A stretch of DNA of 64,000 nucleotides, from assembly GCA_963835065.1 (NCBI GenBank), contig CAWIEK010000053.1:128001-192000 (forward strand). Direction: 5' to 3'. The DNA is from an uncultured Chthonomonadaceae bacterium. Lineage in GTDB: Bacteria; Armatimonadota; Chthonomonadetes; Chthonomonadales; Chthonomonadaceae. This document shows, piece by piece, positions 1 to 64,000 of the stretch. A model generated the notes under the pieces. The model made no database searches. It saw only the letters and a list, made by a program, of their open reading frames with translations, and was not told where the DNA came from. How positions within the stretch are numbered: the stretch's first letter is position 1; the number at the start of each line of letters is the position of its first letter. The translations under genes were made by a program, and so were the position numbers.

Positions 1-1
1 G

Positions 2-529
2 TTTGTCAAGGCGTGGCAGGCGCTGCCCGGCTTCCGCAACGAGTCGGGATTGGGAACGTGGCTGCACCGCATCGCTTATCACGAATACACCCACTGGCTG
101 CGCAGCCGCCGGGATCACGCGCCCCTGGAAGCCGCCGAACATATCCCCGGCCCCTCCATTGATAATGATTGGGGCATGGCGCTGCTTCCCAACGCGCTGG
201 CGCAGTTGACCGATGATCTGCGCGAAACGTTTCTGCTGCATTATGTACAGGAGTTGTCGGTGCAGGAAGTGGCGGACGTGCTGGCCGTGCCGAAGGGAAC
301 CGTGAAGTCGCGCTTGTTTACGGCGCGGGCCAAATTGCGCGAGATTTTGCAGGCCGCGGAGCAGGAAGCGCAGGCGCAAATGGCAGAAACGCCACGCTAC
401 GAAATCCCCGCGCAGTACCGCGTTCAGCCCAACTCCATTCCACAGAAAGCAAGCGATAAGGAAGCGCCAAATCAAATTTTGAACGCGCCCCCCGCGCCGC
501 CGGAAGTCACGCCGCTCCTGAATACCTGA
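2..529 (+). CDS. ECF sigma-70 factor (5' end outside window)
   Basis: Open frame from base 2: FVKAWQALPGFRNESGLGTWLHRIAY (region 2) and ELSVQEVADVLAVPKGTVKSRL (region 4 HTH). Confidence 0.9.
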   Translation, partial: FVKAWQALPGFRNESGLGTWLHRIAYHEYTHWLRSRRDHAPLEAAEHIPGPSIDNDWGMALLPNALAQLTDDLRETFLLHYVQELSVQEVADVLAVPKGTVKSRLFTARAKLREILQAAEQEAQAQMAETPRYEIPAQYRVQPNSIPQKASDKEAPNQILNAPPAPPEVTPLLNT

Positions 530-558
530 GCAGGCGGAAGATACAAGAGAACAATGCT

Positions 559-637
559 GAGTGCTGAGTGCTGAGTGATGAATGATGAATATGATGCAGA
601 ATCTAATTCATCATTCATCACTCAGCACTCAGCACTC
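559..637. repeat. Palindrome built of heptamer repeats (perfect 32-bp arms)
   Basis: gagtgctgagtgctgagtgatgaatgatgaat (559-590) and its exact reverse complement (606-637). Confidence 0.9.
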
Positions 638-685
638 CCCTTAACACCCGACCCCCTACCCTTAGCCGGAGAGGAAACGCCTGAG

Positions 686-2468
686 ATGAAATGCCATACG
701 CTCCATGATCGAAATTTTGCCGCGCGCTGGTGGCATCGGCGGTGGTGCCGGGAGTGCCGAACCGCGCAGTCGGTGGATACCTTTATCCGATTCGGACTGA
801 TGCAAATGAAGGCGCAGCCGTTGGAATCGCCCGGCTTGGACGGCCTGTTGTCCGCCTTGCCTTTGCGAGTTGGGGGCCGTAATGTGCGCCGCGCGTCCGC
901 GCGCATGGCGGGCGTTTGGCTGCGGCGCAAGGCGCGTAGCGTGGGTATCGCGCTGGTATTGGGCGGTGTCTGGTGGCAGTACATGAACTATGTTCCGCCC
1001 ATTTCTATTCCCGCCAAAATCGCGCCCGACCATAACGCTTTCGATATCTTCAAGGTGGCGGGCGGCATGATTGTGGCAGACAAAAGTTTGGCCGATGAAC
1101 TCAGCGAAGCGCAGCAGGCGGAAAACGATCCGCCCACGCGGGAACGCCGCGACGCGCGCTTGAAGCAGGCCGGCAAAGCCTTGCCAACCCTGGCGGAACT
1201 GCGAGCAGGCGGTAAAGCCGAACGGCCTGACGGTCACGGCAAACGGGGCAAAACCTCTCACCAGTGCGACGCTTGACAGCCTGCCATACGACAGCAAGAA
1301 CATCAAAATGCAGTACACGCGGGCAGAAAAGCAGGCGCTGTTGAACAGTGGCCGGGACGCGCTGGCGAAACTGCGCGAAGGCTTGAAGTACCCCTATATG
1401 GACGTATACCCGCGCCGTTGGGACGTGATGTTTTCGTATTATGGAGAGTTTCGGACTTTGGCGCGGCTGCTGCGCCTGGAAGCCGAACTGAAAGCGGCAA
1501 AGGGCGACTGGCGCGGCGCAATGCAAAGCAGCCTGGACGCAATTCAAGTAGGCATGGATATGGGGCACGGCAGTACGCTGATCGGGCGCTTGACGGGCAT
1601 TGCCTGCGAAGCCATCGGACAGCAGGAAGCATGGAAAATTGTGGAGCATCTGGACGCGAAGCAGGCGAAAGAAGCGATTGCCCGCCTGCAAGCCATTCGC
1701 GCCTATCATGCGCCGTTTGCGGAAACCATGCAGGAAGAGGGATGGTTTATGCAGGAGGCGCTGGCCTACGCGATGCGCAGCCCGGGCTGGCGTCCAAGTT
1801 TCGTCAATCTGACCGGCAATGACTCAAAAGAGTTTGCGATAGCCATGATGGGCTGGTCGAACCGCGTGATCTTGAAGGACATAACGCAGGTAATAGAGGA
1901 GAACGTTCGGAGGGCGCGGCTGCGGTATGCGCAAAGCAGCAAACTGCCGGAGATTAAGCTGCCGTTGGATCCCATCGTGCAGATGCTATCTCCCGTCTTT
2001 GCGCAGGCGCAGTACAAGGACGTGTACGCCAGCGAAACGCAATCCGCGCTGCTGGTCACGGCTCTGGCCCTGCGCGCGTATCGGCAGGAACACGGTAGCA
2101 AACTGCCGGAACGTCTGGAGCAGTTGACGCCCCGGTATCTGGCGCAGGTTCCCGCCGACCCATTTGCAAGCGACAATGGGACACTGTGTTACCATACTAC
2201 ACCTATCCTGCTAAAAGCGCAGCAGCCGATAATAACCATGCTGCCAGGTGTCAACACGGATTTACCGACGTTGACCCCGTACACACTGTACAGCGTCGGA
2301 CCGGACGGCAGGGACGACGGCGGCAGCCCGGTGGACTTGCTGTGGAAGCGAGGCTCCAATTACGACCCGCATATCATTAGTTGGGAAAGCGGCAACAACG
2401 AGAAAAACCGCTTCAACGTCCAGCCCGACAGTCAGGGCGATATCGTGGCGGGCGTGAACACCAAGTAG
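686..2468 (+). CDS. Putative membrane-anchored anti-sigma-like protein; frameshift near 1202
   Basis: RBS ggagagg before ATG 686; N-terminal Cys/His motif (H..WCREC); one TM (VGIALVLGGVWW); ORFs 575-1276 and 1308-2468 join if one base near 1202 is removed; C-terminal DPF and YSVGPDGRDDGG motifs. Confidence 0.6.
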
Positions 2469-2502
2469 GAAATAGCGCCCCTGTTTGCGCAAAACGGGGT
2501 CT

Positions 2503-2694
2503 ACCCTCATCCGGCCTTCGGCCACCTTCTCCCTGCAAGGGAGAAGGCTAATGTGGAAGTCAGGTGCGGGAATCAGGAGTTTGTTTCCGGCGTAAGGCTA
2601 CGTTTCAGGCTTCTCCATCCCCTGTTCAACCACCCATTGCATAGTTTAGCCTTCTCCCTTGCAGGGAGAAGGTGGCCGAAGGCCGGATGAGGGT
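2503..2694. repeat. REP-like inverted repeat pair (perfect 49-bp arms, each with internal hairpins)
   Basis: accctcatccggccttcggccaccttctccctgcaagggagaaggctaa at 2503-2551 and its reverse complement at 2646-2694. Confidence 0.9.
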
Positions 2695-3016
2695 TGAAAC
2701 TACCGTTATTATGAATTCCTCTGTTACAAAATCGCTTCCCCACTGTCTCACCAAACACCAAAACTTTTAGAAAAGCGTTTCCTGTCGTCAAGTTTTTCGG
2801 CAGGTTGGCGTTGCATGCTGTATAATGATTTAAGGCTAAACTGCCGGATACATCGGCATTGAAGGCTTCAGTACGCGGCGGTGAAGGCGCGTAATCTGCC
2901 TGCGCCTCCAAAATTATTTTCAAAAAAGTTGCTTTCAGCCACTTTTCGACCTTCTAAAAAAAGCATACAAGCGTAAATAGTGAGTATAGGGCGACAACAC
3001 ACTGAGGGATAACGGC

Positions 3017-5573
3017 TTGCGACCTTTCAAAACAACAACCCACACGACTTTCGGCGTTCGACGCGCCTTGAGCAACGCTGTTTCGAGCCTGCGCGGGCGG
3101 GCATTGCTGGCCTGCATTTTGCCGGCAAGCGCGCTGCTCGTTGCCGCCGCCAGTCCGAGCCTGAGCGCGCATTCCAAAGGGGGAAGCGGCGCGTCCGGCA
3201 AGAACGTCGTCGGCAAAACGCCGGGCGGCGCGACAACCCCAAGCGCGCAGGCCGGGTTCGCGCATGATGTCTTGCCGATGCTGCAAAAATACTGCGTCAG
3301 TTGCCACACGGGCAAAGCGGCGCAGGCGGGCATTGATCTCGCGCACTACAAAACGGTAGACGGCGTACTCAAAGACCGCGACAACTGGGATCGGGTTGCG
3401 CAGGCCGTTTCGTCCGCGCACATGCCGCCGACAGGACTGCCCGCCCCGACCAAAGCGCAGCGCGATACGCTCGTCAACTGGGTACAGGCCACAACGTCCG
3501 CCGCCGATTGTAAATTGAACGATCCCGGCCACGTAACGCTTCGCCGCCTGAACCGCGCCGAGTACAACAACACCATTCGTGACCTGTGCGGCGTGGACAT
3601 TCATCCCGCCGATGCGTTTCCCAACGATGATGTCGGGTACGGTTTTGACAACATCGGCGACGTGCTTTCCATTTCGCCCCTGCTGATGGAAAAATACGTC
3701 AGCGCGGCGGAACAGGTGGCCCATGCCGCGTTCGAGAACCCGGACAAGTTTATCAAGCCGGAAAGTTTCACGTCCACGCGCCTGAACTATATCAGCCAGA
3801 GCAGCAACTTGGGCGACCATGCCAGCCTGTACACGACCAATTCCGAGGCGGGTGTAGATTACACGTTCCCGACAAACGGCGATTACATGCTGCGCTCCAT
3901 CGCCTGGCAGGACAAAGCCGGCCCCGATGCCGCCAAAATGGAACTGCGGCTGGATGGCAAGCCGCTGAAAGCGTTTGATGTGACCGCCGGAGCGCGTGAC
4001 CCGAAACCTTATGAAATGCGCGTCACGGTTCCCGCCGGGCAGCACCGTTACAGCGTGGTTTTTTTGAACGATTTCTACGATTCGTCCGAACCCAACAACC
4101 GCCGCAAAGGGAACCGGGACCGCAACCTCAACGTCAAGGCGCTGGAGATTGTCGGTCCCCTGCACAGCGACGATTCGGAATCCTTTTTGGCGAAGCAGTT
4201 GGGGCAGTTCGATCCCAACGACGCCACTCGTGACAGCGTGGCCCGCAAGTTCCTGACGGACTTCACCCGCCGCGCGTACCGCCGCCCGGTCACGAAAGAG
4301 GAAGTGGACGCCCTCCTGCGCTACGTAGACCTGGCGCACAAGCAGGGCGAGCCGTTCCGCAAGGGCATCGAGTACGCTATGACAGCCGCGATGTGTTCGC
4401 CCAACTTCCTGTTCCGCGTGGAAACCACGTCGCCCGCGCCCAAAGCCACAACGAAAAGCGCGACGCGAACGGTTAAGAACACGGGTAAATCGCATATCAA
4501 GACCGCCGCGCTGACGACGGCTGCGGACGGCGCGAGCGGCAAGTACCTGCTCGGCGATTACGCTCTGGCTTCGCGCCTGTCCTACTTTTTGTGGTCGTCC
4601 ATGCCGGACGATGAACTGTATGCCCTTGCCGCCAAAGGCAAATTGCAGGACAACACGATCCTGGCCGCGCAGGTGAAGCGGATGCTCAAAGACCCGCGCG
4701 CCCATGCCCTGTCCGACAACTTCGCGGGGCAATGGCTGCAATTGCGCAACCTGGCCGGTCTTTCGCCCGACACGGCCCGCTTCCCGGACTTCAACGACGG
4801 CCTGCGCCGCGCCATGAAAATGGAAACGGAACTTTTCTTCCAGTCCATCGTCGGTGAAGATAGAAGCATACTGGATTTTCTGGACGCCAAGTACACGTTC
4901 CTCAACGAACAGCTTGCGAAGCACTACGGCATTGAGGGCGTACAGGGCGGCAATTTCCGCAAGGTCGCGCTGCAAGGCAACCAGCGCGGCGGCATTCTGA
5001 CGCAGGCCAGCCTGCTCACCGTGACAAGCAACCCGACGCGCACCAGCCCGGTGAAGCGCGGCAAGTGGGTGATGGAAAACCTGTTGGGAACGCCCCTGCC
5101 GCCCGCGCCGCCCAATGTGCCCGCCCTTTCGGATGACAAGAAAGGTCCGCTTGTCGGAACCCTGCGGCAGCGCATGGAACAGCACCGCGCCAATCCCGCC
5201 TGCGCAAGTCTGCCATGCCCGCATGGACCCCATCGGCTTCGGCCTGGAGAACTTCGACGCGGTTGGCGGATGGCGCACCAAGGATGGCGAAACAACCCTG
5301 GATGCCAGCGGCGTTTTGCCTGACGGCGCGAAGTTCAACGGCCCTTCGGAACTGAAGCAGATACTTCTCAGTAAAAAAGGTGAATTTGTGCGCTGCCTGG
5401 CGCAAAAATTAATGACTTATTCGCTAGGACGTGGCGTAGAACGCACCGATAAGTGTACAATAGATACAATCACGCAGACAACCGCGAAGAACGGCTACAA
5501 ATTCTCCGCGCTCGTCACCGCAATCGTACAAAGCGATCCTTTCCGCAAGCAGCGGGGGGATGGAGGACTATAA
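3017..5573 (+). CDS. Planctomycete-type cytochrome c protein with DUF1587/1595/1592/1588/1585 domains; frameshift near 5209
   Basis: CVSCH heme motif, LRRLNRAEYNNTIRDL, LASRLSYFLWSSMPD, TSPVKRGKW; CASCH restored and MDPIGFGLENFD follows after a one-base shift. Confidence 0.88.
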
Positions 5574-5577
5574 CGAC

Positions 5578-6923
5578 ATGACTTTTGAACCGCTTTCACG
5601 ACGCACCTTTTTGCGCGGCGTCGGCACGGCAATGGCGCTGCCCATGCTGGAATCCATGCTGCCCCTGAGCGCCCTTGCGCAGTCGGCGGCCAAAGCAGCG
5701 CGCGTCAATCGCATGGCCTTCATCTTCGTGCCCAACGGCGTCAACATTCCCATGTGGACACCGGCTGCGGAAGGCGCGCTGGAATTGTCGCCCACGCTGG
5801 CTTCCATGTCGAGCGTGAAGAACAAACTCAACGTGTCTGACCGGACTGGCGCAGCACAATGCGTTCGCGCTTGGCGACGGCGGCGGCGACCATGCCCGCA
5901 GCGCGGCCACATGGCTGACCGGCTGCCACCCGCGCAAAACCGACGGCGCGGACATCAAGGCGGGTATCTCGGTTGACCAACTGGCGGCGATGAAAGTCGG
6001 GCGGCAGACGCCGTTCGCTTCCCTTGAATTGGGCTGTGAGCGCGGGGCGCAGTCGGGCAACTGCGATTCCGGTTATAGCTGCGCGTATTCGTCCAGCATT
6101 TCGTGGCGCGGCGACAGCACCCCGAACGCGCACGAGGTAGACCCCCGCGCCGTGTTCGAGCGGCTGTTCGGCAACAACGACCCGAACGAAACGGCGGAAA
6201 GCCGCATCCGGCGGCAGGGCTTCAAGCGCTCCATTCTGGACTTCGTGCTGGAAGACGCCAACAAATTGAAGAAGCAGCTAGGCGCGAAAGACCAGACCAA
6301 ACTGGACGAGTATTTCACGGGCGTCCGCGAAATCGAAGACCGGTTGGCCCGCGTGGAAAAAATGAATTCCGGCGCGTCCCTGAGCGCGAAAGCGCCTGCC
6401 GGCGTTCCGCCCGAATTCGGCGAGCATATCCGCCTGATGTTCGACATGATGACGCTTGCATATCCAGGCCGACCTGACCCGCGTCTGCACGTTCATGATC
6501 TGCAACGACGGCAGCAACCGCAACTACAAGGAAGTGGGCGTACCGGAAGGCCACCACGATATGTCGCATCACGGCGGCGACGCGCACAAGCAGGAGCAGG
6601 TTGCCAAAATCAACAAGTTCCACGCGGATCAGGTGGCGTACTTCCTGAACAAACTGGACAGCATCCACGAGCCGAACGGCACGCTGCTGGACAACTCGAT
6701 GGTCATGTACGGCGCGGGCATCAGCGACGGCGACCGCCACAACCACGACAACCTGCCGATTCTGCTGGCGGGCGGCGGCGCGGGCACGTTGAAGACGGGG
6801 CTGCACCAGAAGTTTGCGCCCGACACCCCGCTCAACAACCTGTTCCTGTCCCTGCTCGACCGCATGGGCGTCCACGCCGAAACCATCGGCGACAGCACCG
6901 GAAGACTGACAACCCTGCTCTAA
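5578..6923 (+). CDS. DUF1552 (HxxSHH) protein; frameshifts near 5836 and 6462
   Basis: Tat-like LSRRTFLRG, CDSGYSCAY, HHDMSHH, GTLLDNSM; the usual partner of the upstream DUF1592 gene. Confidence 0.88.
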
Positions 6924-7049
6924 GCCGTGTTGGTAAATCAGCGCGTGACAGCGCAGATACATTTAACCTTAATGCCGGAATAAGGTAACTCTTGTTCCGG
7001 CATTGGGGTTTAACCACAAGAATCAGAGTTGCAAAGGGAGATACCGAAT

Positions 7050-7319
7050 ATGCCACGAAAACAATATAGCCGTGAGGAAATCGCGCAACGCGCCAACGAA
7101 ATTTATCAGCGCGACATACGCGATAAGGTAATGCCGCAGCACAAAGGCAAGTTTCTGGTGCTGGACATTGAATCCGGCGATTACGAAATGGATGCTGATG
7201 ATATGAGCGCGGAAGAAACGCTGCAAGCGCGGCGACCTGACGGCGTTCTCTTCGGCCTGCGCATCGGCTACACGTCTGCGTACACGCTGGCGGGGCGCAT
7301 GGTGGAAGAAGCCGCATGA
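7050..7319 (+). CDS. Small hypothetical protein (DUF5678-like)
   Basis: MPRKQYSREEIAQRANEIYQRDIR...KGKFLVLDIESGDYE; RBS gggaga; paralog at 8850. Confidence 0.7.
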   Translation: MPRKQYSREEIAQRANEIYQRDIRDKVMPQHKGKFLVLDIESGDYEMDADDMSAEETLQARRPDGVLFGLRIGYTSAYTLAGRMVEEAA

Positions 7320-7412
7320 TTACCTGAGTCGTCAATGCCAATTGGAACAACAATTCCACTAAAAGTGGTCGGGCAAAGCAGTCAGTCTCAAACTATTGTG
7401 CCGGTTATAACG
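7316..7412 (+). pseudogene. Remnant 5' end of clan AA aspartyl protease-like gene
   Basis: ATGA overlap with upstream stop; reads MIT*VVNAN then, shifted, TTIPLKVVGQSSQSQTIVPVI; ends just before the expected DTG motif. Confidence 0.55.
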
Positions 7413-7733
7413 AGTATACGTATACAGAAGCCTTGGGAAAACGCTTTGTGGATTACGAAAAGTTATTGATATATGATTATTAATACAATGAAATTTAGAG
7501 AGCAGGTAAATTTTCGATTTAATATTCAATTAAGTAATAATAAATTTGTTTTTGGTGACATGCGGCTTAAAAGATATACATAACTGGCCTGATTTCAACT
7601 TCAAGAGTAAGCATTATCTCTGCATGTGTCAGATTGATACAACAAGCCCTTGCTTGTGACAGTGGACAATCAACATACATCACAAATGCCTTTGAGAAAA
7701 TCCGGATGGTCTTAACAAATTAAAAATTACTTC

Positions 7734-7762
7734 TTGACAGGTTGCCCGTCTTGTAGTATAAT
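7734..7762 (+). promoter_or_regulatory. Perfect consensus sigma70 promoter
   Basis: TTGACA (7734-7739), 17-nt spacer, TATAAT (7757-7762); A-rich UP-like tract upstream. Confidence 0.85.
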
Positions 7763-7865
7763 CCCGGATGGACTTACGCAAGGAGGGGCATATTATCAAT
7801 TTAATATGGCATATATGATTGGATATATATGAATTTGATAAATTTATTTAAAACAGGAGAAAGAA

Positions 7866-8213
7866 ATGAATAAAACGTATGCATATAGGGTTGGTCAACG
7901 TTTCAGGCTAAACCCTCTTTCGTATGAGCATAGTGAATGCGAAATAATGGTTATCTATTTTAGTGAGCCAGCAAGAACATACACTAATGTTCACGATCCT
8001 TCAGCTTATGTCAACAAAATTATCAGGGAGCGGTTGGAGTATACAGATGCATTTCCAGAATCGGATAATCAAGCAAGGGTTAGTGTTCGTGAAAGTGATA
8101 TAGAAACAATCGTTGTTATTTATGAAAATGCTAAATTTGAAGTGTGGGACTACAAAAAACCATATTCAATAAATTGGATATTGATTGATGATTTTAATGT
8201 TACTTATCATTAA
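7866..8213 (+). CDS. AT-rich hypothetical protein
   Basis: 115-aa ORF with RBS aggaga, downstream of the consensus promoter; no family recognised. Confidence 0.6.
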   Translation: MNKTYAYRVGQRFRLNPLSYEHSECEIMVIYFSEPARTYTNVHDPSAYVNKIIRERLEYTDAFPESDNQARVSVRESDIETIVVIYENAKFEVWDYKKPYSINWILIDDFNVTYH

Positions 8214-8289
8214 ATATCAGAGGAAACGCAAAATACAATTTTAAATATAATTGAGGCAGACTAACTCCTCGTAGAAAACTGTAGCAGGA

Positions 8290-8334
8290 CTGGTGTGTAA
8301 TGAAGGAAGGCACACTTCTTGCGCCTTCCTTTTG
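8290..8334 (+). repeat. Direct repeat copy 1 (-10-like box plus hairpin)
   Basis: ctggtgtgtaatgaaggaaggcaca-cttct-tgcgccttccttttg; similar to 9931-9977. Confidence 0.6.
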
Positions 8335-8375
8335 TTCTGGCTGTTTTTAAGCACAGGAAAATACAAATAGACATC

Positions 8376-8618
8376 ATGCTTGACGCGGAATTGGAACAAA
8401 GACTTCGGTACAAAGTTGCTCGTGGGGAGTATTCTTCTGTGGAGGCGGCTTTGAATGAAGCCCTGCGCCGCCTTCTGGAACCGGAGGCGGAACTTGCCAA
8501 TCCGCTTCCGTTAGAGGAGATGCGCCACGAAATTATGATTGGCGTGGAGCAGTCAGATAGGGGTGACGTTGTGCGGTTTGATGCCGAAGCCATCAAAGCC
8601 GAAGGACGGCGGTTATAG
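8376..8618 (+). CDS. ParD-like (CC2985-type RHH) antitoxin, no toxin partner
   Basis: LDAELEQRLRYKVARGEYSSVEAALNEALRRL...EIMIGVEQSDRG...DAEAIKAEGR. Confidence 0.7.
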   Translation: MLDAELEQRLRYKVARGEYSSVEAALNEALRRLLEPEAELANPLPLEEMRHEIMIGVEQSDRGDVVRFDAEAIKAEGRRL

Positions 8619-8636
8619 CTGTCTCAACACCCGGAA

Positions 8637-8750
8637 ATGTCTGTTGCGGAAGGTAAGACTATGGCGAACTTCCTTAGTGACTTCATCGGGTGCGTTGACA
8701 GCAGCGAGGCTTATCGTGAAGGTTCTTGGCTCTGCGATATTTGCTGAAGG
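8637..8750 (+). pseudogene. Fragment resembling the C-terminus of a small antitoxin-like protein
   Basis: MSVAEGKTMANFLSDFIGCVDSSE, then loss of frame (FAEGM appears in another frame). Confidence 0.35.
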
Positions 8751-8849
8751 GATGGGAACGCGCGTATGGAGACAACAAGCGGGACAATCGGCTTATGATG
8801 TATTAATGAAATGAAAACACCTGACGATTACTGCATGGAGGAACAAATA

Positions 8850-9245
8850 ATGCTTGTGCGCTCACCCCGCTACTCGAAAGAAGAGTTTGCCCGACGCGGC
8901 GATGAAATTTATAACCGCGATATTCGCTCACAGGTGGATACGGAGCAGAACAAAGGCAAGTTCGTCGCTATTGATATCGAAACCGGCACATGGGAAATGG
9001 ACGCCAGCGAAATTGAGGCAGGCAACCGTTTGTGCCAGCGAATTCCTGACGCGCAAACGTGGATGATACGGGTTGGCTACGGCTACATTCGCCGTTTTCG
9101 GCTTGCACAGAATACGCAACCACAGAAAAGGGTTACTTCCATTTCCGCAGAAGAGGCACAGAAGTGGATGAACGATTTTCCACAAAGAAGAGACAGGTTC
9201 GTTGCCGCTATTCGAGAAGCCAAGAATCGGGACTTACCAAAGTGA
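8850..9245 (+). CDS. DUF5678-like protein with an apparently unrelated C-terminal extension
   Basis: RBS ggagg; RYSKEEFARRGDEIYNRDIR...KGKFVAIDIETG aligns with 7050-7319; about 45 extra aa after GYIRRF. Confidence 0.65.
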   Translation: MLVRSPRYSKEEFARRGDEIYNRDIRSQVDTEQNKGKFVAIDIETGTWEMDASEIEAGNRLCQRIPDAQTWMIRVGYGYIRRFRLAQNTQPQKRVTSISAEEAQKWMNDFPQRRDRFVAAIREAKNRDLPK

Positions 9246-9257
9246 GGGGGCAGAACG

Positions 9258-9467
9258 ATGAGTGACCCTGATAGTCAATCTACGCCGCAAAGCATTAAGT
9301 TAGCCGAACAGGACATTGACGATCCTCTGCCGTTAGAGGAGATGCGCCGCAGACTGATGATTGCTGAGGAACAGGTACAGCAAGGATTGGTCAGTCCGCT
9401 GGACATGGACGCCATCATTGCGGAAGGCCATAAGATACTGGCCGCTCGACACGCTGCCAAGTCGTAA
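9258..9467 (+). CDS. ParD-like antitoxin C-terminal half lacking the RHH domain
   Basis: PLPLEEMR...EQ..G.V...D.DAI.AEG shared with 8376-8618, including the DNA match ccgttagaggagatgcgcc. Confidence 0.55.
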   Translation: MSDPDSQSTPQSIKLAEQDIDDPLPLEEMRRRLMIAEEQVQQGLVSPLDMDAIIAEGHKILAARHAAKS

Positions 9468-9496
9468 AGAATCCGCATAGTTTTTGGAGGTGTGCT

Positions 9497-9915
9497 ATGA
9501 ACCGGGTTTCCATTCTCGCCCATTTTGACGGGGCACATATTCTTCTGGACGAACCCTATTCTTTAGAACCCAATGCGAAACTCCTTGTCACCGTGTTGCC
9601 GGAACAAGATGAAGAACGCGAAGATTGGCTGCGCCTGCCGAGCAAAGGCTTGCAGACGCTTATGGCGACGACGAGCCGGAGTATCCGCTTTCGTGTATTC
9701 GTGAAATGAACAAGGTGGATTTAGCGGCGGCGTATCAGCAGATGGCTCAGGACAAAGCGCGGGAAATGGAAGCGCGGGATTGGGTTGAGGAAACGCAGGA
9801 TCGCGCCGAAGCGGTTGAAGGTATCCGGCGCGGTTGGGAAGCATGTGAGCAGGGGCGGATGCGTCCGTTTCGGGAGTTTGCCGCCGAGCAACGCGCCAAA
9901 TTCAACCTGCCCTAA
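9497..9915 (+). CDS. Chimeric antitoxin-like ORF (three fused modules); frameshift near 9638
   Basis: RBS ggagg; AHFDGAHILLDEP...AYGDDEPEY, then DLAAAYQQMAQDKAREMEARDW, then AVEGIRRGWEACEQGRMRP. Confidence 0.55.
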
Positions 9916-9930
9916 TAACTTAAAACGGGG

Positions 9931-9977
9931 CTGGTGTATAATGAAGGGAAGCGCAGGCTGTTTGCGCTTCCTTTTTG
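9931..9977 (+). repeat. Direct repeat copy 2 (TATAAT plus hairpin), upstream of hydrolase
   Basis: ctggtgtataatgaagggaagcgca-ggctgtt-tgcgcttcctttttg. Confidence 0.6.
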
Positions 9978-9993
9978 CATAAAGGAGACTTTT

Positions 9994-11019
9994 ATGAGCC
10001 GATATTTGCGGGCGGCGCTGTTGGGCGCAGCCGCGTTTGCTATTCCTGCCGCCCTTAATCTTGTGCTGGCGCGGCAGCGACGTGACCTTGTCAGCGGTTT
10101 GTCCGGCGAGGGCTGCGAACACTACTGGCCGTTCGGCAACATCTATTATGAGGCGCGGGGCGAGGGAACGCCGGTTGTGCTGATGCACGGCATCGGGGCG
10201 GGCGAGTCGTCGTTCGAGTGGCGGCGTAATTTCGATGCGCTGGCCGAACACCATAAAGTGTATGCTTTCGATCTGCCCGGTTTCGGCAAGTCGGCGCGGC
10301 GCGATATGACCTACACGGCGGATTTGTACGTGACGGCCTTGCAGGACTTTTTGCGGGATGTCGTGGGCGAACCGGCAATGGTAGTCGCCAGCAGTCTGAG
10401 CGGCGCGTATGCCGTACAGTTAGCCGCCATGCGCCCGGAATTAATTACGCGCCTAGTGTTGAATTGCCCGACCGGATTGGAAAAACTGCGCGACCACAAT
10501 CCCCTTGCCGGACGGGCGGCGTATGGCCTGTTCAGCCTGCCCGCTATCGGCGCGTCCCTGTACAATGGCATCGCCTCGTACAATTACATTGAGAGTTACC
10601 TGCGCGAAAACGTGTATGTAGATTCCGTGCAGGTCACGCCTGCGCTTGTGGAGCATTATTACCGGTACGCGCACCAGCCCAACGCGCAATTCGTGCTGCG
10701 CTCCTTCCTGTCCGGCCTGCTCAACTGCGATATTACCGACACGTACCCGCGCCTGACGCAGCCGATACTGGTCTGTTGGGGCCGCTACGCCCGCGAAACC
10801 CCGGTGGAAAACGCGCAGCGCTTCCTCAAAGACAATCCCAACGCCCGCCTGCGCATCTTCGAGAACAGCGGCCTGCTGCCCAATGATGAGGAGTGGGAGG
10901 ATTTCAACGACGCCGTTCTCACCTTCCTGAGCGCGAAGGACCTGCCGCAATTGCTGCCCTCACCTGTGGCTGCAATCCCGTCCGGCACGTCGCAGGAACA
11001 CACATCCAAGAACGTGTAG
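9994..11019 (+). CDS. Alpha/beta fold hydrolase
   Basis: RBS aaggag; VLMHGIG, DLPGFGKS, nucleophile elbow ASSLSG. Confidence 0.9.
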   Translation: MSRYLRAALLGAAAFAIPAALNLVLARQRRDLVSGLSGEGCEHYWPFGNIYYEARGEGTPVVLMHGIGAGESSFEWRRNFDALAEHHKVYAFDLPGFGKSARRDMTYTADLYVTALQDFLRDVVGEPAMVVASSLSGAYAVQLAAMRPELITRLVLNCPTGLEKLRDHNPLAGRAAYGLFSLPAIGASLYNGIASYNYIESYLRENVYVDSVQVTPALVEHYYRYAHQPNAQFVLRSFLSGLLNCDITDTYPRLTQPILVCWGRYARETPVENAQRFLKDNPNARLRIFENSGLLPNDEEWEDFNDAVLTFLSAKDLPQLLPSPVAAIPSGTSQEHTSKNV

Positions 11020-11042
11020 GCGCTTCTTAATTGATATGGGCG

Positions 11043-12269
11043 CTAACGCCCCGCTTTTTCCAGCGCGTTCAGCACGGTTTGCGCCACGCGCTGCTGTCCC
11101 TGTAGGCTGAGATGGACCTTATCCTCGACGTACTGGCCGGCTTTTTCTCCCTGCGGAACGGCCTGAAACGCGCGGTACGTGTCGCACAAGCCCGCGTTTT
11201 TGGTTTGTGCCGCCTGCCGACACGCGATTGCCAGTTCCTCAAACGTGGTTCCATTTTCCAGCGACGGACAGGGCGTACAAACCAACACGTCGGCGCGGCC
11301 ACCCGTTGCGCGGCGTACGCGGTCAATGGCATCCTGCTGCGCGGCCTCAAAGTTCTTGCCCCGCATCCCCGCATTCCAGTCGTTGAAGCCGAATAGGATG
11401 GTGACGAGATCGGGCGCAGGCATTTTTTGGTTCCAGCGCGGCAGCACGACGAGATTGTGGCGCAACTCCGTGCCGCCCATCGCCGGGTTGACAAGCGTGA
11501 CTTCCGAGCCGTACTTGCGCTTAATTTCGGCTTTGAGCAGGAGCGGCCAGTTGTGTTCCCGGTTCGTCCAGTGGCTTGCGTCCGTCAGCGAGTCGCCCAT
11601 TGTCACTATTGTGATCGGCTTCCCGGCTTTCAGTTTGGACAACACGCGGGCAAGCGGCGCACCCGCTGGACGGTACTCGCGCATATCGGCATGGATGGTC
11701 GGCTCCAAACGAATATCGTCAATGGCATACGAGTGCGCTCCGTAATCCTTCCAGTACCACCACTTGCCGAATTGAAACGGGCCGAGTTTGGAGGGCGCGT
11801 TGCCGCTTTTCGGGTCAACGCCCGCTTCGGTTTTGCTGAGTTCGGGGATCAGGTCGCGCCAGGGCACGACGATTTTGCGCCATTCCGTACTGTCAATGGG
11901 GAAGGCGTAAGCATAGCGCGTACTGTAATCGCCGTTCCAGATGAACTCGATGCCGCCCAGATGTTCCGAGCCGTCGCCCTTGACCCAAAACGAAAACCCC
12001 GCCGCTTTGTCCCATTCCGGCTTGCCGCTCGCTTTGCCAATCAGCATGGCGTTCATGGAATCGTTGTCAAACGTAAATTTCAGCGCGTTGCCGATTTTGC
12101 CCGGAACCGCTTCCACGCGCCCTTTCTCCTTTGCGCCGACAAAATTCACCGTATCCATCGTGTCAATGACATTCATTCCGTTTTGGAAGAGGATATGTCT
12201 GGCGGAAAGCGCTGTGGCTGCCGATAATAGTAAAGCAAGCAAGCTGAAAACGAGACTGCGCTTGCGCAT
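11043..12269 (-). CDS. SGNH/GDSL hydrolase with N-terminal CBM11-like domain
   Basis: Signal peptide; FSFWVKGDGS; GDSLT, GFND and DKVH blocks. Confidence 0.85.
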   Translation of the reverse strand: MRKRSLVFSLLALLLSAATALSARHILFQNGMNVIDTMDTVNFVGAKEKGRVEAVPGKIGNALKFTFDNDSMNAMLIGKASGKPEWDKAAGFSFWVKGDGSEHLGGIEFIWNGDYSTRYAYAFPIDSTEWRKIVVPWRDLIPELSKTEAGVDPKSGNAPSKLGPFQFGKWWYWKDYGAHSYAIDDIRLEPTIHADMREYRPAGAPLARVLSKLKAGKPITIVTMGDSLTDASHWTNREHNWPLLLKAEIKRKYGSEVTLVNPAMGGTELRHNLVVLPRWNQKMPAPDLVTILFGFNDWNAGMRGKNFEAAQQDAIDRVRRATGGRADVLVCTPCPSLENGTTFEELAIACRQAAQTKNAGLCDTYRAFQAVPQGEKAGQYVEDKVHLSLQGQQRVAQTVLNALEKAGR

Positions 12270-12287
12270 AGATGTAGTTCCTCTCTT

Positions 12288-12479
12288 CCGGGAAATGAAA
12301 ATCCCGTCTCGACAAAAGCTGCCGGGGATTGAAAATCCCCGTCTTGACAAAACGAGCGTCCTACGGACGCAATGCTATATTTGGATTGTGCGTCCGTAGG
12401 ACGCTTGTACTTTCCTGCCGGGTGTTTTCAACACCCGGCACGTTCTGAACTTTCCTGCCGGGGATTTTCAATCCTCGGC
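12288..12479. repeat. Nested REP/REPIN-like palindrome cluster
   Basis: Two gccggggattgaaaatcccc-type units, central 17-bp inverted repeat (12355-12371 and 12389-12405), two reverse-oriented units. Confidence 0.8.
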
Positions 12480-13031
12480 GCGTTTAGCAACGTATTTTTT
12501 CAAGCCTACCAGCAGTGGCGACTCCGTTTTCATCTGTCGGCTTTTGCGCGCGGCTTCCCGCAGGCGGTGCAGGCTCATCATGTGGCGGTTCATGTGCAGG
12601 TGCAAGGCGAAAGGCGCTTTCCACATCGAAGACGAGATCGCCATGCCCAACCCGCGCATCATGCCGATGACTTCCAGGCTGCGGCTCAACGTAAGAATGT
12701 GCCTGTGCCGCTGTTCGGCCCGCTCCCATGCGGCGGTATAGAGTTTACGCCCCCATCCCTGACCCCGAAATTCGGGCAAAACATACAGCACGGCAATGTC
12801 CGTCCAGCCGAAACGCAGGTCTTTACTGATACACGCGCCTGCCATTTCGCCGTTTTCTTCTGCAATCCAGACGTCGGTAAAACGGGTCAGTTCCGGGACG
12901 GTGTAGCCCAGAATGTTCGGCGTGGTTTTCAATTCCTCGTGCATCCGCGCCGCTTCTACAGCCGTCAGTTGACGATAAACCAACATACCTGCCGTTGTTT
13001 CTGCATATTCAAATTTGGGCTTTGTTGCCAT
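12468..13031 (-). CDS. GNAT family N-acetyltransferase
   Basis: LYVLPEFRGQGWGRKL acetyl-CoA binding motif. Confidence 0.85.
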   Translation of the reverse strand: MATKPKFEYAETTAGMLVYRQLTAVEAARMHEELKTTPNILGYTVPELTRFTDVWIAEENGEMAGACISKDLRFGWTDIAVLYVLPEFRGQGWGRKLYTAAWERAEQRHRHILTLSRSLEVIGMMRGLGMAISSSMWKAPFALHLHMNRHMMSLHRLREAARKSRQMKTESPLLVGLKKYVAKRAED

Positions 13032-13287
13032 ACGACCTATTCTCTCTTTGCTGCAGGCTTACCGGTTTCATCATAGCGCAACGTGGGAAATAACAACCGC
13101 GTTCGCGCCAGGTCAGAGGAAATCTTATGACGAAAGCGGTATACGCTCTAACGAGCAGGCAAAAGGACTCTCGCATACTCGTCACGAATTTACGGTAAGA
13201 TTGCGTGTCCTGTCCTTACGAATGGGCATCCTCTGAAAATCCTGATAGGATTCTGACATATCCGAACCGTTCCAGACCTTTTCCATT

Positions 13288-15970
13288 ATGACTGCATACG
13301 AGACAATCGAACAAACGCCGGCCTCGCGCCCTGATGCCGCCGCAAACTTCGCCCAAACCTTTGCTCCCTCGGACTTATCGGCTCGCCCTGTTCGCGCGCC
13401 GGATTACAAGGCGGAAAGTGAAGCGCTTGCGTCCCTGGCCCGCGAACTGGTTACGGCTCCGACGCAGGTTCTGCAGAAACTGTGCGAACTGGCGCTTGAA
13501 CTCTGCGGCGCTCAAGCGGCGGGTATCCGCCTTGAGGAAGAGGAGACGGAAACCGGTGTTTTACATTGGCGCGCGCTGGCGGGCGAGATGGATTCCTGCT
13601 TGCAGGCGATTACGCCCGACGATTTAGCGTCGTATGGCGTCACCGACGATTGCCGCGCGCCCCGGCTTTTCTCCCGGCCCGAAGCGCCTGTCCCGTATGT
13701 CCAGGCCATTTCGCCGCTGATTTCTGAATTCCTGCTTATTCCCTTTTGCCCGGACGACAAACCCGTTGGAACGCTGTGGGTGGTCGGCAGTTGGAATGAC
13801 CGCCGGTTTGACTCGGAAGATGCGCGTCTGCTTACAAACCTCAGCCAATTTGCAGGCGCCGCGTACAAGGTTTTGGGCATACAAGCAGATGTGCAGGCGA
13901 TCAACACCCGGCTTGCCGCAGAAGCCGCGTTGCATAAAGCGGTGGAAGAGGAGCGACGCGCAAGTGAGGCGGAACAGGCGCTGAAAGCAAGCGAACTCAA
14001 GTTCCGCTCCCTGTTTGAAAATGCGCGAGAAGCCATCGGCATCGCCACCAAAGGCCGCGTTGTCTTTGTGAATCCGGCGTATGCCCGGCTGCTGGGGTAT
14101 GCGTCTCCTGATGAAATGATCGGACTTTCGGCACTGGAAACGGTTGCTCCCAAAGATCAGCCTCGCCTGATTGAAATGGCGCACAAGCGCAACGCGGGCG
14201 AAGACGCGCCTTTCACGTATGAGTACCGGGGCCGCAAGAAAGACGGCACGGAGTGTGACCTGGAAAACTATGTTTCCAGTTATGAACAGAACGGGCAAAT
14301 TTATACGGTCGTCACCACCCGCGACATCACCGCGCGCAAGCAGGACGAGATCGCCCGCCAGTTTCTTACTGAAGCCTCAGCGGTGCTGGCCTCGTCCCTT
14401 GACTACGAGCAGACCTTACAACAGGTGGCCGATCTTGCCGTGCCCCACATTGCCGATTGGTGCGGGGTGGATATACGCGAAGAGGACGGCTCCATCAGCC
14501 AGCTTGCCGTCGCGCATGTCAATCCTGAAAAGGTAAGGTGGGGCCATGAACTCAGAAAGCGCTATCCGCCCAATCCGAATGATCCGCGCGGGCTGCCGGG
14601 CGTACTGCGCAGCGGACAGGCCGAGATTTATTCTCACATTCCCGACGAACTTCTTGTTGCGAGCGCGCGCGACCCGGAGCATCTGGAACTGATGCGGCAG
14701 ATCGGGCTGGAACTCGCTGATGATTGTTCCCATTGTGGCGCGGGAACGCATCTTAGGAGCCATTACCTTTGTAGCTACGGACGAGTCGGGGCATCACTAT
14801 ACCGAAGCCGACCTTGAACTTGCGCAGGGACTTGCGTCCCGCGCCGCGCTTGCCATTGACAATGCCCGCCTGTATCGCGCGGCGCAGGACGAACTGACCG
14901 AGCGGCGGCGCGTACAGGCCGCGCTGCTTGCCAGCGAGGAGCGGTTCCGATTCGCCCTCGCCAATTCCAGCATCATCGTTTATACGCAGGACCTCGACCT
15001 CCGCTATACGTGGGTTTATTATGGAGCGCTGAGTGGGGAAGACAGCAATGTGTACGGCAAAACCGACGCCGATCTTCTGCCCGCCGAAGACGCCCTTCCG
15101 CTGATGGAAATCAAGCGCCGGGTGCTGCAAACGGGTATCGAAGAGCGTCATACTGTTCGCGCCACGCTGCCTGGACAGGAACCGCTTTATCTGGAAACGA
15201 GTTTTGCGCCCCTGCGGGATGCGGCAGGAAATCTTATCGGCATTACAGGAACCGCCAATGATATTACGGAGCGGAAAAAGGCGCAGGATATTCTGGCGCA
15301 GCATCAGGCGGAAATCGAAGCCCTCAACGCGCGCCTGCGGCGCTCCATGCGCGAAACCCATCACCGGGTGAAGAACAATCTGCAAGTCATCACGGCGCTG
15401 ATAAACATGCAGCAGATGCAGTATGAGGAGCAGGTTCCCACGTCGGAACTGCAGCGGCTGACGCAGCACATCCGGGCGCTGGCTTCCATTCACGACCTGC
15501 TGACGCATCAAGCGCAGACCAATGCCGAAGTGACGGACATTTCAGTTGAGGACGTGATGGACAAACTGATGCCGGCGGTGCAGAGTATGGCTGTGGGGCG
15601 CAGCATTACCTTTGCCATAGAGGATATGCGCCTGCCCGTCCGCCAGAGTACGACGTTTGCCGTTTTAGTCAACGAAATGGTTTCCAATGCGCTCAAGCAC
15701 GGAGCCGGGGCGATTCACGTCGGCTTTCGGGTCGAGGGCGATACAGCCCTGCTGGAAGTGCTGGACGAGGGGCCGGGGTTCCCGCCGGACTTCAACCCGG
15801 AGCGCGCCGCCAATACCGGCCTTGATTTGATCGGCTCCCTGTCCCGGATGGATATGCGCGGCAGCGCGCGGTATGAGAACCGCGCAGAAGGCGGGGCGCG
15901 CGTGGTGGTCGAATTTCCCGTGCCGTCGCTCCTGAAAACGCCGGGAGAACAGTACGGCGAATCCTCTTGA
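13288..15970 (+). CDS. Cytoplasmic GAF/PAS sensor histidine kinase (HisKA_2 type); frameshift near 14710
   Basis: GAF-PAS-GAF-PAS order; H-box ETHHRVKNNLQ; NEMVSNALKHG, DEGPG, GLDL. Confidence 0.88.
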
Positions 15971-16060
15971 GCAAAACCCCCCGTGGAAAGGATAAAAAGA
16001 CAAGGATGAAGGATGAAGGATGAAGAAAGCGTTGGGCAAACGGGTAGGTAGAAAAAAGGA

Positions 16061-16203
16061 TATGTAGAGGCAGCGTCGAAATCTTGGCAATGCAGCGCTT
16101 CCAGCCCGCTGTCTCGTTGTGTCTGGTTGTAGGAGAGAGGCGTCGTGGCCTCCAAAGCGTCAGGGCGAACGGGAGGAGTGGGACATGGGCCTGTACCTCC
16201 TTT
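16061..16203 (-). ncRNA. Candidate sRNA or micro-peptide RNA, copy 1
   Basis: 140/143 identical to 52437-52579; contains AAGGAGG plus an 8-codon ORF (16186-16160) and hairpins. Confidence 0.5.
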
Positions 16204-16292
16204 CCTGAGTAAGTAGTTGATAGTTGATAGTTGATAGTTGATAGGAACTCGAACTTTCAGCCTTCGTCTCTATGTAGACGGTATTCTAGTGT

Positions 16293-16320
16293 TTAGACGG
16301 CTGTGGAGGGCGAAGGGTTC
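16293..16320 (-). promoter_or_regulatory. Putative ECF sigma promoter GAACC-N17-GTCTAA
   Basis: Both boxes and spacer length conserved at 52605-52632 while the spacer sequence diverges. Confidence 0.65.
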
Positions 16321-16553
16321 ACCTTTTTTCGCGTTGTTTGATTCTTTTTTCAATCTTTTTTAGAATAGTTTTTGCGGGAGGGTTGCTGTTGGCGTCGTGT
16401 GTGGGAATGGGGAGGGGTTCGCTTGCTGCGGGTGCGTACATCTATCACTTGTTGGCGGGCGCAACACTCAATGAGGGCACAACATGTTGTGCCCCACGTT
16501 CGGGAAGTTAAAATTCACAGATTCTAAAGTGAAATTTTGAAAGAAAGAAACTT

Positions 16554-17021
16554 ATGCCCATAACTGTAACGCAACTGGCGGCTTCCCGGACCCGGATGGC
16601 CGTCAACGATCTGCTGGCTGCCGCGCGTTCCACGCAGCCGGACAAAATTACGTGGGTTCCCATGGGCGAGGGGCGCACCGTTCTGGATCAACTCACGGAA
16701 TGTGTACTGGCAAACACAAAATGGCGCGACATTCTGCAAACGCGCCACTATGCTAATGTGTCGCCCGAAGTTCGGGAGCGCATCCACGCGCAATGTGACA
16801 CGCTGGACAATACGCTTGCCGCTCTGGAGCAATCGGGAGCCGCGCTGATGGAAGCGATTGCCGCTGTTCCCGACGCGGAAACGGGGGAGGAGATCGAAAC
16901 GCCCTGGGAAGCCTATACGCTGGCCGATTGCTGCCTGCACGCCTATTGGAACATGGTCTACCACGAAGGCCAAATCAACTATATACAAACCCTCTACGGC
17001 GACACGGAAGATCATTACTGA
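16554..17021 (+). CDS. DinB/YfiT-like protein
   Basis: W.P.GEGRTVLDQLTEC and YHEGQINYIQ motifs. Confidence 0.75.
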   Translation: MPITVTQLAASRTRMAVNDLLAAARSTQPDKITWVPMGEGRTVLDQLTECVLANTKWRDILQTRHYANVSPEVRERIHAQCDTLDNTLAALEQSGAALMEAIAAVPDAETGEEIETPWEAYTLADCCLHAYWNMVYHEGQINYIQTLYGDTEDHY

Positions 17022-17253
17022 TATGTGGCCTTCTCATAAGTGGCAGCAATACAAGTTGCCGCTCGGTATTGTGAGTGGGCGACGGGTTTTTTATGCTCTT
17101 TTGAGGTACAACAAAGAACTTTTCCGATCCACAGGCTGTCAAGTCAGGAACAAGCAGGTTCCCATCCTGAACACGAACCCGAACACCTGAAACCTGAACT
17201 ACCCTAAAACCATAGAACCCTAAAACCCTAGAACCCGACCAAAGGAGTGCCGT

Positions 17254-18789
17254 ATGGCCGCAGACAATATGGAGCAGATCGTTTCCCTGTGCAAGCGCCG
17301 GGGATTTATCTTTGCCGGCAGTGAGATTTACGGCGGCTTGCAGGGCACGTTCGACTACGGGCCGCTGGGAGTGGAACTCAAAAACAACCTCAAGCGCCTG
17401 TGGTGGCGGCACAACGTGTATGAGCGCGACGACATGGAAGGCATCGAAACCGCCATTCTGATGAACAAATACGTGTGGCGCTATTCCGGGCACGAAGTGA
17501 CGTTTACCGATCCGCTGGTGGACAACAAAACCACGAAAAAGCGCTATCGCTTCGACCATTTATTGCGCGACCAGAAGCCGGAAGTGCTGGCGGCATTGGC
17601 GCAGGCGATTGGCATAGAGCCGACGGACGATGCCGAGGATTTGGTGACGCCGTTGCTGGCCGATCCCGCCCGCGCACAGGCCGCGATGATTGCCGCCAAA
17701 GTGATTGACCCGCTGGACAACAAGCCGGGGGAGTGGACGGAACCCCGCGCCTTTAATCTGATGTTCAAAACGCAGGTCGGGCCGGTTGCGGATGAGGAGA
17801 GTTTTGCCTATTTGCGTCCCGAAACCGCGCAGGGCATGTTCGTCAACTTCAAGAACGTGCTGGATTCCACGAACCGCAAACTGCCGTTCGGGATCGCGCA
17901 AATCGGCAAATCGTTCCGTAATGAGATCACGCCGCGCAACTTTATTTTCCGCGTCCGCGAACTGGAACAGATGGAAATCGAGTATTTCGTGCAGCCAAAC
18001 GACGCGCCAACCGTACATGATGAGTGGATCGAAGATCATGTCAACTGGTGGGTCAACGTGATCGGCTTGAAGCGCGAAAACCTGAAACTGCTGGAGCATC
18101 CCAAAGAAAAGTTGTCGCACTATTCCGCTCGCACGGTGGACATTCTGTACAACTTCCCCTCGCTCGGCTTCGACGAACTGGAAGGCATCGCCAACCGCAC
18201 GGATTGGGATCTGGTGTCCCATTCGCGGGATCAGGCCAATCTGGGCGCGTCCGAAAACACGACGAAGCGGGTGATGAAGAACGAACATTCGACGGAAAAA
18301 CTGACGTACTTCGACCAGCCCAACAACAAGCACATCATTCCTTACGTGGTGGAACCGGCGGCAGGCGTGGACAGGGGCTGTCTTGCCGCGCTGTGCGAAG
18401 CGTATGCCGAAGAAACGCTTGAAAACGGCGAAACGCGAACCGTGCTGCGCCTGCCGCCCGCGCTCGCGCCGATCAAAGTAGCGGTTCTGCCCCTCAAAAA
18501 GAACGAGCCGGAAATCGTCGCAACGGCGAAGCGCATCAAGAACAGCCTGCAGGCAACCGGGGAAATGCGCGCGGTTTACGATGATTCGGCGGGCATCGGC
18601 AAACTGTACCGCCGTCAGGACGAGGTGGGAACGCCGTTCTGCGTCACCGTTGATTTCGACACCATCGGCAGGGGCAAGGACGGCGACACGTCCCTCAAAG
18701 ATACCGTTACCCTGCGAGACCGTGACACAATGGAGCAGATTCGCATCCCCATTGCCGAACTGTTCGCCTACGTGCGCCGGCGCATTTAG
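17254..18789 (+). CDS. glyQS: Glycine--tRNA ligase (homodimeric type)
   Basis: [48 protein letters not shown]. Confidence 0.96.
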
Positions 18790-18790
18790 C

Positions 18791-18865
18791 TACCTCACCC
18801 GGCGTCCATTTAGTCTGCTTATGTTTATTAGTGAGGGTGTCCCTAAATGGACGCCGGGTGAGGTA
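18791..18865. repeat. Perfect 23-bp inverted repeat between convergent genes (REP-like or bidirectional terminator)
   Basis: tacctcacccggcgtccatttag ... ctaaatggacgccgggtgaggta. Confidence 0.85.
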
Positions 18866-18870
18866 AAAAC

Positions 18871-21461
18871 CTAATCCAGGTACAGGAACTCGTTGGTATT
18901 GAGGAGGACGTGGCACAGGTCGGCAAGCGCGGCCTGTTGCGCGGGTTTGAGGGCCTTGGGCTGTTTATTCGGCGCATCATTTAGATGCAGGCGCGTTTGT
19001 TTCGCAATAAATTCCTGCGCGAGCGCCTGTTGCGCGGTTGTAGGCTGGCGGAGCAAAGCAATTTCATACGCCCGCTGAATCTGCTTGGTCACGTCGTCAC
19101 CGGCTTCTTTTGCAACCCGAACCGCGAAGAAACGCGCTTCGCCCCGGCTGAATTCGCCGTTGAACAATGCCAACGCCTGGGGCGCAATCGTAGTCGTTGC
19201 GCGGCGCGGGCACGTATTTACCATGTCCGGCCCGTCGAACGCTTCCACAATCGGCAGCGCGAGCGAACGCCTCTGGAACACGTACACCGTCCGCCGCCGC
19301 CCGTCCTCGTCCGAAGAATTGCCCCACTTGTGCGTGGAACCCGTTGACAGCACCTCGTCACTGACATGCGGAAACACGCCGGGTCCGCCGCCTGCCGGGT
19401 TCAGCCGCCCGCTCACCGTCAAAATACTGTCCCGCAGCGCTTCGCCTTCCAGCCGTACCCGGTTCATGCGCCAGAACAGTTTATTGGCTGAGTCGAGTTT
19501 CTGCCCCTGCGCATTGGTCTGCGTGGACTGCTGATACGCATTGGACAGCAACATCAGGCGGTGCATCTTCTTCAAGGAAAACGATGAGCGATGAGTGATG
19601 AGTGATGAATGAACTGCATTTTGTTCATCATTCATCCTTCCGCCTTCATCCTTTGCCACGAAGTAGCCCGCCAGCCAATCCAGCAGTTCGGGGTGCGTGG
19701 GCTTGTCGCCGTTTTTGCCGAAGTCGGAGGGCGTACCAACGATGCCCCGGCCAAAATGGTGCTGCCACAGGCGGTTGACCATCACGCGGGCGGTCATGGG
19801 GTTGTTCTTGTCGGCGATCCAGTTGGCGAGGGCGGAGCGTCGGCCTGTCGTGTTGCGCTTGTCGGGGAGTGTGATGGCGGCAGGCTTTTCTGCACTGCCG
19901 GTCAGGGACGCGACAAAGCCGGGCTGCACTTCGGGGCCGGGCGTGAGCAGATTTCCCCGCAGCAGTAGGTGGGTCGGCTTGGCATTGCGCCCCGCGTCCG
20001 TAATCGCGTCGGCAATCGGTTCCAGTGGTTCCGATTCATGCTGCCAGCGCTCTTCTTCGCGCCGCAAATCTTCCCATTCGCGCTCGTTGGCCTTGCGGAT
20101 GCTGTTTTCAATCTCGTCGTTGGAAACGTCTAATTTCGCGCCGGGCGCGGCTTTCTGCTGTTTTGCCGCCAGCAGCAACGCCCGATGCGTGGCCCGCAGT
20201 TCCTCCATCTTTTTGCGGATGGATTGAAGATGGGTTTGCGCGTCGCTGAATTTGGAGGCAAACCCGGCGGGGTCTGTGGTAACGTTCAGCAGGCGCGTAC
20301 TCACCCGCTGCACGGGCGTAAAGAACGCCTGCATCCGGTAGTAATCGGCCTGCGTGATGGGATCGTACTTGTGGTTGTGGCAGCGCGCGCAGCCGACCGT
20401 CAGGCCGAGCATGGCCGAGCCGGTGGTGTCCGTCGCGTCGTTGAGAAAATCCTGCCAGCGCTGCGGCGGGTCGGTACTGAGCGTGTCCCAGGGAGACAGG
20501 CGGATATAGCCCGTTGCCGTAATCGCGTCCGGGTCGTCTGGGGTACAGTTCGTCGCCCGCAATCTGCTCTTTCAAAAAGCGGTCATACGGCTTGTCCTGA
20601 TTGAACGCGCGAATCACGTAATCGCGGAAACGCCACGCCCGGGGCCGTTCGCCATCGCTTTCAAACCCTTCCGAGTCGGCGTAGCGGACGAGATCGAGCC
20701 AGTGACGCCCCCACCGTTCGCCATACCGGGTATCGGCCAGCAGCTTGTCCACAAGGTTTTCATAGGCTTTGGGCGACGGATCGTTGAGAAACGCGCTTGC
20801 TTCCGTGCGGCGTGGGCGGCATGCCAACCAAATCCGCGTACACGCGCCGCAGCAGCGCGATTTTGGAAGCGGGCGGGGAGGGTTTCAAGCCTCTGGCTTC
20901 CAGTTTCGCCAGAATAAAAGCGTCAATCGGGTTCTTCACCCAGGCGGTATTTTTCACTTTGGGCACGGCGGGCATGGCAACGGGCGTGTACGGCCAGCCC
21001 AACTTCACTTCGTCTATTTTCGCGCCCTGATTGATCCACGTTTCGATAAGTTTGATTTGCGCGTCGGGAACGGCCTCGTGGTTCAGGGGCATGCGCGGCT
21101 GCTTTTGCCCGCGAATGTAGGCTACGAGGGCGCTGGACGCGGCGTTGCCGGGCACAATCACCTTTGCGCCCCATTTGCTGCCGCCCTTGAACAGCGCGTC
21201 GCGCGTTTCCAGATTGAGGCCACTGGCAGGCGAACCGGGATTATGGCACTCGGTGCAATGCGCTTTCAGGTAAGGTTCCACCGCTTCCCGGAAACTGACG
21301 AGCGCAAGGGGCGGAGGCTTGCCGATGGACTTGCCCGACGCGGCAGCAATCGGTTTCCCCTGCGGCTTGGAAGCCGGCGAGGCAGGATCAGCCGCAAGCG
21401 CCGTCAGCGCGAAAACGGGAAGCAGGACACCGGAAGCGATCAAAATCAGGGAAACGCGCAT
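18871..21461 (-). CDS. Planctomycete cytochrome c / DUF1549 / DUF1553 protein; frameshifts near 20812 and 20541
   Basis: [67 protein letters not shown]. Confidence 0.9.
19582..19652. repeat. Heptamer-repeat element inserted in frame in the DUF1553 domain
   Basis: gatgagcgatgagtgatgagtgatgaa...ttcatcattcatccttccgccttcatcctt; translates to [24 protein letters not shown]. Confidence 0.75.
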
Positions 21462-21709
21462 AAAACAGTAACCTCGCCAAAAATAACAAACCCACGCCAC
21501 TTTATTGTACGATATTGTACGGCGCATTGGCAGATTAGACAAGCAAAGGAGGGCAAAGTTGCGTCTTTGCCTGCGCGTATTTTGCCGCGCGCAGGGAATG
21601 AGCTGCTTAATCATTGAGCAGATTGGGCAGGAGAAACGCGACACGACAGCGAAACACCTCAACAACGAATTATTTTCTGCTATGTTTTCCGTGTGAAGGA
21701 GAGAACCGC

Positions 21710-22729
21710 GTGAGCGAAAGCAAACCCCTGCGCGTGGGTGTGTTGGGAACCGGCAACTGGGGCCGCGTGCACATCGAAGCCTACTGGCGCAACCCCGATA
21801 CCCAACTGGTCGCCATTTGCGGGCAGTCCAATCAGGAGCGCGTACAACGCATGGCCGCGCAGTACGGCGCAATCGGCTATCTGAATTTCGGCGAAATGCT
21901 GGCAAAAGAAAAACTCGATCTGGTGTCGGTTATCACGCCGGACGATCAGCACTACGCGCCCTACAAGCAGGCCCTACACGCCAAAGTAAACTGCTTTTTT
22001 GAAAAGCCGCTCACGATGAACGTGGAAGAAGGCCGGGAACTCGTTGCCCTGGCGCGGCAGCAGGGCGTCCATTGCGGCATCAACTTCAACCATCGCTACG
22101 CCACGCCCTTCCAATTAGTCAAGCAGCACATTGACGAGGGCAAAATCGGGCGGCAGTTGTTTCTGCACTGGCGCTTTACGGGCGGGCACTACCCTGAACG
22201 GCAAACGCTTCCCCTCGCGCACCTGCTCTACATGCAGTCGCACGGCTTTAACATGCTGCAAACGTTCGGCGGCGAAGTGACGAGCATCGTCGGCCACGCC
22301 TACGACCCGCGCGAAACCCGGCAGTTCACGACCTGCACCTTCAGCCTGCAATTTGCCAGTGGCGCAGTCGGCACGTTTGTCGCCAGCGTGGACGGCGATT
22401 ACAAAGACCCCGACATCTACGGCTTTGAACTGCTTGGAGACAGGGGGCGCGTCAAAGTGGACGACGCCATACGCCGCTTCGAGTACGCGCCCCGCCCCAA
22501 CTTCGTGCAAACGCATCAGGAGCAGAAAGGCCCCGAATCGCTGGCGCAAGTGTGGAACAGCCACTTCTTTGACGATGAAAGCCGCGACTTCGGACGCACC
22601 ACAGACCGCCACATCGCCGATTTCGTCCGCGCCATGCGCGAAGACGAACCGGAACCCATTCCCATCGAGGAAGGCCTGGCCGCGCTGGAACTCGGCCAAC
22701 GCGCTATCAACAGCGTAGTGAGGAAGTAA
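21710..22729 (+). CDS. Gfo/Idh/MocA family oxidoreductase
   Basis: GTG start after aaggaga; VGVLGTGNWG, EKP, NFNHRY. Confidence 0.9.
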   Translation: MSESKPLRVGVLGTGNWGRVHIEAYWRNPDTQLVAICGQSNQERVQRMAAQYGAIGYLNFGEMLAKEKLDLVSVITPDDQHYAPYKQALHAKVNCFFEKPLTMNVEEGRELVALARQQGVHCGINFNHRYATPFQLVKQHIDEGKIGRQLFLHWRFTGGHYPERQTLPLAHLLYMQSHGFNMLQTFGGEVTSIVGHAYDPRETRQFTTCTFSLQFASGAVGTFVASVDGDYKDPDIYGFELLGDRGRVKVDDAIRRFEYAPRPNFVQTHQEQKGPESLAQVWNSHFFDDESRDFGRTTDRHIADFVRAMREDEPEPIPIEEGLAALELGQRAINSVVRK

Positions 22730-22770
22730 ACCGCCCTTTAGGAAGGCAGGCAACAGCCGTTGAGAAAAGT

Positions 22771-23856
22771 ATGGATTTGAAGCAAAAACGTATTAGTGGA
22801 AGATATGCTACAGGCGTAATGGTCCTGCTTGCCGTCCTGCTTTGCCTTATGAACCGGCTGCTGTTGGAACAAAGCGCTGATTCGCCCCGGCATGCTGCGC
22901 GTACAGTCGATGCCTCAAATTTTACCGTAACCATCGCGCCAGCAGATTGCCCTGATCCGCGCACACGCCGCGATATGGAAACGGTTGCGCGGGATATAAT
23001 TACCATCGTCAGTCAGCGATTCGTCGGCCCGGCTCCTGAAACTTGTCCTATCCTGCTGTCGCGGGGCGATCATCCACTTACCCATCCGCCCCAGAACGGC
23101 CAGTACCGCATTGAACTTAGTGTGGATTTCCAGCATCGAGACTTTGCGAGAATGGCTTACCAATTAGGCCACGAAATGGGGCATGTGATGATGGGGACAC
23201 ACGGCTTTAACTGCGGTGTTGATGAAGTAATGGCGACAGCGGCTTCCCTACAGGCACTGGATGATCTTGACGCGCGTTGGGCAGTACAGCCTCCCTACCC
23301 GAACTGGCAGTATTTTCATTCCAATTTCTGCGAGTATCGCGCTCTGGTAGAAAAACTTGCTTTAGCCACGTTTCCCGTTCAGGTACAGGAAGCGGCACGG
23401 GAGCGGCGATGGGATTACCTCACTCTCTACTTGCGCTTCCACATCCCTGACATGGAAGCGGATATTCGCAGCAAACGCAGCCGCAATTTGCAGACATTGG
23501 GAGCCATTCTCCTGCGTACGACAACTCTGCCCTGGTCGGAGTTTGCTGGAGCCGGTGTTTACATCAGATACCATTCCGCCGAAGATGCCAAAGCTGCAAG
23601 GGGAGTGCCGGTCCGTCTGCGGCAGGCGCATACGGCCTTGTGGCGGTTAGGCCGGGAACATTCACTTCAGCTCTATGTCGTCCATTTCAGCCATCCGCCC
23701 CGATTACAGGAAGCCTTGTTACACAAAGGATTTTTGTTTCAGGAGGACGGGGAGTGGATATGGCTGATGGAATGTCAGCCGCAGAAGGAACAATCTTCTC
23801 TAAACCAACTGACCGTCGAGAAACCAACCCTCATCGAATCACGTCCTGCGAATTGA
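22771..23856 (+). CDS. Membrane-anchored hypothetical protein with HExxH metallopeptidase-like motif
   Basis: N-terminal hydrophobic helix; YQLGHEMGH followed by DEVMA. Confidence 0.6.
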   Translation: MDLKQKRISGRYATGVMVLLAVLLCLMNRLLLEQSADSPRHAARTVDASNFTVTIAPADCPDPRTRRDMETVARDIITIVSQRFVGPAPETCPILLSRGDHPLTHPPQNGQYRIELSVDFQHRDFARMAYQLGHEMGHVMMGTHGFNCGVDEVMATAASLQALDDLDARWAVQPPYPNWQYFHSNFCEYRALVEKLALATFPVQVQEAARERRWDYLTLYLRFHIPDMEADIRSKRSRNLQTLGAILLRTTTLPWSEFAGAGVYIRYHSAEDAKAARGVPVRLRQAHTALWRLGREHSLQLYVVHFSHPPRLQEALLHKGFLFQEDGEWIWLMECQPQKEQSSLNQLTVEKPTLIESRPAN

Positions 23857-23876
23857 CGTGCAAAACGGAGTGAAGA

Positions 23877-24458
23877 TTGATACGTTTATGTGTGTTTTGC
23901 GGTTCCAGCTTAGGAGACAAACCTGAGTATGTCGAGGCGGCGCGGCAGATGGGCGAGGCGATTGCGCGGCGTGGGTGGGAGATGGTGTATGGTGGGTCGA
24001 AGTTGGGACTGATGGGCGTTGCGGCGGACGCGGCGCTTGCGGCGGGCGCAAACGTGATTGGCGTCATTCCCGAAATGTTCGTCAACAACGAGGTTCCGCA
24101 TCCCAATCTTACCGAACTGCATGTAGTGCGTTCCATGCACGAGCGCAAAGCCCTGATGGCGGAACTGTCGGACGGGTTTGTCGCGTTGCCGGGGGGATTA
24201 GGCACATTCGAGGAGTATTGCGAAATCGTGACGTGGGCGCAATTGGGGCTGCATGTCAAGCCGTGCGGACTTCTGAACGTGAACGGCTTTTACGATCCCC
24301 TACTCGCATTGGTAGACCGCGCCATTACGGAAGGATTTATTCGCCCACAGCAGCGCGGATTGGTTTTAGCCTCTGCCGACATTGACGATCTGTTCGCGCA
24401 ATTCGACGCTTACAATCCGCCCGTCCTGCCCAAATGGATCACGCCCGACCAGACATAA
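23877..24458 (+). CDS. LOG family nucleotide phosphoribohydrolase (TIGR00730-like)
   Basis: CVFCGSS, YGG..GLMG, MHERKA, PGGLGTFEE. Confidence 0.92.
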   Translation: MIRLCVFCGSSLGDKPEYVEAARQMGEAIARRGWEMVYGGSKLGLMGVAADAALAAGANVIGVIPEMFVNNEVPHPNLTELHVVRSMHERKALMAELSDGFVALPGGLGTFEEYCEIVTWAQLGLHVKPCGLLNVNGFYDPLLALVDRAITEGFIRPQQRGLVLASADIDDLFAQFDAYNPPVLPKWITPDQT

Positions 24459-24479
24459 CACAAATCTATACAACCGTTT

Positions 24480-25502
24480 CTAATTCGGCCTGGGCGCAGA
24501 CGCGGTTCTGGCATGAACAAGGGTCGGCTGCGGGGGCAGAGCCTGCTTCAAAACGGGCAGGACACGCAGGCGCTTGGTTTCGGTCGCCAATTGCAGGAGG
24601 GTGCGTCCGTCGGGCAGTTTTTCGTTCGCGTCGGCTCCCTTGTCCAGCAGGGCGCGGGCGACTTCGGGATCGTCCTGCTCCACGCTCAGGCGCAGGAGGC
24701 TCCAGCCTTTGTACACGGCATCCGGCTTCGCGCCGTGTTCCAGCAGGGCGCGGACATCGGGCACGTCGTCGTCCAGACAAGCGAGGTACAGGGGCGGCAT
24801 ACCGTTGCCGTCCGGCGCATTGGCGTCGGCTTTTTTGTCCAGCAGGGCGCGCGCTATCGGACCCTCGCGCAGCATAATCGCCCACGTCAGCATGGGAATT
24901 TGCGAATCGTTGGGCAGGTTCGGGTCGGCTCCGCGTTCCAGCAGCATCTGTACCATGTCCAGCCGCCCTTCCGCAATCGCCAGGGAAAGCGCCGTGCAGC
25001 CGTACTCATCCTGCGTATTAACCTGCGCCCCCCTGTCCAGCAGCAGGGAAATCATGTAAGCGTGTTTGGACATGACCGCCATCATCAGCGCGCTTGTGCG
25101 CAACTCGCTCCGCTTGCGTATCTCGTTCGGCAGCGTACATTGCAGCAGTTGCCCCACGCTCGGCTTGTTGACGGGTTCCGTCGTAATCAGATTCGGGTCC
25201 ACGCCCGCCGCCAAATACTTCTTTACGCCGTCCGCGTCGCCCGCCTGTATCGCCGCCATAAAGCCGCGCTTGCGGTTGTTGTCCTGAATCTTCTCGTAGC
25301 CAAGCAGCCCGCCAAATCCAAGCACAATCAGCAGGATCAAGGCCACGCCATAACGTTCAAAAAACGACAGGTTCATAATAGCGGCAGGCTGGCGGCGCAT
25401 TGCGCCCCACGCGGGGAAATTCCCGGCAATCCCGGAAGGCGCCGCGGCAACGGCAACAGCAGGAGTGAAAGTTAATCGGGTCGGCATCGGCATAGTTTCC
25501 AT
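24480..25502 (-). CDS. Ankyrin repeat membrane protein (start uncertain)
   Basis: One TM then repeated G.T/PL..A...G....V..LL..GAD.N units. Confidence 0.88.
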   Translation of the reverse strand: METMPMPTRLTFTPAVAVAAAPSGIAGNFPAWGAMRRQPAAIMNLSFFERYGVALILLIVLGFGGLLGYEKIQDNNRKRGFMAAIQAGDADGVKKYLAAGVDPNLITTEPVNKPSVGQLLQCTLPNEIRKRSELRTSALMMAVMSKHAYMISLLLDRGAQVNTQDEYGCTALSLAIAEGRLDMVQMLLERGADPNLPNDSQIPMLTWAIMLREGPIARALLDKKADANAPDGNGMPPLYLACLDDDVPDVRALLEHGAKPDAVYKGWSLLRLSVEQDDPEVARALLDKGADANEKLPDGRTLLQLATETKRLRVLPVLKQALPPQPTLVHARTASAPRPN

Positions 25503-25744
25503 CAGAATGGGAGGACACTTGTGCAGAAAGCCGCCAATACGTTACATACGCAGTGGTTTCGGGCGGCGTTTCATACCCCAATCACGACACGGTTCTCAGA
25601 ATGTGACGCAAACCAAATTGTGCCGTATTGAAGTGGTTTCGGCTATTCCCTCTGTGCCCCCTCTGTGTCTCTGTGTCTCTGTGGTGAACTTGTATTCGCG
25701 TGTATTCACGTTCATTCGCGGCTACTCTATCCTCAATCCAGGCG

Positions 25745-27151
25745 TCAGGCGAAGAAGCGGGCAAGGCCCTGCGGCGGCAGATCGGGAACAACCAGCGTTT
25801 GCGGATTGCCTTCCCGCGCCAGAATGGTTTCCGCCGCCCGGTAGCCGCTGCGAACCGCGCCTTCCATTGTGGACGGCCAGCCGGTCTGCGTCCATTCGCC
25901 GGCCACGTACAGGTTTTCAATGGGGCTGCGCTGATCGGGGCGCAGGCGTTCCACGCCGGGGCGGGGCGACAGGGTGGCTTTGGGCCAGCGTATCACGAGG
26001 GACTTGGTGACAGCCGCGTCCCGCGTATCCGGCAGGCACTCGCGCACTTCTTTCAATACCAGCGCGGTCAGTTCGTCTTTCGGCAGTTGGGCGAACCGCT
26101 GCGACGCGCTGATGACAATGCTCAGGTACGTTCCCTGTTCGGGCGGCAGGTTCCAGTTCTGCGTTTTGTTGAAAATCCATTCGATATTGCGGTCCAGAAT
26201 GGCAAGCGCGGGCGGGCAGTCAATAGGCCGGTCAAACCACAGATGCGCCCCTAAGATCGGTGACAATTCGATCTCGCGCAGGTTTTCCCAATAGGCTATG
26301 CCCTGCGTTATGGCAGGCGGCAGCAGTTTCAGCAGCAGATCGAATTGCAGGGCGCTGACGTACATATCCGCTTCAACGCGCTCACCGTCTTGAAGCGTAA
26401 GCCCGGTGACGGTTGGATTTTCCCCCTCGGAAAAGTGGATTTGTTCGACAATGGTGCGCGTGTGAACGCAACTTCTGCGCTTTTGCAGATAGGCAAGGGT
26501 TGGCTCCGTGTACAGCGTTCCCAACGGCACACGGGGTACGCCAAAGTGGAACGCATGGGCATTGAGCAGAAAACCATCCCGAAACAATTTAAAGGCGTGG
26601 AGGCAACTGATGCGTTCGGGTTCCTCGTTGCAGGCGGAAACCAGAATGGGACGCCAGAAGCGACGCACGGCCTGTTCCGTTTGGGCCTGCACTTGCAGCC
26701 ACGCGCCCATATCCAAATCTTCCCGCGCCTTTTCGGTACGGGTGCGCAGCATAACGGCAAGGGCGCGGGCAATGCCGATTTTATCGCGCAGGTTGAGCGA
26801 AGCAAAGCGCAGAAAGCTGAGGGACGTATGCGCGGGAGCGGGCAGGCCGCAGCCTTCAATCACGGGGCGCTTGCCATCCCGGTCTAAATACTCCAGCCGG
26901 TCAAAGTATTGGATTTGATCCTGTACGCCAAGCCGGGTAAGCAGGTCTTCCAAATTGGTGCAGCAGCGCATGGTTCCGTGCTGGCACTCATCCAGCCGCA
27001 TCCCCGTCGGCGCATCCACAAACGACGAGGCGCGGCCTCCGAGCAGGGGCCGCTTTTCAAACAGTTCCACCCGAAAGCCGTGTTCCGCCAGCCTGACCGC
27101 CGTGGCAATCCCCGCCACGCCGCCCCCGATTATCGCCACCGATTTCGCCAT
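25745..27151 (-). CDS. hpnE: Hydroxysqualene dehydroxylase
   Basis: IIGGGVAG FAD motif, GGRASSF, D..QH, AGEWTQTGWPSTMEGAVRSG; hpnC and hpnD nearby. Confidence 0.88.
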   Translation of the reverse strand: MAKSVAIIGGGVAGIATAVRLAEHGFRVELFEKRPLLGGRASSFVDAPTGMRLDECQHGTMRCCTNLEDLLTRLGVQDQIQYFDRLEYLDRDGKRPVIEGCGLPAPAHTSLSFLRFASLNLRDKIGIARALAVMLRTRTEKAREDLDMGAWLQVQAQTEQAVRRFWRPILVSACNEEPERISCLHAFKLFRDGFLLNAHAFHFGVPRVPLGTLYTEPTLAYLQKRRSCVHTRTIVEQIHFSEGENPTVTGLTLQDGERVEADMYVSALQFDLLLKLLPPAITQGIAYWENLREIELSPILGAHLWFDRPIDCPPALAILDRNIEWIFNKTQNWNLPPEQGTYLSIVISASQRFAQLPKDELTALVLKEVRECLPDTRDAAVTKSLVIRWPKATLSPRPGVERLRPDQRSPIENLYVAGEWTQTGWPSTMEGAVRSGYRAAETILAREGNPQTLVVPDLPPQGLARFFA

Positions 27152-27160
27152 ACGCTGCGA

Positions 27161-27211
27161 CAGTTGATAGTTCGTAGTTGATAGGGATGCAGGAACGACG
27201 CGCTTTCAGCG
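27161..27211. repeat. Dispersed AGTTGAT-based element (relatives at 16214-16261 and 59071-59128)
   Basis: agttgatagttcgtagttgatag-g-gatgcaggaacgacgcgctttcagcg versus ...gatag-a-gatgcagaaactacgaacttgcagcg. Confidence 0.7.
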
Positions 27212-27263
27212 GAAGGCCAACCACAAAAAGCCGCAAGGCTCAGGGCGTGATGTTCTGCCACCC

Positions 27264-27635
27264 TCACCAAAAATTAACCCTGTTATTCTCGCTCAATCCC
27301 TGTTCGATCTCCTGCCAGAGACGGGTTTCGGCCTCTTGTTCTTCCTTCGTCATATTGGCGTCTTCCTCGGCCCACTTGCGAAACAGTGCTTGCGTCGGCG
27401 TTTCACCGGGCAAGGTGGGAGGAGCGGGGCGAAGTGGTGTGTTGTCTGCAGTCTGCCATCTGGCAAGCAACGCTGCAACATGCGCCTTGGGGTCATGGAC
27501 GGGCGGCGAGGGTAATGGCGTATTGTGCTGCATGGGCGCGAAGGTTTGCGCCAGCAGGTCGTTGACGGAAACGCCTTCCGCCGCCGCGCGTTCCCGCACC
27601 ACGTTTTCAATTTCGGGACTCAATTCTGAAGACAT
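27264..27635 (-). CDS. Orphan antitoxin-like hypothetical protein
   Basis: ELSPEIENVVRERAAAEGVSVNDLL RHH-like start; acidic tail WAEED...; RBS ggagg. Confidence 0.6.
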   Translation of the reverse strand: MSSELSPEIENVVRERAAAEGVSVNDLLAQTFAPMQHNTPLPSPPVHDPKAHVAALLARWQTADNTPLRPAPPTLPGETPTQALFRKWAEEDANMTKEEQEAETRLWQEIEQGLSENNRVNFW

Positions 27636-27780
27636 GGCTTTCCTCCCCGCGTGCGAACGGGAAACGTAGTGGACGCGAAAATGCTATGAATATAGTATAG
27701 CACAGGCTGAGGCAGCTACAATCTTATCATGAGTGGGCTTCTACTTTGTTCGATTGAAAGTGTTTAAGGGCTTGAGTCCG

Positions 27781-30700
27781 TTAAATCGGACGAGTATTCA
27801 CACTTGATTCGTCGTGGAGAGAACATTGGAGAACGCACTCAACAACCTGCTCTAATTCCATCTGGATTCCTTCGTTCCAAACCGCTGCGAATTCTTCGTC
27901 CCCCAGCATTGCTTTTACCACATTTATATCCTCTCTGATCTTCATTTGGTCCTTCGGAGTCAATGGCGCTGGGTACTTCTCTCGCAAAGCCAATGCCCAC
28001 GCTACTAATCGTGCATTATGAAAATTTCGTCGTTGAGTAAAAATCAATAGTGTGTAATCATTAACAACCCCAACAACCCCATTTTTGTTGTTTAAATCTC
28101 TGAGCATTTCCAAACTTTTCCTAAGTAAAGCTAGAGCTGAACCGTAATTTCCTTGTTCTATCTCCAACTTACCAGCGCCTGAGTATGCAACGGCGATGCC
28201 TAATGCTACGTCAATATTCGTGAACATAGACTGACTGATGCTATTGTAACGTTGCGCCTGCACGTAATCACCTCGATCCCTGGCTACATTGCTCAACGAG
28301 TCGTGCAGTCTGGCAATATTAAATCTATCTCCACACTCTGTAAAAATCTTTAGGCTTTCCTGTATCAAGTTCCACGCTCTCGCATTATCACCGAGATAAT
28401 AAGCTACATCGCCGATATTCCCCTTGCAAATAGCGATACCCCTCCTCTGACTTAACTTCTCGAAAAGTTCAAGTCCATTTTGATAATGCCTCTCAGCATG
28501 TTCAAAATCACTTTCATTTAGATATAAATTGCCTATTTCGATGTGCAAATTCGCCAGTCCGTCTAAGTTCTTCAGATTCGTGCGGATTTGCAGGCTCTCC
28601 TCATAGTAACCCCTCGCTAAAGAGTTTAATCCTTGTAGTGAAGCCAAGAGACCGAGAGATTGAAGCAATTGGCTGATAGCCTCATTATTTTTCAAATCTC
28701 TATAAATACTCAAACTCTGCTCGAAATAGTGCTGTGCCATAAGGAGGTCTGCGCGATCTTCAGCAATATCTTTAGCAAGCAATCCTAATTGGTGTAGCGT
28801 ACTTGCAGTGCTGGCTTGGTCATCCAGATTTATGAACCGCTCTAGGTTATCTCTATGCAACTCTATAGCCTGGCGGTAATCGCCCATCTCACGAGTCACT
28901 ATTCCCAGCCAGTACAGCGTTCGGGCCGTGCCTTGATTGTCATTCAACTCCATATAGATGCCCAGACTCTCATTATGTCGTTCCAGAGCCTGCTTATACT
29001 CGCCCTGCAGGTGTGCAAGAGCGCCCGCCATGTTAAGCGCTCTTGCGCGCTGTGTCGTGCGGTTCTTGAAGTTTTCCAACCCATGTGCTAAATGAGTGCG
29101 TCCTTCTGCCAGGTAGCCCCGCGAACGCCAGAAACGATCCAAAGCGCACACAACCTGCAGACCAGTTTCTGCCGATCCACCATTATGCCAACACCATTCC
29201 AGAGCACCATTTACGTTCGCATACTCTTCATCCAGACACTCCAACCACTTTTCCTGTTCCAAGCCTACATCCATGACAGCTTTATTGAACAAATTAAGAA
29301 AATAGTTCCGATGCTGGTTCTTGATTAGATCAGCCTCAACATCTATTTTGAATTTATGGGTCGCGAATTGACGCACCGCCTCAAGTAAGCGATAACGTAC
29401 TTTGCCATTCTCATTTTCCACCTGTACAAGCGCCTGCTCCTCAAGATTTGCCAGTAGATTCATTACTGTCTCAGTGGTGATTCCATCCTCCAATGCTCTT
29501 TCAAAAACGAAAATGTTCTCTGCCGCTTCAAGAGTCCATCCACCCTGAAAGACCGCCAGACGTGACAACAGCGTCTGTTCCGTATCGCTCAACAGATTGT
29601 AACTCCATTCAAGGGTGGCCCACAGAGTTTGTTGCCGCTTCACCGTTCTGCGATCAACCAGTAGGTCAAAAATTTGAACTTTCAGTTTGTCACGAACCTG
29701 ATATACCGAAAGCGTTGAGAGCCGTCCGGCTGCCAACTCAATTGCCAAGGGTATGCCCTCCACATACATGCAAATTTCAGCTATTGCCACCATCTCCTGA
29801 GCCGAGGGACGAGTATTTACCCCCCTGTCTTTTGCTCGTTCTAGAAACAGCTTGATTGCTGTGTATTGCTGTAGACTATCCGCTGCGCTCTGGTCCCCCC
29901 TCTCTGCCTTCTCATATTCGGCTATACGCGGCAGGATCAGTGAACGAACGTTGTAGATAGATTCTACAGCAATCCCCAGGCGGCGGCGACTGGTCGCTAA
30001 TATCCGTAACCCGTTGCATTGAGAGATAAGATATTCAACAAGCTCCGCACAACCTTCTGTTAGATGTTCGCAATTATCAAGAATCAGCAATTGGCGACCA
30101 AAATTAAGCATTTGAACCAAGACTTCTTTTTCGTCTATATTAGATTTTTTTGACAAAAGAGTATTCCGCTTCACGGCCTTCTTCACGGCTTGGAATATCT
30201 GACTCGGCTTTGTGAGTGGCGCTAAGTCAACAAACCACACGCCATCGGGGCACTCCGTTTTCATTTCCTCGGCTACTGCAATGGCAAGACGAGTCTTGCC
30301 CACACCACCCGTCCCCGTAAGCGTCACCAATCGCCGGGTGTCCTGAAACCGATATTGCACTTCCTGTATATTCGCTACGCGACCTATCAAGCGGTTCGCT
30401 TGTGACGGCAGGTAGATCAGCGACGATTCCTGCTGTGGAACAGGGGGACGCTGTTGCGCCTGCTTCCTGAGTTGGTCATAGAGAGTGCGTGTTTCCGCAT
30501 CGGGTAAATTATTTGAGTAGTCTTTCGCCAGCGTCTCGCACAAAGCATGAAAGGCTTCGTCTACCTTTGGATAATCGCCGTTTTTGGCATAAGTTCGCAT
30601 AAGATTCCTGTGGGCAGATTCTCGTAAAGGGTCAACCTGAATCAAGCGACACAGGTAGGGAACAGCACTGGAAGCTCCTCTATCCGTTTCCGCCTTTGCC

Positions 30701-31179
30701 AATTTCTCCAATGCCTGTAGGTAACGCTCTTCTCGGAATCTCCGTTCTTCTTCTATCCACAACTCCCCGCAACTCTCCATGAGAGCGCCACTATACAAAG
30801 TTACTGCCCGCTCTATACCTTCTACTACCCCTTCAGCGATGGCTTTATCAAACTCCAAGACATCCACCCAAACATTGTCTGGAAGCAGTCGAATGTGGGT
30901 CCGATTTGTTTCGAGACCCGGCAAACCTTTCAGTTGCTCATAAAGACATTTCCTCAGAAGAAGGCGTGAGTCATGAGGATGCTTACGTTGTTTGTTAATA
31001 CATTCAGGCTCCGGCCAGAGTTTCTTGGCTACGCTGATACGTTCCACGCTACGTCCAATTTGAAGGGCAAGCAGGCCAACAAGCCACTGAGCTTTTTTCT
31101 CCGCGATATTCAAAAGTTGTCCATCCACACGGACTTCGATATTGCCGAATAAGCGAATTTCAAGATGAGATGTGGTCAT
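27781..31179 (-). CDS. AfsR/SARP-like regulator: BTAD + NB-ARC-type ATPase + TPR repeats
   Basis: IRLFG start, DPLRESAHRNLM, Walker A GTGGVGKT, LILDNCEH, GIPLAIELAA, many TPRs; lower GC than flanks. Confidence 0.9.
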   Translation of the reverse strand: MTTSHLEIRLFGNIEVRVDGQLLNIAEKKAQWLVGLLALQIGRSVERISVAKKLWPEPECINKQRKHPHDSRLLLRKCLYEQLKGLPGLETNRTHIRLLPDNVWVDVLEFDKAIAEGVVEGIERAVTLYSGALMESCGELWIEEERRFREERYLQALEKLAKAETDRGASSAVPYLCRLIQVDPLRESAHRNLMRTYAKNGDYPKVDEAFHALCETLAKDYSNNLPDAETRTLYDQLRKQAQQRPPVPQQESSLIYLPSQANRLIGRVANIQEVQYRFQDTRRLVTLTGTGGVGKTRLAIAVAEEMKTECPDGVWFVDLAPLTKPSQIFQAVKKAVKRNTLLSKKSNIDEKEVLVQMLNFGRQLLILDNCEHLTEGCAELVEYLISQCNGLRILATSRRRLGIAVESIYNVRSLILPRIAEYEKAERGDQSAADSLQQYTAIKLFLERAKDRGVNTRPSAQEMVAIAEICMYVEGIPLAIELAAGRLSTLSVYQVRDKLKVQIFDLLVDRRTVKRQQTLWATLEWSYNLLSDTEQTLLSRLAVFQGGWTLEAAENIFVFERALEDGITTETVMNLLANLEEQALVQVENENGKVRYRLLEAVRQFATHKFKIDVEADLIKNQHRNYFLNLFNKAVMDVGLEQEKWLECLDEEYANVNGALEWCWHNGGSAETGLQVVCALDRFWRSRGYLAEGRTHLAHGLENFKNRTTQRARALNMAGALAHLQGEYKQALERHNESLGIYMELNDNQGTARTLYWLGIVTREMGDYRQAIELHRDNLERFINLDDQASTASTLHQLGLLAKDIAEDRADLLMAQHYFEQSLSIYRDLKNNEAISQLLQSLGLLASLQGLNSLARGYYEESLQIRTNLKNLDGLANLHIEIGNLYLNESDFEHAERHYQNGLELFEKLSQRRGIAICKGNIGDVAYYLGDNARAWNLIQESLKIFTECGDRFNIARLHDSLSNVARDRGDYVQAQRYNSISQSMFTNIDVALGIAVAYSGAGKLEIEQGNYGSALALLRKSLEMLRDLNNKNGVVGVVNDYTLLIFTQRRNFHNARLVAWALALREKYPAPLTPKDQMKIREDINVVKAMLGDEEFAAVWNEGIQMELEQVVECVLQCSLHDESSVNTRPI

Positions 31180-31422
31180 AGATGAATATTCTCAGATAGT
31201 TGGATTTTTCCTCTTCCAAAGTTGCTTGAGGGGTACGTTCCGGGGTATGCGCGTAGGGCACACTGATTTTGTTAGACGCATCAGGGTGTAACACCCATGT
31301 TCCGCGAACGCTTCTGTAACTTATCGGTGGAGACTCATTCAGGATTTTCGCTGCCAGCAGGCATAAAGAATACGCTCTCGTCACCGATCTACAGAGAACT
31401 GCTCATTCAGAAAGGAAAGCAG

Positions 31423-32238
31423 GTGAATTATTCAAACACAAAATGGTGCTTGGTTGCAACGGCGCTTATCTGTTTGGCTGCGCCAGTTACACGCGCTCAA
31501 GAGCTTCTCATGAATGGTAACTTTGCCACTGGTGACTTTAGCGGATGGACGCTCACAAATCAGAAGAACCCGTTCGACCTTGCCAATGCCAATTCCTTCT
31601 ATATCGGTACGCCAAGCGCTGATACTCCCGCAATCAACGGTATTACGTTCTCGACAGCCGCAAATCCGTTGGGTGGGAGCTACTATGCGGTGTCCACGTC
31701 CGATCTTCCCGGGGCGCATGCGCTACTGCAAAACTTTGGCGTTCCGCTGTCTGCCCAAAAGATCACTCTCTCGTGGCAGATGTTCGTTAACGACCAAAGT
31801 GGCATTGGCCCCGTGATTGACGCCTCCGGGTTAGATTACTTGACTGGCGGCATCACGGATCCGCTGACAGGCGCTCCCTTGGATAATCAACATGCCAGAG
31901 TGGACTTATTACGCATTGGAGCAAGTGATCTTTCGACTAACACCGGCGATGTAATCCACAACTTCTACTTGGGCGTAGATAATCCCGGCAACGCGCCTCC
32001 CAATCCTTACCTGTCCTATGCGTTCGACATCACGCCCTATGTCACCCCCGGCCTGACATATCGGTTGCGCTGGGCTGAGGTGGACAACCTATCCGCTCTG
32101 AACGTGGGAGTTGATAATGTCAGCGTACTTGCCTCTCCCAACGCAGTGCCCGAACCCGGCCCGCTTTCCCTGCTGTTGGGGCTGGCGTTCGGCTTTGCCG
32201 TATGGCGGCGTAACTGTAGCCGTGTCTCACTCTCCTGA
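31423..32238 (+). CDS. PEP-CTERM surface protein
   Basis: Signal peptide, LLMNGNFATG, C-terminal VPEPG + TM + RR. Confidence 0.88.
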   Translation: MNYSNTKWCLVATALICLAAPVTRAQELLMNGNFATGDFSGWTLTNQKNPFDLANANSFYIGTPSADTPAINGITFSTAANPLGGSYYAVSTSDLPGAHALLQNFGVPLSAQKITLSWQMFVNDQSGIGPVIDASGLDYLTGGITDPLTGAPLDNQHARVDLLRIGASDLSTNTGDVIHNFYLGVDNPGNAPPNPYLSYAFDITPYVTPGLTYRLRWAEVDNLSALNVGVDNVSVLASPNAVPEPGPLSLLLGLAFGFAVWRRNCSRVSLS

Positions 32239-32316
32239 GTGATGGCCTTTCACCCCGCGCTACACCCGGTCATAATACCGCGCGTGGCGCAATATCCAAC
32301 AAGGAGAAGAACTCGA

Positions 32317-33162
32317 ATGGTAAGTGAACTCACAACGATCCAAGCGAGGCTGGAACGTCTCGAACAGGACAATGCGCCTAACCGATTCCCACTGCGTCAT
32401 ACGCGCCGCCGGGTAGGGATGCAGATCGGACTGACTTTCTGCGCGGTCGCAGGAGCCATCCTCACTTTTGGCTCCCCTTCCACCGTTAAAGCACAGGGCT
32501 ACGGTGTCACATTGGCCTCGCTTGACGCTCGCTTGAAAGCGGCTGAAGCGCTGATTTCGTCGCTAACTACCAGACTGCAAACGGATGAGGCGAAGATCGC
32601 TTCGCTGCAAGACCAAATCAACCATATACCGTCTGGCCCTCCCGGCCCTCCCGGCCCACAGGGACCGAAGGGCGACAAGGGCGATACCGGCGCACAGGGA
32701 CCACAAGGACCGGCTGGCACACTAGGCACATCCGCGCTTACCGCCTACAAACGGTACCCGTATCTGATTCCAGGTGGACAAGATGCCGCAAGTGCCTTTG
32801 CCATTCCAGATGGTCTGAGTTACAATCTCTACTCTGTTGATCCAGGCCTCAATCTTGGCTTTGTTCCTACGCACATCGTGTTGCCTCATGCCAACTCCGT
32901 ACCGGCGGGAACAGTGCTTATGATCCGACAGGAACCTACCTCCATCTTGCAGTTGTACAAGGACCTCCAAGTGGACGCCCGCGACGGAGATAGTATTGAC
33001 AATGGGGATAATAGTTTATTTAGTCCTCCTGGTCATCCTGGCAACTATCTGTCAAGCCCGACCTTGGGGTTGAGAGTGTACAGCGATGGAGTGCATCACT
33101 GGTGGAGCGACTCTAGAATTGCATTTCCCCTGTTACTGAACGGCGGCACAATAGGTGAGTAA
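32317..33162 (+). CDS. Collagen-like (Gly-X-Y) protein with coiled coil
   Basis: RBS aaggag; hydrophobic segment, heptad coil, [28 protein letters not shown]. Confidence 0.75.
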
Positions 33163-33207
33163 CTCGGCTTCTCAACCCTCTGATCTATAGCCTGATTCCT
33201 CACGAAA

Positions 33208-33252
33208 AGCACATAAGTCTGGATAACACTTCATCATCCTGACTTATGTGCT
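33208..33252. terminator. Stem-loop between convergent genes
   Basis: agcacataagtc ... gacttatgtgct 12-bp arms. Confidence 0.4.
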
Positions 33253-33443
33253 GGCTTCTGATTACATCTGTCAAGTTTCTTTTCCTCGAAACTTTAGCCA
33301 CTGTCAGTTTTTGGATATTCCGTTAATACGGTTTGTACTCGTGGGGTAATCTCATCGCAACTTACGAACGTTACCTGATGAATAACGAAGTTTTCGTTAT
33401 AAGGCAATATCTGTATAGATCAGGCACGGAATAGGCAGACATT

Positions 33444-35671
33444 TTACTCGCGGATGCGGAAGCTGGAGGTGTCGGGGTCGCCGGGGAGCGGGGGCGCGTC
33501 CTGAACGGGCATGTTCATGCGCCGCCCGCCGTTGGGAGTGCCGCCCTCCACATACTGGCGCAGGCCGTCGGAAATCGCCTGCGCCACGCGCTGCTGGAAA
33601 TTGCCGTCTATGAGGTGACGCCGATCCTGCGTGTTGCTGATGTACGCCACTTCCACCAGTATCGCGGGCATTTTGCTCGCCCGCAGCACGGCAAGGCCAC
33701 TGTTGTACAAAATGCCGTCCGAGAGGGCGCCCTTGCTTGGTACGCCCGACACGGCCACAATCGCCTGCTGGACGCAGTTGGCGAGGGCGCGGCTGCTCGG
33801 ATCGCTCATGTGGTAGTACGTGCTGGTTCCCCGGCTTTCGCTGGTAAACGAGTCGTTGTGGATGCTCACGAACAGGTCGGCGTTGATGTCGTTGGCGAGA
33901 TACGGACGGTCATACAGGTTCACGTCCACATCTTTATCGCGCGTCATGACCACTTTCGCGCCCGCCGCTTCCAGAATTTCGCGCAGGCGCAGCGAGATTT
34001 GCAGCGTGATGTTCTTTTCCTGATAGCCCCCCGCCGTCGCGCCCGTTGACGAGCCGCCATGCCCGGCATCCACGACAATCACCTTGTCCGCCAGAGCGCC
34101 CGTCGCGTTGCGGGGCAGTCGCAGGTCAACCGAAATTTTGTTGGCCTGATTGTTGACCGTGAAGCCCACAAACCGGGACGTGTCAATGGTCACGCGGGTC
34201 AGGGGCGGCGTGTCCTGCACCAGTTCGGCGTGGATACCGCTCAACAGGGGGTGCGCCAGCGTCTGGTCGGCGGAAACGCCTTCGGGCAGATGCAGCAGGG
34301 CGTTGGGAATGTCTACCGCCAGCTTGCTGCCTTCCATATAGTGGATATAGGTTCCCGCCGCGCCACTCATAGCGATGTCGAGATGAACGCGGGTATCCCC
34401 ATCCGGCACAAGCGCCAGCCGCGCACTTCCACGGGCACATTGCGGTTCGGGCTGCCGCCCCGCGAGGGCGATTTGCCCCGGATGGAAGGCCGAACGGGAG
34501 GCGCGGCGGCAACGGTCGGTTTCTTCGGCGGGGTTGTGTTTCCCCCACTTTGCCCGCTCGGATCGGTAGCGCTGTTGTCCGCGCCGTTCTTAACCGTTTT
34601 ATCGGATTTATCGCCGCCAATGCCGCCCGGAGTCTGCACAGGTTGGGTATCGCCCTGATCGCCCGAACCGCCCGGACTCGGCAACGGAGAGCCGGAATTA
34701 GCGGCTGTTTTATCGCCACTTTTCTGCCCGCTTGCAATTGCCGCCTGCCCCGACTTCGGATTGGCTTTGCTGTTGCTGCCCCTGCCGTTCGCTTTTGAGT
34801 TTTGCGCCACGAGGGTTTTGCCGGTCGTCAGTTCCGCCGCAATGGTCAGGCTATGGTTGGCGGTTCCTTCCTGCTCCTTCACGCGCATTCCATCCGGCAG
34901 TTCGGCTACAATTCGCGCCGTGTCAATGCTGTACTGCGCCGCCCGCACTTTGGGCATCAGTCTATCATTTCCCGCAGACGACGAAGCGACAGGCTGAAAC
35001 TTTTCGTCCACGTCCGCGCCCACGCAGTCAATGTAGCCCCGCAGCGGCTTCTCGTCCGTAATCATGCAAGCTTTGTAAGGGACCGGGAAACTGGTCGTGA
35101 CGCGAAGCACGTTGTTTTGCAGCCGCGCGTCCGTCACCCGCGCCAGCAGATAGACGGTATCGCCTTTGGAGCCGGGAATGGGCTTGTTGTCGCGCCCCAT
35201 TTTTTCCGCGCGTACAATCACAGCGTTCGCCAACTTTGCCACTTCCGACAAGGCCAGCATGGATTTGTTGTTGGGACGCGCAAAGGCAATGTCTCCCTGC
35301 TTATGCGCAAGAGGCATGTTGATGTGCGCCGTTTCGCCCTTTTTGTCCGCCTTGCCCTCCATGCCAATCGCAGATAGGGCTTCCAGCGGGATGTACGTTT
35401 CGTCGTTGTCGGCAAGCGGCGTGGTCTTGCACATCACTTCGCGCCCGCCCACCTTCAAGTGAACGGGGGCAAGCGGCCCGTCCGCCTTTGCTTCCGCGCT
35501 CCACCCCATTGCGGCCAGAACGACAGGCAGGAAACCGCATTTCACAAGGATGCCAGCGCCGTAAAACCGCTTCACGGCGCGAGAAGGCTTTACAACGCGG
35601 GAACGCAATTCAATACGCGGCGAAGCAACAGTTGGAGTCACAAAACGAGTCCAGAATTTATTGTTTTGCAT
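33444..35671 (-). CDS. N-acetylmuramoyl-L-alanine amidase (AMIN-like + Amidase_3); frameshift near 34418
   Basis: VVDAGHGG, EK.ITL, FVSIHND, PAILVEVAYISN; upstream ORF 34367-35671 supplies signal peptide and linker. Confidence 0.88.
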
Positions 35672-36003
35672 GGTGAAAGCACCTACCTTCAGGTCGGCAG
35701 TATTCGTGTGAAATCATTGTATTCCAAAGTTCCAAACGCCGAATAGCCGCCCGACTTCTGTGAGCAAGATGGCGGACGCTGAAAAAGGGCATGATGAAGC
35801 GGAAACGTTCAAACCAGCACAATCGTGACACAGGGCACGATAACAGGGAATTGTGAAAACGTAACGGCGTCAGATGAGTTGGCAGCGGGGCGCAAACTCA
35901 TTCTGAACGGACGCCCAAAAGCGGAAAAAGTTACCTGCCTTGCGCAGTATAACCTACTTTCCCCTCCCTTGTCCATAATCGGAAGATATTTTAATTTTCT
36001 TCT

Positions 36004-36903
36004 TTATCTTTGCAGGCGGCTGCTGAACCACGCGCTTGCCACAATGCCCAGTTTCTTCACCGTGCTGACGCGGGCGCGTTGTGAATACACATCATAATTG
36101 CGGCCTTCGATGCTGTTCAAAATGCCCCGATAGATGTTGAGCATGATGGACAGGGTAGGACGGCCTGCCTTATGAATCAGGGGAAACAGTTCGTGCGCTT
36201 GTTGGTAAAATCCTTTAGCGCGTTCGGTTTCGTAGCGCATCAGGGCGCGGAAACGGTCGGTCAGTTCGCCTTGCTTTAACTCCTGCTCCGTCACGCCGAA
36301 CCGCTGCAAATCTTCCTGCGGCAGATAAATGCGGTCCCGGTCGGCGTCCTCTTTAATGTCGCGCAGGATATTGGTCAGTTGGAAAGCCAGCCCGCAGGCT
36401 TCCGCGTACTGCATGGCGCGTCCATCCCGCTCGTCGAAGCCCCAAACGTGGATACAAACGAACCCGACGATGCTTGCCACGCGGTAACAATACTGGTGCA
36501 GTTCATCCCACGTCGCGTAGCGGGTCTTGGTCAAATCCATTTCCGTGCCGTCTATGAGGTCATGAAAGTAGGACGCGGGGATGTGGTAGCGCAGCACGGT
36601 TTCGTGGAAGGCGGGCAAAATCAGGCTGTCGCCGTAATCGCCCGCAAACGCCCGATCCAGCGCGGTTCGCCACTGCCGCATCTGTATGGCTTTGGTCTTG
36701 TCTTCCGCCGCCTCATCCGAAACATCGTCGCTGTAGCGCATAAAGGCGTAAATGGCGCACATGGCGGCCTTGCGTTCCGGCGTCAGCGTCAGGAACGAGT
36801 AGTAGAAGTTCTTGGCCTGCGTTTTGGCAACGTGTTCGCAATGCGCAAACGAGCGTTCCAGCAGGTCGGACTTGGACGATGAGATTATAGGCGGTGAAGT
36901 CAT
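36004..36903 (-). CDS. hpnD: Presqualene diphosphate synthase (squalene/phytoene synthase family)
   Basis: NFYYSF, YAFMRYSDDVSD, YCYRVAS, FQLTNILRD. Confidence 0.8.
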   Translation of the reverse strand: MTSPPIISSSKSDLLERSFAHCEHVAKTQAKNFYYSFLTLTPERKAAMCAIYAFMRYSDDVSDEAAEDKTKAIQMRQWRTALDRAFAGDYGDSLILPAFHETVLRYHIPASYFHDLIDGTEMDLTKTRYATWDELHQYCYRVASIVGFVCIHVWGFDERDGRAMQYAEACGLAFQLTNILRDIKEDADRDRIYLPQEDLQRFGVTEQELKQGELTDRFRALMRYETERAKGFYQQAHELFPLIHKAGRPTLSIMLNIYRGILNSIEGRNYDVYSQRARVSTVKKLGIVASAWFSSRLQR

Positions 36904-36956
36904 AGGCAGAACATCAGGAACAAATCACTTTGATACAGCACACTCCCGTATGCACG

Positions 36957-38070
36957 GGACAATTGGCCGCAGGCCTAACATCCGGTATTTTATATGCCGG
37001 GGCAGCGCGGCAGTACCATGTTCAGGTGATTGCGCTATCAGAAAGCGTCAACTGAAATCCACGCCCACAAGGTGATCGAGCAGGATCAGGAACAGGCGGG
37101 CATTGCCGATGTCGCTATAACTGAAGGTGAAAATGCCCTGCGCGCCGATCCCGAAAAAGCCGGAGCGGGCGTCCGTGCGCCGCAGCGTCACCACGCCCTG
37201 ATTGATGGTGACGCGGGCAATCTCTTCCGTATTGCAGCGGGCGGTTTTGCCCCCGATGAACAGTTCGATATACCCCTCGCCCACCACCAGATAGTTGTTG
37301 TGCTGCAGGGAAAATCGGACGGCTCCGTTGCGCTGCAAGTCGGTTTTGGCGCGTTCAAACGCGAACGCGCTCCACGCCGCTTCTGCCGCGCCTGCGAATC
37401 GGAAAGCGTCTCCCGGCGGCGGGTCGCCCTTGGAACTGTGGTACGTGCCGCTCAGGGTAAACGGGCGATTGCCGCTCCCGCCCGACCACGTATAGTTGTA
37501 GGTTGTGCCGGTATACACGCCGTTGTAGTAGTTGCGGGTCTGCCGGGTACGCAGTTCCGCCACGTCCACAAAACGCAACAGGTCGCTTTGCCGGGGCGTG
37601 TCGTTGAGGTTCTTGATGTTGTAGCGGGCAACGCCGCTTTCCCCAACATACGTGCAGACGTTCGTTTTTCGGATGATCTTATAGCCGAGGAACGCGCCCA
37701 AACTGCCCGCCACGAGTACGCCCATTCCCAGAACCGCCTGACTGCTGCCGTCCTGCAGGCCCATCCACGCAAAGAAGGCGGCAAGCCCCCCTAACGCCAG
37801 CGCCGCAATCACGCGGGGCAGGGGCGGATTGGGATTTTTGTTGCGCAGGATGGTGGAATAGGCGCTGATGATTTTGCCGATTTCCATAGGCGGCGGCGCG
37901 AAAAACACGCGATCCGCTTCCAGCGCATTGCCGACATGATCGGTCACATCCGATGCCGGCGTCCATTCGTGCAGGGTTCCAATCATGGCGCTTTTTTCTC
38001 TGGTAGGGTGGTAGTGCCGCGTTTAACCAGTATATAAAATACCGGTTGTTAGACCTGCGGCCAATTGTCC
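36957..38070. mobile_element. Single-gene cassette bounded by 39-bp inverted repeats, no transposase
   Basis: ggacaattggccgcaggcctaacatccggtattttatat (36957-36995) versus reverse complement of 38032-38070, 2 mismatches. Confidence 0.55.
37048..37986 (-). CDS. Two-TM hypothetical protein
   Basis: 312-aa ORF, two hydrophobic helices then a beta-rich domain. Confidence 0.7.
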   Translation of the reverse strand: MIGTLHEWTPASDVTDHVGNALEADRVFFAPPPMEIGKIISAYSTILRNKNPNPPLPRVIAALALGGLAAFFAWMGLQDGSSQAVLGMGVLVAGSLGAFLGYKIIRKTNVCTYVGESGVARYNIKNLNDTPRQSDLLRFVDVAELRTRQTRNYYNGVYTGTTYNYTWSGGSGNRPFTLSGTYHSSKGDPPPGDAFRFAGAAEAAWSAFAFERAKTDLQRNGAVRFSLQHNNYLVVGEGYIELFIGGKTARCNTEEIARVTINQGVVTLRRTDARSGFFGIGAQGIFTFSYSDIGNARLFLILLDHLVGVDFS

Positions 38071-38121
38071 TGCGGACATAAGGTTGTGCTGTGTTTAAGT
38101 GGTTTGTTTATGTATACGCGC

Positions 38122-39015
38122 TTATCGGGCGAACAGACGGCGAAATAAAATGGCAAATTGGCGGCGCTTGGATACGGACGGGCGGCTCGTCAGAACATCA
38201 TAATTTTGTTGTTCGATCAGGCGCAGCACTTCCAAGCCGCCCTGCGTGAACATTTCAATGTCTAATCGGACGCGCTTGTCCACCAATGCGCCCAACGCCG
38301 CGCCCTCTTCAAACATGGTTCGCGCCCGGTCTACCTCAAATTTCATCAGGGCGGCAAATTCGGGCGTGAAGTGCCGGGCAAATAATTGTGGTTCAGTGTA
38401 CCCGAAACGCCGCATATCTTCGAGGGGTATGTAAATACGATCTTTGTCCAAATCGCGCGTCACGTCCTGCCAGAAGTTGGCAAGCTGGAGCGCGGCGCAG
38501 GTTTTGTCGGACAGGGCAAGGCGCGGCGCATCGCTGTAGCCGCACAGGTACAGCACCAATCGCCCGACAGGGTTGGCGGAATAGCGGCAATACCCCATCA
38601 CATCGTCAAAGGTCGGGTAGCGCGTGGTCACTTGATCCTGCCGAAACGCGGTCAGCAGGTCGCGGAACGGATTGGGCGGGATGCCGAACTTTTCCACCGT
38701 TTCGGCCAGCGCGACGAAAACCGGGTGACGCGGTTCGCCCCGGTACATCGCGTTGAGTTCGTCCTCCCACCAATCCAGCAGAATCAATGCTTTTTGCGTG
38801 TCGCCTATTTCATCGCCCAGGTCGTCGCTGATGCGGCAGTAAGCGTACACATTATAAAAATGCTGGCGCAAGGGTTTGGGGCAGAAAATTCCGGCCACAA
38901 GAAAGTTCTCGTAGTGCGATTTGGCGAGACGTTCACAATAACGCCGCGCCTCCGCAATTGTGACCGGGCCGTCTGCATGGTAGGGATGTTCAATATCGTC
39001 GGCGGTAATGTCCAT
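38122..39015 (-). CDS. hpnC: Squalene synthase HpnC
   Basis: HYENF, YAYCRISDDLGDE, YCRYSANPVGRLVL, LQLANFWQD. Confidence 0.9.
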   Translation of the reverse strand: MDITADDIEHPYHADGPVTIAEARRYCERLAKSHYENFLVAGIFCPKPLRQHFYNVYAYCRISDDLGDEIGDTQKALILLDWWEDELNAMYRGEPRHPVFVALAETVEKFGIPPNPFRDLLTAFRQDQVTTRYPTFDDVMGYCRYSANPVGRLVLYLCGYSDAPRLALSDKTCAALQLANFWQDVTRDLDKDRIYIPLEDMRRFGYTEPQLFARHFTPEFAALMKFEVDRARTMFEEGAALGALVDKRVRLDIEMFTQGGLEVLRLIEQQNYDVLTSRPSVSKRRQFAILFRRLFAR

Positions 39016-39143
39016 ACCTCAAAATTACCCGAAAACCGCGTTCGGCGTCAACGGATTACGTAACCTCTTTGCGTTTTTGCGTTCAACGCCAGAACTGCCA
39101 CCATTTGCGTTGTCGCAGCAATCATTTTTTTCTGGTGAGACAA

Positions 39144-40788
39144 TCATTTATCCCTTTTGAAGTAGCCGTCCGATAGGGTACGCATGAAGGCTACAATCTG
39201 GTCTTCTTCCCTATCGGTCAGGTGCAGATTGCCAATGGTTGTATCCTTGTTGGAAGACACTTCGGGAGCGGGCCAGGCGCTCACCTTTTCGCCCTGCTCC
39301 CCGAAGCGGCAGCGCGGCAGCTTGTCACGGGTGTTGTAGAAATGAACCACTTCTTTCAGGCTCTTCAGGTAGCCGTTGTGCATGTAGGCTTTGACAAAAC
39401 CGCGATAAGGCCGCGCGTCCACGTTGCGCAGGGTTGGCGTTCGGAACTTGCCATCAAACTGCCCCGCGAGTTTTGCCCAATCCGCATTGATGCTGCCCGC
39501 GCCGCGCAGGTATTTCCCGGCTCCCAAATCTTTATAGCCTGTGCCTGCCGGGTTCGCCGCGTAGCCCTGCTGGTCGGGGTGATTTTCCACATAAAACGGC
39601 AAATCCAGATTTTTGGGAATACCGAGGTTTACGGCGGTAAAATCGGTAAACAGAGGCGCTTTGCCGGTCACGTCCGCCAGCGAAATTCTGCCTTTCGGCT
39701 GGTTCTCGGTTCCGTCCAGATGGCAACTGTTGCACTTCGCTTTGCCCCGAAACAGATTCCAGCCTGCCATTTCCTCCCGACTCAGCACCCTCTTGTCCGG
39801 GTTGGCAAGCGCAAAGTCGAATTTTGAGGTAAAGGGGCTGATGTCCGGCGAGGCTTGGTACGCCGCCATCGCAACCGCGATATGTTCAAAGGCGGCATTA
39901 ACAAGCGCCCGATCCCCGGCTTCCAGTGGAATCGGAAGGGGCGCGTTGGCGGGAGACGGGAGCGGGAATCGCAGACAGCCGCTCCATATCCGCAGGCCAG
40001 TGAATGGCAAGGGATTGTGTTCCCCATGTCCGCTCGAACAGAGTTTTATAAGGACTTTTCGCCACGCGGTACACCACGCTTGCCGGGTCCGCAAAGCCCA
40101 TGACATTGGCGTCCACAAGCGCGACTGCCGCCTGCTCCGCTGTGGGACTCGCCATGCGGTATCCTGTCGCCCGCATGTCCCAAAAGTTGCCGCCAAAGAA
40201 ATCCTGCGCGGAAGCGTTGTACTGGAGAATGGGCGCGAAAGCGGCGTAACTCAGGGTTTGCGGGCGACGGGCGCTGATACGAACGTTCGGCCCATTCGCG
40301 CCCGCATTGGTAATCAGGACGGAGCCGCCATACGCGACTGTCGTTCGATTATACAGGCTGACGCCGCCCGTATATCCCGCCTGTGGGTCGTGGCAACTTA
40401 AACACGCGAGGTTTTTGTTGACGGAAAGGTTCCGGTCGTGCATCAGCAGTTTGCCGAGCAGGGTTATCCGGTGGTAATGATCTTTGGGCGGCGCGGCCTT
40501 CATTTGCGCAAGGGTTTTGTCAAATCGCGCGGCGATAGTCGCGTTCAGCCGCCGGACATCCGCATCCTCTTTCGCGCCGCCGGGCAAGGTCGCCTGAATA
40601 TTCAGAAGCCGGGCATGGGATTGCGGCTGCGCAGAAGAGGTTTTCTGCCGCAATCTTGCTTTCTCCTCCGGCGCTTTCGCCCGCAATCGTGCTTTTTCCT
40701 GCGCGGGAAGCACGATTGCCGTCAACAGCAGACCCGCGAAAACAAGCAGCAATCCCAGGCGTGATTTGCGCGTAACCTCAGCGCTCAT
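39144..40788 (-). CDS. Di-heme cytochrome c peroxidase/MauG-family protein; frameshift near 39958
   Basis: Signal peptide, CLSCH, NFWDMRA, CNSCH, FRTPTLRNV, YMHNG. Confidence 0.88.
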
Positions 40789-40993
40789 GCTATATGTTCC
40801 TTTTCAAACGAGTTTGAAACGAGGATTTCTCATAGCAACAACTACTTCCAAAGTGAAACATTAGTGCCACCGGAATTTCAGGAGCGTTGCGGTTAGGAAT
40901 CAACATGCCGCCGGAACCAGGGTTGGCTTCGGCGGCACAGTGGAGAATGTAGTAAGGTGTTTTTCGCGTATGTTCGCGTTGGTTTATGCCCCG

Positions 40994-41505
40994 TTACGAG
41001 GCGTGGACATGGATGCCGCCGCTTGTCAGGACGCCACCCACTTCGTACAGCACCGTTCCCGCGTCATGCCCGTCCGTCGCCACGACGCGAACGGAAATGG
41101 AATCGTGATGCTCGCCATCGTCGGTTGCGATAACACGAACGCGGGCGTGTCTGCCGTGCCAGAGCAGAGGCTCCCTCGAAATGCGCCGTATGCCCTGCGA
41201 TGCTCAGTTGGTCAATGGGATGAACCAGGAAGTGCTGGACGTTCTGCGCTTGCAGGTTCTTTTCGTTGAACTCGAAATGTTCCCTCCGGCCCATTATGCC
41301 CCTGCGTGACCGTAAAGGAAAACTCCCCATAGTGGTGGTCGTGGCCGATAGGAAATTCGCCGTGACCATCGGCGGTTGCGACAGAAGTCTGATACAAAGC
41401 GGCGTACAAACTTTTGTTGAAATGCTGCGCGCCCGCCGTTGCGGTTCCTGTTCCGAACAGCGCCAGTCCGGCAGCCGCCAAAACCAACCAACTTGCTTTC
41501 TGCAT
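40994..41505 (-). CDS. Secreted His-rich beta protein; two apparent frameshifts (near 41282 and 41172)
   Basis: Signal peptide MQKASWLVLAAAG; joined frames read ...FEFNEKN...HFEG/PLLWHGRHARVRVIATDDGEHHDSI...GGIHVHAS*. Confidence 0.5.
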
Positions 41506-41770
41506 TGAAAATCTGCTCCTCTTTCAAGACGTAAGGCTGCGCGCGGCAGAGGGGGCGCTTGGATTGACTCTCCAAAGCGCTGTTGCGCCTGCAAAACATA
41601 CCATGTTGCTGCATGATTTTGTTAAGCCAGTCTCATAGATAAGGGGGTGTTTCTTTGACCTTGCCTTACTTATCTTTGTTCCCGCAGAGGAGAAATTAAA
41701 TCGGCTTGTTTTTACCGGCCTATTTTCGACTTCACGGCGCGTCACGATTCGATTGGCATCCACAATGCCT

Positions 41771-43450
41771 CTAAGATTCTATACCGGGCAGAACAACTGT
41801 TACTGTCGTGCCCACTCCCAATTGGCTGGCAAACGTCAGGGTTCCGCCATGCGCTTCCACGATGCTGCGGCAGATGGACAGGCCCAGCCCCGTGCCGCCG
41901 GTTGGCCGGGTGCGGGACGCATCCACGCGATGAAACCGCGTTCCTAAATGCGGCAAATGCTCCGGGGCGATGCCGCTGCCGGTGTCCGTCACGGTGACAA
42001 CCACCTCATTTTGTCGGCGTCGCGCCGTGACGGTGATTGCCCCCTGCGCAGGCGTGTAGCGAACCGCATTATCCAGCAGGTTGCGGAACAAGCGCGCCAG
42101 TTCCGATTGGCAGCCCATGACCGTCAGCGTTTCCGGCTGCGCGTCGAGCGTGATGGGCGCGCGGTCTTCCTGTAAAGCCTGTTCCCGCGCCGTTTCCAGA
42201 ATCTCTACAATCAGCAATTCGCGCCGATCCTGTCCCATCTGCCCCTCGTCCGAACGCGCCAGCAGCAGCAAATCCTGCACCAACTGCGCCATGTTGTCCG
42301 CCGCATTGCTGATCTCCTGAAACGCGCGGCGTGACTTTTCATCGGTCGTTTCACGCCCAAGCGCCAATCCCGCCCGCCCCTTGATAATGGTCAGCGGCGT
42401 CTTCAGTTCGTGCGAAGCGTCGGCGGTGAAGCGCTGCTGTAGTTCGAGCAGTTGTTTTTGTTCCTGAAACGCCGTGTCCAGCCGTCCCAACATGCCATTG
42501 AACGTATCCGCGAGTTCCGCAAACTCGTCGCTGCCGACAACGGGTAGACGCCGCGCAAAACCGCCCGCGCCCCCTTCCATGCCGATACGCCCCGCCGCCT
42601 GCGTCATCCACTGCACCCGTCGCAGAACGCGGTTGGTCAGCGCCGATCCCATCCATCCCGCGCCAAGCAATCCAAGCGGAATCAGCAGCAGCAGCACCGT
42701 ATCCACGCCCGAAAGCGCGCGATACACTTCCTTCAAGGGGTAAGCGTTTTGTACGGCTCCCCGCTTGCCTTGGCGGTTAAACGCCGGCGCGGAAAGCACA
42801 CGAACCGGTTCCTCATCCACGATTACGGTATTGAAAACCGTGTCCCCCTTCAGCGCGCTTGCCAGGCCCGCTTTGTCCCAGATGGGGCGCGTATCTCTGG
42901 CAGCCTCCGACACGCCATTCTGTTCGTAATGGTGCGGGCGGTAGGGGTTCGACGAATCGGGCGGGCCGGGGCCGTGATGATCGCCGCCGTGAAAATCCGC
43001 AGGCGGCGGCCTGTCGGAACGGCTGCCCGTAACTCCGTTTTCCGTTAAATTGTCCGGCGGAGTGTGTTCGCCCGGAGGACCCGCTTCCAGTTCGTGTTCA
43101 TGAGGTGGCCCTTCCCGATTTTCCTCTCCGAAGGGTGGCCGACCTCCCGTTTCCTCGCCGGGGCGGGCGGGCGGCGGCGCGTGTTTGCTGCGGGGCGGGC
43201 GCGTAAACATATCAATGCCCCGCTCCAGCTCGTGATTGACGGACTGCATCAAAAATTGCAAAATGGCATAACGGCACACAACACCCAGCCCGCCCAGCAT
43301 CAGCGACAGCGCGATCACGTTCCACAAAATCAATTGCGTCCGCAACGAACCGAGCGAACGCTTCCACCGCGCGGGCAGCCGTGCGGCAAAACGGCGCGAG
43401 GCAGGTTGCATAACGATATTTTCCGCAGTATCTTCCACAACAATCTCCAT
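41771..43450 (-). CDS. Membrane sensor histidine kinase (HAMP-HisKA-HATPase)
   Basis: Two TMs, FTADASHELKTPLT, NLLDNAVRY, GGTGLGLSI. Confidence 0.92.
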   Translation of the reverse strand: MEIVVEDTAENIVMQPASRRFAARLPARWKRSLGSLRTQLILWNVIALSLMLGGLGVVCRYAILQFLMQSVNHELERGIDMFTRPPRSKHAPPPARPGEETGGRPPFGEENREGPPHEHELEAGPPGEHTPPDNLTENGVTGSRSDRPPPADFHGGDHHGPGPPDSSNPYRPHHYEQNGVSEAARDTRPIWDKAGLASALKGDTVFNTVIVDEEPVRVLSAPAFNRQGKRGAVQNAYPLKEVYRALSGVDTVLLLLIPLGLLGAGWMGSALTNRVLRRVQWMTQAAGRIGMEGGAGGFARRLPVVGSDEFAELADTFNGMLGRLDTAFQEQKQLLELQQRFTADASHELKTPLTIIKGRAGLALGRETTDEKSRRAFQEISNAADNMAQLVQDLLLLARSDEGQMGQDRRELLIVEILETAREQALQEDRAPITLDAQPETLTVMGCQSELARLFRNLLDNAVRYTPAQGAITVTARRRQNEVVVTVTDTGSGIAPEHLPHLGTRFHRVDASRTRPTGGTGLGLSICRSIVEAHGGTLTFASQLGVGTTVTVVLPGIES

Positions 43451-43468
43451 GTTGGTTTAGGGACAAAC

Positions 43469-43545
43469 AGTGCTGAATGATGAGTGATGAGTGATGAATA
43501 ACACGAGGCAATTTACTCATCACTCATCACTCATCATTCAGCACT
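43469..43545. repeat. Heptamer palindrome (perfect 29-bp arms)
   Basis: agtgctgaatgatgagtgatgagtgatga and its reverse complement at 43517-43545. Confidence 0.88.
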
Positions 43546-43562
43546 TTAAAAGCCCTCAACTC

Positions 43563-44240
43563 TCAACCTTCTCCCGGCAGTCGCAGCGTATAGCCCACGC
43601 CATGCACCGTTTGTATCAGTTTCACGGCATGGCTGGCGTCTATTTTCTTACGCAACGTTCCGATGTAAACGTTGACCGTGTTTTCTACCGCGTCTTCATT
43701 CATCCAGATACGCTCCTGAATGGCTTCGCGGGTCAGCACTTTGCCCTCGTTCGCGGCCAGCGCGGCCAGCAGTTCAAACTCCCGATTGCTCAGGCCGATT
43801 TCAACCCCGGCGCGCGTCACGCGGCGCTGCGCCACATCTACCGCCAAATCTCCGACCTTAATCACGCGCGTTCGGTTCACCTTGTCCCGGCGCATCAGTG
43901 CCCGTACCCGCGCCATCAACTCCTGAAAATCGAACGGCTTGGGCAGATAATCGTCGGCTCCCATATCCAGTCCGCGCACCTTGTCTTTCACCGTGTCGCG
44001 GGCCGTCAGCATCAGGATCGGAACGCGATTGCGCTGCGCCCGCAGTTCCTCGCAAACGCTGAACCCGTCCCGGCGCGGCAGCATTATGTCCAGCACGATG
44101 AGATGGTACGTCGAATCCTGCGCCATCTCCAGCCCCGTCTGACCGTCGCGGGCCACATCCACCGCATAGCCCGCTTCTTCCAGTCCCTCGCGTATCATTT
44201 CGGAAATTCCGATTTCATCCTCGACTAAGAGTACCCGCAT
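43563..44240 (-). CDS. OmpR/PhoB family response regulator
   Basis: MRVLLVEDE, LDIMLP, GADDYLPKPF, IQTVHGVGY. Confidence 0.94.
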   Translation of the reverse strand: MRVLLVEDEIGISEMIREGLEEAGYAVDVARDGQTGLEMAQDSTYHLIVLDIMLPRRDGFSVCEELRAQRNRVPILMLTARDTVKDKVRGLDMGADDYLPKPFDFQELMARVRALMRRDKVNRTRVIKVGDLAVDVAQRRVTRAGVEIGLSNREFELLAALAANEGKVLTREAIQERIWMNEDAVENTVNVYIGTLRKKIDASHAVKLIQTVHGVGYTLRLPGEG

Positions 44241-44341
44241 TTGTCTTACCTCCGCGCTTTCATTACCCGGATGCCAATCCTGGAGAATGGCTTGTCTATC
44301 CAGGTCCCTGTCCAGGTCTCTATTCAATGTACGACACAAAC

Positions 44342-44431
44342 ATAAAAAGAAGATAAACGCGGCAGACGAGGCAAAAGAAATTTTGTTATCGAAATTTTCG
44401 GCGGCGGGCGCGTTTTTTATGAAATTTTTAT
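44342..44431. promoter_or_regulatory. Putative OmpR-type direct-repeat boxes TTTTTAT-N4-TTTTTAT
   Basis: Exact on + at 44414-44431; two-mismatch copy on - at 44342-44359. Confidence 0.5.
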
Positions 44432-44632
44432 AATTTTTTGGTACGGAGTATATTCACCGCTTCATTGTTTGTCCGCCCTCATGACGGGGCTGCCCCTGCC
44501 GGCTTTGTTGTTTGCAGCAGTAAACGCAACTCAGGCGCAAGCCACGCCTTTCCGCGTGTCCTGAATCAGTGTGTTTTCCTGATAAAGACCTCGTGAAGAA
44601 ACGGCTTTGCCTGCTCTCCGGGAGACTGTACC

Positions 44633-46078
44633 ATGAAATCGTGGAAACCGATCCACACCGTCACGCTGGGGTCATGCGCCCTGGCGCTCGCCACCCTTGC
44701 CGTGCCGACCACCACGCATAGTCAAAAAGCGGGAACACCTTCCAACTTCCTGGACTCGCTCAATGGGGAGGGCGTTTCCCGAACGCTTACCACGTATCCC
44801 ACTTTTGACCTGAACAATCCCTTCTTCAAGCCGTTGGGCATCAATGGCAGAACCTGCGCGACGTGCCATCCCATCAGCCAGGGAATGATCATCACGCCCG
44901 ATTACGCTGCGCAGGTTTTCCTCGCAACGCAGGGACTGGATCCTCTCTTCGCCCCCATAGACGGCGCGAATTCGCCCAAGTCGGACATGTCCACGTTCGC
45001 GGCGCGTCAGGCGAGTTGCAGCATGCTGCTGTCCAGAGGAGTGTTTCGCATCGGTATTCCCATGCTTCCCAACGCAGAGTTCACGCTGCAAGCCGTAGAC
45101 GATCCCTATGGCTACGCCAACCCGCAGGACGTCTCGTGTTTTCGTCGCCCGATGCCTGCTACGAATTTGCGCTTCCTGTCTACGGTGATGTGGGACGGAC
45201 GCGAACTGCAGGGACAGAAGAACATTCTCAGCGCGCTGGCGCAGCAGGCGCGGGACGCTGTTAAGGGGCACATGCAGGCGACTGCGCCGCCAAGCGCCGC
45301 GCTGGTGGCTAAGATTGTAGATTTCGAGACCAATTTGTATACGGCGCAAATTTACGACAACAGCGTAGGGAACCTTAACGCGCGCCAGATCGGAGCGGGA
45401 CCCGTCAACTTGATTGACCTGCCGTTCTTTGCGGGCATCAACGACGCCTTCGGCCTGGCTCAGAAACGGTACCCGTTCGATCCGAACGTGTTTACCTTCT
45501 ATGAGGATTGGCTGCCCCACTCGTCACAGCAGTCCGGCAGACAGTCATCCGGCAGGCAGGATTCGCAAGGGCATCACTCTCCCGATCAGCCTGCGTCAAC
45601 GCCGGCAGAGCAATCCGTCGCGCGGGGCGAGCGCCTGTTCAACACACGGCAGTTTACCATCAGCGGCGTGGCCGGGCTGAATGATGTCGTGGGCAAAACG
45701 GCCATCAAGGGAACCTGCTCTTCCTGCCACAGCAACCCGGAAGTCGGCAGCAACGCCCTGCCTCTGCTGCTGAACACGGGCATTGCGGATGGCGCGCTGC
45801 GCGCGCCGGACTTGCCCCTGTATACGCTGCGCAACAAGAAAACGGGCGCGACGCTGCAAACCACCGATCCCGGCGCGGCCATGACCACCGGGAAATGGAA
45901 TGACATCGGCAAGTTCAAAGTGCCGAGCCTGCGCGGGCTGGAAACCCACTCTCCTTACATGCACAACGGGTTTTCCGGCGACCTGCTCGACATTCTGGAC
46001 TTCTACGACAACCGTTTCCAGATCGGCCTGTCGGATCAGGACAAAGCCGACCTGCGCGCGTTTCTGGTTACGCTGTAA
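44633..46078 (+). CDS. Di-heme cytochrome c peroxidase-like protein
   Basis: Signal peptide, NGRTCATCH, MWDGR, CSSCH, FKVPSLRGL, PYMHNG. Confidence 0.85.
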   Translation: MKSWKPIHTVTLGSCALALATLAVPTTTHSQKAGTPSNFLDSLNGEGVSRTLTTYPTFDLNNPFFKPLGINGRTCATCHPISQGMIITPDYAAQVFLATQGLDPLFAPIDGANSPKSDMSTFAARQASCSMLLSRGVFRIGIPMLPNAEFTLQAVDDPYGYANPQDVSCFRRPMPATNLRFLSTVMWDGRELQGQKNILSALAQQARDAVKGHMQATAPPSAALVAKIVDFETNLYTAQIYDNSVGNLNARQIGAGPVNLIDLPFFAGINDAFGLAQKRYPFDPNVFTFYEDWLPHSSQQSGRQSSGRQDSQGHHSPDQPASTPAEQSVARGERLFNTRQFTISGVAGLNDVVGKTAIKGTCSSCHSNPEVGSNALPLLLNTGIADGALRAPDLPLYTLRNKKTGATLQTTDPGAAMTTGKWNDIGKFKVPSLRGLETHSPYMHNGFSGDLLDILDFYDNRFQIGLSDQDKADLRAFLVTL

Positions 46079-46211
46079 TCCGTCTTCTGCGCCAAAGCGT
46101 AAATAGTATCGAACTACGGATGAATTTGACAGGCGTCCATAAGAATGTGATCCTTATGGCCGCTTGTTTATTGTGGAGAATATTCGACAAATTTTTGCCA
46201 GTATGCCAGTC

Positions 46212-46229
46212 TTTTTATCTGGTTTTTAT
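46212..46229 (+). promoter_or_regulatory. TTTTTAT-N4-TTTTTAT box upstream of the PEP-CTERM/dioxygenase genes
   Basis: tttttat-ctgg-tttttat. Confidence 0.5.
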
Positions 46230-46449
46230 ATACTGCGCTTATACTGTTCCTATCGGCAGCCAAGTCAGCCTCAGCCTGCTCGTTTCAAATTCGCGTTTGT
46301 TCCCCTGCGGGTTCTCAAACAAACAACTTTTCAGCAGGCGACATGGGGGAGTGGCTGACCGGCGCATGTCTATGAATTCTATGGATGCTGTTGCGTTTAC
46401 TTCTGCAATGGCACTCCCGGCAACGTGAATGAGGAAAGGAAAACCACTC

Positions 46450-47115
46450 GTGATCCAACATCGGCACTGCCACCGACGCTTGGGGCCGGCAGGCTTGTTT
46501 CTGGCCGCTCTGCTCGGCGCGGCAGCCCTGCCTGCCCAGGCGCAAACCATCCTGTCCAGCAACCTGTCCAGTCCTTCGGGGGGCGTTGACACGGCGACGG
46601 GAACCAACTGGCTGTCGGTCAGTTTCAATACGAACGCTTCGGCTTATACGCTCAACAACGTCACGCTCCTGCTGGCAAATTCCAGTGCGGGCGCGGGAAC
46701 GGCGGAAGTGGACATTTACACGGACGGCGGATTGCAGCCGGGAACGCTGCTCGGCGCGCTCACTTCTCCCGGCAGCATTTCCACCACACTGGCGGATACG
46801 ACATTTACTACGAGCGGCCTGTCCCTGGCAGCCAATTCTACCTATTGGACGGTTCTCAAAGCGAACACCGGCTCGTTTAATTTGTCATTTGCGAATGACG
46901 ACGCGAGTACGGGCAGTGGGTTCACGGATACCTATGGAAACAGCGCGGACGCCGGCGCTACGTGGTTTACCTTCACTGGCTTTCCCTACCAGATGAGCGT
47001 GACGGCAACAGCGGCGGTTCCCGAACCCGGCACAATCGCGTTGCTGGCAAGCGGAAGTCTGTTCGGCACGGGTTTGCTGCTGCGCTGCCGGGCGCGTTCC
47101 AGGCGAAGCAAGTAA
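46450..47115 (+). CDS. PEP-CTERM protein (choice-of-anchor R-like)
   Basis: Signal peptide, Ser/Thr-rich beta domain with LAANSTYWTVL, VPEPG + TM + basic tail. Confidence 0.85.
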   Translation: MIQHRHCHRRLGPAGLFLAALLGAAALPAQAQTILSSNLSSPSGGVDTATGTNWLSVSFNTNASAYTLNNVTLLLANSSAGAGTAEVDIYTDGGLQPGTLLGALTSPGSISTTLADTTFTTSGLSLAANSTYWTVLKANTGSFNLSFANDDASTGSGFTDTYGNSADAGATWFTFTGFPYQMSVTATAAVPEPGTIALLASGSLFGTGLLLRCRARSRRSK

Positions 47116-47168
47116 GCGATAAAATTCTACGCTGCGCCTGTGAAAGCGCAGGAGGAAAGGATAGAAGA

Positions 47169-48071
47169 ATGACGAGCGAAAACAATTCATTGCCCGTTGT
47201 CGGGCGGCGGCAAATGCTGCTGATGGGCGCGACCGGCATGATGACGCTGGTGGGGCTGTTCGGCAAAAGCGAACGCCAGGTGTTTGCGCAGAACTCGGTT
47301 GTGTCCACGCCCAACCTGGAAGAAGGTCCCTACTGGGTGGATGAGACAGGCACGGCGTTTCATCGTTCCGATGTGCGCGCCAACCTGGACGGCAGCAATG
47401 TGCAGATCGGATTGCCGCTGCATCTCGGCCTGACCGTCGCGCAGGTGGTGAATGGCGTTGTGACTCCCATGCCCAATGCCTACGTCTACATCTGGAGCTG
47501 CAACGCGCTGGGCGTGTACTCGGATGAAGCGGCGGAGAATTCGGCCAGCGACACGTATCTGCGCGGCTATCAGGTGACGAACGCGCACGGCAACGCGCAG
47601 TTTACCACGCTGTATTCCGGCTGGTACAGCGGACGGACGCCGCACATCCACATTCGGGTTCGGCTCTATGGCAACGGCACAAGCGCCACGCCCACCTACG
47701 ACTTCGAGACGCAGTTGTTCTACGATCCGGCGCTCACCAATGAAGTCTTCCATCGCGTCTACCCGTATACCACGCGCCCCATTTCTGACACGATCAACAG
47801 CACGGATCGGGTTTATACGGGCGGGTCGGAGGATGCCGATGGCGTGACCGCCAACGCGGGCGTATTGACGACCATCACAGCGGCGGATGATATGGCTTAC
47901 GCGGTCGGTTCCTTCCGCCTGATCCTCAACACGTCCCTTGCGGAAACAACCGGGAACGGCGGCGCAGGCGGCACAGGTGGTCCCGGTGGCGGCGGACCTG
48001 GTGGCGGGCCGGGTGGTGGCGGCGGTGGCACGGGCGGCGGCATGGGGGGTCCCCCGCCTCCCGGCCCGTAG
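47169..48071 (+). CDS. Tat-exported intradiol dioxygenase-like protein with Gly/Pro tail
   Basis: GRRQMLL, EGPYWV, LRGYQVT, GWYSGRTPHIH. Confidence 0.85.
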   Translation: MTSENNSLPVVGRRQMLLMGATGMMTLVGLFGKSERQVFAQNSVVSTPNLEEGPYWVDETGTAFHRSDVRANLDGSNVQIGLPLHLGLTVAQVVNGVVTPMPNAYVYIWSCNALGVYSDEAAENSASDTYLRGYQVTNAHGNAQFTTLYSGWYSGRTPHIHIRVRLYGNGTSATPTYDFETQLFYDPALTNEVFHRVYPYTTRPISDTINSTDRVYTGGSEDADGVTANAGVLTTITAADDMAYAVGSFRLILNTSLAETTGNGGAGGTGGPGGGGPGGGPGGGGGGTGGGMGGPPPPGP

Positions 48072-48224
48072 CCCACGAGACCGAGTTACAAAACAAAGAC
48101 AAGTGTTACGCTCCCATTTCGCAGGCTGGCAGGCGACAACAATGGTTTCTCGCCTGCTTACCTGCTATAGCACAGAGTTTAACAGACGCCCAGATGAAAA
48201 TTTGACTTCAGGAGATTGCCCTAT

Positions 48225-49148
48225 ATGAACCACGAAACCAACCACGAGACGGACAATGAAGTACACAATGATGACATGCCTGTAGGCCGTATTCTCAATC
48301 GGCGCGAACTGCTTGCGCTTGTGGGCGCGGCGGGCATCGTCACCCTTGTCGGCTGCGGCGGCGGTTCCAGCACGACAAGCACAACCGGCGCGACGGGAAC
48401 CACCAGTACAACTACGTCCGGCGTGACCTCGACGGGCGCGGCCAGCGAAACCGGTTCCGGCGGCACAACCACCACTTCGGGCGGTTCGGGAACCACGTCA
48501 AGCGGCAGCATGAATGTCGTAGTAACCCCGGCAGTGACGGAAGGCCCGTTCTTTGTGGACGAAAACCTCAACCGCTCCAACCTGGTAACGGGCACAACCC
48601 GCGCCAGCGTGATCAACGGCCTACCCCTGATCCTCAACGTTAGCGCGTATACCATCAGCAACAGCGTGGCAACGCCGCTCAGTGGAGCGCATATAGACAT
48701 CTGGCACGCGGACGCGATTGGAACCTATTCCGACGAATCCAACGGAGGCATACAAAGCGAGAACACGAAGGGGCAAACGTGGCTGCGCGGCTACCAGGTG
48801 ACGGATGCCAACGGCGCGGTGAGTGTCACAACGATCTACCCCGGCTGGTATCAGGGACGCGCCATACACATCCACTTCAAGGTACGCACTTACGACGCTT
48901 CCGGCAATAAAACTCACGAGTTCACATCGCAGTTTTTCATTGATGATACGCTCAGTGACACCGTGCTTGCCAACGCGCCCTACAACACGCGGGGAACGCG
49001 CCAGGTGCGCAACGCCAACGACAGCGTTTACAGCGCCAAAGAAACGGATGGAACCACTGTCGGCTCCCACCTGATGCTGACGCTTACAAAGAACTCTTCC
49101 GGCTCCGGTTACACCGGCGCGTTCAGCATTGGTTTGGTGTTGAGCTAA
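48225..49148 (+). CDS. Tat/lipoprotein intradiol dioxygenase-like protein
   Basis: LNRRELL...LVGC, EGPFFV, DIWHAD, YPGWYQGRAIHIH. Confidence 0.88.
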   Translation: MNHETNHETDNEVHNDDMPVGRILNRRELLALVGAAGIVTLVGCGGGSSTTSTTGATGTTSTTTSGVTSTGAASETGSGGTTTTSGGSGTTSSGSMNVVVTPAVTEGPFFVDENLNRSNLVTGTTRASVINGLPLILNVSAYTISNSVATPLSGAHIDIWHADAIGTYSDESNGGIQSENTKGQTWLRGYQVTDANGAVSVTTIYPGWYQGRAIHIHFKVRTYDASGNKTHEFTSQFFIDDTLSDTVLANAPYNTRGTRQVRNANDSVYSAKETDGTTVGSHLMLTLTKNSSGSGYTGAFSIGLVLS

Positions 49149-49239
49149 ACCTAATACCGTACAAATATGAACCCGGCGGGCACAACAGGTGATACTGTTG
49201 GCGAATTCTTCATGTCGGCATCGGTGTTGACCTAAAACC

Positions 49240-50577
49240 CTATTTCGGCTGACTGAGGGTGGGGTCGCTGAGAAAATCGGTTCGGTACTTACATGCCTGA
49301 ATAATTTCGCGCTCGTATTGCGTCGCGTCCTCCAATTTAGTTAAATTGTGGGCAGTCATTATTCGCGCCAGCACGTCCGGGAAGGGGGCAATCGTGCCCC
49401 GATTTACTTTGCGGTCAAAGAGGGTTGTCAGACCGGCCTCGGATTTCACCACGTCCGACACTTTGCCCGTCAGCGTTTGCCCGTTCACCACAACGGTTAC
49501 GGCATCGTCGGCGGGCCAGTAGTGGGATTTGGCGACTTTGATTTGCGCGATTTGAAAGGCTTCGCTGCGCCGCCCCGCTTTTTGCCAGATGGCCGTCAGC
49601 CGCTTGTCCGCTATCGTCGCTTGTACCGCGTCCGCGCCCGTCAGTTCCGCGCCCGTTGTGGGGTCTACCACGCACAAGATTCCCTCCGGGGTTATGTCCA
49701 CGCCGTACTGATGAAAGTCATGGGCGTATTGGGCGGGCTGATCGGTTTTTTCCTGCCGCAGCACTTCCAGCAGGGAGCCGTTGCCGTTTCGCGCCGTGAT
49801 AAACTGAATGAACCCAATGCTGACAAACCCCGTGTCATAGGTGTTGACGCTATCGAAGCCGCCTTCCAATTTCGACACGGCTCCCGCCACGCGCTGCTCC
49901 GAAGTATTAAGACCGGCTTTGCCGAACAAGGCGTTTAACTGCGCGTCCGGCAGTTTTTTCAGCGAATTGCCGCTGTCCATCACGCCCTGCGGGAACCGAT
50001 AATAGGCAAAGGACGGCGACCCGACGCGAACGTTATCGCGGTACATAAGCGTGTCGCCATCCTCAAACGCAACGCTGTACAGCATCGGCACAACCGCGTT
50101 GGCAAAGGGCGGCGGGCTGCCGACTGCGGCCAGCAGATCGTCGGGAATGGGGCCGGGCAGGGGCGGCGGCAGGGGGTGCAGGGTGTTGGGCGTGGGGGCG
50201 CTGCCTACATCCACCGCGCCGTTCGCCCGATCCGCCACGTCCTGCGCCTGCCAGCGGTCATACGCGAGTTTGGCGTCCACCCATTGCTTCCAGGTTGTAT
50301 TCACAGCAGCCGCGCTGGTCGGGGATTGCGTGGGCGGCGCTTTGCCCGCGCCAATGGCGTTCTGGTACTTCCCGAACCATAGCGAGCCGTCCGGCGTCAG
50401 GCGCACTTGCCACAGCCCGGTCTTCTTCACATCATCGGGAACCCGTATTTTATAGCGTCCCGGTTCGGTCCAATAGGAAACGATTTTTGCCCGTTCGCCC
50501 AGTGAGAAAACGCCCTGCGCCTGCGCCGCAATCGGGCTGATACACGCGGCCAGAGCCGCCAAAAGAAAACGCGCCAC
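49240..50577 (-). CDS. Secreted hypothetical protein with possible lysozyme-like C-terminal domain
   Basis: Signal peptide; EGGFDSVNTYDTGFVSIGFIQF. Confidence 0.6.
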   Translation of the reverse strand: MARFLLAALAACISPIAAQAQGVFSLGERAKIVSYWTEPGRYKIRVPDDVKKTGLWQVRLTPDGSLWFGKYQNAIGAGKAPPTQSPTSAAAVNTTWKQWVDAKLAYDRWQAQDVADRANGAVDVGSAPTPNTLHPLPPPLPGPIPDDLLAAVGSPPPFANAVVPMLYSVAFEDGDTLMYRDNVRVGSPSFAYYRFPQGVMDSGNSLKKLPDAQLNALFGKAGLNTSEQRVAGAVSKLEGGFDSVNTYDTGFVSIGFIQFITARNGNGSLLEVLRQEKTDQPAQYAHDFHQYGVDITPEGILCVVDPTTGAELTGADAVQATIADKRLTAIWQKAGRRSEAFQIAQIKVAKSHYWPADDAVTVVVNGQTLTGKVSDVVKSEAGLTTLFDRKVNRGTIAPFPDVLARIMTAHNLTKLEDATQYEREIIQACKYRTDFLSDPTLSQPK

Positions 50578-50600
50578 TTGTTTCTTTCCCTTCTAAATGC

Positions 50601-50724
50601 GGGTGTTGAGTGTTAGGTGTTGGGTGTTAGGCATACCTATGATGACAAGTCTGCTGGTTTGAATAAAAGTGGGCAAAGCGCCCTGCGAACCTCCCCAATA
50701 CCCAACACCTAACACCCAACACCC
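50601..50724. repeat. Heptamer (GGTGTTR) palindrome, 31-bp arms with 3 mismatches
   Basis: 50601-50631 versus 50694-50724. Confidence 0.8.
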
Positions 50725-50809
50725 TCCCCATATTTCACTGTCCGGGCGTTGGTTTCCTGCGATTGCGTATAATTTGGAGCGTATTTCAAATTCAGGGGTC
50801 GCTTCAAGG

Positions 50810-50913
50810 GTTTTGTGATCAATGCCTGGTGGAACTCCAGCACGCGGTGTTTCGGGTCCGCGCCCATCATCCACGCGGGGAGTTTTGTGATCAATGCCTG
50901 GTGGAACTCCAGC
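50810..50913. repeat. Two identical 32-bp direct repeats with a 40-bp spacer (mini-CRISPR-like or tandem RNA motif)
   Basis: gttttgtgatcaatgcctggtggaactccagc at 50810-50841 and 50882-50913. Confidence 0.85.
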
Positions 50914-51032
50914 GCCACTGCCCATCGGTCCTGAATATGCTGGAACTTTCTCGCCTGCTTGGCCGTCTCCGTGGAAAACCTCTTTGCTTGTTCCTTTGTG
51001 AAAGTAACAAGCCTTATGAACAGGACAAAATC

Positions 51033-51266
51033 ATGAAAACGCTTGTTGTGCGTCTTGCCTTCGTGACCCTCTTGCCTGGCGTGCTGAGTTTGCCCGCTGT
51101 CGCGCAAGACCCGCATGATCACCATCCTACGATAACCGCTGTGCATCGGTACGCAAAGCGGAAAACGACCCATGCGGCGCATGTCACCCGTGTCGCGGGG
51201 CAGCGCGTACGCCGCTGGCCGCATCGAAAAGCGCATAACGCGCGCGCCTGGCTCAACAAGCATTAG
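51033..51266 (+). CDS. Small secreted His/Arg-rich peptide
   Basis: RBS agga; signal peptide ending AVA; mature part QDPHDHH...RRWPHRKAHNARAWLNKH. Confidence 0.55.
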   Translation: MKTLVVRLAFVTLLPGVLSLPAVAQDPHDHHPTITAVHRYAKRKTTHAAHVTRVAGQRVRRWPHRKAHNARAWLNKH

Positions 51267-51426
51267 CCGCGTGACAACGGAGAGGCGCAGGAAGCCCGGT
51301 CTGCATCGCGGTGAAAGCAAAGCAAAATCAGCCACAGAACGCCATCAAGCGGTTCCTGTGGCTGATTTGTTTACACGGAATGGCGCAGGTAAGCATGAAC
51401 GCTTGCAAGAAGGGTGACTTCAGGAG

Positions 51427-52248
51427 TCAGGATTGGCGTGGGGCGCGTTTGGTTCTGGCGGGGGCGGCGCGGTAGCTCCAGGGCAGGGATGTGTTGTTTT
51501 TTTGCGCATCGCGCTCACGCCGGGAAGCGCGATGCAAACCCGGCAGGCTCCAGATCAGATTACATTGCAGCGATTTGAGATGCCGGCCGCCTTCCAGCGG
51601 CGTCTCGAACAAAACCTGAATGTAGCCGATGAACGGCAGGGTTTTCTCGAAGTAACGCGCGTCTTTCTTCACCAGCCAGCGGACTGCCGCTTCCTCGTCG
51701 CCTGTCTGCTCCGGCTGCGCCTTGTAAAACTGTTCAAGCAAGTCAAAGTAGGGCAGACGCTCCACGTCAGGAACGATCAACTGGCCTTGATAGGTGTGCG
51801 TCAGGGCGCTTTTGTCGGCGCGCTTGTCGCTCATAATGTTTTGCCAGGAGGACCAATGCGTCGTGTCCGGGCTGTAACGCGCGTACAGTCGTCCCAGGGA
51901 ATACGCGCCTATGTATTCAAAATCGGTGTTCAGGCTGGCATGAATGGTGACTGCCGATGTGGGCGTCCACGCAAAGCCCAGGGCAATCGGCTCTGTGGTC
52001 TGAAAACGGGTTCGGTTCAGCAGTCGGTTCGCCTCCGCATCATAGCCCAGCCCCTTTTCCGAAAACTTCAACGCTTCCGGGAAGGTTTCTACGCGCCCTT
52101 TCAGCGTGTCGGGGTGTGTAAAATCTAACACGAATTCCTCGCCCTGAATGATTTGCGCCCGCGCCCCTGCGCTCCACGCCACTCCCCACGCCAGCCACGC
52201 AAGGCAGAGCAATTTGTGTCGTAAGTTCTGTTGGTGGGTTCGCCGCAT
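51427..52248 (-). CDS. Secreted hypothetical protein
   Basis: RBS ggag, signal peptide ending ARA, open 273-aa frame. Confidence 0.6.
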   Translation of the reverse strand: MRRTHQQNLRHKLLCLAWLAWGVAWSAGARAQIIQGEEFVLDFTHPDTLKGRVETFPEALKFSEKGLGYDAEANRLLNRTRFQTTEPIALGFAWTPTSAVTIHASLNTDFEYIGAYSLGRLYARYSPDTTHWSSWQNIMSDKRADKSALTHTYQGQLIVPDVERLPYFDLLEQFYKAQPEQTGDEEAAVRWLVKKDARYFEKTLPFIGYIQVLFETPLEGGRHLKSLQCNLIWSLPGLHRASRRERDAQKNNTSLPWSYRAAPARTKRAPRQS

Positions 52249-52436
52249 AATGGCTCCTGTTCCGGCTGCGCCGCAGCGCAGCGTAAAATCGTGCCCTGAC
52301 GGGAACACGCTGCGCATTGGACGCCCCGCGCGCCCCTCGCGTTACATCCAAGCGCCGGGAAAACAGTGGCAAGCAAGGGATGAAAAGACAAGGATGAAGG
52401 ATGAAAGCGCCGGAAAAAGGGCATGTAGAAAAAGAG

Positions 52437-52579
52437 TATGTAGAGGCAGCGTCGAAATCTTGGCAATGCAGCGCTTCCAGCCCGCTGTCTCGTTGTGTCT
52501 GGTTGTAGGGGTGAGGCGTCGTGGCCTCCAAAGCGTCAGGGCGAACGGGAGGGGTGGGACATGGGCCTGTACCTCCTTT
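52437..52579 (-). ncRNA. Candidate sRNA or micro-peptide RNA, copy 2
   Basis: 140/143 identical to 16061-16203; 8-codon ORF 52562-52536. Confidence 0.5.
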
Positions 52580-52604
52580 GCTGCATAGTAGACACTTGTA
52601 CTGT

Positions 52605-52632
52605 TTAGACGGATGAGTGGAACAAAGGGTTC
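52605..52632 (-). promoter_or_regulatory. Putative ECF sigma promoter GAACC-N17-GTCTAA
   Basis: Same boxes and spacing as 16293-16320. Confidence 0.65.
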
Positions 52633-52887
52633 GCTTTTTTCGCGTGGTTTGGCTCTTTTTTCTATCTTTTTACGGGATTGTTTTTGAGGGAGGGTTGCTG
52701 TTGGCGCTGTAAGGGACTTTCCCCAAAATAAACGTTCCGCCTGACCGAGTCGTGAACGACCCATCTACAGGGCGTTCCGCCAGCCGGTCTGCGACCGGAA
52801 CACTTATTTTGAGAAAGTTCCTAACATCCCTGTGCCACGCCCGTATTCGATAGTTGAGAATTGCCAACGCAGGTGGAGGCCGAAAGC

Positions 52888-53117
52888 ATGAACGCGCATC
52901 GTATCGAAACTGTTCTGTCGGATGAGGGATCGTGACTTTGCGCGGCCTTCCTTTCAAATCAGGGACGGCATTGGAAATCATTATTCTCGAACGCGATACT
53001 GGAACAGAGAAGGACGCAGACGAGGCAGAGCATGTCGCCGAGTGGCTGAACGCCTCGAAGCGGTCACTGCAAGATGTATGGGTCAACGACGAGGATGCCG
53101 TTTATGACAACCTATAG
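52888..53117 (+). CDS. Antitoxin-like protein; frameshift near 52928
   Basis: RBS ggagg; MNAHRIETVLSDE/IVTLRGLPF...WVNDEDAVYDNL; overlaps a PemK/MazF-like start. Confidence 0.55.
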
Positions 53118-53146
53118 CCGAGGCGAGGTTATTTTGGTGACATTTC
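53104..53146 (+). pseudogene. Truncated PemK/MazF-family toxin (first 14 codons)
   Basis: MTTYSRGEVILVTF, then abrupt switch to opposite-strand methylase sequence. Confidence 0.55.
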
Positions 53147-53444
53147 GGTCACGGGCGCATCAAGGGGAGCGCAGGCAAGGGCAAGTTCTTCCCGCGAGAA
53201 GGGCGTCAGGCCAATGGCTTCGGAAAGCGCGTCTTTGTGGCTGCGGAGGACGCGAAAGAAGTTGACGGCCTCGCGATCCAGATCGTTGTAGGTTTCCACG
53301 GGCGAAGGCGGACGGTTGAGCAGAACGGCTGCCGACCCGCCGAACACGTCGCAGAAGTGAGTTGTCTGCGGGAGCAGGGGCAGCAGCCAATCCAGATGAC
53401 TGTACTTCCCGCCATACCAAGCCAAACGCGATCATCTTTTCCAT
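53147..53444 (-). pseudogene. Truncated Dam-like (D12 class) adenine methyltransferase
   Basis: WYGGK, DVFGGSAAVLLN, ETYNDLD; only about 100 aa, no DPPY motif; frameshift near 53421. Confidence 0.8.
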
Positions 53445-53486
53445 GCAACCACTATTCACCAAGAAAAATATTACTTGCAATTGTAC

Positions 53487-54161
53487 TTAAGGAGCTAGAG
53501 CCGTACATAACTCCTGAATACGAGTAGTATTGCCGCCAACTTCACGTTGAATAGCGGAAATCATATCTTCGGAAGACATACCTCTGTTCGGAATATTGCG
53601 AAGCCAATCAAGTCTATTGATGATACGAGTTTTCTCAGTTTCACCAAGTTCCTGCAACAAATATATGCAGGCATCCACGTGAAATTCATGATTTCTAGGT
53701 GCTGGGCTTTGTTGTATTTGAGCCAACAAATAAGATTTTAGATTCTCCGATAACCCTTGACCGCTCCCCCTAACATCGGCCTTATGAATTCGGACCAGCC
53801 AAGGCATACTTTTAACTTCAGGCCAGTTCCCATCAACGGGTACAGGAATGAAATTACGTCCCGCCCGCAAAGAGTGTGCTACTTCTCGTCTGCAATAATC
53901 ACTATTGAAGTATGAGTGAGTGGCAAGACAAATGAAATGGGTTGCTTGGCTCGCCGCAGGTAGAAACACATTCTCGAAAGAGACACCAGGAGGTATCTCA
54001 CTGTTATCAAGAAAAACTCGTTGCCCCACGGCACGTAAGGTGTCGTACAAGTCCTTTGTAAGTTGATCCGCTTCTCCATGACGATAGGAGAGGAATATGT
54101 CGTATGGTTCTGTTGCTTGATTGGGATTGAAAACAATGTTTTCCGAGGCGCGATCTGTCAT
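53487..54161 (-). CDS. TIR domain protein (possibly the C-terminal part of a TM-TIR fusion)
   Basis: YDIFLSYRH, RVFLD, SYFNSDYCRREV with catalytic-position Glu; own RBS aaggag. Confidence 0.85.
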   Translation of the reverse strand: MTDRASENIVFNPNQATEPYDIFLSYRHGEADQLTKDLYDTLRAVGQRVFLDNSEIPPGVSFENVFLPAASQATHFICLATHSYFNSDYCRREVAHSLRAGRNFIPVPVDGNWPEVKSMPWLVRIHKADVRGSGQGLSENLKSYLLAQIQQSPAPRNHEFHVDACIYLLQELGETEKTRIINRLDWLRNIPNRGMSSEDMISAIQREVGGNTTRIQELCTALAP

Positions 54162-54998
54162 ACTATCTCCTTCAGGTACACGAGGCGAACCGATTATTAT
54201 ATCGTATAACCACACATAGACTTTAACAACAAACTCAATAATTGTCCAGAATTTCCAGGGTACAACCTTGTTATCTTGGGCAGGGCGGCAACGGAGGAAA
54301 TTTACGAAAAAGTACGTAAATATTAATTTCATAATCGAAAAACTCACACGCATCCAATCAGACATAGCATTATCAGTGCCAAAATGAACTCCTATAGTAT
54401 AATGAATAGAGTCTAAAAGTTCAAAACAAGAGTATGCAAGAAGTACAACTTTTAATGTCGCATTGACTACTTGGTGTTTGGCGTCGTTTGTTTGATAAAG
54501 TTGAACAAGACCTGCACCAGTTTTCCAGTAGCCAAAAACAGTCGTTATAAAGCCTGTCCACTCACATCAATATTCGCTGAACTTCTCGCCTGGAATCCAT
54601 TTCTCAGTTGATGCATTAGATATGCTACCAGCCAATGTAAGAATTGCAAGGAAAATGAACGCTCCAACATCAATTGGTGCGATGCTGTTCGCTAAGGTAC
54701 CACTTTGTTCTTCTTCCGCCTCACGGCTCAAAAGAACACCTATGTATATTAGTAAGTAACCTCCGAACGCAGGTATGAGTTCGGCAGATGCTGGTCTCTT
54801 AATCTGAAAAAGTATGGTGTCGTAATATACTACCAATAAGGCGTAATGGAGAGCAAAAAGAGCAAAAGCGGTGACAATCCTTGATTTTCTATTAGGTTTA
54901 GGTATTACAACCGCTCCCCACATAGTAAGGAGGACACATATAACGCAAGAAAGCCATCCGAAAGTGGTCGAATAATGAATTGCATTGCGGCTATCCAT
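54162..54998 (-). pseudogene. Multi-pass (about 7 TM) membrane protein with internal TGA, in frame with TIR
   Basis: Frame stays open after TGA 54569-54567 (CEWTGFITTVFGYW...) and runs into the TIR start without another stop. Confidence 0.6.
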
Positions 54999-55370
54999 TG
55001 TTTATATACCTTAGAAGCAGAATATGCATGAAGACATACTATTGCATTGCTAATGCTGTGCTTGTCAATCGGTCATTGCTATAGCGCGAAGCACTAGCTT
55101 CGACAATAAACAATCGGATATACTACAAAAAAATACCCAGATCGTAATGTATAACATAGATATTAAAGACATACATGGCAAAATCTGAACTATTGTCTTC
55201 AGCATAGCCTCCAGTAGTCTAAATTGTGTGTACATTGAGACGCAAGCTTACTGCGCAAAGCCTTCGTCGTCTTCATCAAGAAATTCCACGTACAACTGCC
55301 GGTTTCCTTCCCATTGCATAACGAAATTTGAAAAATTTTCAAAAACTTTATGGACGTATGCCTTTACGGT

Positions 55371-56903
55371 CTACAAGTAAGATGCTTCACTATGTTCGAA
55401 CAAACGTAACGAAACAAAGCCCGCTTCCTGCAGAGCCTCTACGGAAATCGGCAGTGACTCTAAAGCGCGAGGTTCCACTTTGATGGCCCCGGAACCGTAG
55501 GATTTGCCGACACACGCGAGATTGGCAAGCACGGAAGGGTGCTGCAGCAGACGCCATACGCGGCTGATGGTTTCCGGGTCGTCTTGGCGTGGATAGACGC
55601 ACAGGAAACTGGTGAGCGGGAGAACATTGGCCTCGTTGCGGATAAAGCGCACGTTGCGGCGGCCTAAATACGCGAACAGGAATGGAGGTACGCGCCGTTT
55701 TTCCATGCTGTACCAGGGCTTGCGCTGGCTGATGAGAGCGCGTTGCGGCAGTCCGCGTTTTTCGCCTTCCAGCAAATACGCCTGAACCGAAGCCGGAAAA
55801 TCCTCTAGCGGGCGGGCATCCGGCGCAAACAGCAGAGTGGGCCGGCCTTCCTGTTCCAGTTGTTCCCAATCGTCGGGCGTGAAAACTTCCATTGTCACAT
55901 CACGGGTACGCCCGACCGCAGGCCGCAGGAACGCTTCGGGTATCTGTAATTCTTGTGCCTGCGCGCGGGTCAGGAAAAAGAATTCGTTGTCTCCTGTCGC
56001 TATGCCGCGCATTACGGCGCAGAAGTCGCCTAAGCGGGGGCAGCTCTCGTTATGGATACGCGGTACGCGGGAAAAACCGGTTTGCAAGCCTTCCGTTAGA
56101 AGCCGTGAATGGACGGAAATATCGGCGCGAGTTTCCGGCGGCAGGCCGTCCACAATCCAGTTTCGCAGGGCATCCGTCCACGCTTCCTGCACCTGCACCC
56201 ACAGAAACATGGGACGCGGTTCCGCCTTGCGTATCAGGAAGACAAGCGCGTTTGTGTCCACGCCGGGAAATGGAGAGGCTTGGGGTTCAAATGTAATCAC
56301 CGCATCCAAGCAGTAGTTTGTGGTAATCCACTGCCACAACGGACTGGCCGATTTCCCCTCGCACACATCGGCAGGCAGAATGAACGCCAGCCGTCCGCCG
56401 TCACGCAGCAGCGTGAGCGCCCGCAGCAGAAAATACACATGCAGCCCGGCGCGTCCGTCAAGCGCTTTGCCGAGCATTTGTTGACACCATGTTTTCAGCG
56501 TTTGTTTCGCGTCGAGGGAAAGCCGATGATGCCGAATGTAGGGCGGATTGGCAACAATGGCATTATACGTGTCATGGGGTGGATCAAACACAAAATCCCG
56601 AACTTCCACGCCCGCAAGGTCATTCTTAATTTGTTCGTCGCCGCTAGTTTTCCGCAGAATATCGGCGTCCAGTTCCGTTCCCATCAGCCGCACTTCGCGT
56701 CCCAACCGTTGTGCTTCCTGTTTGCCTGCCCGAAAGAACGCGCCCTCCCCAACTGCCGGATCGAACAGATGCTCGCTTCCTACTGCAAGAACATAAGCAG
56801 TCATTGCTTCCGCAACCCAGGCGGGCGTCCAGAACTGCCCCTTTTGCCGCAATACCTCTCGCGCTTCTCCCGTACCCGGCAGTTTTTGATGGTATATCGT
56901 CAT
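55371..56903 (-). CDS. N6-adenine DNA methyltransferase (type II, gamma order), no intact endonuclease
   Basis: GQFWTP, FDPAVGEGAF (motif I), IVANPPY (motif IV). Confidence 0.9.
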   Translation of the reverse strand: MTIYHQKLPGTGEAREVLRQKGQFWTPAWVAEAMTAYVLAVGSEHLFDPAVGEGAFFRAGKQEAQRLGREVRLMGTELDADILRKTSGDEQIKNDLAGVEVRDFVFDPPHDTYNAIVANPPYIRHHRLSLDAKQTLKTWCQQMLGKALDGRAGLHVYFLLRALTLLRDGGRLAFILPADVCEGKSASPLWQWITTNYCLDAVITFEPQASPFPGVDTNALVFLIRKAEPRPMFLWVQVQEAWTDALRNWIVDGLPPETRADISVHSRLLTEGLQTGFSRVPRIHNESCPRLGDFCAVMRGIATGDNEFFFLTRAQAQELQIPEAFLRPAVGRTRDVTMEVFTPDDWEQLEQEGRPTLLFAPDARPLEDFPASVQAYLLEGEKRGLPQRALISQRKPWYSMEKRRVPPFLFAYLGRRNVRFIRNEANVLPLTSFLCVYPRQDDPETISRVWRLLQHPSVLANLACVGKSYGSGAIKVEPRALESLPISVEALQEAGFVSLRLFEHSEASYL

Positions 56904-56989
56904 AAGCCGCGCGTTCCAAACTTACGCTCTTGTGCGCCAACGCTCAACGCTTTCCCTTCTGCAACTTTGCCGTTGTCGAACTGAAAATG

Positions 56990-57412
56990 TTAGCGAGTCC
57001 AGTCTTCCCACTTCAAACCAACAATGTTACGGAAATCGCGCTCGTTTTGCGTTATCAAGAGAGCGTCGTTTACCAAAGTGATCGCAGCAATTTTCAGGTC
57101 GGGAGAACTGATACGGCGGTGTTGTTTACGGAGTTCGTCGTAGCGCATAGCGGCTTCCGAATCAAATGGCAAGACAGAAAGGTTGCAGTAATTCTCTAAC
57201 TGTGCCAGCAAGCGAGCATACTGAATTACTTGCGGCGCGGTACTCTTTGTCGCTGCAATGGCTGCTGTCCACCCACGAATTTGTTCCTCATAGGAGATAA
57301 CGGTAACGTGAACATCGGACGCAGGAATGTTAGCGAGGCGAGTAAGAAGCCGCCCCGCTTCGGCATTACGCCGCTCCAAAATGCTGATAGGGTTCGTGTC
57401 AAGAATAACCAC
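56990..57412 (-). CDS. vapC: VapC-family PIN toxin
   Basis: ILDTN, ISYEE, DLKIAAI, TQNERDF. Confidence 0.9.
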   Translation of the reverse strand: MVILDTNPISILERRNAEAGRLLTRLANIPASDVHVTVISYEEQIRGWTAAIAATKSTAPQVIQYARLLAQLENYCNLSVLPFDSEAAMRYDELRKQHRRISSPDLKIAAITLVNDALLITQNERDFRNIVGLKWEDWTR

Positions 57413-57619
57413 TCAGAGTGTTTCCTCCTCGGCTTCGCCAACCTGCGATTCGCGCCACTCGCGCCCCAGGCGCATCGCTTCTTCGTAAAACGGGTCGTCC
57501 GAGAAGGTGCCGACAATGGCCTGCCAACCACGCTTTTCCCGCGCTGGCGGTTGCGCAAAGCGCTCCTCAAACTGGTGTTGCAACGTATCGAAGCGAGTTT
57601 CCAATGTGTGTAGTCTATC
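57413..57619 (-). CDS. Cognate antitoxin (VapB-like)
   Basis: Small acidic ORF abutting vapC; GWQAIVGTFSDDPFYEEAMRLGREWR. Confidence 0.7.
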   Translation of the reverse strand, partial: DRLHTLETRFDTLQHQFEERFAQPPAREKRGWQAIVGTFSDDPFYEEAMRLGREWRESQVGEAEEETL

Positions 57620-57785
57620 TTCTAGTGTTTCGGCTGCCATGTGGATATTCTCCTCGGTTCGCGCGCAGTTCCCTATCTGCTATCGTGACTATCTGAAAAA
57701 CGGTCTTACAAGGTTTATTATACCCGGCGTCTGATGCAGAGAAGAAAACAATCATGAGCGGCCTGCGACGGCGGCATGTGGGGCG

Positions 57786-59000
57786 CTATTGAAGAAGCGC
57801 GTAGGTTTCGCGGGCGATCTGGCGCTCTTCGTCGGTGGGAACGACCCACACACGCCTGCCGTCTCCCGTTCCCATAGCGGCGGGTTCCGGGCCGTTGATG
57901 TCTAAGTTGCGGACTTCGTCTAACCCAAAACCCATGAATTCTAAACCGGCGCAGATGCGTTGCCGCGTTTTGAAGGCGTGAGAGCCGATTTTGTCCGTGA
58001 AAATCAATGCGTCTGCGCCACCCATTGCCGCCGCGTATGCCCCGATGGTTTTGCGGATGCGATACGCGAAGGCTTCCAAAGCCAATTTTGCGTTTGGGTC
58101 GCCTTCATCCGCCGCTTTTTCCAAATCCCGCACATCGCTGCTGCGCCCGTTCGACAGGCCGAGCAAGCCGCTTTTTTTGTTGAGCAGGGTCGCCACCTCG
58201 TCGGCGCTCATGTTCAGGGCTTGCAGCAGGTAGAGAACGAGGCCGGGGTCTATATCGCCTGACCGCGTACCCATAATCAAGCCTTCCATCGGCGTAAAGC
58301 CCATGCTGGTATCCACGCTTTTGCCGTCGTGGACCGCGCACACGCTGGCTCCGCCGCCTAAATGACACAAAATCAGCCGCGTACCCGCCGCCTCCCGTCC
58401 CCATGCAAGCAAGGCGCGTTCGGTCACGTAAGCATAGGAGATGCCGTGAAAACCGTAGCGGCGCAGGTGATGCTGCTGCGCGAGGTCGTAGGGCAGGGCG
58501 TAGTGCGCGGTGACGGGCGGCAGGTCGTGGTGAAAGGCCGTATCGAACACGGCGACGTTGGGGATGTTGGGCAGGGCGCGTATCGCCGCTTCGATGCCCG
58601 CAATGCTGCCGGGCGTGTGCAGGGGAGCCAGGTTCGTCAGATCACGCAACTGCTGCAAAACCGTTTCGTCCACACGAACGGGCTGAACGAAATTCGGCCC
58701 GCCGTGTACCACGCGATGCCCCACCGCGTCAATACGAACCGTCTTGCCGCCATTGTGTTCCGGCGTGACGAGCAGGCGCAATGCCTGTTCCGCGGCAGAC
58801 GCCACATCCGGCGCGTCAATGGGTTTGCTCTGCTTGTCCGGCCCGATGGTCAGCTGCAAATGCGTATCCGGTACCCCAACCCGCTCGATTTCGCCAACCG
58901 CCAGAACGTTTTCCGGTTCCGTCAGCGGGCGCGGCGTTTCCATCGCGTACAGGCAAAATTTCAGGCTGGAACTGCCCGCATTGAGTACAAGAATGTTCAT
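57786..59000 (-). CDS. ackA: Acetate/propionate kinase
   Basis: LVLNAGSSSLKF, GHRVVHGG, VFDTAFH, RYGFHG, MGFTPMEG, MGTRSGD, TDEE. Confidence 0.92.
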   Translation of the reverse strand: MNILVLNAGSSSLKFCLYAMETPRPLTEPENVLAVGEIERVGVPDTHLQLTIGPDKQSKPIDAPDVASAAEQALRLLVTPEHNGGKTVRIDAVGHRVVHGGPNFVQPVRVDETVLQQLRDLTNLAPLHTPGSIAGIEAAIRALPNIPNVAVFDTAFHHDLPPVTAHYALPYDLAQQHHLRRYGFHGISYAYVTERALLAWGREAAGTRLILCHLGGGASVCAVHDGKSVDTSMGFTPMEGLIMGTRSGDIDPGLVLYLLQALNMSADEVATLLNKKSGLLGLSNGRSSDVRDLEKAADEGDPNAKLALEAFAYRIRKTIGAYAAAMGGADALIFTDKIGSHAFKTRQRICAGLEFMGFGLDEVRNLDINGPEPAAMGTGDGRRVWVVPTDEERQIARETYALLQ

Positions 59001-59137
59001 CTTACTCCATTTAGGGTGATGTCTATTAGCGGCGATAGACTGAACCCCTCTTACGCCGCTGTATACTGAGCAGTTGATAGTTGATAGTTCGTAGTTGATA
59101 GAGATGCAGAAACTACGAACTTGCAGCGTCTCTTCGC

Positions 59138-61657
59138 TCAGCGTTTTAATCGTACAATCGTGTAGGAATACGGGGCAACAGTCAGGCCGAACTGCTGACC
59201 GGCAGTTTCCAGTGTGGAATGGAGGCTGCGAATCTGCTCCGGCGCGTCCGGCGCGTTGACGGCTTTGAGATCGCCGCTTAATGTCCATATATCGGCGCGC
59301 GGCTGGACGTGTTCAAAATTGGCGAGGGTAATGTTGGCGCGTTGGGACGCGCTGCCGATGTTGACGATGTGCAGCGCGAGGGTTTTGCCGTCCTCGCTGC
59401 GCGTCGCGGTCACGTCTATATCCCCGTTTGTGTTTCCGAGCGGATTTCCCTCGGCGCTTTCGATGCGGCTTTCCACGCAGAGCGGCTGGTAATTAGTTGC
59501 CGCCATCTGCTGCGCGTAAAACGGCGGCATCCCCCATACCTTGTCGGGCGTGAAGAAGATTTGGCCCTGATCCCAGCCGTTGTCGTTTTGCTGCCAGGGC
59601 TGCAGGCAGTTGGCGGGGCAGTCCATGAGGACGAAATCGCCGTGACGTTGCGTGACGTTGAGGATGTGGGCGTGTCCGAGCGCGCGCTGCAAATCGTGGC
59701 GTCCGCCGTTTTCTTCGAAAATGCAGGCTTTCAGTTTGGTTCCGGGCGACCATGCTTGAAACAACTGCTGCATCTGCGTCAACTGCCGGTCTACGTTCGC
59801 GCCCTCATGCAGATCATCCCCGCCTACGTGAACATCCCACAGCGCGGCCTTATCCCCCAATTCCTGCACAATTTGTCTGCAAAACGGCTCATCGGGACGC
59901 CACCAGGCCGCGATTACGAACTGAAGGTTTGGGTCGCGTTGGCGCATGGCCGGATACAGCAGTTTGAAGCGTTCGAGGTAGCGGGCGTACCAGGCTTTAT
60001 CGCCGTCAATGGCTTCCTCGTTGCCGATTTCGATGGCGCGGACGTTGTAGGGGCGCGGGTGTCCGTTTTGGGCGCGCACTTTCCCCCATCGGGACGTGGC
60101 CGGTCCGTTGAGATACTCCACCATATCTGATGCGTCTTCGGGCGTTTCGTCAATGTTGATGGCAAAGGCGGGTTCGATATGCGCGGCCTCGCAAAACTGT
60201 AGGAATTCTTCGATGCCGAACCCGTTTGTCGAATGGGGATTCCACCAGCCTTTCACCTGCATGCGCCTGTCGCGGGGACCAAGCATCCATTTCCAGCGGT
60301 ACGTAGGCGCGTTTACCATCGAGCCGCCGTAGCGCAGGAACGTCAAGCCTTGTTTGACCATTACGTTCGCTATGTCGGCGCGGATGGGCAGGCTATGAAA
60401 CAAATCAGCCCCGGTTGGCATGAGTTCTACGTAATCTATCCACAGCGTTCCCGGCTTGTCAATCCACAGGGCAAAACGGGCGCGCGGGTCGGAAGCGTCC
60501 GCGCGCAGGGTAAATTCATAGCGCGTCCAGGCCGAACTCGCCCCCTGCGAACTGCTGAACGGAAGTTCCTGCCGGGCATACGTATGCTTGCCGTCCGCGC
60601 TTTGCAGGGCAGCGGTGACGTGTCCCGTAAGGTTCTGCCGCCGCAGATAAACGTACCCCGTAAATAACTGCCCCTTGCGGACGGCAATGCCCCACCGGTT
60701 CAGGCCGGAATTGGCAACGCCGACAACGCCTTCCCCCTCGCCGCGCTCGATACGCTGCGAATAGCCGTTATTGTAGGCGAACTTGTGATCCCATGTATAA
60801 TGCGCGGGCGCGTTTCCCGTTTGCAGCTTGTCCCACATACCGCTGAGGGTGTCGCTATTGCTGTCTGCCGCCGCCTGCTGAAGCGTATCCGTCGTTTTGC
60901 CCTGCGCGGTTGCGATGCTGAGATTGCGAAAAGCGGCGTTGGTGTTCCAGGTGCGCAGGCCGACTTTTCCCGTTAAAATAGCCTCTGCGCCTTCCGTGTA
61001 TTCCAATTGCGGCTGTGGCGCGTTATCCAGCGTAATGCGCAGGGTGGCTCCACTCAGTTCCACGCGCAAATGATGCCATTTTTGGGGCTGAATGTCGGCG
61101 GGAACCACTTTGAGCAGATGCCAGTCGTCGCGGTGTCGGTGCAGGGCAAGATTGCGGTCACTGGCGCTCAGGCTGATCTCGTACCCCGTCCACGTATCCG
61201 CGCCGACACGGGGATTGCTGACGCGAACGAGCAGCGCGGCATTTCCGGCTTTGGCGTCCGCAAACTGCAAATCGCACTCCACAACCCCGTCCCGCATTTC
61301 CCCGTCACCGCGCACCAGTTTCGCGCCCGCGTCGGCATCCACGCGCAGGGCATTGTCCTGAACCTGCCACTGCCCGCCATACGCCGTCCAGTTTGCAAGC
61401 GGGCTGCGGGTAAGGGGCGGCTCCTCAAAACTTTCGCCAAAAATCAACTGCGCGTACAAGCCGCCATAAATCTCATGGTTCACGTCTTCAATGCAAGAAC
61501 CCGTCATCCAGGACGTAATATGGTTCGTCACCTTGTCGGCGTTGACATGTATATTTAAAGGTTTTGATGTCTGCCCAACCGTCCTATTCGCGCTGACCAG
61601 CAGCAGGAACATGACAAGAAGAACCCCTATTCTTGACGTACACCCTTCATCCTTCAT
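59138..61657 (-). CDS. GH51-like alpha-L-arabinofuranosidase with inserted DUF1080-like domain (start uncertain)
   Basis: EDVNHEIYGGLYAQL, LRYGG, FGIEEF, EIGNE; WHHLRV...GKVGL insert. Confidence 0.8.
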   Translation of the reverse strand: MKDEGCTSRIGVLLVMFLLLVSANRTVGQTSKPLNIHVNADKVTNHITSWMTGSCIEDVNHEIYGGLYAQLIFGESFEEPPLTRSPLANWTAYGGQWQVQDNALRVDADAGAKLVRGDGEMRDGVVECDLQFADAKAGNAALLVRVSNPRVGADTWTGYEISLSASDRNLALHRHRDDWHLLKVVPADIQPQKWHHLRVELSGATLRITLDNAPQPQLEYTEGAEAILTGKVGLRTWNTNAAFRNLSIATAQGKTTDTLQQAAADSNSDTLSGMWDKLQTGNAPAHYTWDHKFAYNNGYSQRIERGEGEGVVGVANSGLNRWGIAVRKGQLFTGYVYLRRQNLTGHVTAALQSADGKHTYARQELPFSSSQGASSAWTRYEFTLRADASDPRARFALWIDKPGTLWIDYVELMPTGADLFHSLPIRADIANVMVKQGLTFLRYGGSMVNAPTYRWKWMLGPRDRRMQVKGWWNPHSTNGFGIEEFLQFCEAAHIEPAFAINIDETPEDASDMVEYLNGPATSRWGKVRAQNGHPRPYNVRAIEIGNEEAIDGDKAWYARYLERFKLLYPAMRQRDPNLQFVIAAWWRPDEPFCRQIVQELGDKAALWDVHVGGDDLHEGANVDRQLTQMQQLFQAWSPGTKLKACIFEENGGRHDLQRALGHAHILNVTQRHGDFVLMDCPANCLQPWQQNDNGWDQGQIFFTPDKVWGMPPFYAQQMAATNYQPLCVESRIESAEGNPLGNTNGDIDVTATRSEDGKTLALHIVNIGSASQRANITLANFEHVQPRADIWTLSGDLKAVNAPDAPEQIRSLHSTLETAGQQFGLTVAPYSYTIVRLKR

Positions 61658-61676
61658 CCTTCATCCTTCCTCCTTT

Positions 61677-62486
61677 TCAGGAGTGCATCACCTGCCCGCC
61701 GTCCACGTTGAGCGTTTGCCCGGTGATGTTTTTGGCGTGGGGCGAAGCGAGATAAACCGCCATTGCCGCGATTTCCTGCGGTTCCTGCCATTGGCCGAGC
61801 GGCGCGACCTGCCGCACTTTGGCCGCTCCCCACGCTTCGTAATCCCGTTGGTTTTCGGGCGATTGCCGCGCGTTCCATGCCTGCCATACGGAACGGTTCA
61901 AAGCGGTCTGCACCATGCCGGGACAGATGACATTGACGCGGACGCCATAGGGAGCCAAATCTTTGGCGGCGCATTGCGCGAAGTTGATAACCCCGGCTTT
62001 GGCCGCGCTGTACGGTGGGTCGGTTTGCGAACCGATCTGTCCCGCAATAGAAGCGAGAAACAGCATTGTGCCGTTTCGGTTCTTTGCCATTTCGGGCGCA
62101 AACGCATGGGCGGCATGAACAACGCCAAGCAGGTTGATTTCCAGTACGCGCCCCCAATCCGCCGGTTCCAGATTCCAGAAGGGAAACCCGAACTTGCCGG
62201 AACCTCGTCCTGCCGCGTAAATCAGATGTTCGCACGTTCCAAGCGCGGATTGAATGGTTTGCGCGGCGCTTTGCACGGCGGCATAATCCGTCGCGTCCAC
62301 CTGCAAGCCGAGCGTTTGTACGCCGTATGCCGCTGCCGTTTCCGCCGCTGTTGTTTCCACCCCCGGCGCAATATCCAGCAAAGCCACATTCGCGCCCTCA
62401 GCCGCGAACGCTTCCGCGATTGCCCGGCCCATTCCCTGCGCCGCGCCGATAACAACGGCGGTCTGTCCTTCCAGTTGTAAGTTCAT
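61677..62486 (-). CDS. SDR family oxidoreductase
   Basis: GAAQGMG, YSAAK, VRVNVICPG, ITGQTLNVDGG. Confidence 0.92.
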   Translation of the reverse strand: MNLQLEGQTAVVIGAAQGMGRAIAEAFAAEGANVALLDIAPGVETTAAETAAAYGVQTLGLQVDATDYAAVQSAAQTIQSALGTCEHLIYAAGRGSGKFGFPFWNLEPADWGRVLEINLLGVVHAAHAFAPEMAKNRNGTMLFLASIAGQIGSQTDPPYSAAKAGVINFAQCAAKDLAPYGVRVNVICPGMVQTALNRSVWQAWNARQSPENQRDYEAWGAAKVRQVAPLGQWQEPQEIAAMAVYLASPHAKNITGQTLNVDGGQVMHS

Positions 62487-62507
62487 AATTGTGTTCAGTT
62501 ATAGTTA

Positions 62508-62659
62508 TTCACCACCAAGCCGCCAAGAACACCAAGAAGAAGAAAAGAAGAAAAGAAGAAGAGGAGAAAAGAGGCCGTTTATATTCGGCAAGCTGCATTA
62601 CAGTAAACCTCGTTGTTCTCTCTTGTCTTTCTTGGTGTTCTTGGCGGCTTGGTGGTGAA
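62508..62659. repeat. Perfect 31-bp inverted repeat
   Basis: ttcaccaccaagccgccaagaacaccaagaa (62508-62538) and its reverse complement (62629-62659). Confidence 0.88.
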
Positions 62660-62662
62660 AAA

Positions 62663-63406
62663 TTATTTTTGGTCATAGCCGGTCAGCGGGCGAACCCAGA
62701 TGTTGCGGAAGCGGACGAGGTCGCCGTGATCCTGCAGGCGGAGCGGGCCAATGGGCGGATGCGAACCTTTGGGCGCAAGATTGCGGTGCTGCGTAGGTCC
62801 TTGAAGCGGTGTGGCGTGGTGCAGGACAACGCCGTTGAGCAGCACGGTGACAACGCCGGGATGTTTCAACTCTTCGCCTTCAAAGCGGGGCGCGCTCCAC
62901 AGAATGTCATACGTCTGCCATTCGCCGGGCTTGCGGCAGGCGTTGACAAGGGGCGGATACTGCCCGTACAGCGCGCCCGTCGTGCCGTCCGCATACGTGG
63001 GGTTGTCATAGCAGTCCAAAACCTGAATTTCGTAGAGTCCCATCAGGAACACGCCGCTGTTGCCCCGCCCCTGACTGTCACCCTTGACGACGGACGGCGC
63101 GGCCCATTCCAGATGCAGTTGGCAATCGCCGAACTCCTGCGCGGTTTGTATGTCTCCGGTTCCGGGTACGACTTCCATAGAGCCATTTTCCACTTTCCAT
63201 GCTGCCGGCCCGCCTTTTACGGCGGTCCAGCCCGACAAATCGGTTCCACCAAACAAAACAACGGCATCGGACGGCGGCTGTCCGGGCGTTTCAGGCGTAC
63301 TTGCGGTTCCCGGCTGAATGATGCGCGGCTGCGGGCGCGTACTATCGTGTACCCTGTACGGCATTCCGGGGATCATGGGCGTATCATCGTATCCAAGAGT
63401 AGGCAT
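62663..63406 (-). CDS. DUF1080 (3-keto-disaccharide hydrolase family) protein
   Basis: RBS aaggag; LFGGTDLSGW, GNSGVF, YEIQVLD, LQDHG..VRFRNIW. Confidence 0.88.
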   Translation of the reverse strand: MPTLGYDDTPMIPGMPYRVHDSTRPQPRIIQPGTASTPETPGQPPSDAVVLFGGTDLSGWTAVKGGPAAWKVENGSMEVVPGTGDIQTAQEFGDCQLHLEWAAPSVVKGDSQGRGNSGVFLMGLYEIQVLDCYDNPTYADGTTGALYGQYPPLVNACRKPGEWQTYDILWSAPRFEGEELKHPGVVTVLLNGVVLHHATPLQGPTQHRNLAPKGSHPPIGPLRLQDHGDLVRFRNIWVRPLTGYDQK

Positions 63407-63696
63407 GGTCAAGGCTCCTTTTAGTACATTGGGGTTGGGTATTCGGTGTTCGGTATTCGGTGTTTGGTGCTTATTTCGCATGGAACGCGAAAATGCCTGC
63501 TTCTGAAAATACTTTTTCCGAGGTTGGCAGTAAAAGAGAGAGAAGGAACTGGCGGAATCGTGGTGAATATCTACCTGCCGGATGTGTTCGCTCTCGACAT
63601 TCACCCGGTTAATGGCATTGCGCGTCGCCGCAACGCAACAGGCTTATGAAGAATGAGGCGACTGGCAGTGTCCGCGCCTATCGAAAGTAAAACACT

Positions 63697-64000
63697 ATGC
63701 AAATGCTGACGATACCGAACACAAACCTGACCGTTTCTATGCTTTCTCTGGGCGCGGGCGGATTGGGAACGCGCACTTCGGCGGATGATTCCATGCGCCT
63801 GCTCGACGCTTATGTGGAAATGGGAGGCAATTTTCTGGACAGCGCCCATATCTACGCGGCGTGGGTTCCCGGCGGCGAAGGCGCGAGCGAGCGTACCATC
63901 GGCAAGTGGCTGCAAACGCGGGGAAGTCGTTCGCAGGTCGTGATTGGAACAAAGGGCGGGCATCCGCACATGGACACGATGCACATTTCGCGCCTGTCAC
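63697..64000 (+). CDS. Aldo/keto reductase (3' end outside window; absent from ORF track)
   Basis: GGNFLDSAHIY, SERTIGKWL, VVIGTKGG. Confidence 0.88.
   Translation, partial: MQMLTIPNTNLTVSMLSLGAGGLGTRTSADDSMRLLDAYVEMGGNFLDSAHIYAAWVPGGEGASERTIGKWLQTRGSRSQVVIGTKGGHPHMDTMHISRLS

Follow-up and report, generated by a model that had tools for sequence, protein, structure and literature searches.

The stretch of DNA analysed here (the window: 64,000 nucleotides, C53:128001-192000 of assembly G000) carries, at 8361-9915, pieces of six antitoxins from five families, one toxin-antitoxin (TA)-like two-gene module and a tail without a family. Three of the antitoxin pieces are fused at 9497-9915. The fusion is real, unusual within the genome, common to close relatives and well explained in its origin. 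We think it moderately probable that the array is what is left of several stacked type II TA operons after successive deletions had removed their toxins, that its in-frame joins were filtered by addiction, and that the product was retained for a while, probably in the role of a trans-acting antitoxin, with decay under way in some lineages. Throughout, C denotes contigs of G000 (8.0 Mb, 71 contigs, 92% complete), L loci, P proteins and G002 a genome of the same genus.

The array lies in a low-GC stretch (GC 0.41-0.53 against about 0.59), bordered on one side by the end of a long operon (3017-6923) and on the other by an alpha/beta hydrolase gene (9994). Segment-wise tblastn finds eight antitoxin-like pieces in 8367-9912, the largest of 138 TA-like clusters in the genome, the others having at most four; given this rank, the size of the array is above chance. 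Queries for the census were 52 of the 59 upstream ORFs of 63 toxin matches, seven spurious ones having been removed by eye, plus seven that were added. It undercounts, as the tail-family query (one of the seven added) was mis-framed and gave no matches. The features are as follows.

7050-7410, + strand: upstream hotspot member, a second gene of the 8850 family with a broken aspartic protease start, 89% to its G002 orthologue
8287-8340, + strand: leader copy 1, an extended -10-like box (TGTGTAAT), hairpin (z -3.5) and T run; direct repeat D4 with 9928-9955
8367-8618, + strand: ParD-like (CC2985-type) antitoxin, toxin deleted; TIGR02606 E 2e-5, below cut-off
8631-8768, + strand: VapB-like antitoxin, C-terminal half; parent precedes a PIN toxin at C59
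8850-9098, + strand: small gene of a multi-copy family (33 tblastn matches in the genome), protease partner deleted
9099-9245, + strand: foreign tail fused in frame to the 8850 gene, C-terminal part of a 61-aa small-gene family
9258-9467, + strand: second ParD-like antitoxin, C-terminal half, behind 13 further codons with their own ATG and ribosome-binding site (RBS)
9497-9712, + strand: module 1, near-complete 78-aa antitoxin, 87%/78% to P0014; parents precede a PemK-like toxin
9713-9792, + strand: module 2, MazE-like C-terminal (predicted toxin-binding) segment, residues 41-65 of the 76-aa antitoxin of L052
9784-9915, + strand: module 3, C-terminal half of a ribbon-helix-helix-type antitoxin, 93% to P0005 residues 37-79
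9928-9980, + strand: leader copy 2, TGTATAAT, hairpin (z -3.8) and T run, before the hydrolase gene at 9994

In ORF 9497-9915 each piece maps to a different parent family, which bears out the earlier note's view that three stretches in it resemble C-termini of different antitoxin families. The small ORFs and the three motifs that it had picked out (AYGDDEPEY, DLAAAYQQMAQD..EA..W and AVEGIRRG..GRMRP) were found in place, the motifs lying in a single stop-free frame (9625-9915) that is shifted from the 9497 start. Parents of module 1 have a PemK-like toxin at L039, L041, L042 and eight of 12 further loci, not at L038; against PF02452 (cut-off 23.1) these toxins score 29 bits at L042 and 19.3 at L041. 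A MazF motif is found in 35 of the 43 parent loci of module 2, some of which are duplicates, and the L052 toxin reaches 89.5 bits with PF02452. The parents of module 3 precede toxins of the ParE/RelE fold, with ParE in L044, L055 and L056 (PF05016, 36.5 bits for L044 and 34.8 for L056). Modules 2 and 3 have lost their DNA-binding halves, and module 2 also lacks the last approximately 10 residues of the antitoxin. In the AlphaFold model of P0001, a homologue with all three modules, a short beta region is combined with helices, the chain being mostly helix (pLDDT 86, pTM 0.40), and modules 2 and 3 lie within one long helix (73-118). Foldseek with this model returned nothing at E 0.001, and a PDB sequence search with P0001 gave no useful match.

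The window assembly has a one-base frameshift near 9635. A contig of run X2, equal in length (2510) to the one with P0001, aligns with 9298-10200 at about 95% identity; it has an additional base after 9635, and its frame is open. The frameshift may be an assembly error, because single-base indels are common in both assemblies: in the 72.5 kb alignment of G000 with G002, 34 of 48 frame-breaking indels are single bases. Relative to G002, the window has three one-base insertions (5206, 5835 and 6464) that disrupt conserved genes; these too are probably errors of the assembly. A further frameshift was seen in an otherwise conserved gene near 14800.

Upstream of the fusion, the ParD-like gene at 8367 matches the antitoxin before ParE at C21/C30 at 39%, that at C54 at 38% and P0012 at 87%. 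Its homologous start codon is ATA at 8367, with an ATG at 8376, and a TAG stands at 8616 where P0012 has Leu. The second ParD half matches the first ParD-like gene at 48% and residues 36-84 of the C21 antitoxin at 43%. Both pieces (8367-8618 and 9258-9467) resemble genes before ParE toxins at C21, C30 and C54, so they were rightly taken for ParD-like from the start. What had been described as an antitoxin-like fragment is a VapB-like C-terminal half (tblastn E 5e-6 to residues 61-106 of the gene before the C59 PIN toxin, itself 48 bits with PF01850). The description needs one correction, since 8638-8768 lies in the frame of the ParD-like gene behind its TAG; the piece shares that frame to about 8740 and is then shifted.

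The label DUF5678-like for the 8850 gene has to be dropped: PF18929 has no match to 8850-9098 and none over cut-off genome-wide, and the 8850 family has no Pfam or NCBIfam match. The gene that normally follows members of this family encodes a clan AA aspartic protease, which narrowly misses the TIGR03698 cut-off (E 1.6e-13); in G002 the orthologue is followed by the protease gene. Among the pieces of the array it is the one whose homologues have a protease as partner in place of an adjacent toxin. By its sequence context the gene is TA-like, and its antitoxin status is putative. The family (7050-7319 and 8850-9098 in the window, 33 matches in G000) was seen to be mostly protease-paired and distributed like TA modules. 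The foreign tail stands as the C-terminal part of a 61-aa family fused in frame, 55% to C53:439401 and 40% to C57:141131; 9099-9245 matched no Pfam or other family. Further upstream, the G002 orthologue of 7050-7410 keeps a longer part of the protease gene. Between that hotspot member and the array lies an AT-rich insert (7420-8260) that is not in the G002 locus; it contains a perfect sigma-70 consensus (7734-7762) as well as an ORF of 115 aa (7866-8213), for which neither a family match nor a paralogue was found.

The segment-wise HMM search that had been suggested as a check gave no assignment, as every piece stays below the curated Pfam and NCBIfam cut-offs. The best family score is that of TIGR02606, the ParD family (E 2e-5, 24.4 against a cut-off of 46.2 bits). 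The parent antitoxins are below cut-off too (NF050104, 19.3 of 65 bits; NF048017, 16.7 of 50 bits). The antitoxin identity of the pieces thus rests mainly on the gene context of their parents: homologues of modules 1, 2 and 3, of both ParD-like pieces and of the VapB-like piece lie directly upstream of known toxin families. The array itself is toxin-free, as first proposed. In tblastn with 72 toxin or partner queries, 7000-10000 contained no toxin remnant (best E 0.006, opposite strand), and hence no adjacent cognate toxin of the kind that marks a type II TA system.

Homologues of the fusion can be ordered by accretion, from a single module through two and three to four, with every join in frame. 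P0014 is module 1 only; P0013 has modules 1 and 2 and ends in the native tail of module 2; P0001, P0004, P0003 and the window have modules 1, 2 and 3; P0012 has ParD and modules 1-3 in 238 aa. The protein search also found P0006. P0001 (139 aa) and P0004 (133 aa) are unbroken, and P0003 (89 aa) lacks the N-terminal part; two of six three-module copies are full and unbroken, and four are broken or shortened. P0003, P0004, P0012 and P0013 are known from protein sequence alone, and the toxin behind P0013 is a prediction. Segment mapping identified pieces of at least two library families in nine of 270 fetched proteins, seven of which are the fusion series, each a single-member cluster. No further three-module fusion was found among the best 150 of 446 in the 50%-cluster search, and P0012 is the only longer form of the ParD-like gene that was found. 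JGI metagenome contigs (34 loci) and GTDB genomes (22 loci) contain the parent modules and, of fusions, only the partial one of G002. Three homologues of module 1 or module 3 (P0205, P0209 and P0212) have extra antitoxin-like segments, weakly assigned; P0205 is an Ignavibacteriota record. Their sequences suggest that such fusions recur in other lineages. The P0209 insert did not align with the ParD fusion of C49 described below.

The earlier note had named absence from relatives, together with a lack of transcription, as evidence against its proposal; the fusion is in fact present in relatives. Within the family it occurs in two of 42 genomes, G000 and, shortened, G002. At the same spot G002 has two protease modules, both broken, and then a ParD scrap in frame with modules 2 and 3; module 1 is absent and there are stop codons upstream. 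On contigs X1-1 and X2-7 the same operon end is followed by the modules in a different order, which fits a spot where gain and loss have recurred. In G001 the upstream operon is not followed by an array, and the hydrolase neighbourhoods of G001, G002, G016, G020 and G025 show no synteny.

Seven junctions attach a piece that has no start of its own, and all seven are in frame. These are (i) ParD to the VapB half, with the TAG just before; (ii) the 8850 gene to its tail; (iii) module 1 to module 2; (iv) module 2 to module 3, long form; (v) the same, short form; (vi) ParD to module 1 in P0012; and (vii) the ParD scrap to module 2 in G002. Four of the seven were found independently of frame, for which chance would give 1/81 if the junctions were independent, which they are not; the other three were found because they are in frame. 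The module 2/3 junction falls on shared ALEW/AEA motifs and exists in two forms 21 nt apart. Microhomology alone can therefore give the frame of this junction, without selection. It is not evident at the remaining junctions, those of module 1/2, ParD/VapB and gene/tail among them.

Fusions that still precede a live toxin exist elsewhere in the genome. A fusion of a PIN fragment with module 2 stands directly before an intact MazF (C53:213374-213890), and a 133-aa fusion of ParD with a ParD C-terminal half stands before an intact ParE (C49:72300-71636; L132:1103-1501). These two are likely the intermediate state, with the toxin still intact. A weaker case, L047 in G053, may be a third toxin-bearing fusion (tail assigned by eye, PIN E 3e-4). 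The surroundings of the first (C53:212907-213902; L131:3953-4909) make up a second collapsed TA pair: a VapB-like gene, a PIN toxin with a stop and a deletion in frame with a MazE-like C-terminal piece, and then the intact MazF.

Between the window and the X2 fusion, both toxin-free through to the hydrolase, there are 15 synonymous and nine nonsynonymous changes (omega about 0.15, or 0.20 with transition weighting; p 2e-5 to 2e-4), and the stop codon has changed to another stop. By this dN/dS check, which had been called for, the fusion as a whole may be under constraint, and the middle part looks neutral. By part, synonymous and nonsynonymous changes number 7 and 1 in the N-terminal part of module 1, 1 and 5 in 9640-9792, and 7 and 3 in module 3; the middle matches the neutral expectation, unlike the ends (Fisher p 0.017, a post hoc contrast). 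Against G002, module 3 has dS 0.90, dN 0.07 and omega 0.08 (hydrolase, 0.09), and module 2 has omega 0.45, not significant. All these estimates come from two pairwise comparisons. The last toxin was probably lost before G000 and G002 diverged, because the sequence after the module 3 stop, a toxin-free junction, is common to both. Low omega after that loss suggests some remaining use.

A close cognate toxin exists in G000 for just one of the three modules. A MazF 76 kb away is 79% identical to a partner of module 2, and its own antitoxin is a fragment behind a stop codon. The toxin of module 1 was not found in G000, and the ParE matches there are only 32-40% identical to the cognate toxins of module 3. 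Matches over cut-off in G000 number 13 for ParE, 16 for PemK and 30 for PIN. At E 1e-10, neither G001 nor G002 (80% complete) had a close MazF of the module-2 type.

In most antitoxins of these kinds it is the C-terminal part that binds the toxin, and a cell that loses this part while expressing the toxin dies. If a deletion extends from one toxin gene into the antitoxin that follows, it would therefore be survivable only if the C-terminal part stayed translated. Where the antitoxin start was removed with its toxin present, landing in frame under an upstream start would rescue the cell, so that only in-frame joins would survive while the downstream toxin remained. We propose that module 1 would have been joined to module 2 with MazF downstream, then to module 3 with ParE downstream, after which ParE would have been lost. 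The product would then have been kept for some time by purifying selection, its most likely role being to neutralise a toxin in trans, such as the MazF 76 kb away, and would be decaying in some lineages. The locus has undergone repeated deletion, because the parents are intact TA operons elsewhere and the homologues run from one to four modules; to this extent the earlier note was right to think of a TA graveyard made by repeated deletions. If addiction acted as a filter, there should be in-frame fusions whose downstream toxin is intact; two such fusions are present in the genome.

For the in-frame joins, survival of deletions that occurred with the downstream toxin in place is a simpler explanation than collection. 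A maintained poly-antitoxin would nevertheless be conceivable, although we consider it rather unlikely: its tails for PemK-like, MazF and ParE toxins, with the ParD and VapB pieces nearby, would shield the cell against incoming or resident TA systems, and the frameshift would be an assembly error. In keeping with a shield are the omega of 0.15-0.20 after toxin loss, the unbroken P0001 and P0004, a leader with a -10 box, RBS-bearing starts and the toxin matches over cut-off in G000. The frequency of single-base indels (34 of 48 in the alignment, three in window 5200-6470) would accommodate the frameshift, and orphan antitoxins as anti-addiction modules are an established proposal (PMC7354431). 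However, piece composition and order vary between relatives and the fusion is in two of 42 family genomes; the middle part looks neutral and module 2 lacks its last residues; ParE matches are distant and the module 1 toxin was not found; several pieces contain stops or shifts, and the G002 copy is shortened behind stops. Of the broad antitoxin shield first suggested, the sharing by relatives and the low omega stand, whereas a single close cognate toxin, a neutral middle and the shortened G002 copy count against it. A collapse of the TA stack filtered by addiction could also be a route to multi-specific antitoxins, yielding a selected shield in which one chain grows from P0013 through P0001 to P0012 and has tails for three or four toxin families; this we regard as a tentative and rather doubtful extension.

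It is less probable still that the array is a purely neutral graveyard, formed by microhomology-guided deletions between similar acidic helices, with the low omega stemming from diverged intact parents or from recombination. The microhomology at module 2/3 with its two junction forms, the mosaic synonymous divergence, the stops and truncations in G002 and the four broken or truncated copies out of six would fit, and the low omega at the ends could reflect recombination with intact parent alleles. Yet the module 1/2, ParD/VapB and gene/tail junctions have no evident similarity, window and X2 differ mostly at synonymous sites despite the same junction form and toxin-free flank, and in-frame fusions stand before live toxins elsewhere in the genome. 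A fresh graveyard would not be expected to give an omega of 0.15-0.2 against a relative. Very improbable is a site-specific cassette array, integron-like or of another type, by which TA modules would be inserted and reordered. Module order does vary among relatives' contigs at the spot, and a hairpin leader is shared by unrelated modules, but this leader reads as promoter plus hairpin, no recombinase or transposase lies beside the array, a general repeat search gave no repeated site between modules, and in-frame fusions of half genes would be unexplained. The integron form was rejected: the genome, 92% complete, has no integron integrase over cut-off (TIGR02249, best 124 of 265 bits).

Chromosomal type II TA modules cluster, are repeatedly acquired at one spot and lose the toxin first, according to the main text of PMC13617665, which counts 185 toxin-only against eight antitoxin-only losses in Photorhabdus. 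The array resembles such eroded hotspots in clustering, repeated acquisition and toxin-first loss; it differs in that deletions join antitoxin halves of different families in one frame. When that main text was searched for the words 'fusion', 'chimer', 'in-frame' and 'orphan', none of them occurred. Orphan antitoxins are described in PMC7354431 as remnants or anti-addiction modules whose common use is still to be demonstrated. Like the chromosomal CcdA of Erwinia chrysanthemi treated there, the array has no linked toxin and might neutralise toxins in trans; unlike the known cases, which are whole single antitoxins or whole TA systems, it strings together C-terminal pieces of three or four families, and its neutralising activity is putative. 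With the type II antitoxins MazE (NF050104-like), ParD CC2985 (TIGR02606), RelB/RHH-like (NF048017) and VapB-like, the pieces share homology to genes before MazF/PemK, ParE and PIN, but they have no linked cognate toxin, lack the DNA-binding halves in modules 2 and 3 and fall below cut-offs. The locus works like an eroded TA spot with orphan antitoxins; it is not a TA system, and any anti-addiction role is putative. In the open-access literature that was searched we came upon no multi-family in-frame antitoxin concatemer, though a report of one may exist elsewhere.

It is an open question whether orphan antitoxins are products of decay or serve as anti-addiction devices, and this locus lends itself to a direct test: the 139-aa chain is natural and has tails for three toxin families, and forms with one, two and four modules are on record, as are toxin-bearing intermediates. 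If it rescued cells from several toxins, it would be a natural poly-antitoxin. If it did not, it would still show that addiction can shape deletion junctions and make chimeric genes, a prediction open to counting across genomes.

Leader copy 1 is likely the promoter or 5' leader of the array, judging from its sequence, and leader copy 2 was likely left by a further deleted module. The leader is absent before the hydrolase orthologues of G001 and G002, whose upstream DNA differs; the hydrolase gene of the window has gained a TA-type leader as its upstream region (9928-9993). The common leader consists of a TG-TATAAT-like box, GAAG, a hairpin with varying but paired stems, a T run and an RBS. 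It precedes unrelated TA-like modules at C53:395539, C45:13987, C57:141242, C59:3617, C35:11116, C30:15690 and C42:42672, the sites on which the search profile was seeded, and is also present in G002 and G015. It could be a shared promoter/attenuator or a module boundary. Near-identical or identical TA-like loci occur on paired contigs (C21/C30, C9/C15, C13/C63 and C57/C58), possibly through duplicated assembly or strain mixture. A second low-GC island lies at 53074-57640 of the window, with a DNA-methyltransferase-like gene (55371-56903), a TIR-like ORF (53487-54365, by eye), a methylase fragment and an intact antitoxin-PIN pair (56990-57640).

Follow-up and report, generated by a model that had tools for sequence, protein, structure and literature searches.

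The window, by which we mean the whole stretch of 64,000 nucleotides analyzed here from an uncultured Chthonomonadaceae bacterium, carries two copies of a short element on the minus strand (copy 1 core at 16053-16207, copy 2 core at 52429-52583; table 1). The cores are 36,376 bp apart and differ at 3 of 143 positions from the Shine-Dalgarno sequence (SD) through the 3' CTACATA, which reproduces the 140 of 143 identical positions reported in an earlier sequence-only reading. The GAACC-N17-GTCTAA promoter and upstream A-tracts described there are found at both sites, as are the SD and ATG micro-ORFs, and both proposed stems and the U-rich tail are present in the sequence. That reading regarded the element as duplicated; both copies exist, but they are two of 162 in the genome rather than the products of a duplication.

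Copy 1 converges on the 3' end of an ORF for a GAF/PAS/HisKA_2 kinase that ends at 15970, and the argument that it cannot be only a leader held up, with the orientation of downstream genes mixed across the family. The kinase is encoded in two overlapping ORFs (13288-14817 and 14720-15970, plus strand), and the split in mid-GAF domain may be a frameshift, a pseudogene, or an assembly error. Upstream of copy 2, positions 53129-56903 hold DNA methylase fragments, a TIR-domain protein, and an N6 methylase, a possible defense island. No close orthologs were found of the genes flanking both window copies, which were sought for an empty-site comparison. Elsewhere in the window, a 100-nt inverted repeat (36919-37018 versus 38009-38108, 78%) surrounds a 990-nt stretch with a 312-aa ORF, and heptamer tandem repeats, (TATCAAC)n, (TTCATCC)n, and others, lie at 27159-27211, 59076-59128, 548-637, 43464-43547, and 61641-61679. 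These heptamer families often form inverted pairs and have 26-137 sites each genome-wide; the optional 5' insert of the element, which contains (TATCAAC)n, is related to one of them, which is its source.

Table 1. Coordinates of the features of the two window copies.
Feature	Position	Strand	Remark
Decayed ISAzo13-type MITE 5' of copy 1, remnant of a transposon shell	16428..16527	-	scores 22.6 and 14.5, threshold 13.5
Ends of this MITE	left TIR near 16527-16501, right TIR remnant near 16455-16428	-	
A-tract region 5' of the -35 box, common to both copies	16321..16400	-	may be UP-element-like
GAACC, -35-like box, copy 1	16316..16320	-	box kept across the family; whole promoter 16320-16293
GTCTAA, -10-like box, copy 1	16293..16298	-	17 nt after GAACC; predicted start near 16286
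GTCTAC, second conserved box, copy 1	16274..16279	-	predicted RNA 5' end
Optional 5'-UTR insert with (TATCAAC)n, copy 1	16205..16265	-	copy 2 lacks the insert
Shine-Dalgarno AAGGAGG, copy 1	16196..16202	-	matches the anti-SD at the 16S 3' end
Micro-ORF MSHSSRSP-stop, copy 1	16160..16186	-	last codons CCC TGA
Stop-to-P1 spacer, copy 1	16153..16159	-	7 nt, fixed length
Hairpin P1 (GAGGC/GCCTC), copy 1	16137..16152	-	A-U to U-A double change in 5/28 rows
Long stem P2-P3-P4, copy 1	16067..16115	-	apical region near-invariant; likely protein-binding site
Conserved 3' CATA motif and U-rich tail, copy 1	16050..16066	-	probable 3' end; no canonical intrinsic terminator
Promoter GAACC-N17-GTCTAA, copy 2	52605..52632	-	
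GTCTAC, second box, copy 2	52588..52593	-	
SD (52578-52572) and micro-ORF MSHPSRSP-stop (52562-52536), copy 2	52536..52578	-	
RNA domain P1-P4 and U-rich tail, copy 2	52429..52528	-	128 bits with a covariance model whose alignment includes copy 2

Among the genomes searched, the family is restricted to the genus and is under selection. In the 8.0-Mb source genome (G000), blastn and an HMM each recovered 162 copies, all full length and with 161 distinct cores, and no decayed cores were found. Covariance models detected 47 copies in the congener G002, one of them truncated by an insertion, and 13 in the congener G001, whose 6.6-Mb genome has many IS. The same type of search found none in 39 other genomes of the family and none in a 150-genome sample of the phylum (23 candidates scored per genome, strict filters), and a DNA search of 38 relatives from outside the genus returned no homologs, its matches being to heptamer repeats. 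Two weak matches (E about 0.2) occur in genome G012. A pattern search, which covers the searched motif only, gave matches in other phyla among those listed, with three from metagenomes and none viral. The Rfam search that had been proposed as a check gave no match in the window at gathering thresholds; its best hit, with an E value of 1.7, is far below them. A literature search with limited coverage of subscription titles, and none of the supplements to RNA-motif surveys, found no description of the family. At one locus (G000:C30:36300-38900), two divergent copies with an ATT start and lost ECF boxes lie in a 1,092-bp tandem duplication, which is bounded by another IS-like end and duplicates part of a gene that we take to be a carbonic anhydrase.

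Promoter architecture is conserved across most copies, as expected if the boxes seen in the window were to recur elsewhere. The two-box promoter with a further GTCTA box is kept in 148 of 162 copies (151 with a looser pattern), the distance from -35 to -10 is tight, and the spacer sequence between the boxes varies. An AAC-type -35, a (C)GTC-type -10, fixed spacing, and a free spacer sequence agree with the general consensus for ECF promoters, and we assume that the family promoter is of this type; it is from this consensus that we infer the labels ECF and stress-responsive. The earlier promoter description was right in its two boxes and lacked the second conserved box, GTCTAC, which lies 14-22 nt beyond the -10 box and is kept also in one copy with a different promoter. 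Because its distance from the -10 box is variable, this second box is read as probably marking the RNA 5' end. No autoregulated ECF gene with the family promoter was found among 56 sigma-like proteins; five have loose upstream matches, none convincing. Promoter matches outside the family are near control level except for two strong ones, one of them at an orphaned shell. That orphan, the sole one found, has shell, promoter, and 5' insert without a core (G000:C54:109075, plus strand). Weak matches, with scores within the control range, are 5' of two genes that are presumably efp and clpC (G000:C49:86171, minus strand, and C49:159319, plus strand, respectively).

The core is not tied to a single promoter. 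In subfamilies of G002 and G001, the promoter is replaced by two other sets of conserved boxes and the core is kept, and three promoter classes drive the same core across the family. The alternative promoter-like boxes consist of a shared CTTCTAAA followed by TAATATA or CATATAGT (five loci in G001 and eight in G002), and the G001 group with alternative promoters stands out by its longer peptides, by starts other than ATG, and by a long hairpin at the 5' end.

The micro-ORF is conserved at the amino-acid level in its C-terminus. In 161 copies, a count that leaves out one copy without a recognizable P1, the distance from ATG to stop is 24 nt in 114, 27 nt in 42, and out of frame in 5, with 156 in frame. 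Of 215 copies (161 from G000, 46 from G002, and 8 from G001), 213 end in a Pro codon, and each of the four Pro codons is used. At codon -3, 199 copies have Arg, encoded in four ways, 6 have His, and 8 have Leu; stop codons are TGA in 176, TAA in 37, and TAG in 1. Five more G001 copies end Leu-Pro-Pro-stop. Non-consensus letters number 76, 19, and 123 at the first, second, and third codon positions, thus most at third positions, these being letters among related copies rather than events. N-terminal residues vary widely between copies, as they do freely in arrest peptides, for which RAPP/RAGP and R/HxPP are stalling motifs, and the C-terminal motif kept here is of the arrest-peptide kind. In the genome at large, 8.2% of 5,005 genes end in Pro versus 5.5% Pro overall, and since a C-terminal Pro is common, a Pro-stop need not stall ribosomes in this organism. 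The proposed pairing of the SD with a CCTCC inside the ORF is seen in the window and does not extend to the family, the SD-occluding CCTCC being present in only 94 of 161 ORFs.

Several other coding interpretations were considered. Variation in the frame to the apical motif (154/39/22) led us to reject a second ORF reached by frameshift or read-through, and the occurrence of TAA stops in 37 copies led us to reject SECIS-like recoding. One tRNA-Sec was called in G000. Type I toxin mRNAs pair a membrane-spanning hydrophobic peptide with an antisense RNA, and the peptides here have 8-11 residues and are mostly polar and Pro-rich. The peptide could instead be the active product and block termination in trans, as does apidaecin, an insect peptide that reportedly traps release factors, with the fold controlling synthesis or decay of the peptide. 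The peptides are Pro/Arg-rich, end in R-x-P or L-P-P, and resemble, as we judge it, an apidaecin-type sequence. We nevertheless regard this as very improbable, for the last three residues alone are conserved, lengths range from 8 to about 15, and the most invariant part of the gene is non-coding.

The micro-ORF is joined to the RNA fold by a spacer of constant length. The distance from stop to P1 is 7 nt in 207 of 215 copies, though the last three bases of the spacer vary. When a ribosome has a stop codon in its A site, an element 7 nt 3' sits at the mRNA entry channel, which would place P1 at that channel. In 56 rows, 97.8% of the cells of P1-P4 are paired, compared to 38-53% in slid controls, and none of 500 shuffles is as high, a test that overstates the support because the structure was derived from these same alignments of related rows. 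With a more diverse set of 28 rows, 95.5% of cells are paired. Double-sided changes occur in 4 of 19 pairs, from related rows, and P3 shows a wobble series of G-U, A-U, and G-C that fits an RNA. The proposed test of covariation among genome-wide copies yielded 162 copies and four helices with consistent or compensatory changes. Folding energy is no better than that of shuffles (median z of +0.11 over 40 copies; +0.7 to +0.8 for both window copies).

Across 161 copies, 57 of 122 columns are invariant. No long near-perfect complements in mRNA were found above controls, in a test to which short seeds are not visible, and complementarity to rRNA, tRNA, and tmRNA was at shuffle level or G-U-rich. 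A near-invariant apical region in combination with the lack of a long complement would fit a protein-binding site better than a long antisense seed. A 22-mer match to the apical core (2 mismatches, same sense) near G001:C3:109220, in what we take to be the coding stretch of a heavy-metal-binding-domain gene, has no G000 counterpart and was taken as chance. No canonical terminator was called at the end of the core. The element has neither a match to RF00013 nor the rod with central bubble that marks 6S RNA; RF00013 was found in none of the three genomes of the genus and in one of two other family genomes.

Genes next to the element provide little sign of a shared regulatory target. According to rough gene calls, the next downstream gene is in the opposite orientation in 100 of 162 cases, on the same strand in 61, and missing in 1, and the orientation is mixed in G002 and G001 as well. 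No neighbor family is enriched (largest cluster, 7 of 317). A leader-peptide attenuator was rejected for want of a co-oriented downstream gene of consistent family; because downstream genes point either way, the element is not a leader. In co-directional gaps, the element is on the opposite strand in 57 of 80 (p=0.0002). This antisense bias, together with a leader-peptide-like anatomy and a weak terminator, would suit a mobile local regulator that, by means of a Correia-like promoter and a ribosome-controlled attenuator, wires neighbors in sense or antisense to one sigma factor, and MITE promoters acting on neighbors are on record (PMC10969869). We consider such a regulator improbable, given the prevalence of opposite downstream genes and the lack of an enriched neighbor family. 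Moreover, the P1 5' strand could pair with the P2 3' strand in G000, as an attenuator would require, but this exchange of strands is impossible in the G001 subfamily, and a local regulator leaves unexplained the larger exclusion zone upstream of copies that is described below.

The variable promoter spacers, kept reading frame, consistent helix changes, and mixed downstream orientation bear out the proposal that the element is a multicopy, unannotated RNA or micro-ORF gene with its own promoter. The choice that had been offered between an sRNA and a micro-peptide named the right type of gene, but a combination of the two is the better reading, in which a translated minigene is linked to a fold by a spacer of fixed length.

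Transposon shells from two IS families surround a subset of copies. Both 19-bp TIRs of an ISAs1-type shell are present in 13 of 162 copies, 7 of which have a 10-bp target duplication with at most one mismatch, and all 10 strict ISAs1-type TIR pairs in G000 enclose a copy (453-476 bp). This type of TIR bounds an ISAs1 transposase in G002; no autonomous ISAs1 was found in G000, where there is only a remnant. For the ISAzo13-type shell, a downstream TIR scores above threshold in 48 of 162 copies (about 5 expected by chance), and five copies lie between outer TIRs 519-658 bp apart, two of them with a TAA/TAA duplication. Two autonomous 1.36-kb ISAzo13-type elements remain in G000, likely with a -1 frameshift between their ORFs, and the TIR of the autonomous element is shared by the MITE remnant next to copy 1. 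G000 also contains some 27 ISAzo13-type MITEs that are only 80-110 bp long and have TWA duplications (e.g., C1:163928-164019). A flank motif initially considered a tyrosine-recombinase site was dropped, being the ISAzo13 TIR.

The shells are separable from the unit that they carry. The core is absent from autonomous ISAs1 and ISAzo13 sequences, and 86 of 161 copies are without any shell remnant, yet intact. In 14 copies with an ISAs1 shell, core windows are 84-95% identical (apical region, 94-95%) versus 70-89% for the shell upstream of the promoter, and the TIRs too are less well conserved than the core; selection is on the unit rather than the shell. A transposon end had been named as an alternative identity for the element, and about half of the copies do keep IS-end remnants in their flanks, but since the core is found with two unrelated IS families, it is not in itself an IS end. 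Of the properties expected of MITEs, TIRs matching an autonomous IS and target-site duplications are found for subsets of copies, and the interior is not an IS-derived, neutrally decaying sequence. At least 8 of 47 copies in G002 have a G000 copy at the orthologous site, and these are not mutual best matches (similarity ranks of 6-86 among 161), a sign of gene conversion within genomes. The 5' types mix with a genome-specific 3' domain, and uniformity of the core may partly result from gene conversion.

Mobility raises the possibility that the element is selfish cargo similar to Ssr9 of ISPpu9, favoring its own spread or retention (for instance as an addiction or transposase-helper RNA), homogenized by gene conversion, and of no benefit to the host. 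Copy numbers of 13, 47, and 162 within one genus, MITE shells with target duplications, and concerted evolution at shared sites are all consistent with such a history, and propagation of an sRNA module by means of an IS transposase has been described (PMC12288879). Carriage of the same core by two unrelated transposase families, the intactness of shell-less copies, the lack of decayed cores in G000, and the persistence of copies at orthologous sites argue against it, and a kept reading frame is not explained by selfishness alone. On balance, purely selfish cargo is unlikely.

Location of copies along the chromosome deviates strongly from random. Among 105 gaps between neighbors, one is smaller than 5 kb (the tandem duplication), 4 are smaller than 10 kb, and 9 are smaller than 15 kb, versus 13.6, 27.2, and 38.5 expected when sites are drawn at random from 3,467 intergenic slots; values this low came up in 0 of 2,000 draws. 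Fifteen other repeat families in G000 (26-137 sites each) are random or clumped. Local hopping was rejected as a cause of spacing, as neighbors resemble each other no more closely than random pairs do. Once the tandem duplicate is left out, face-to-face copies (n=27) have a median gap of 21 kb, tandem copies (n=57) one of 36-38 kb, and back-to-back copies (n=20) one of 48 kb, and the back-to-back and face-to-face classes differ (Mann-Whitney p=0.0007; strand permutation p=0.0002). Within 15 kb, copies have 3 others upstream and 15 downstream, whereas a null that keeps gap class gives 43 on each side. In the three largest contigs alone (p=0.11, 7 versus 7 pairs) and in G002 (p=0.11), the asymmetry keeps its sign but falls short of significance. 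There is no replication-strand bias (58/122). Back-to-back avoidance of genes predicted to be highly expressed, which a local cost of active copies would entail, is in the predicted direction in six of six cells but is weak and no more than suggestive (p of 0.007-0.26); as a counter-example, one copy is 9 kb from a ribosomal-protein operon and divergent to it.

Spacing of this kind could be the function of the element rather than a by-product. Copies could tile the chromosome in cis, with the complex of nascent RNA, ribosome, and protein forming an anchor, a topological barrier, or a source of supercoils, each copy serving approximately 20 kb behind and 10 kb ahead and a new copy being kept only where the chromosome is unserved. 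Such tiling is consistent with additive median gaps among the three orientations, the near-empty 15 kb upstream of copies, the specificity of the effect to this family, and the lack of replication-strand bias, and gene location should not matter to a freely diffusing RNA. The same pattern is however predicted by a local cost, no candidate partner protein was identified, and the 13 copies in G001 are too few to tile its genome despite its many IS, which argues against tiling as the original role. We regard tiling as possible, on the doubtful side. A broader version, in which approximately 160 sigma-controlled ribosome-loading RNA genes constitute a genome-architecture system that resets topology or anchors the nucleoid under stress, is a conceivable but minority reading; the recruitment of transposon shells on two occasions to seed copies is a part of that reading and shares its low standing.

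We tentatively favor, with less than even confidence, a stress-induced ribosome-parking RNA whose dose has been raised by transposon carriage and whose spacing derives from the topological cost of active copies. Each copy would be a self-contained small gene, likely transcribed from a stress promoter of the ECF type and likely translated, with the ribosome parked at the proline-stop just ahead of the predicted protein-binding fold. Under stress, the many copies would jointly hold ribosomes or release factors, and the benefit of dosage would act in trans, with transposon carriage raising the dose. A strong promoter and a nascent RNA that drags a ribosome would generate twin supercoil domains. 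Purging would extend over 15-20 kb for back-to-back copies, whose negative supercoils add up, over about 10 kb for face-to-face copies, and over an intermediate distance for tandem ones. In this scheme we infer transcription, the sigma factor, termination stalling, the protein partner, and the dosage benefit in trans. Arrest peptides, TnaC among them, reportedly inhibit growth when overexpressed because they capture tRNA-Pro (PMC11890864), and twin supercoil domains in E. coli reach 25 kb each way (PMC9071471). Against the ribosome-parking model, an 8-residue chain barely fills the exit tunnel, and a 200-nt transcript gives few supercoils per round.

If copies hold ribosomes, the family represents a new route to control of translation in times of stress, tuned by gene dosage. 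If spacing reflects function, it suggests an RNA-based organization of chromosome topology. Where spacing instead reflects cost, the family is a natural ruler for the reach of transcription-driven supercoils and for which side is costlier. In each case, two IS families serve as delivery vehicles for one host or selfish gene.

To our knowledge, no bacterial small RNA gene has approximately 160 intact dispersed copies that keep promoter, frame, and fold, nor do we know of one with direction-dependent self-exclusion along the chromosome. Qrr, csRNA, LhrC, and CcsR are sets of several near-identical sRNA genes under one regulator; relative to these, the element has one to two orders of magnitude more copies, has no complementary target that we found, and is transposon-borne. 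Correia elements and QMITE1/2 of Coxiella (PMC10969869) are likewise short, high-copy, and intergenic, with IS-derived TIRs, target duplications, and an internal promoter, but the element differs from them in that its cargo outlives the shell, uses two unrelated IS families, includes a kept minigene and fold, and is over-dispersed. Ssr9 of ISPpu9 (IS110, Pseudomonas putida) is also a multicopy sRNA gene that uses an IS transposase in trans; it has 8 copies and moves with IS110 circles (PMC12288879), whereas the element has 162 copies in DDE-type TIR elements, a core outside the autonomous IS, and a translated minigene. Like the bmrX and spyA target mRNAs of Rae1, the element has a short ORF in which pausing at the stop codon may be coupled to RNA fate; those are single-copy mRNAs, and the abstract of PMC12407103 describes no comparable conserved 3' fold. 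With TnaC, PepNL, SpeFL, and MsrDL (PMC11890864), it shares a short ORF, a C-terminal Arg-x-Pro before the stop, and a structured region at a fixed distance, and it differs in having no regulated downstream gene, a much shorter peptide, a high copy number, and stalling that is predicted. By the criteria that define these classes, the element is not an attenuator, a plain MITE, a type I toxin mRNA, or a member of any Rfam family. Judged by its sequence, it may best be described as a gene that acts in the way of a termination-arrest minigene linked to a structured RNA and that travels in the way of a MITE.
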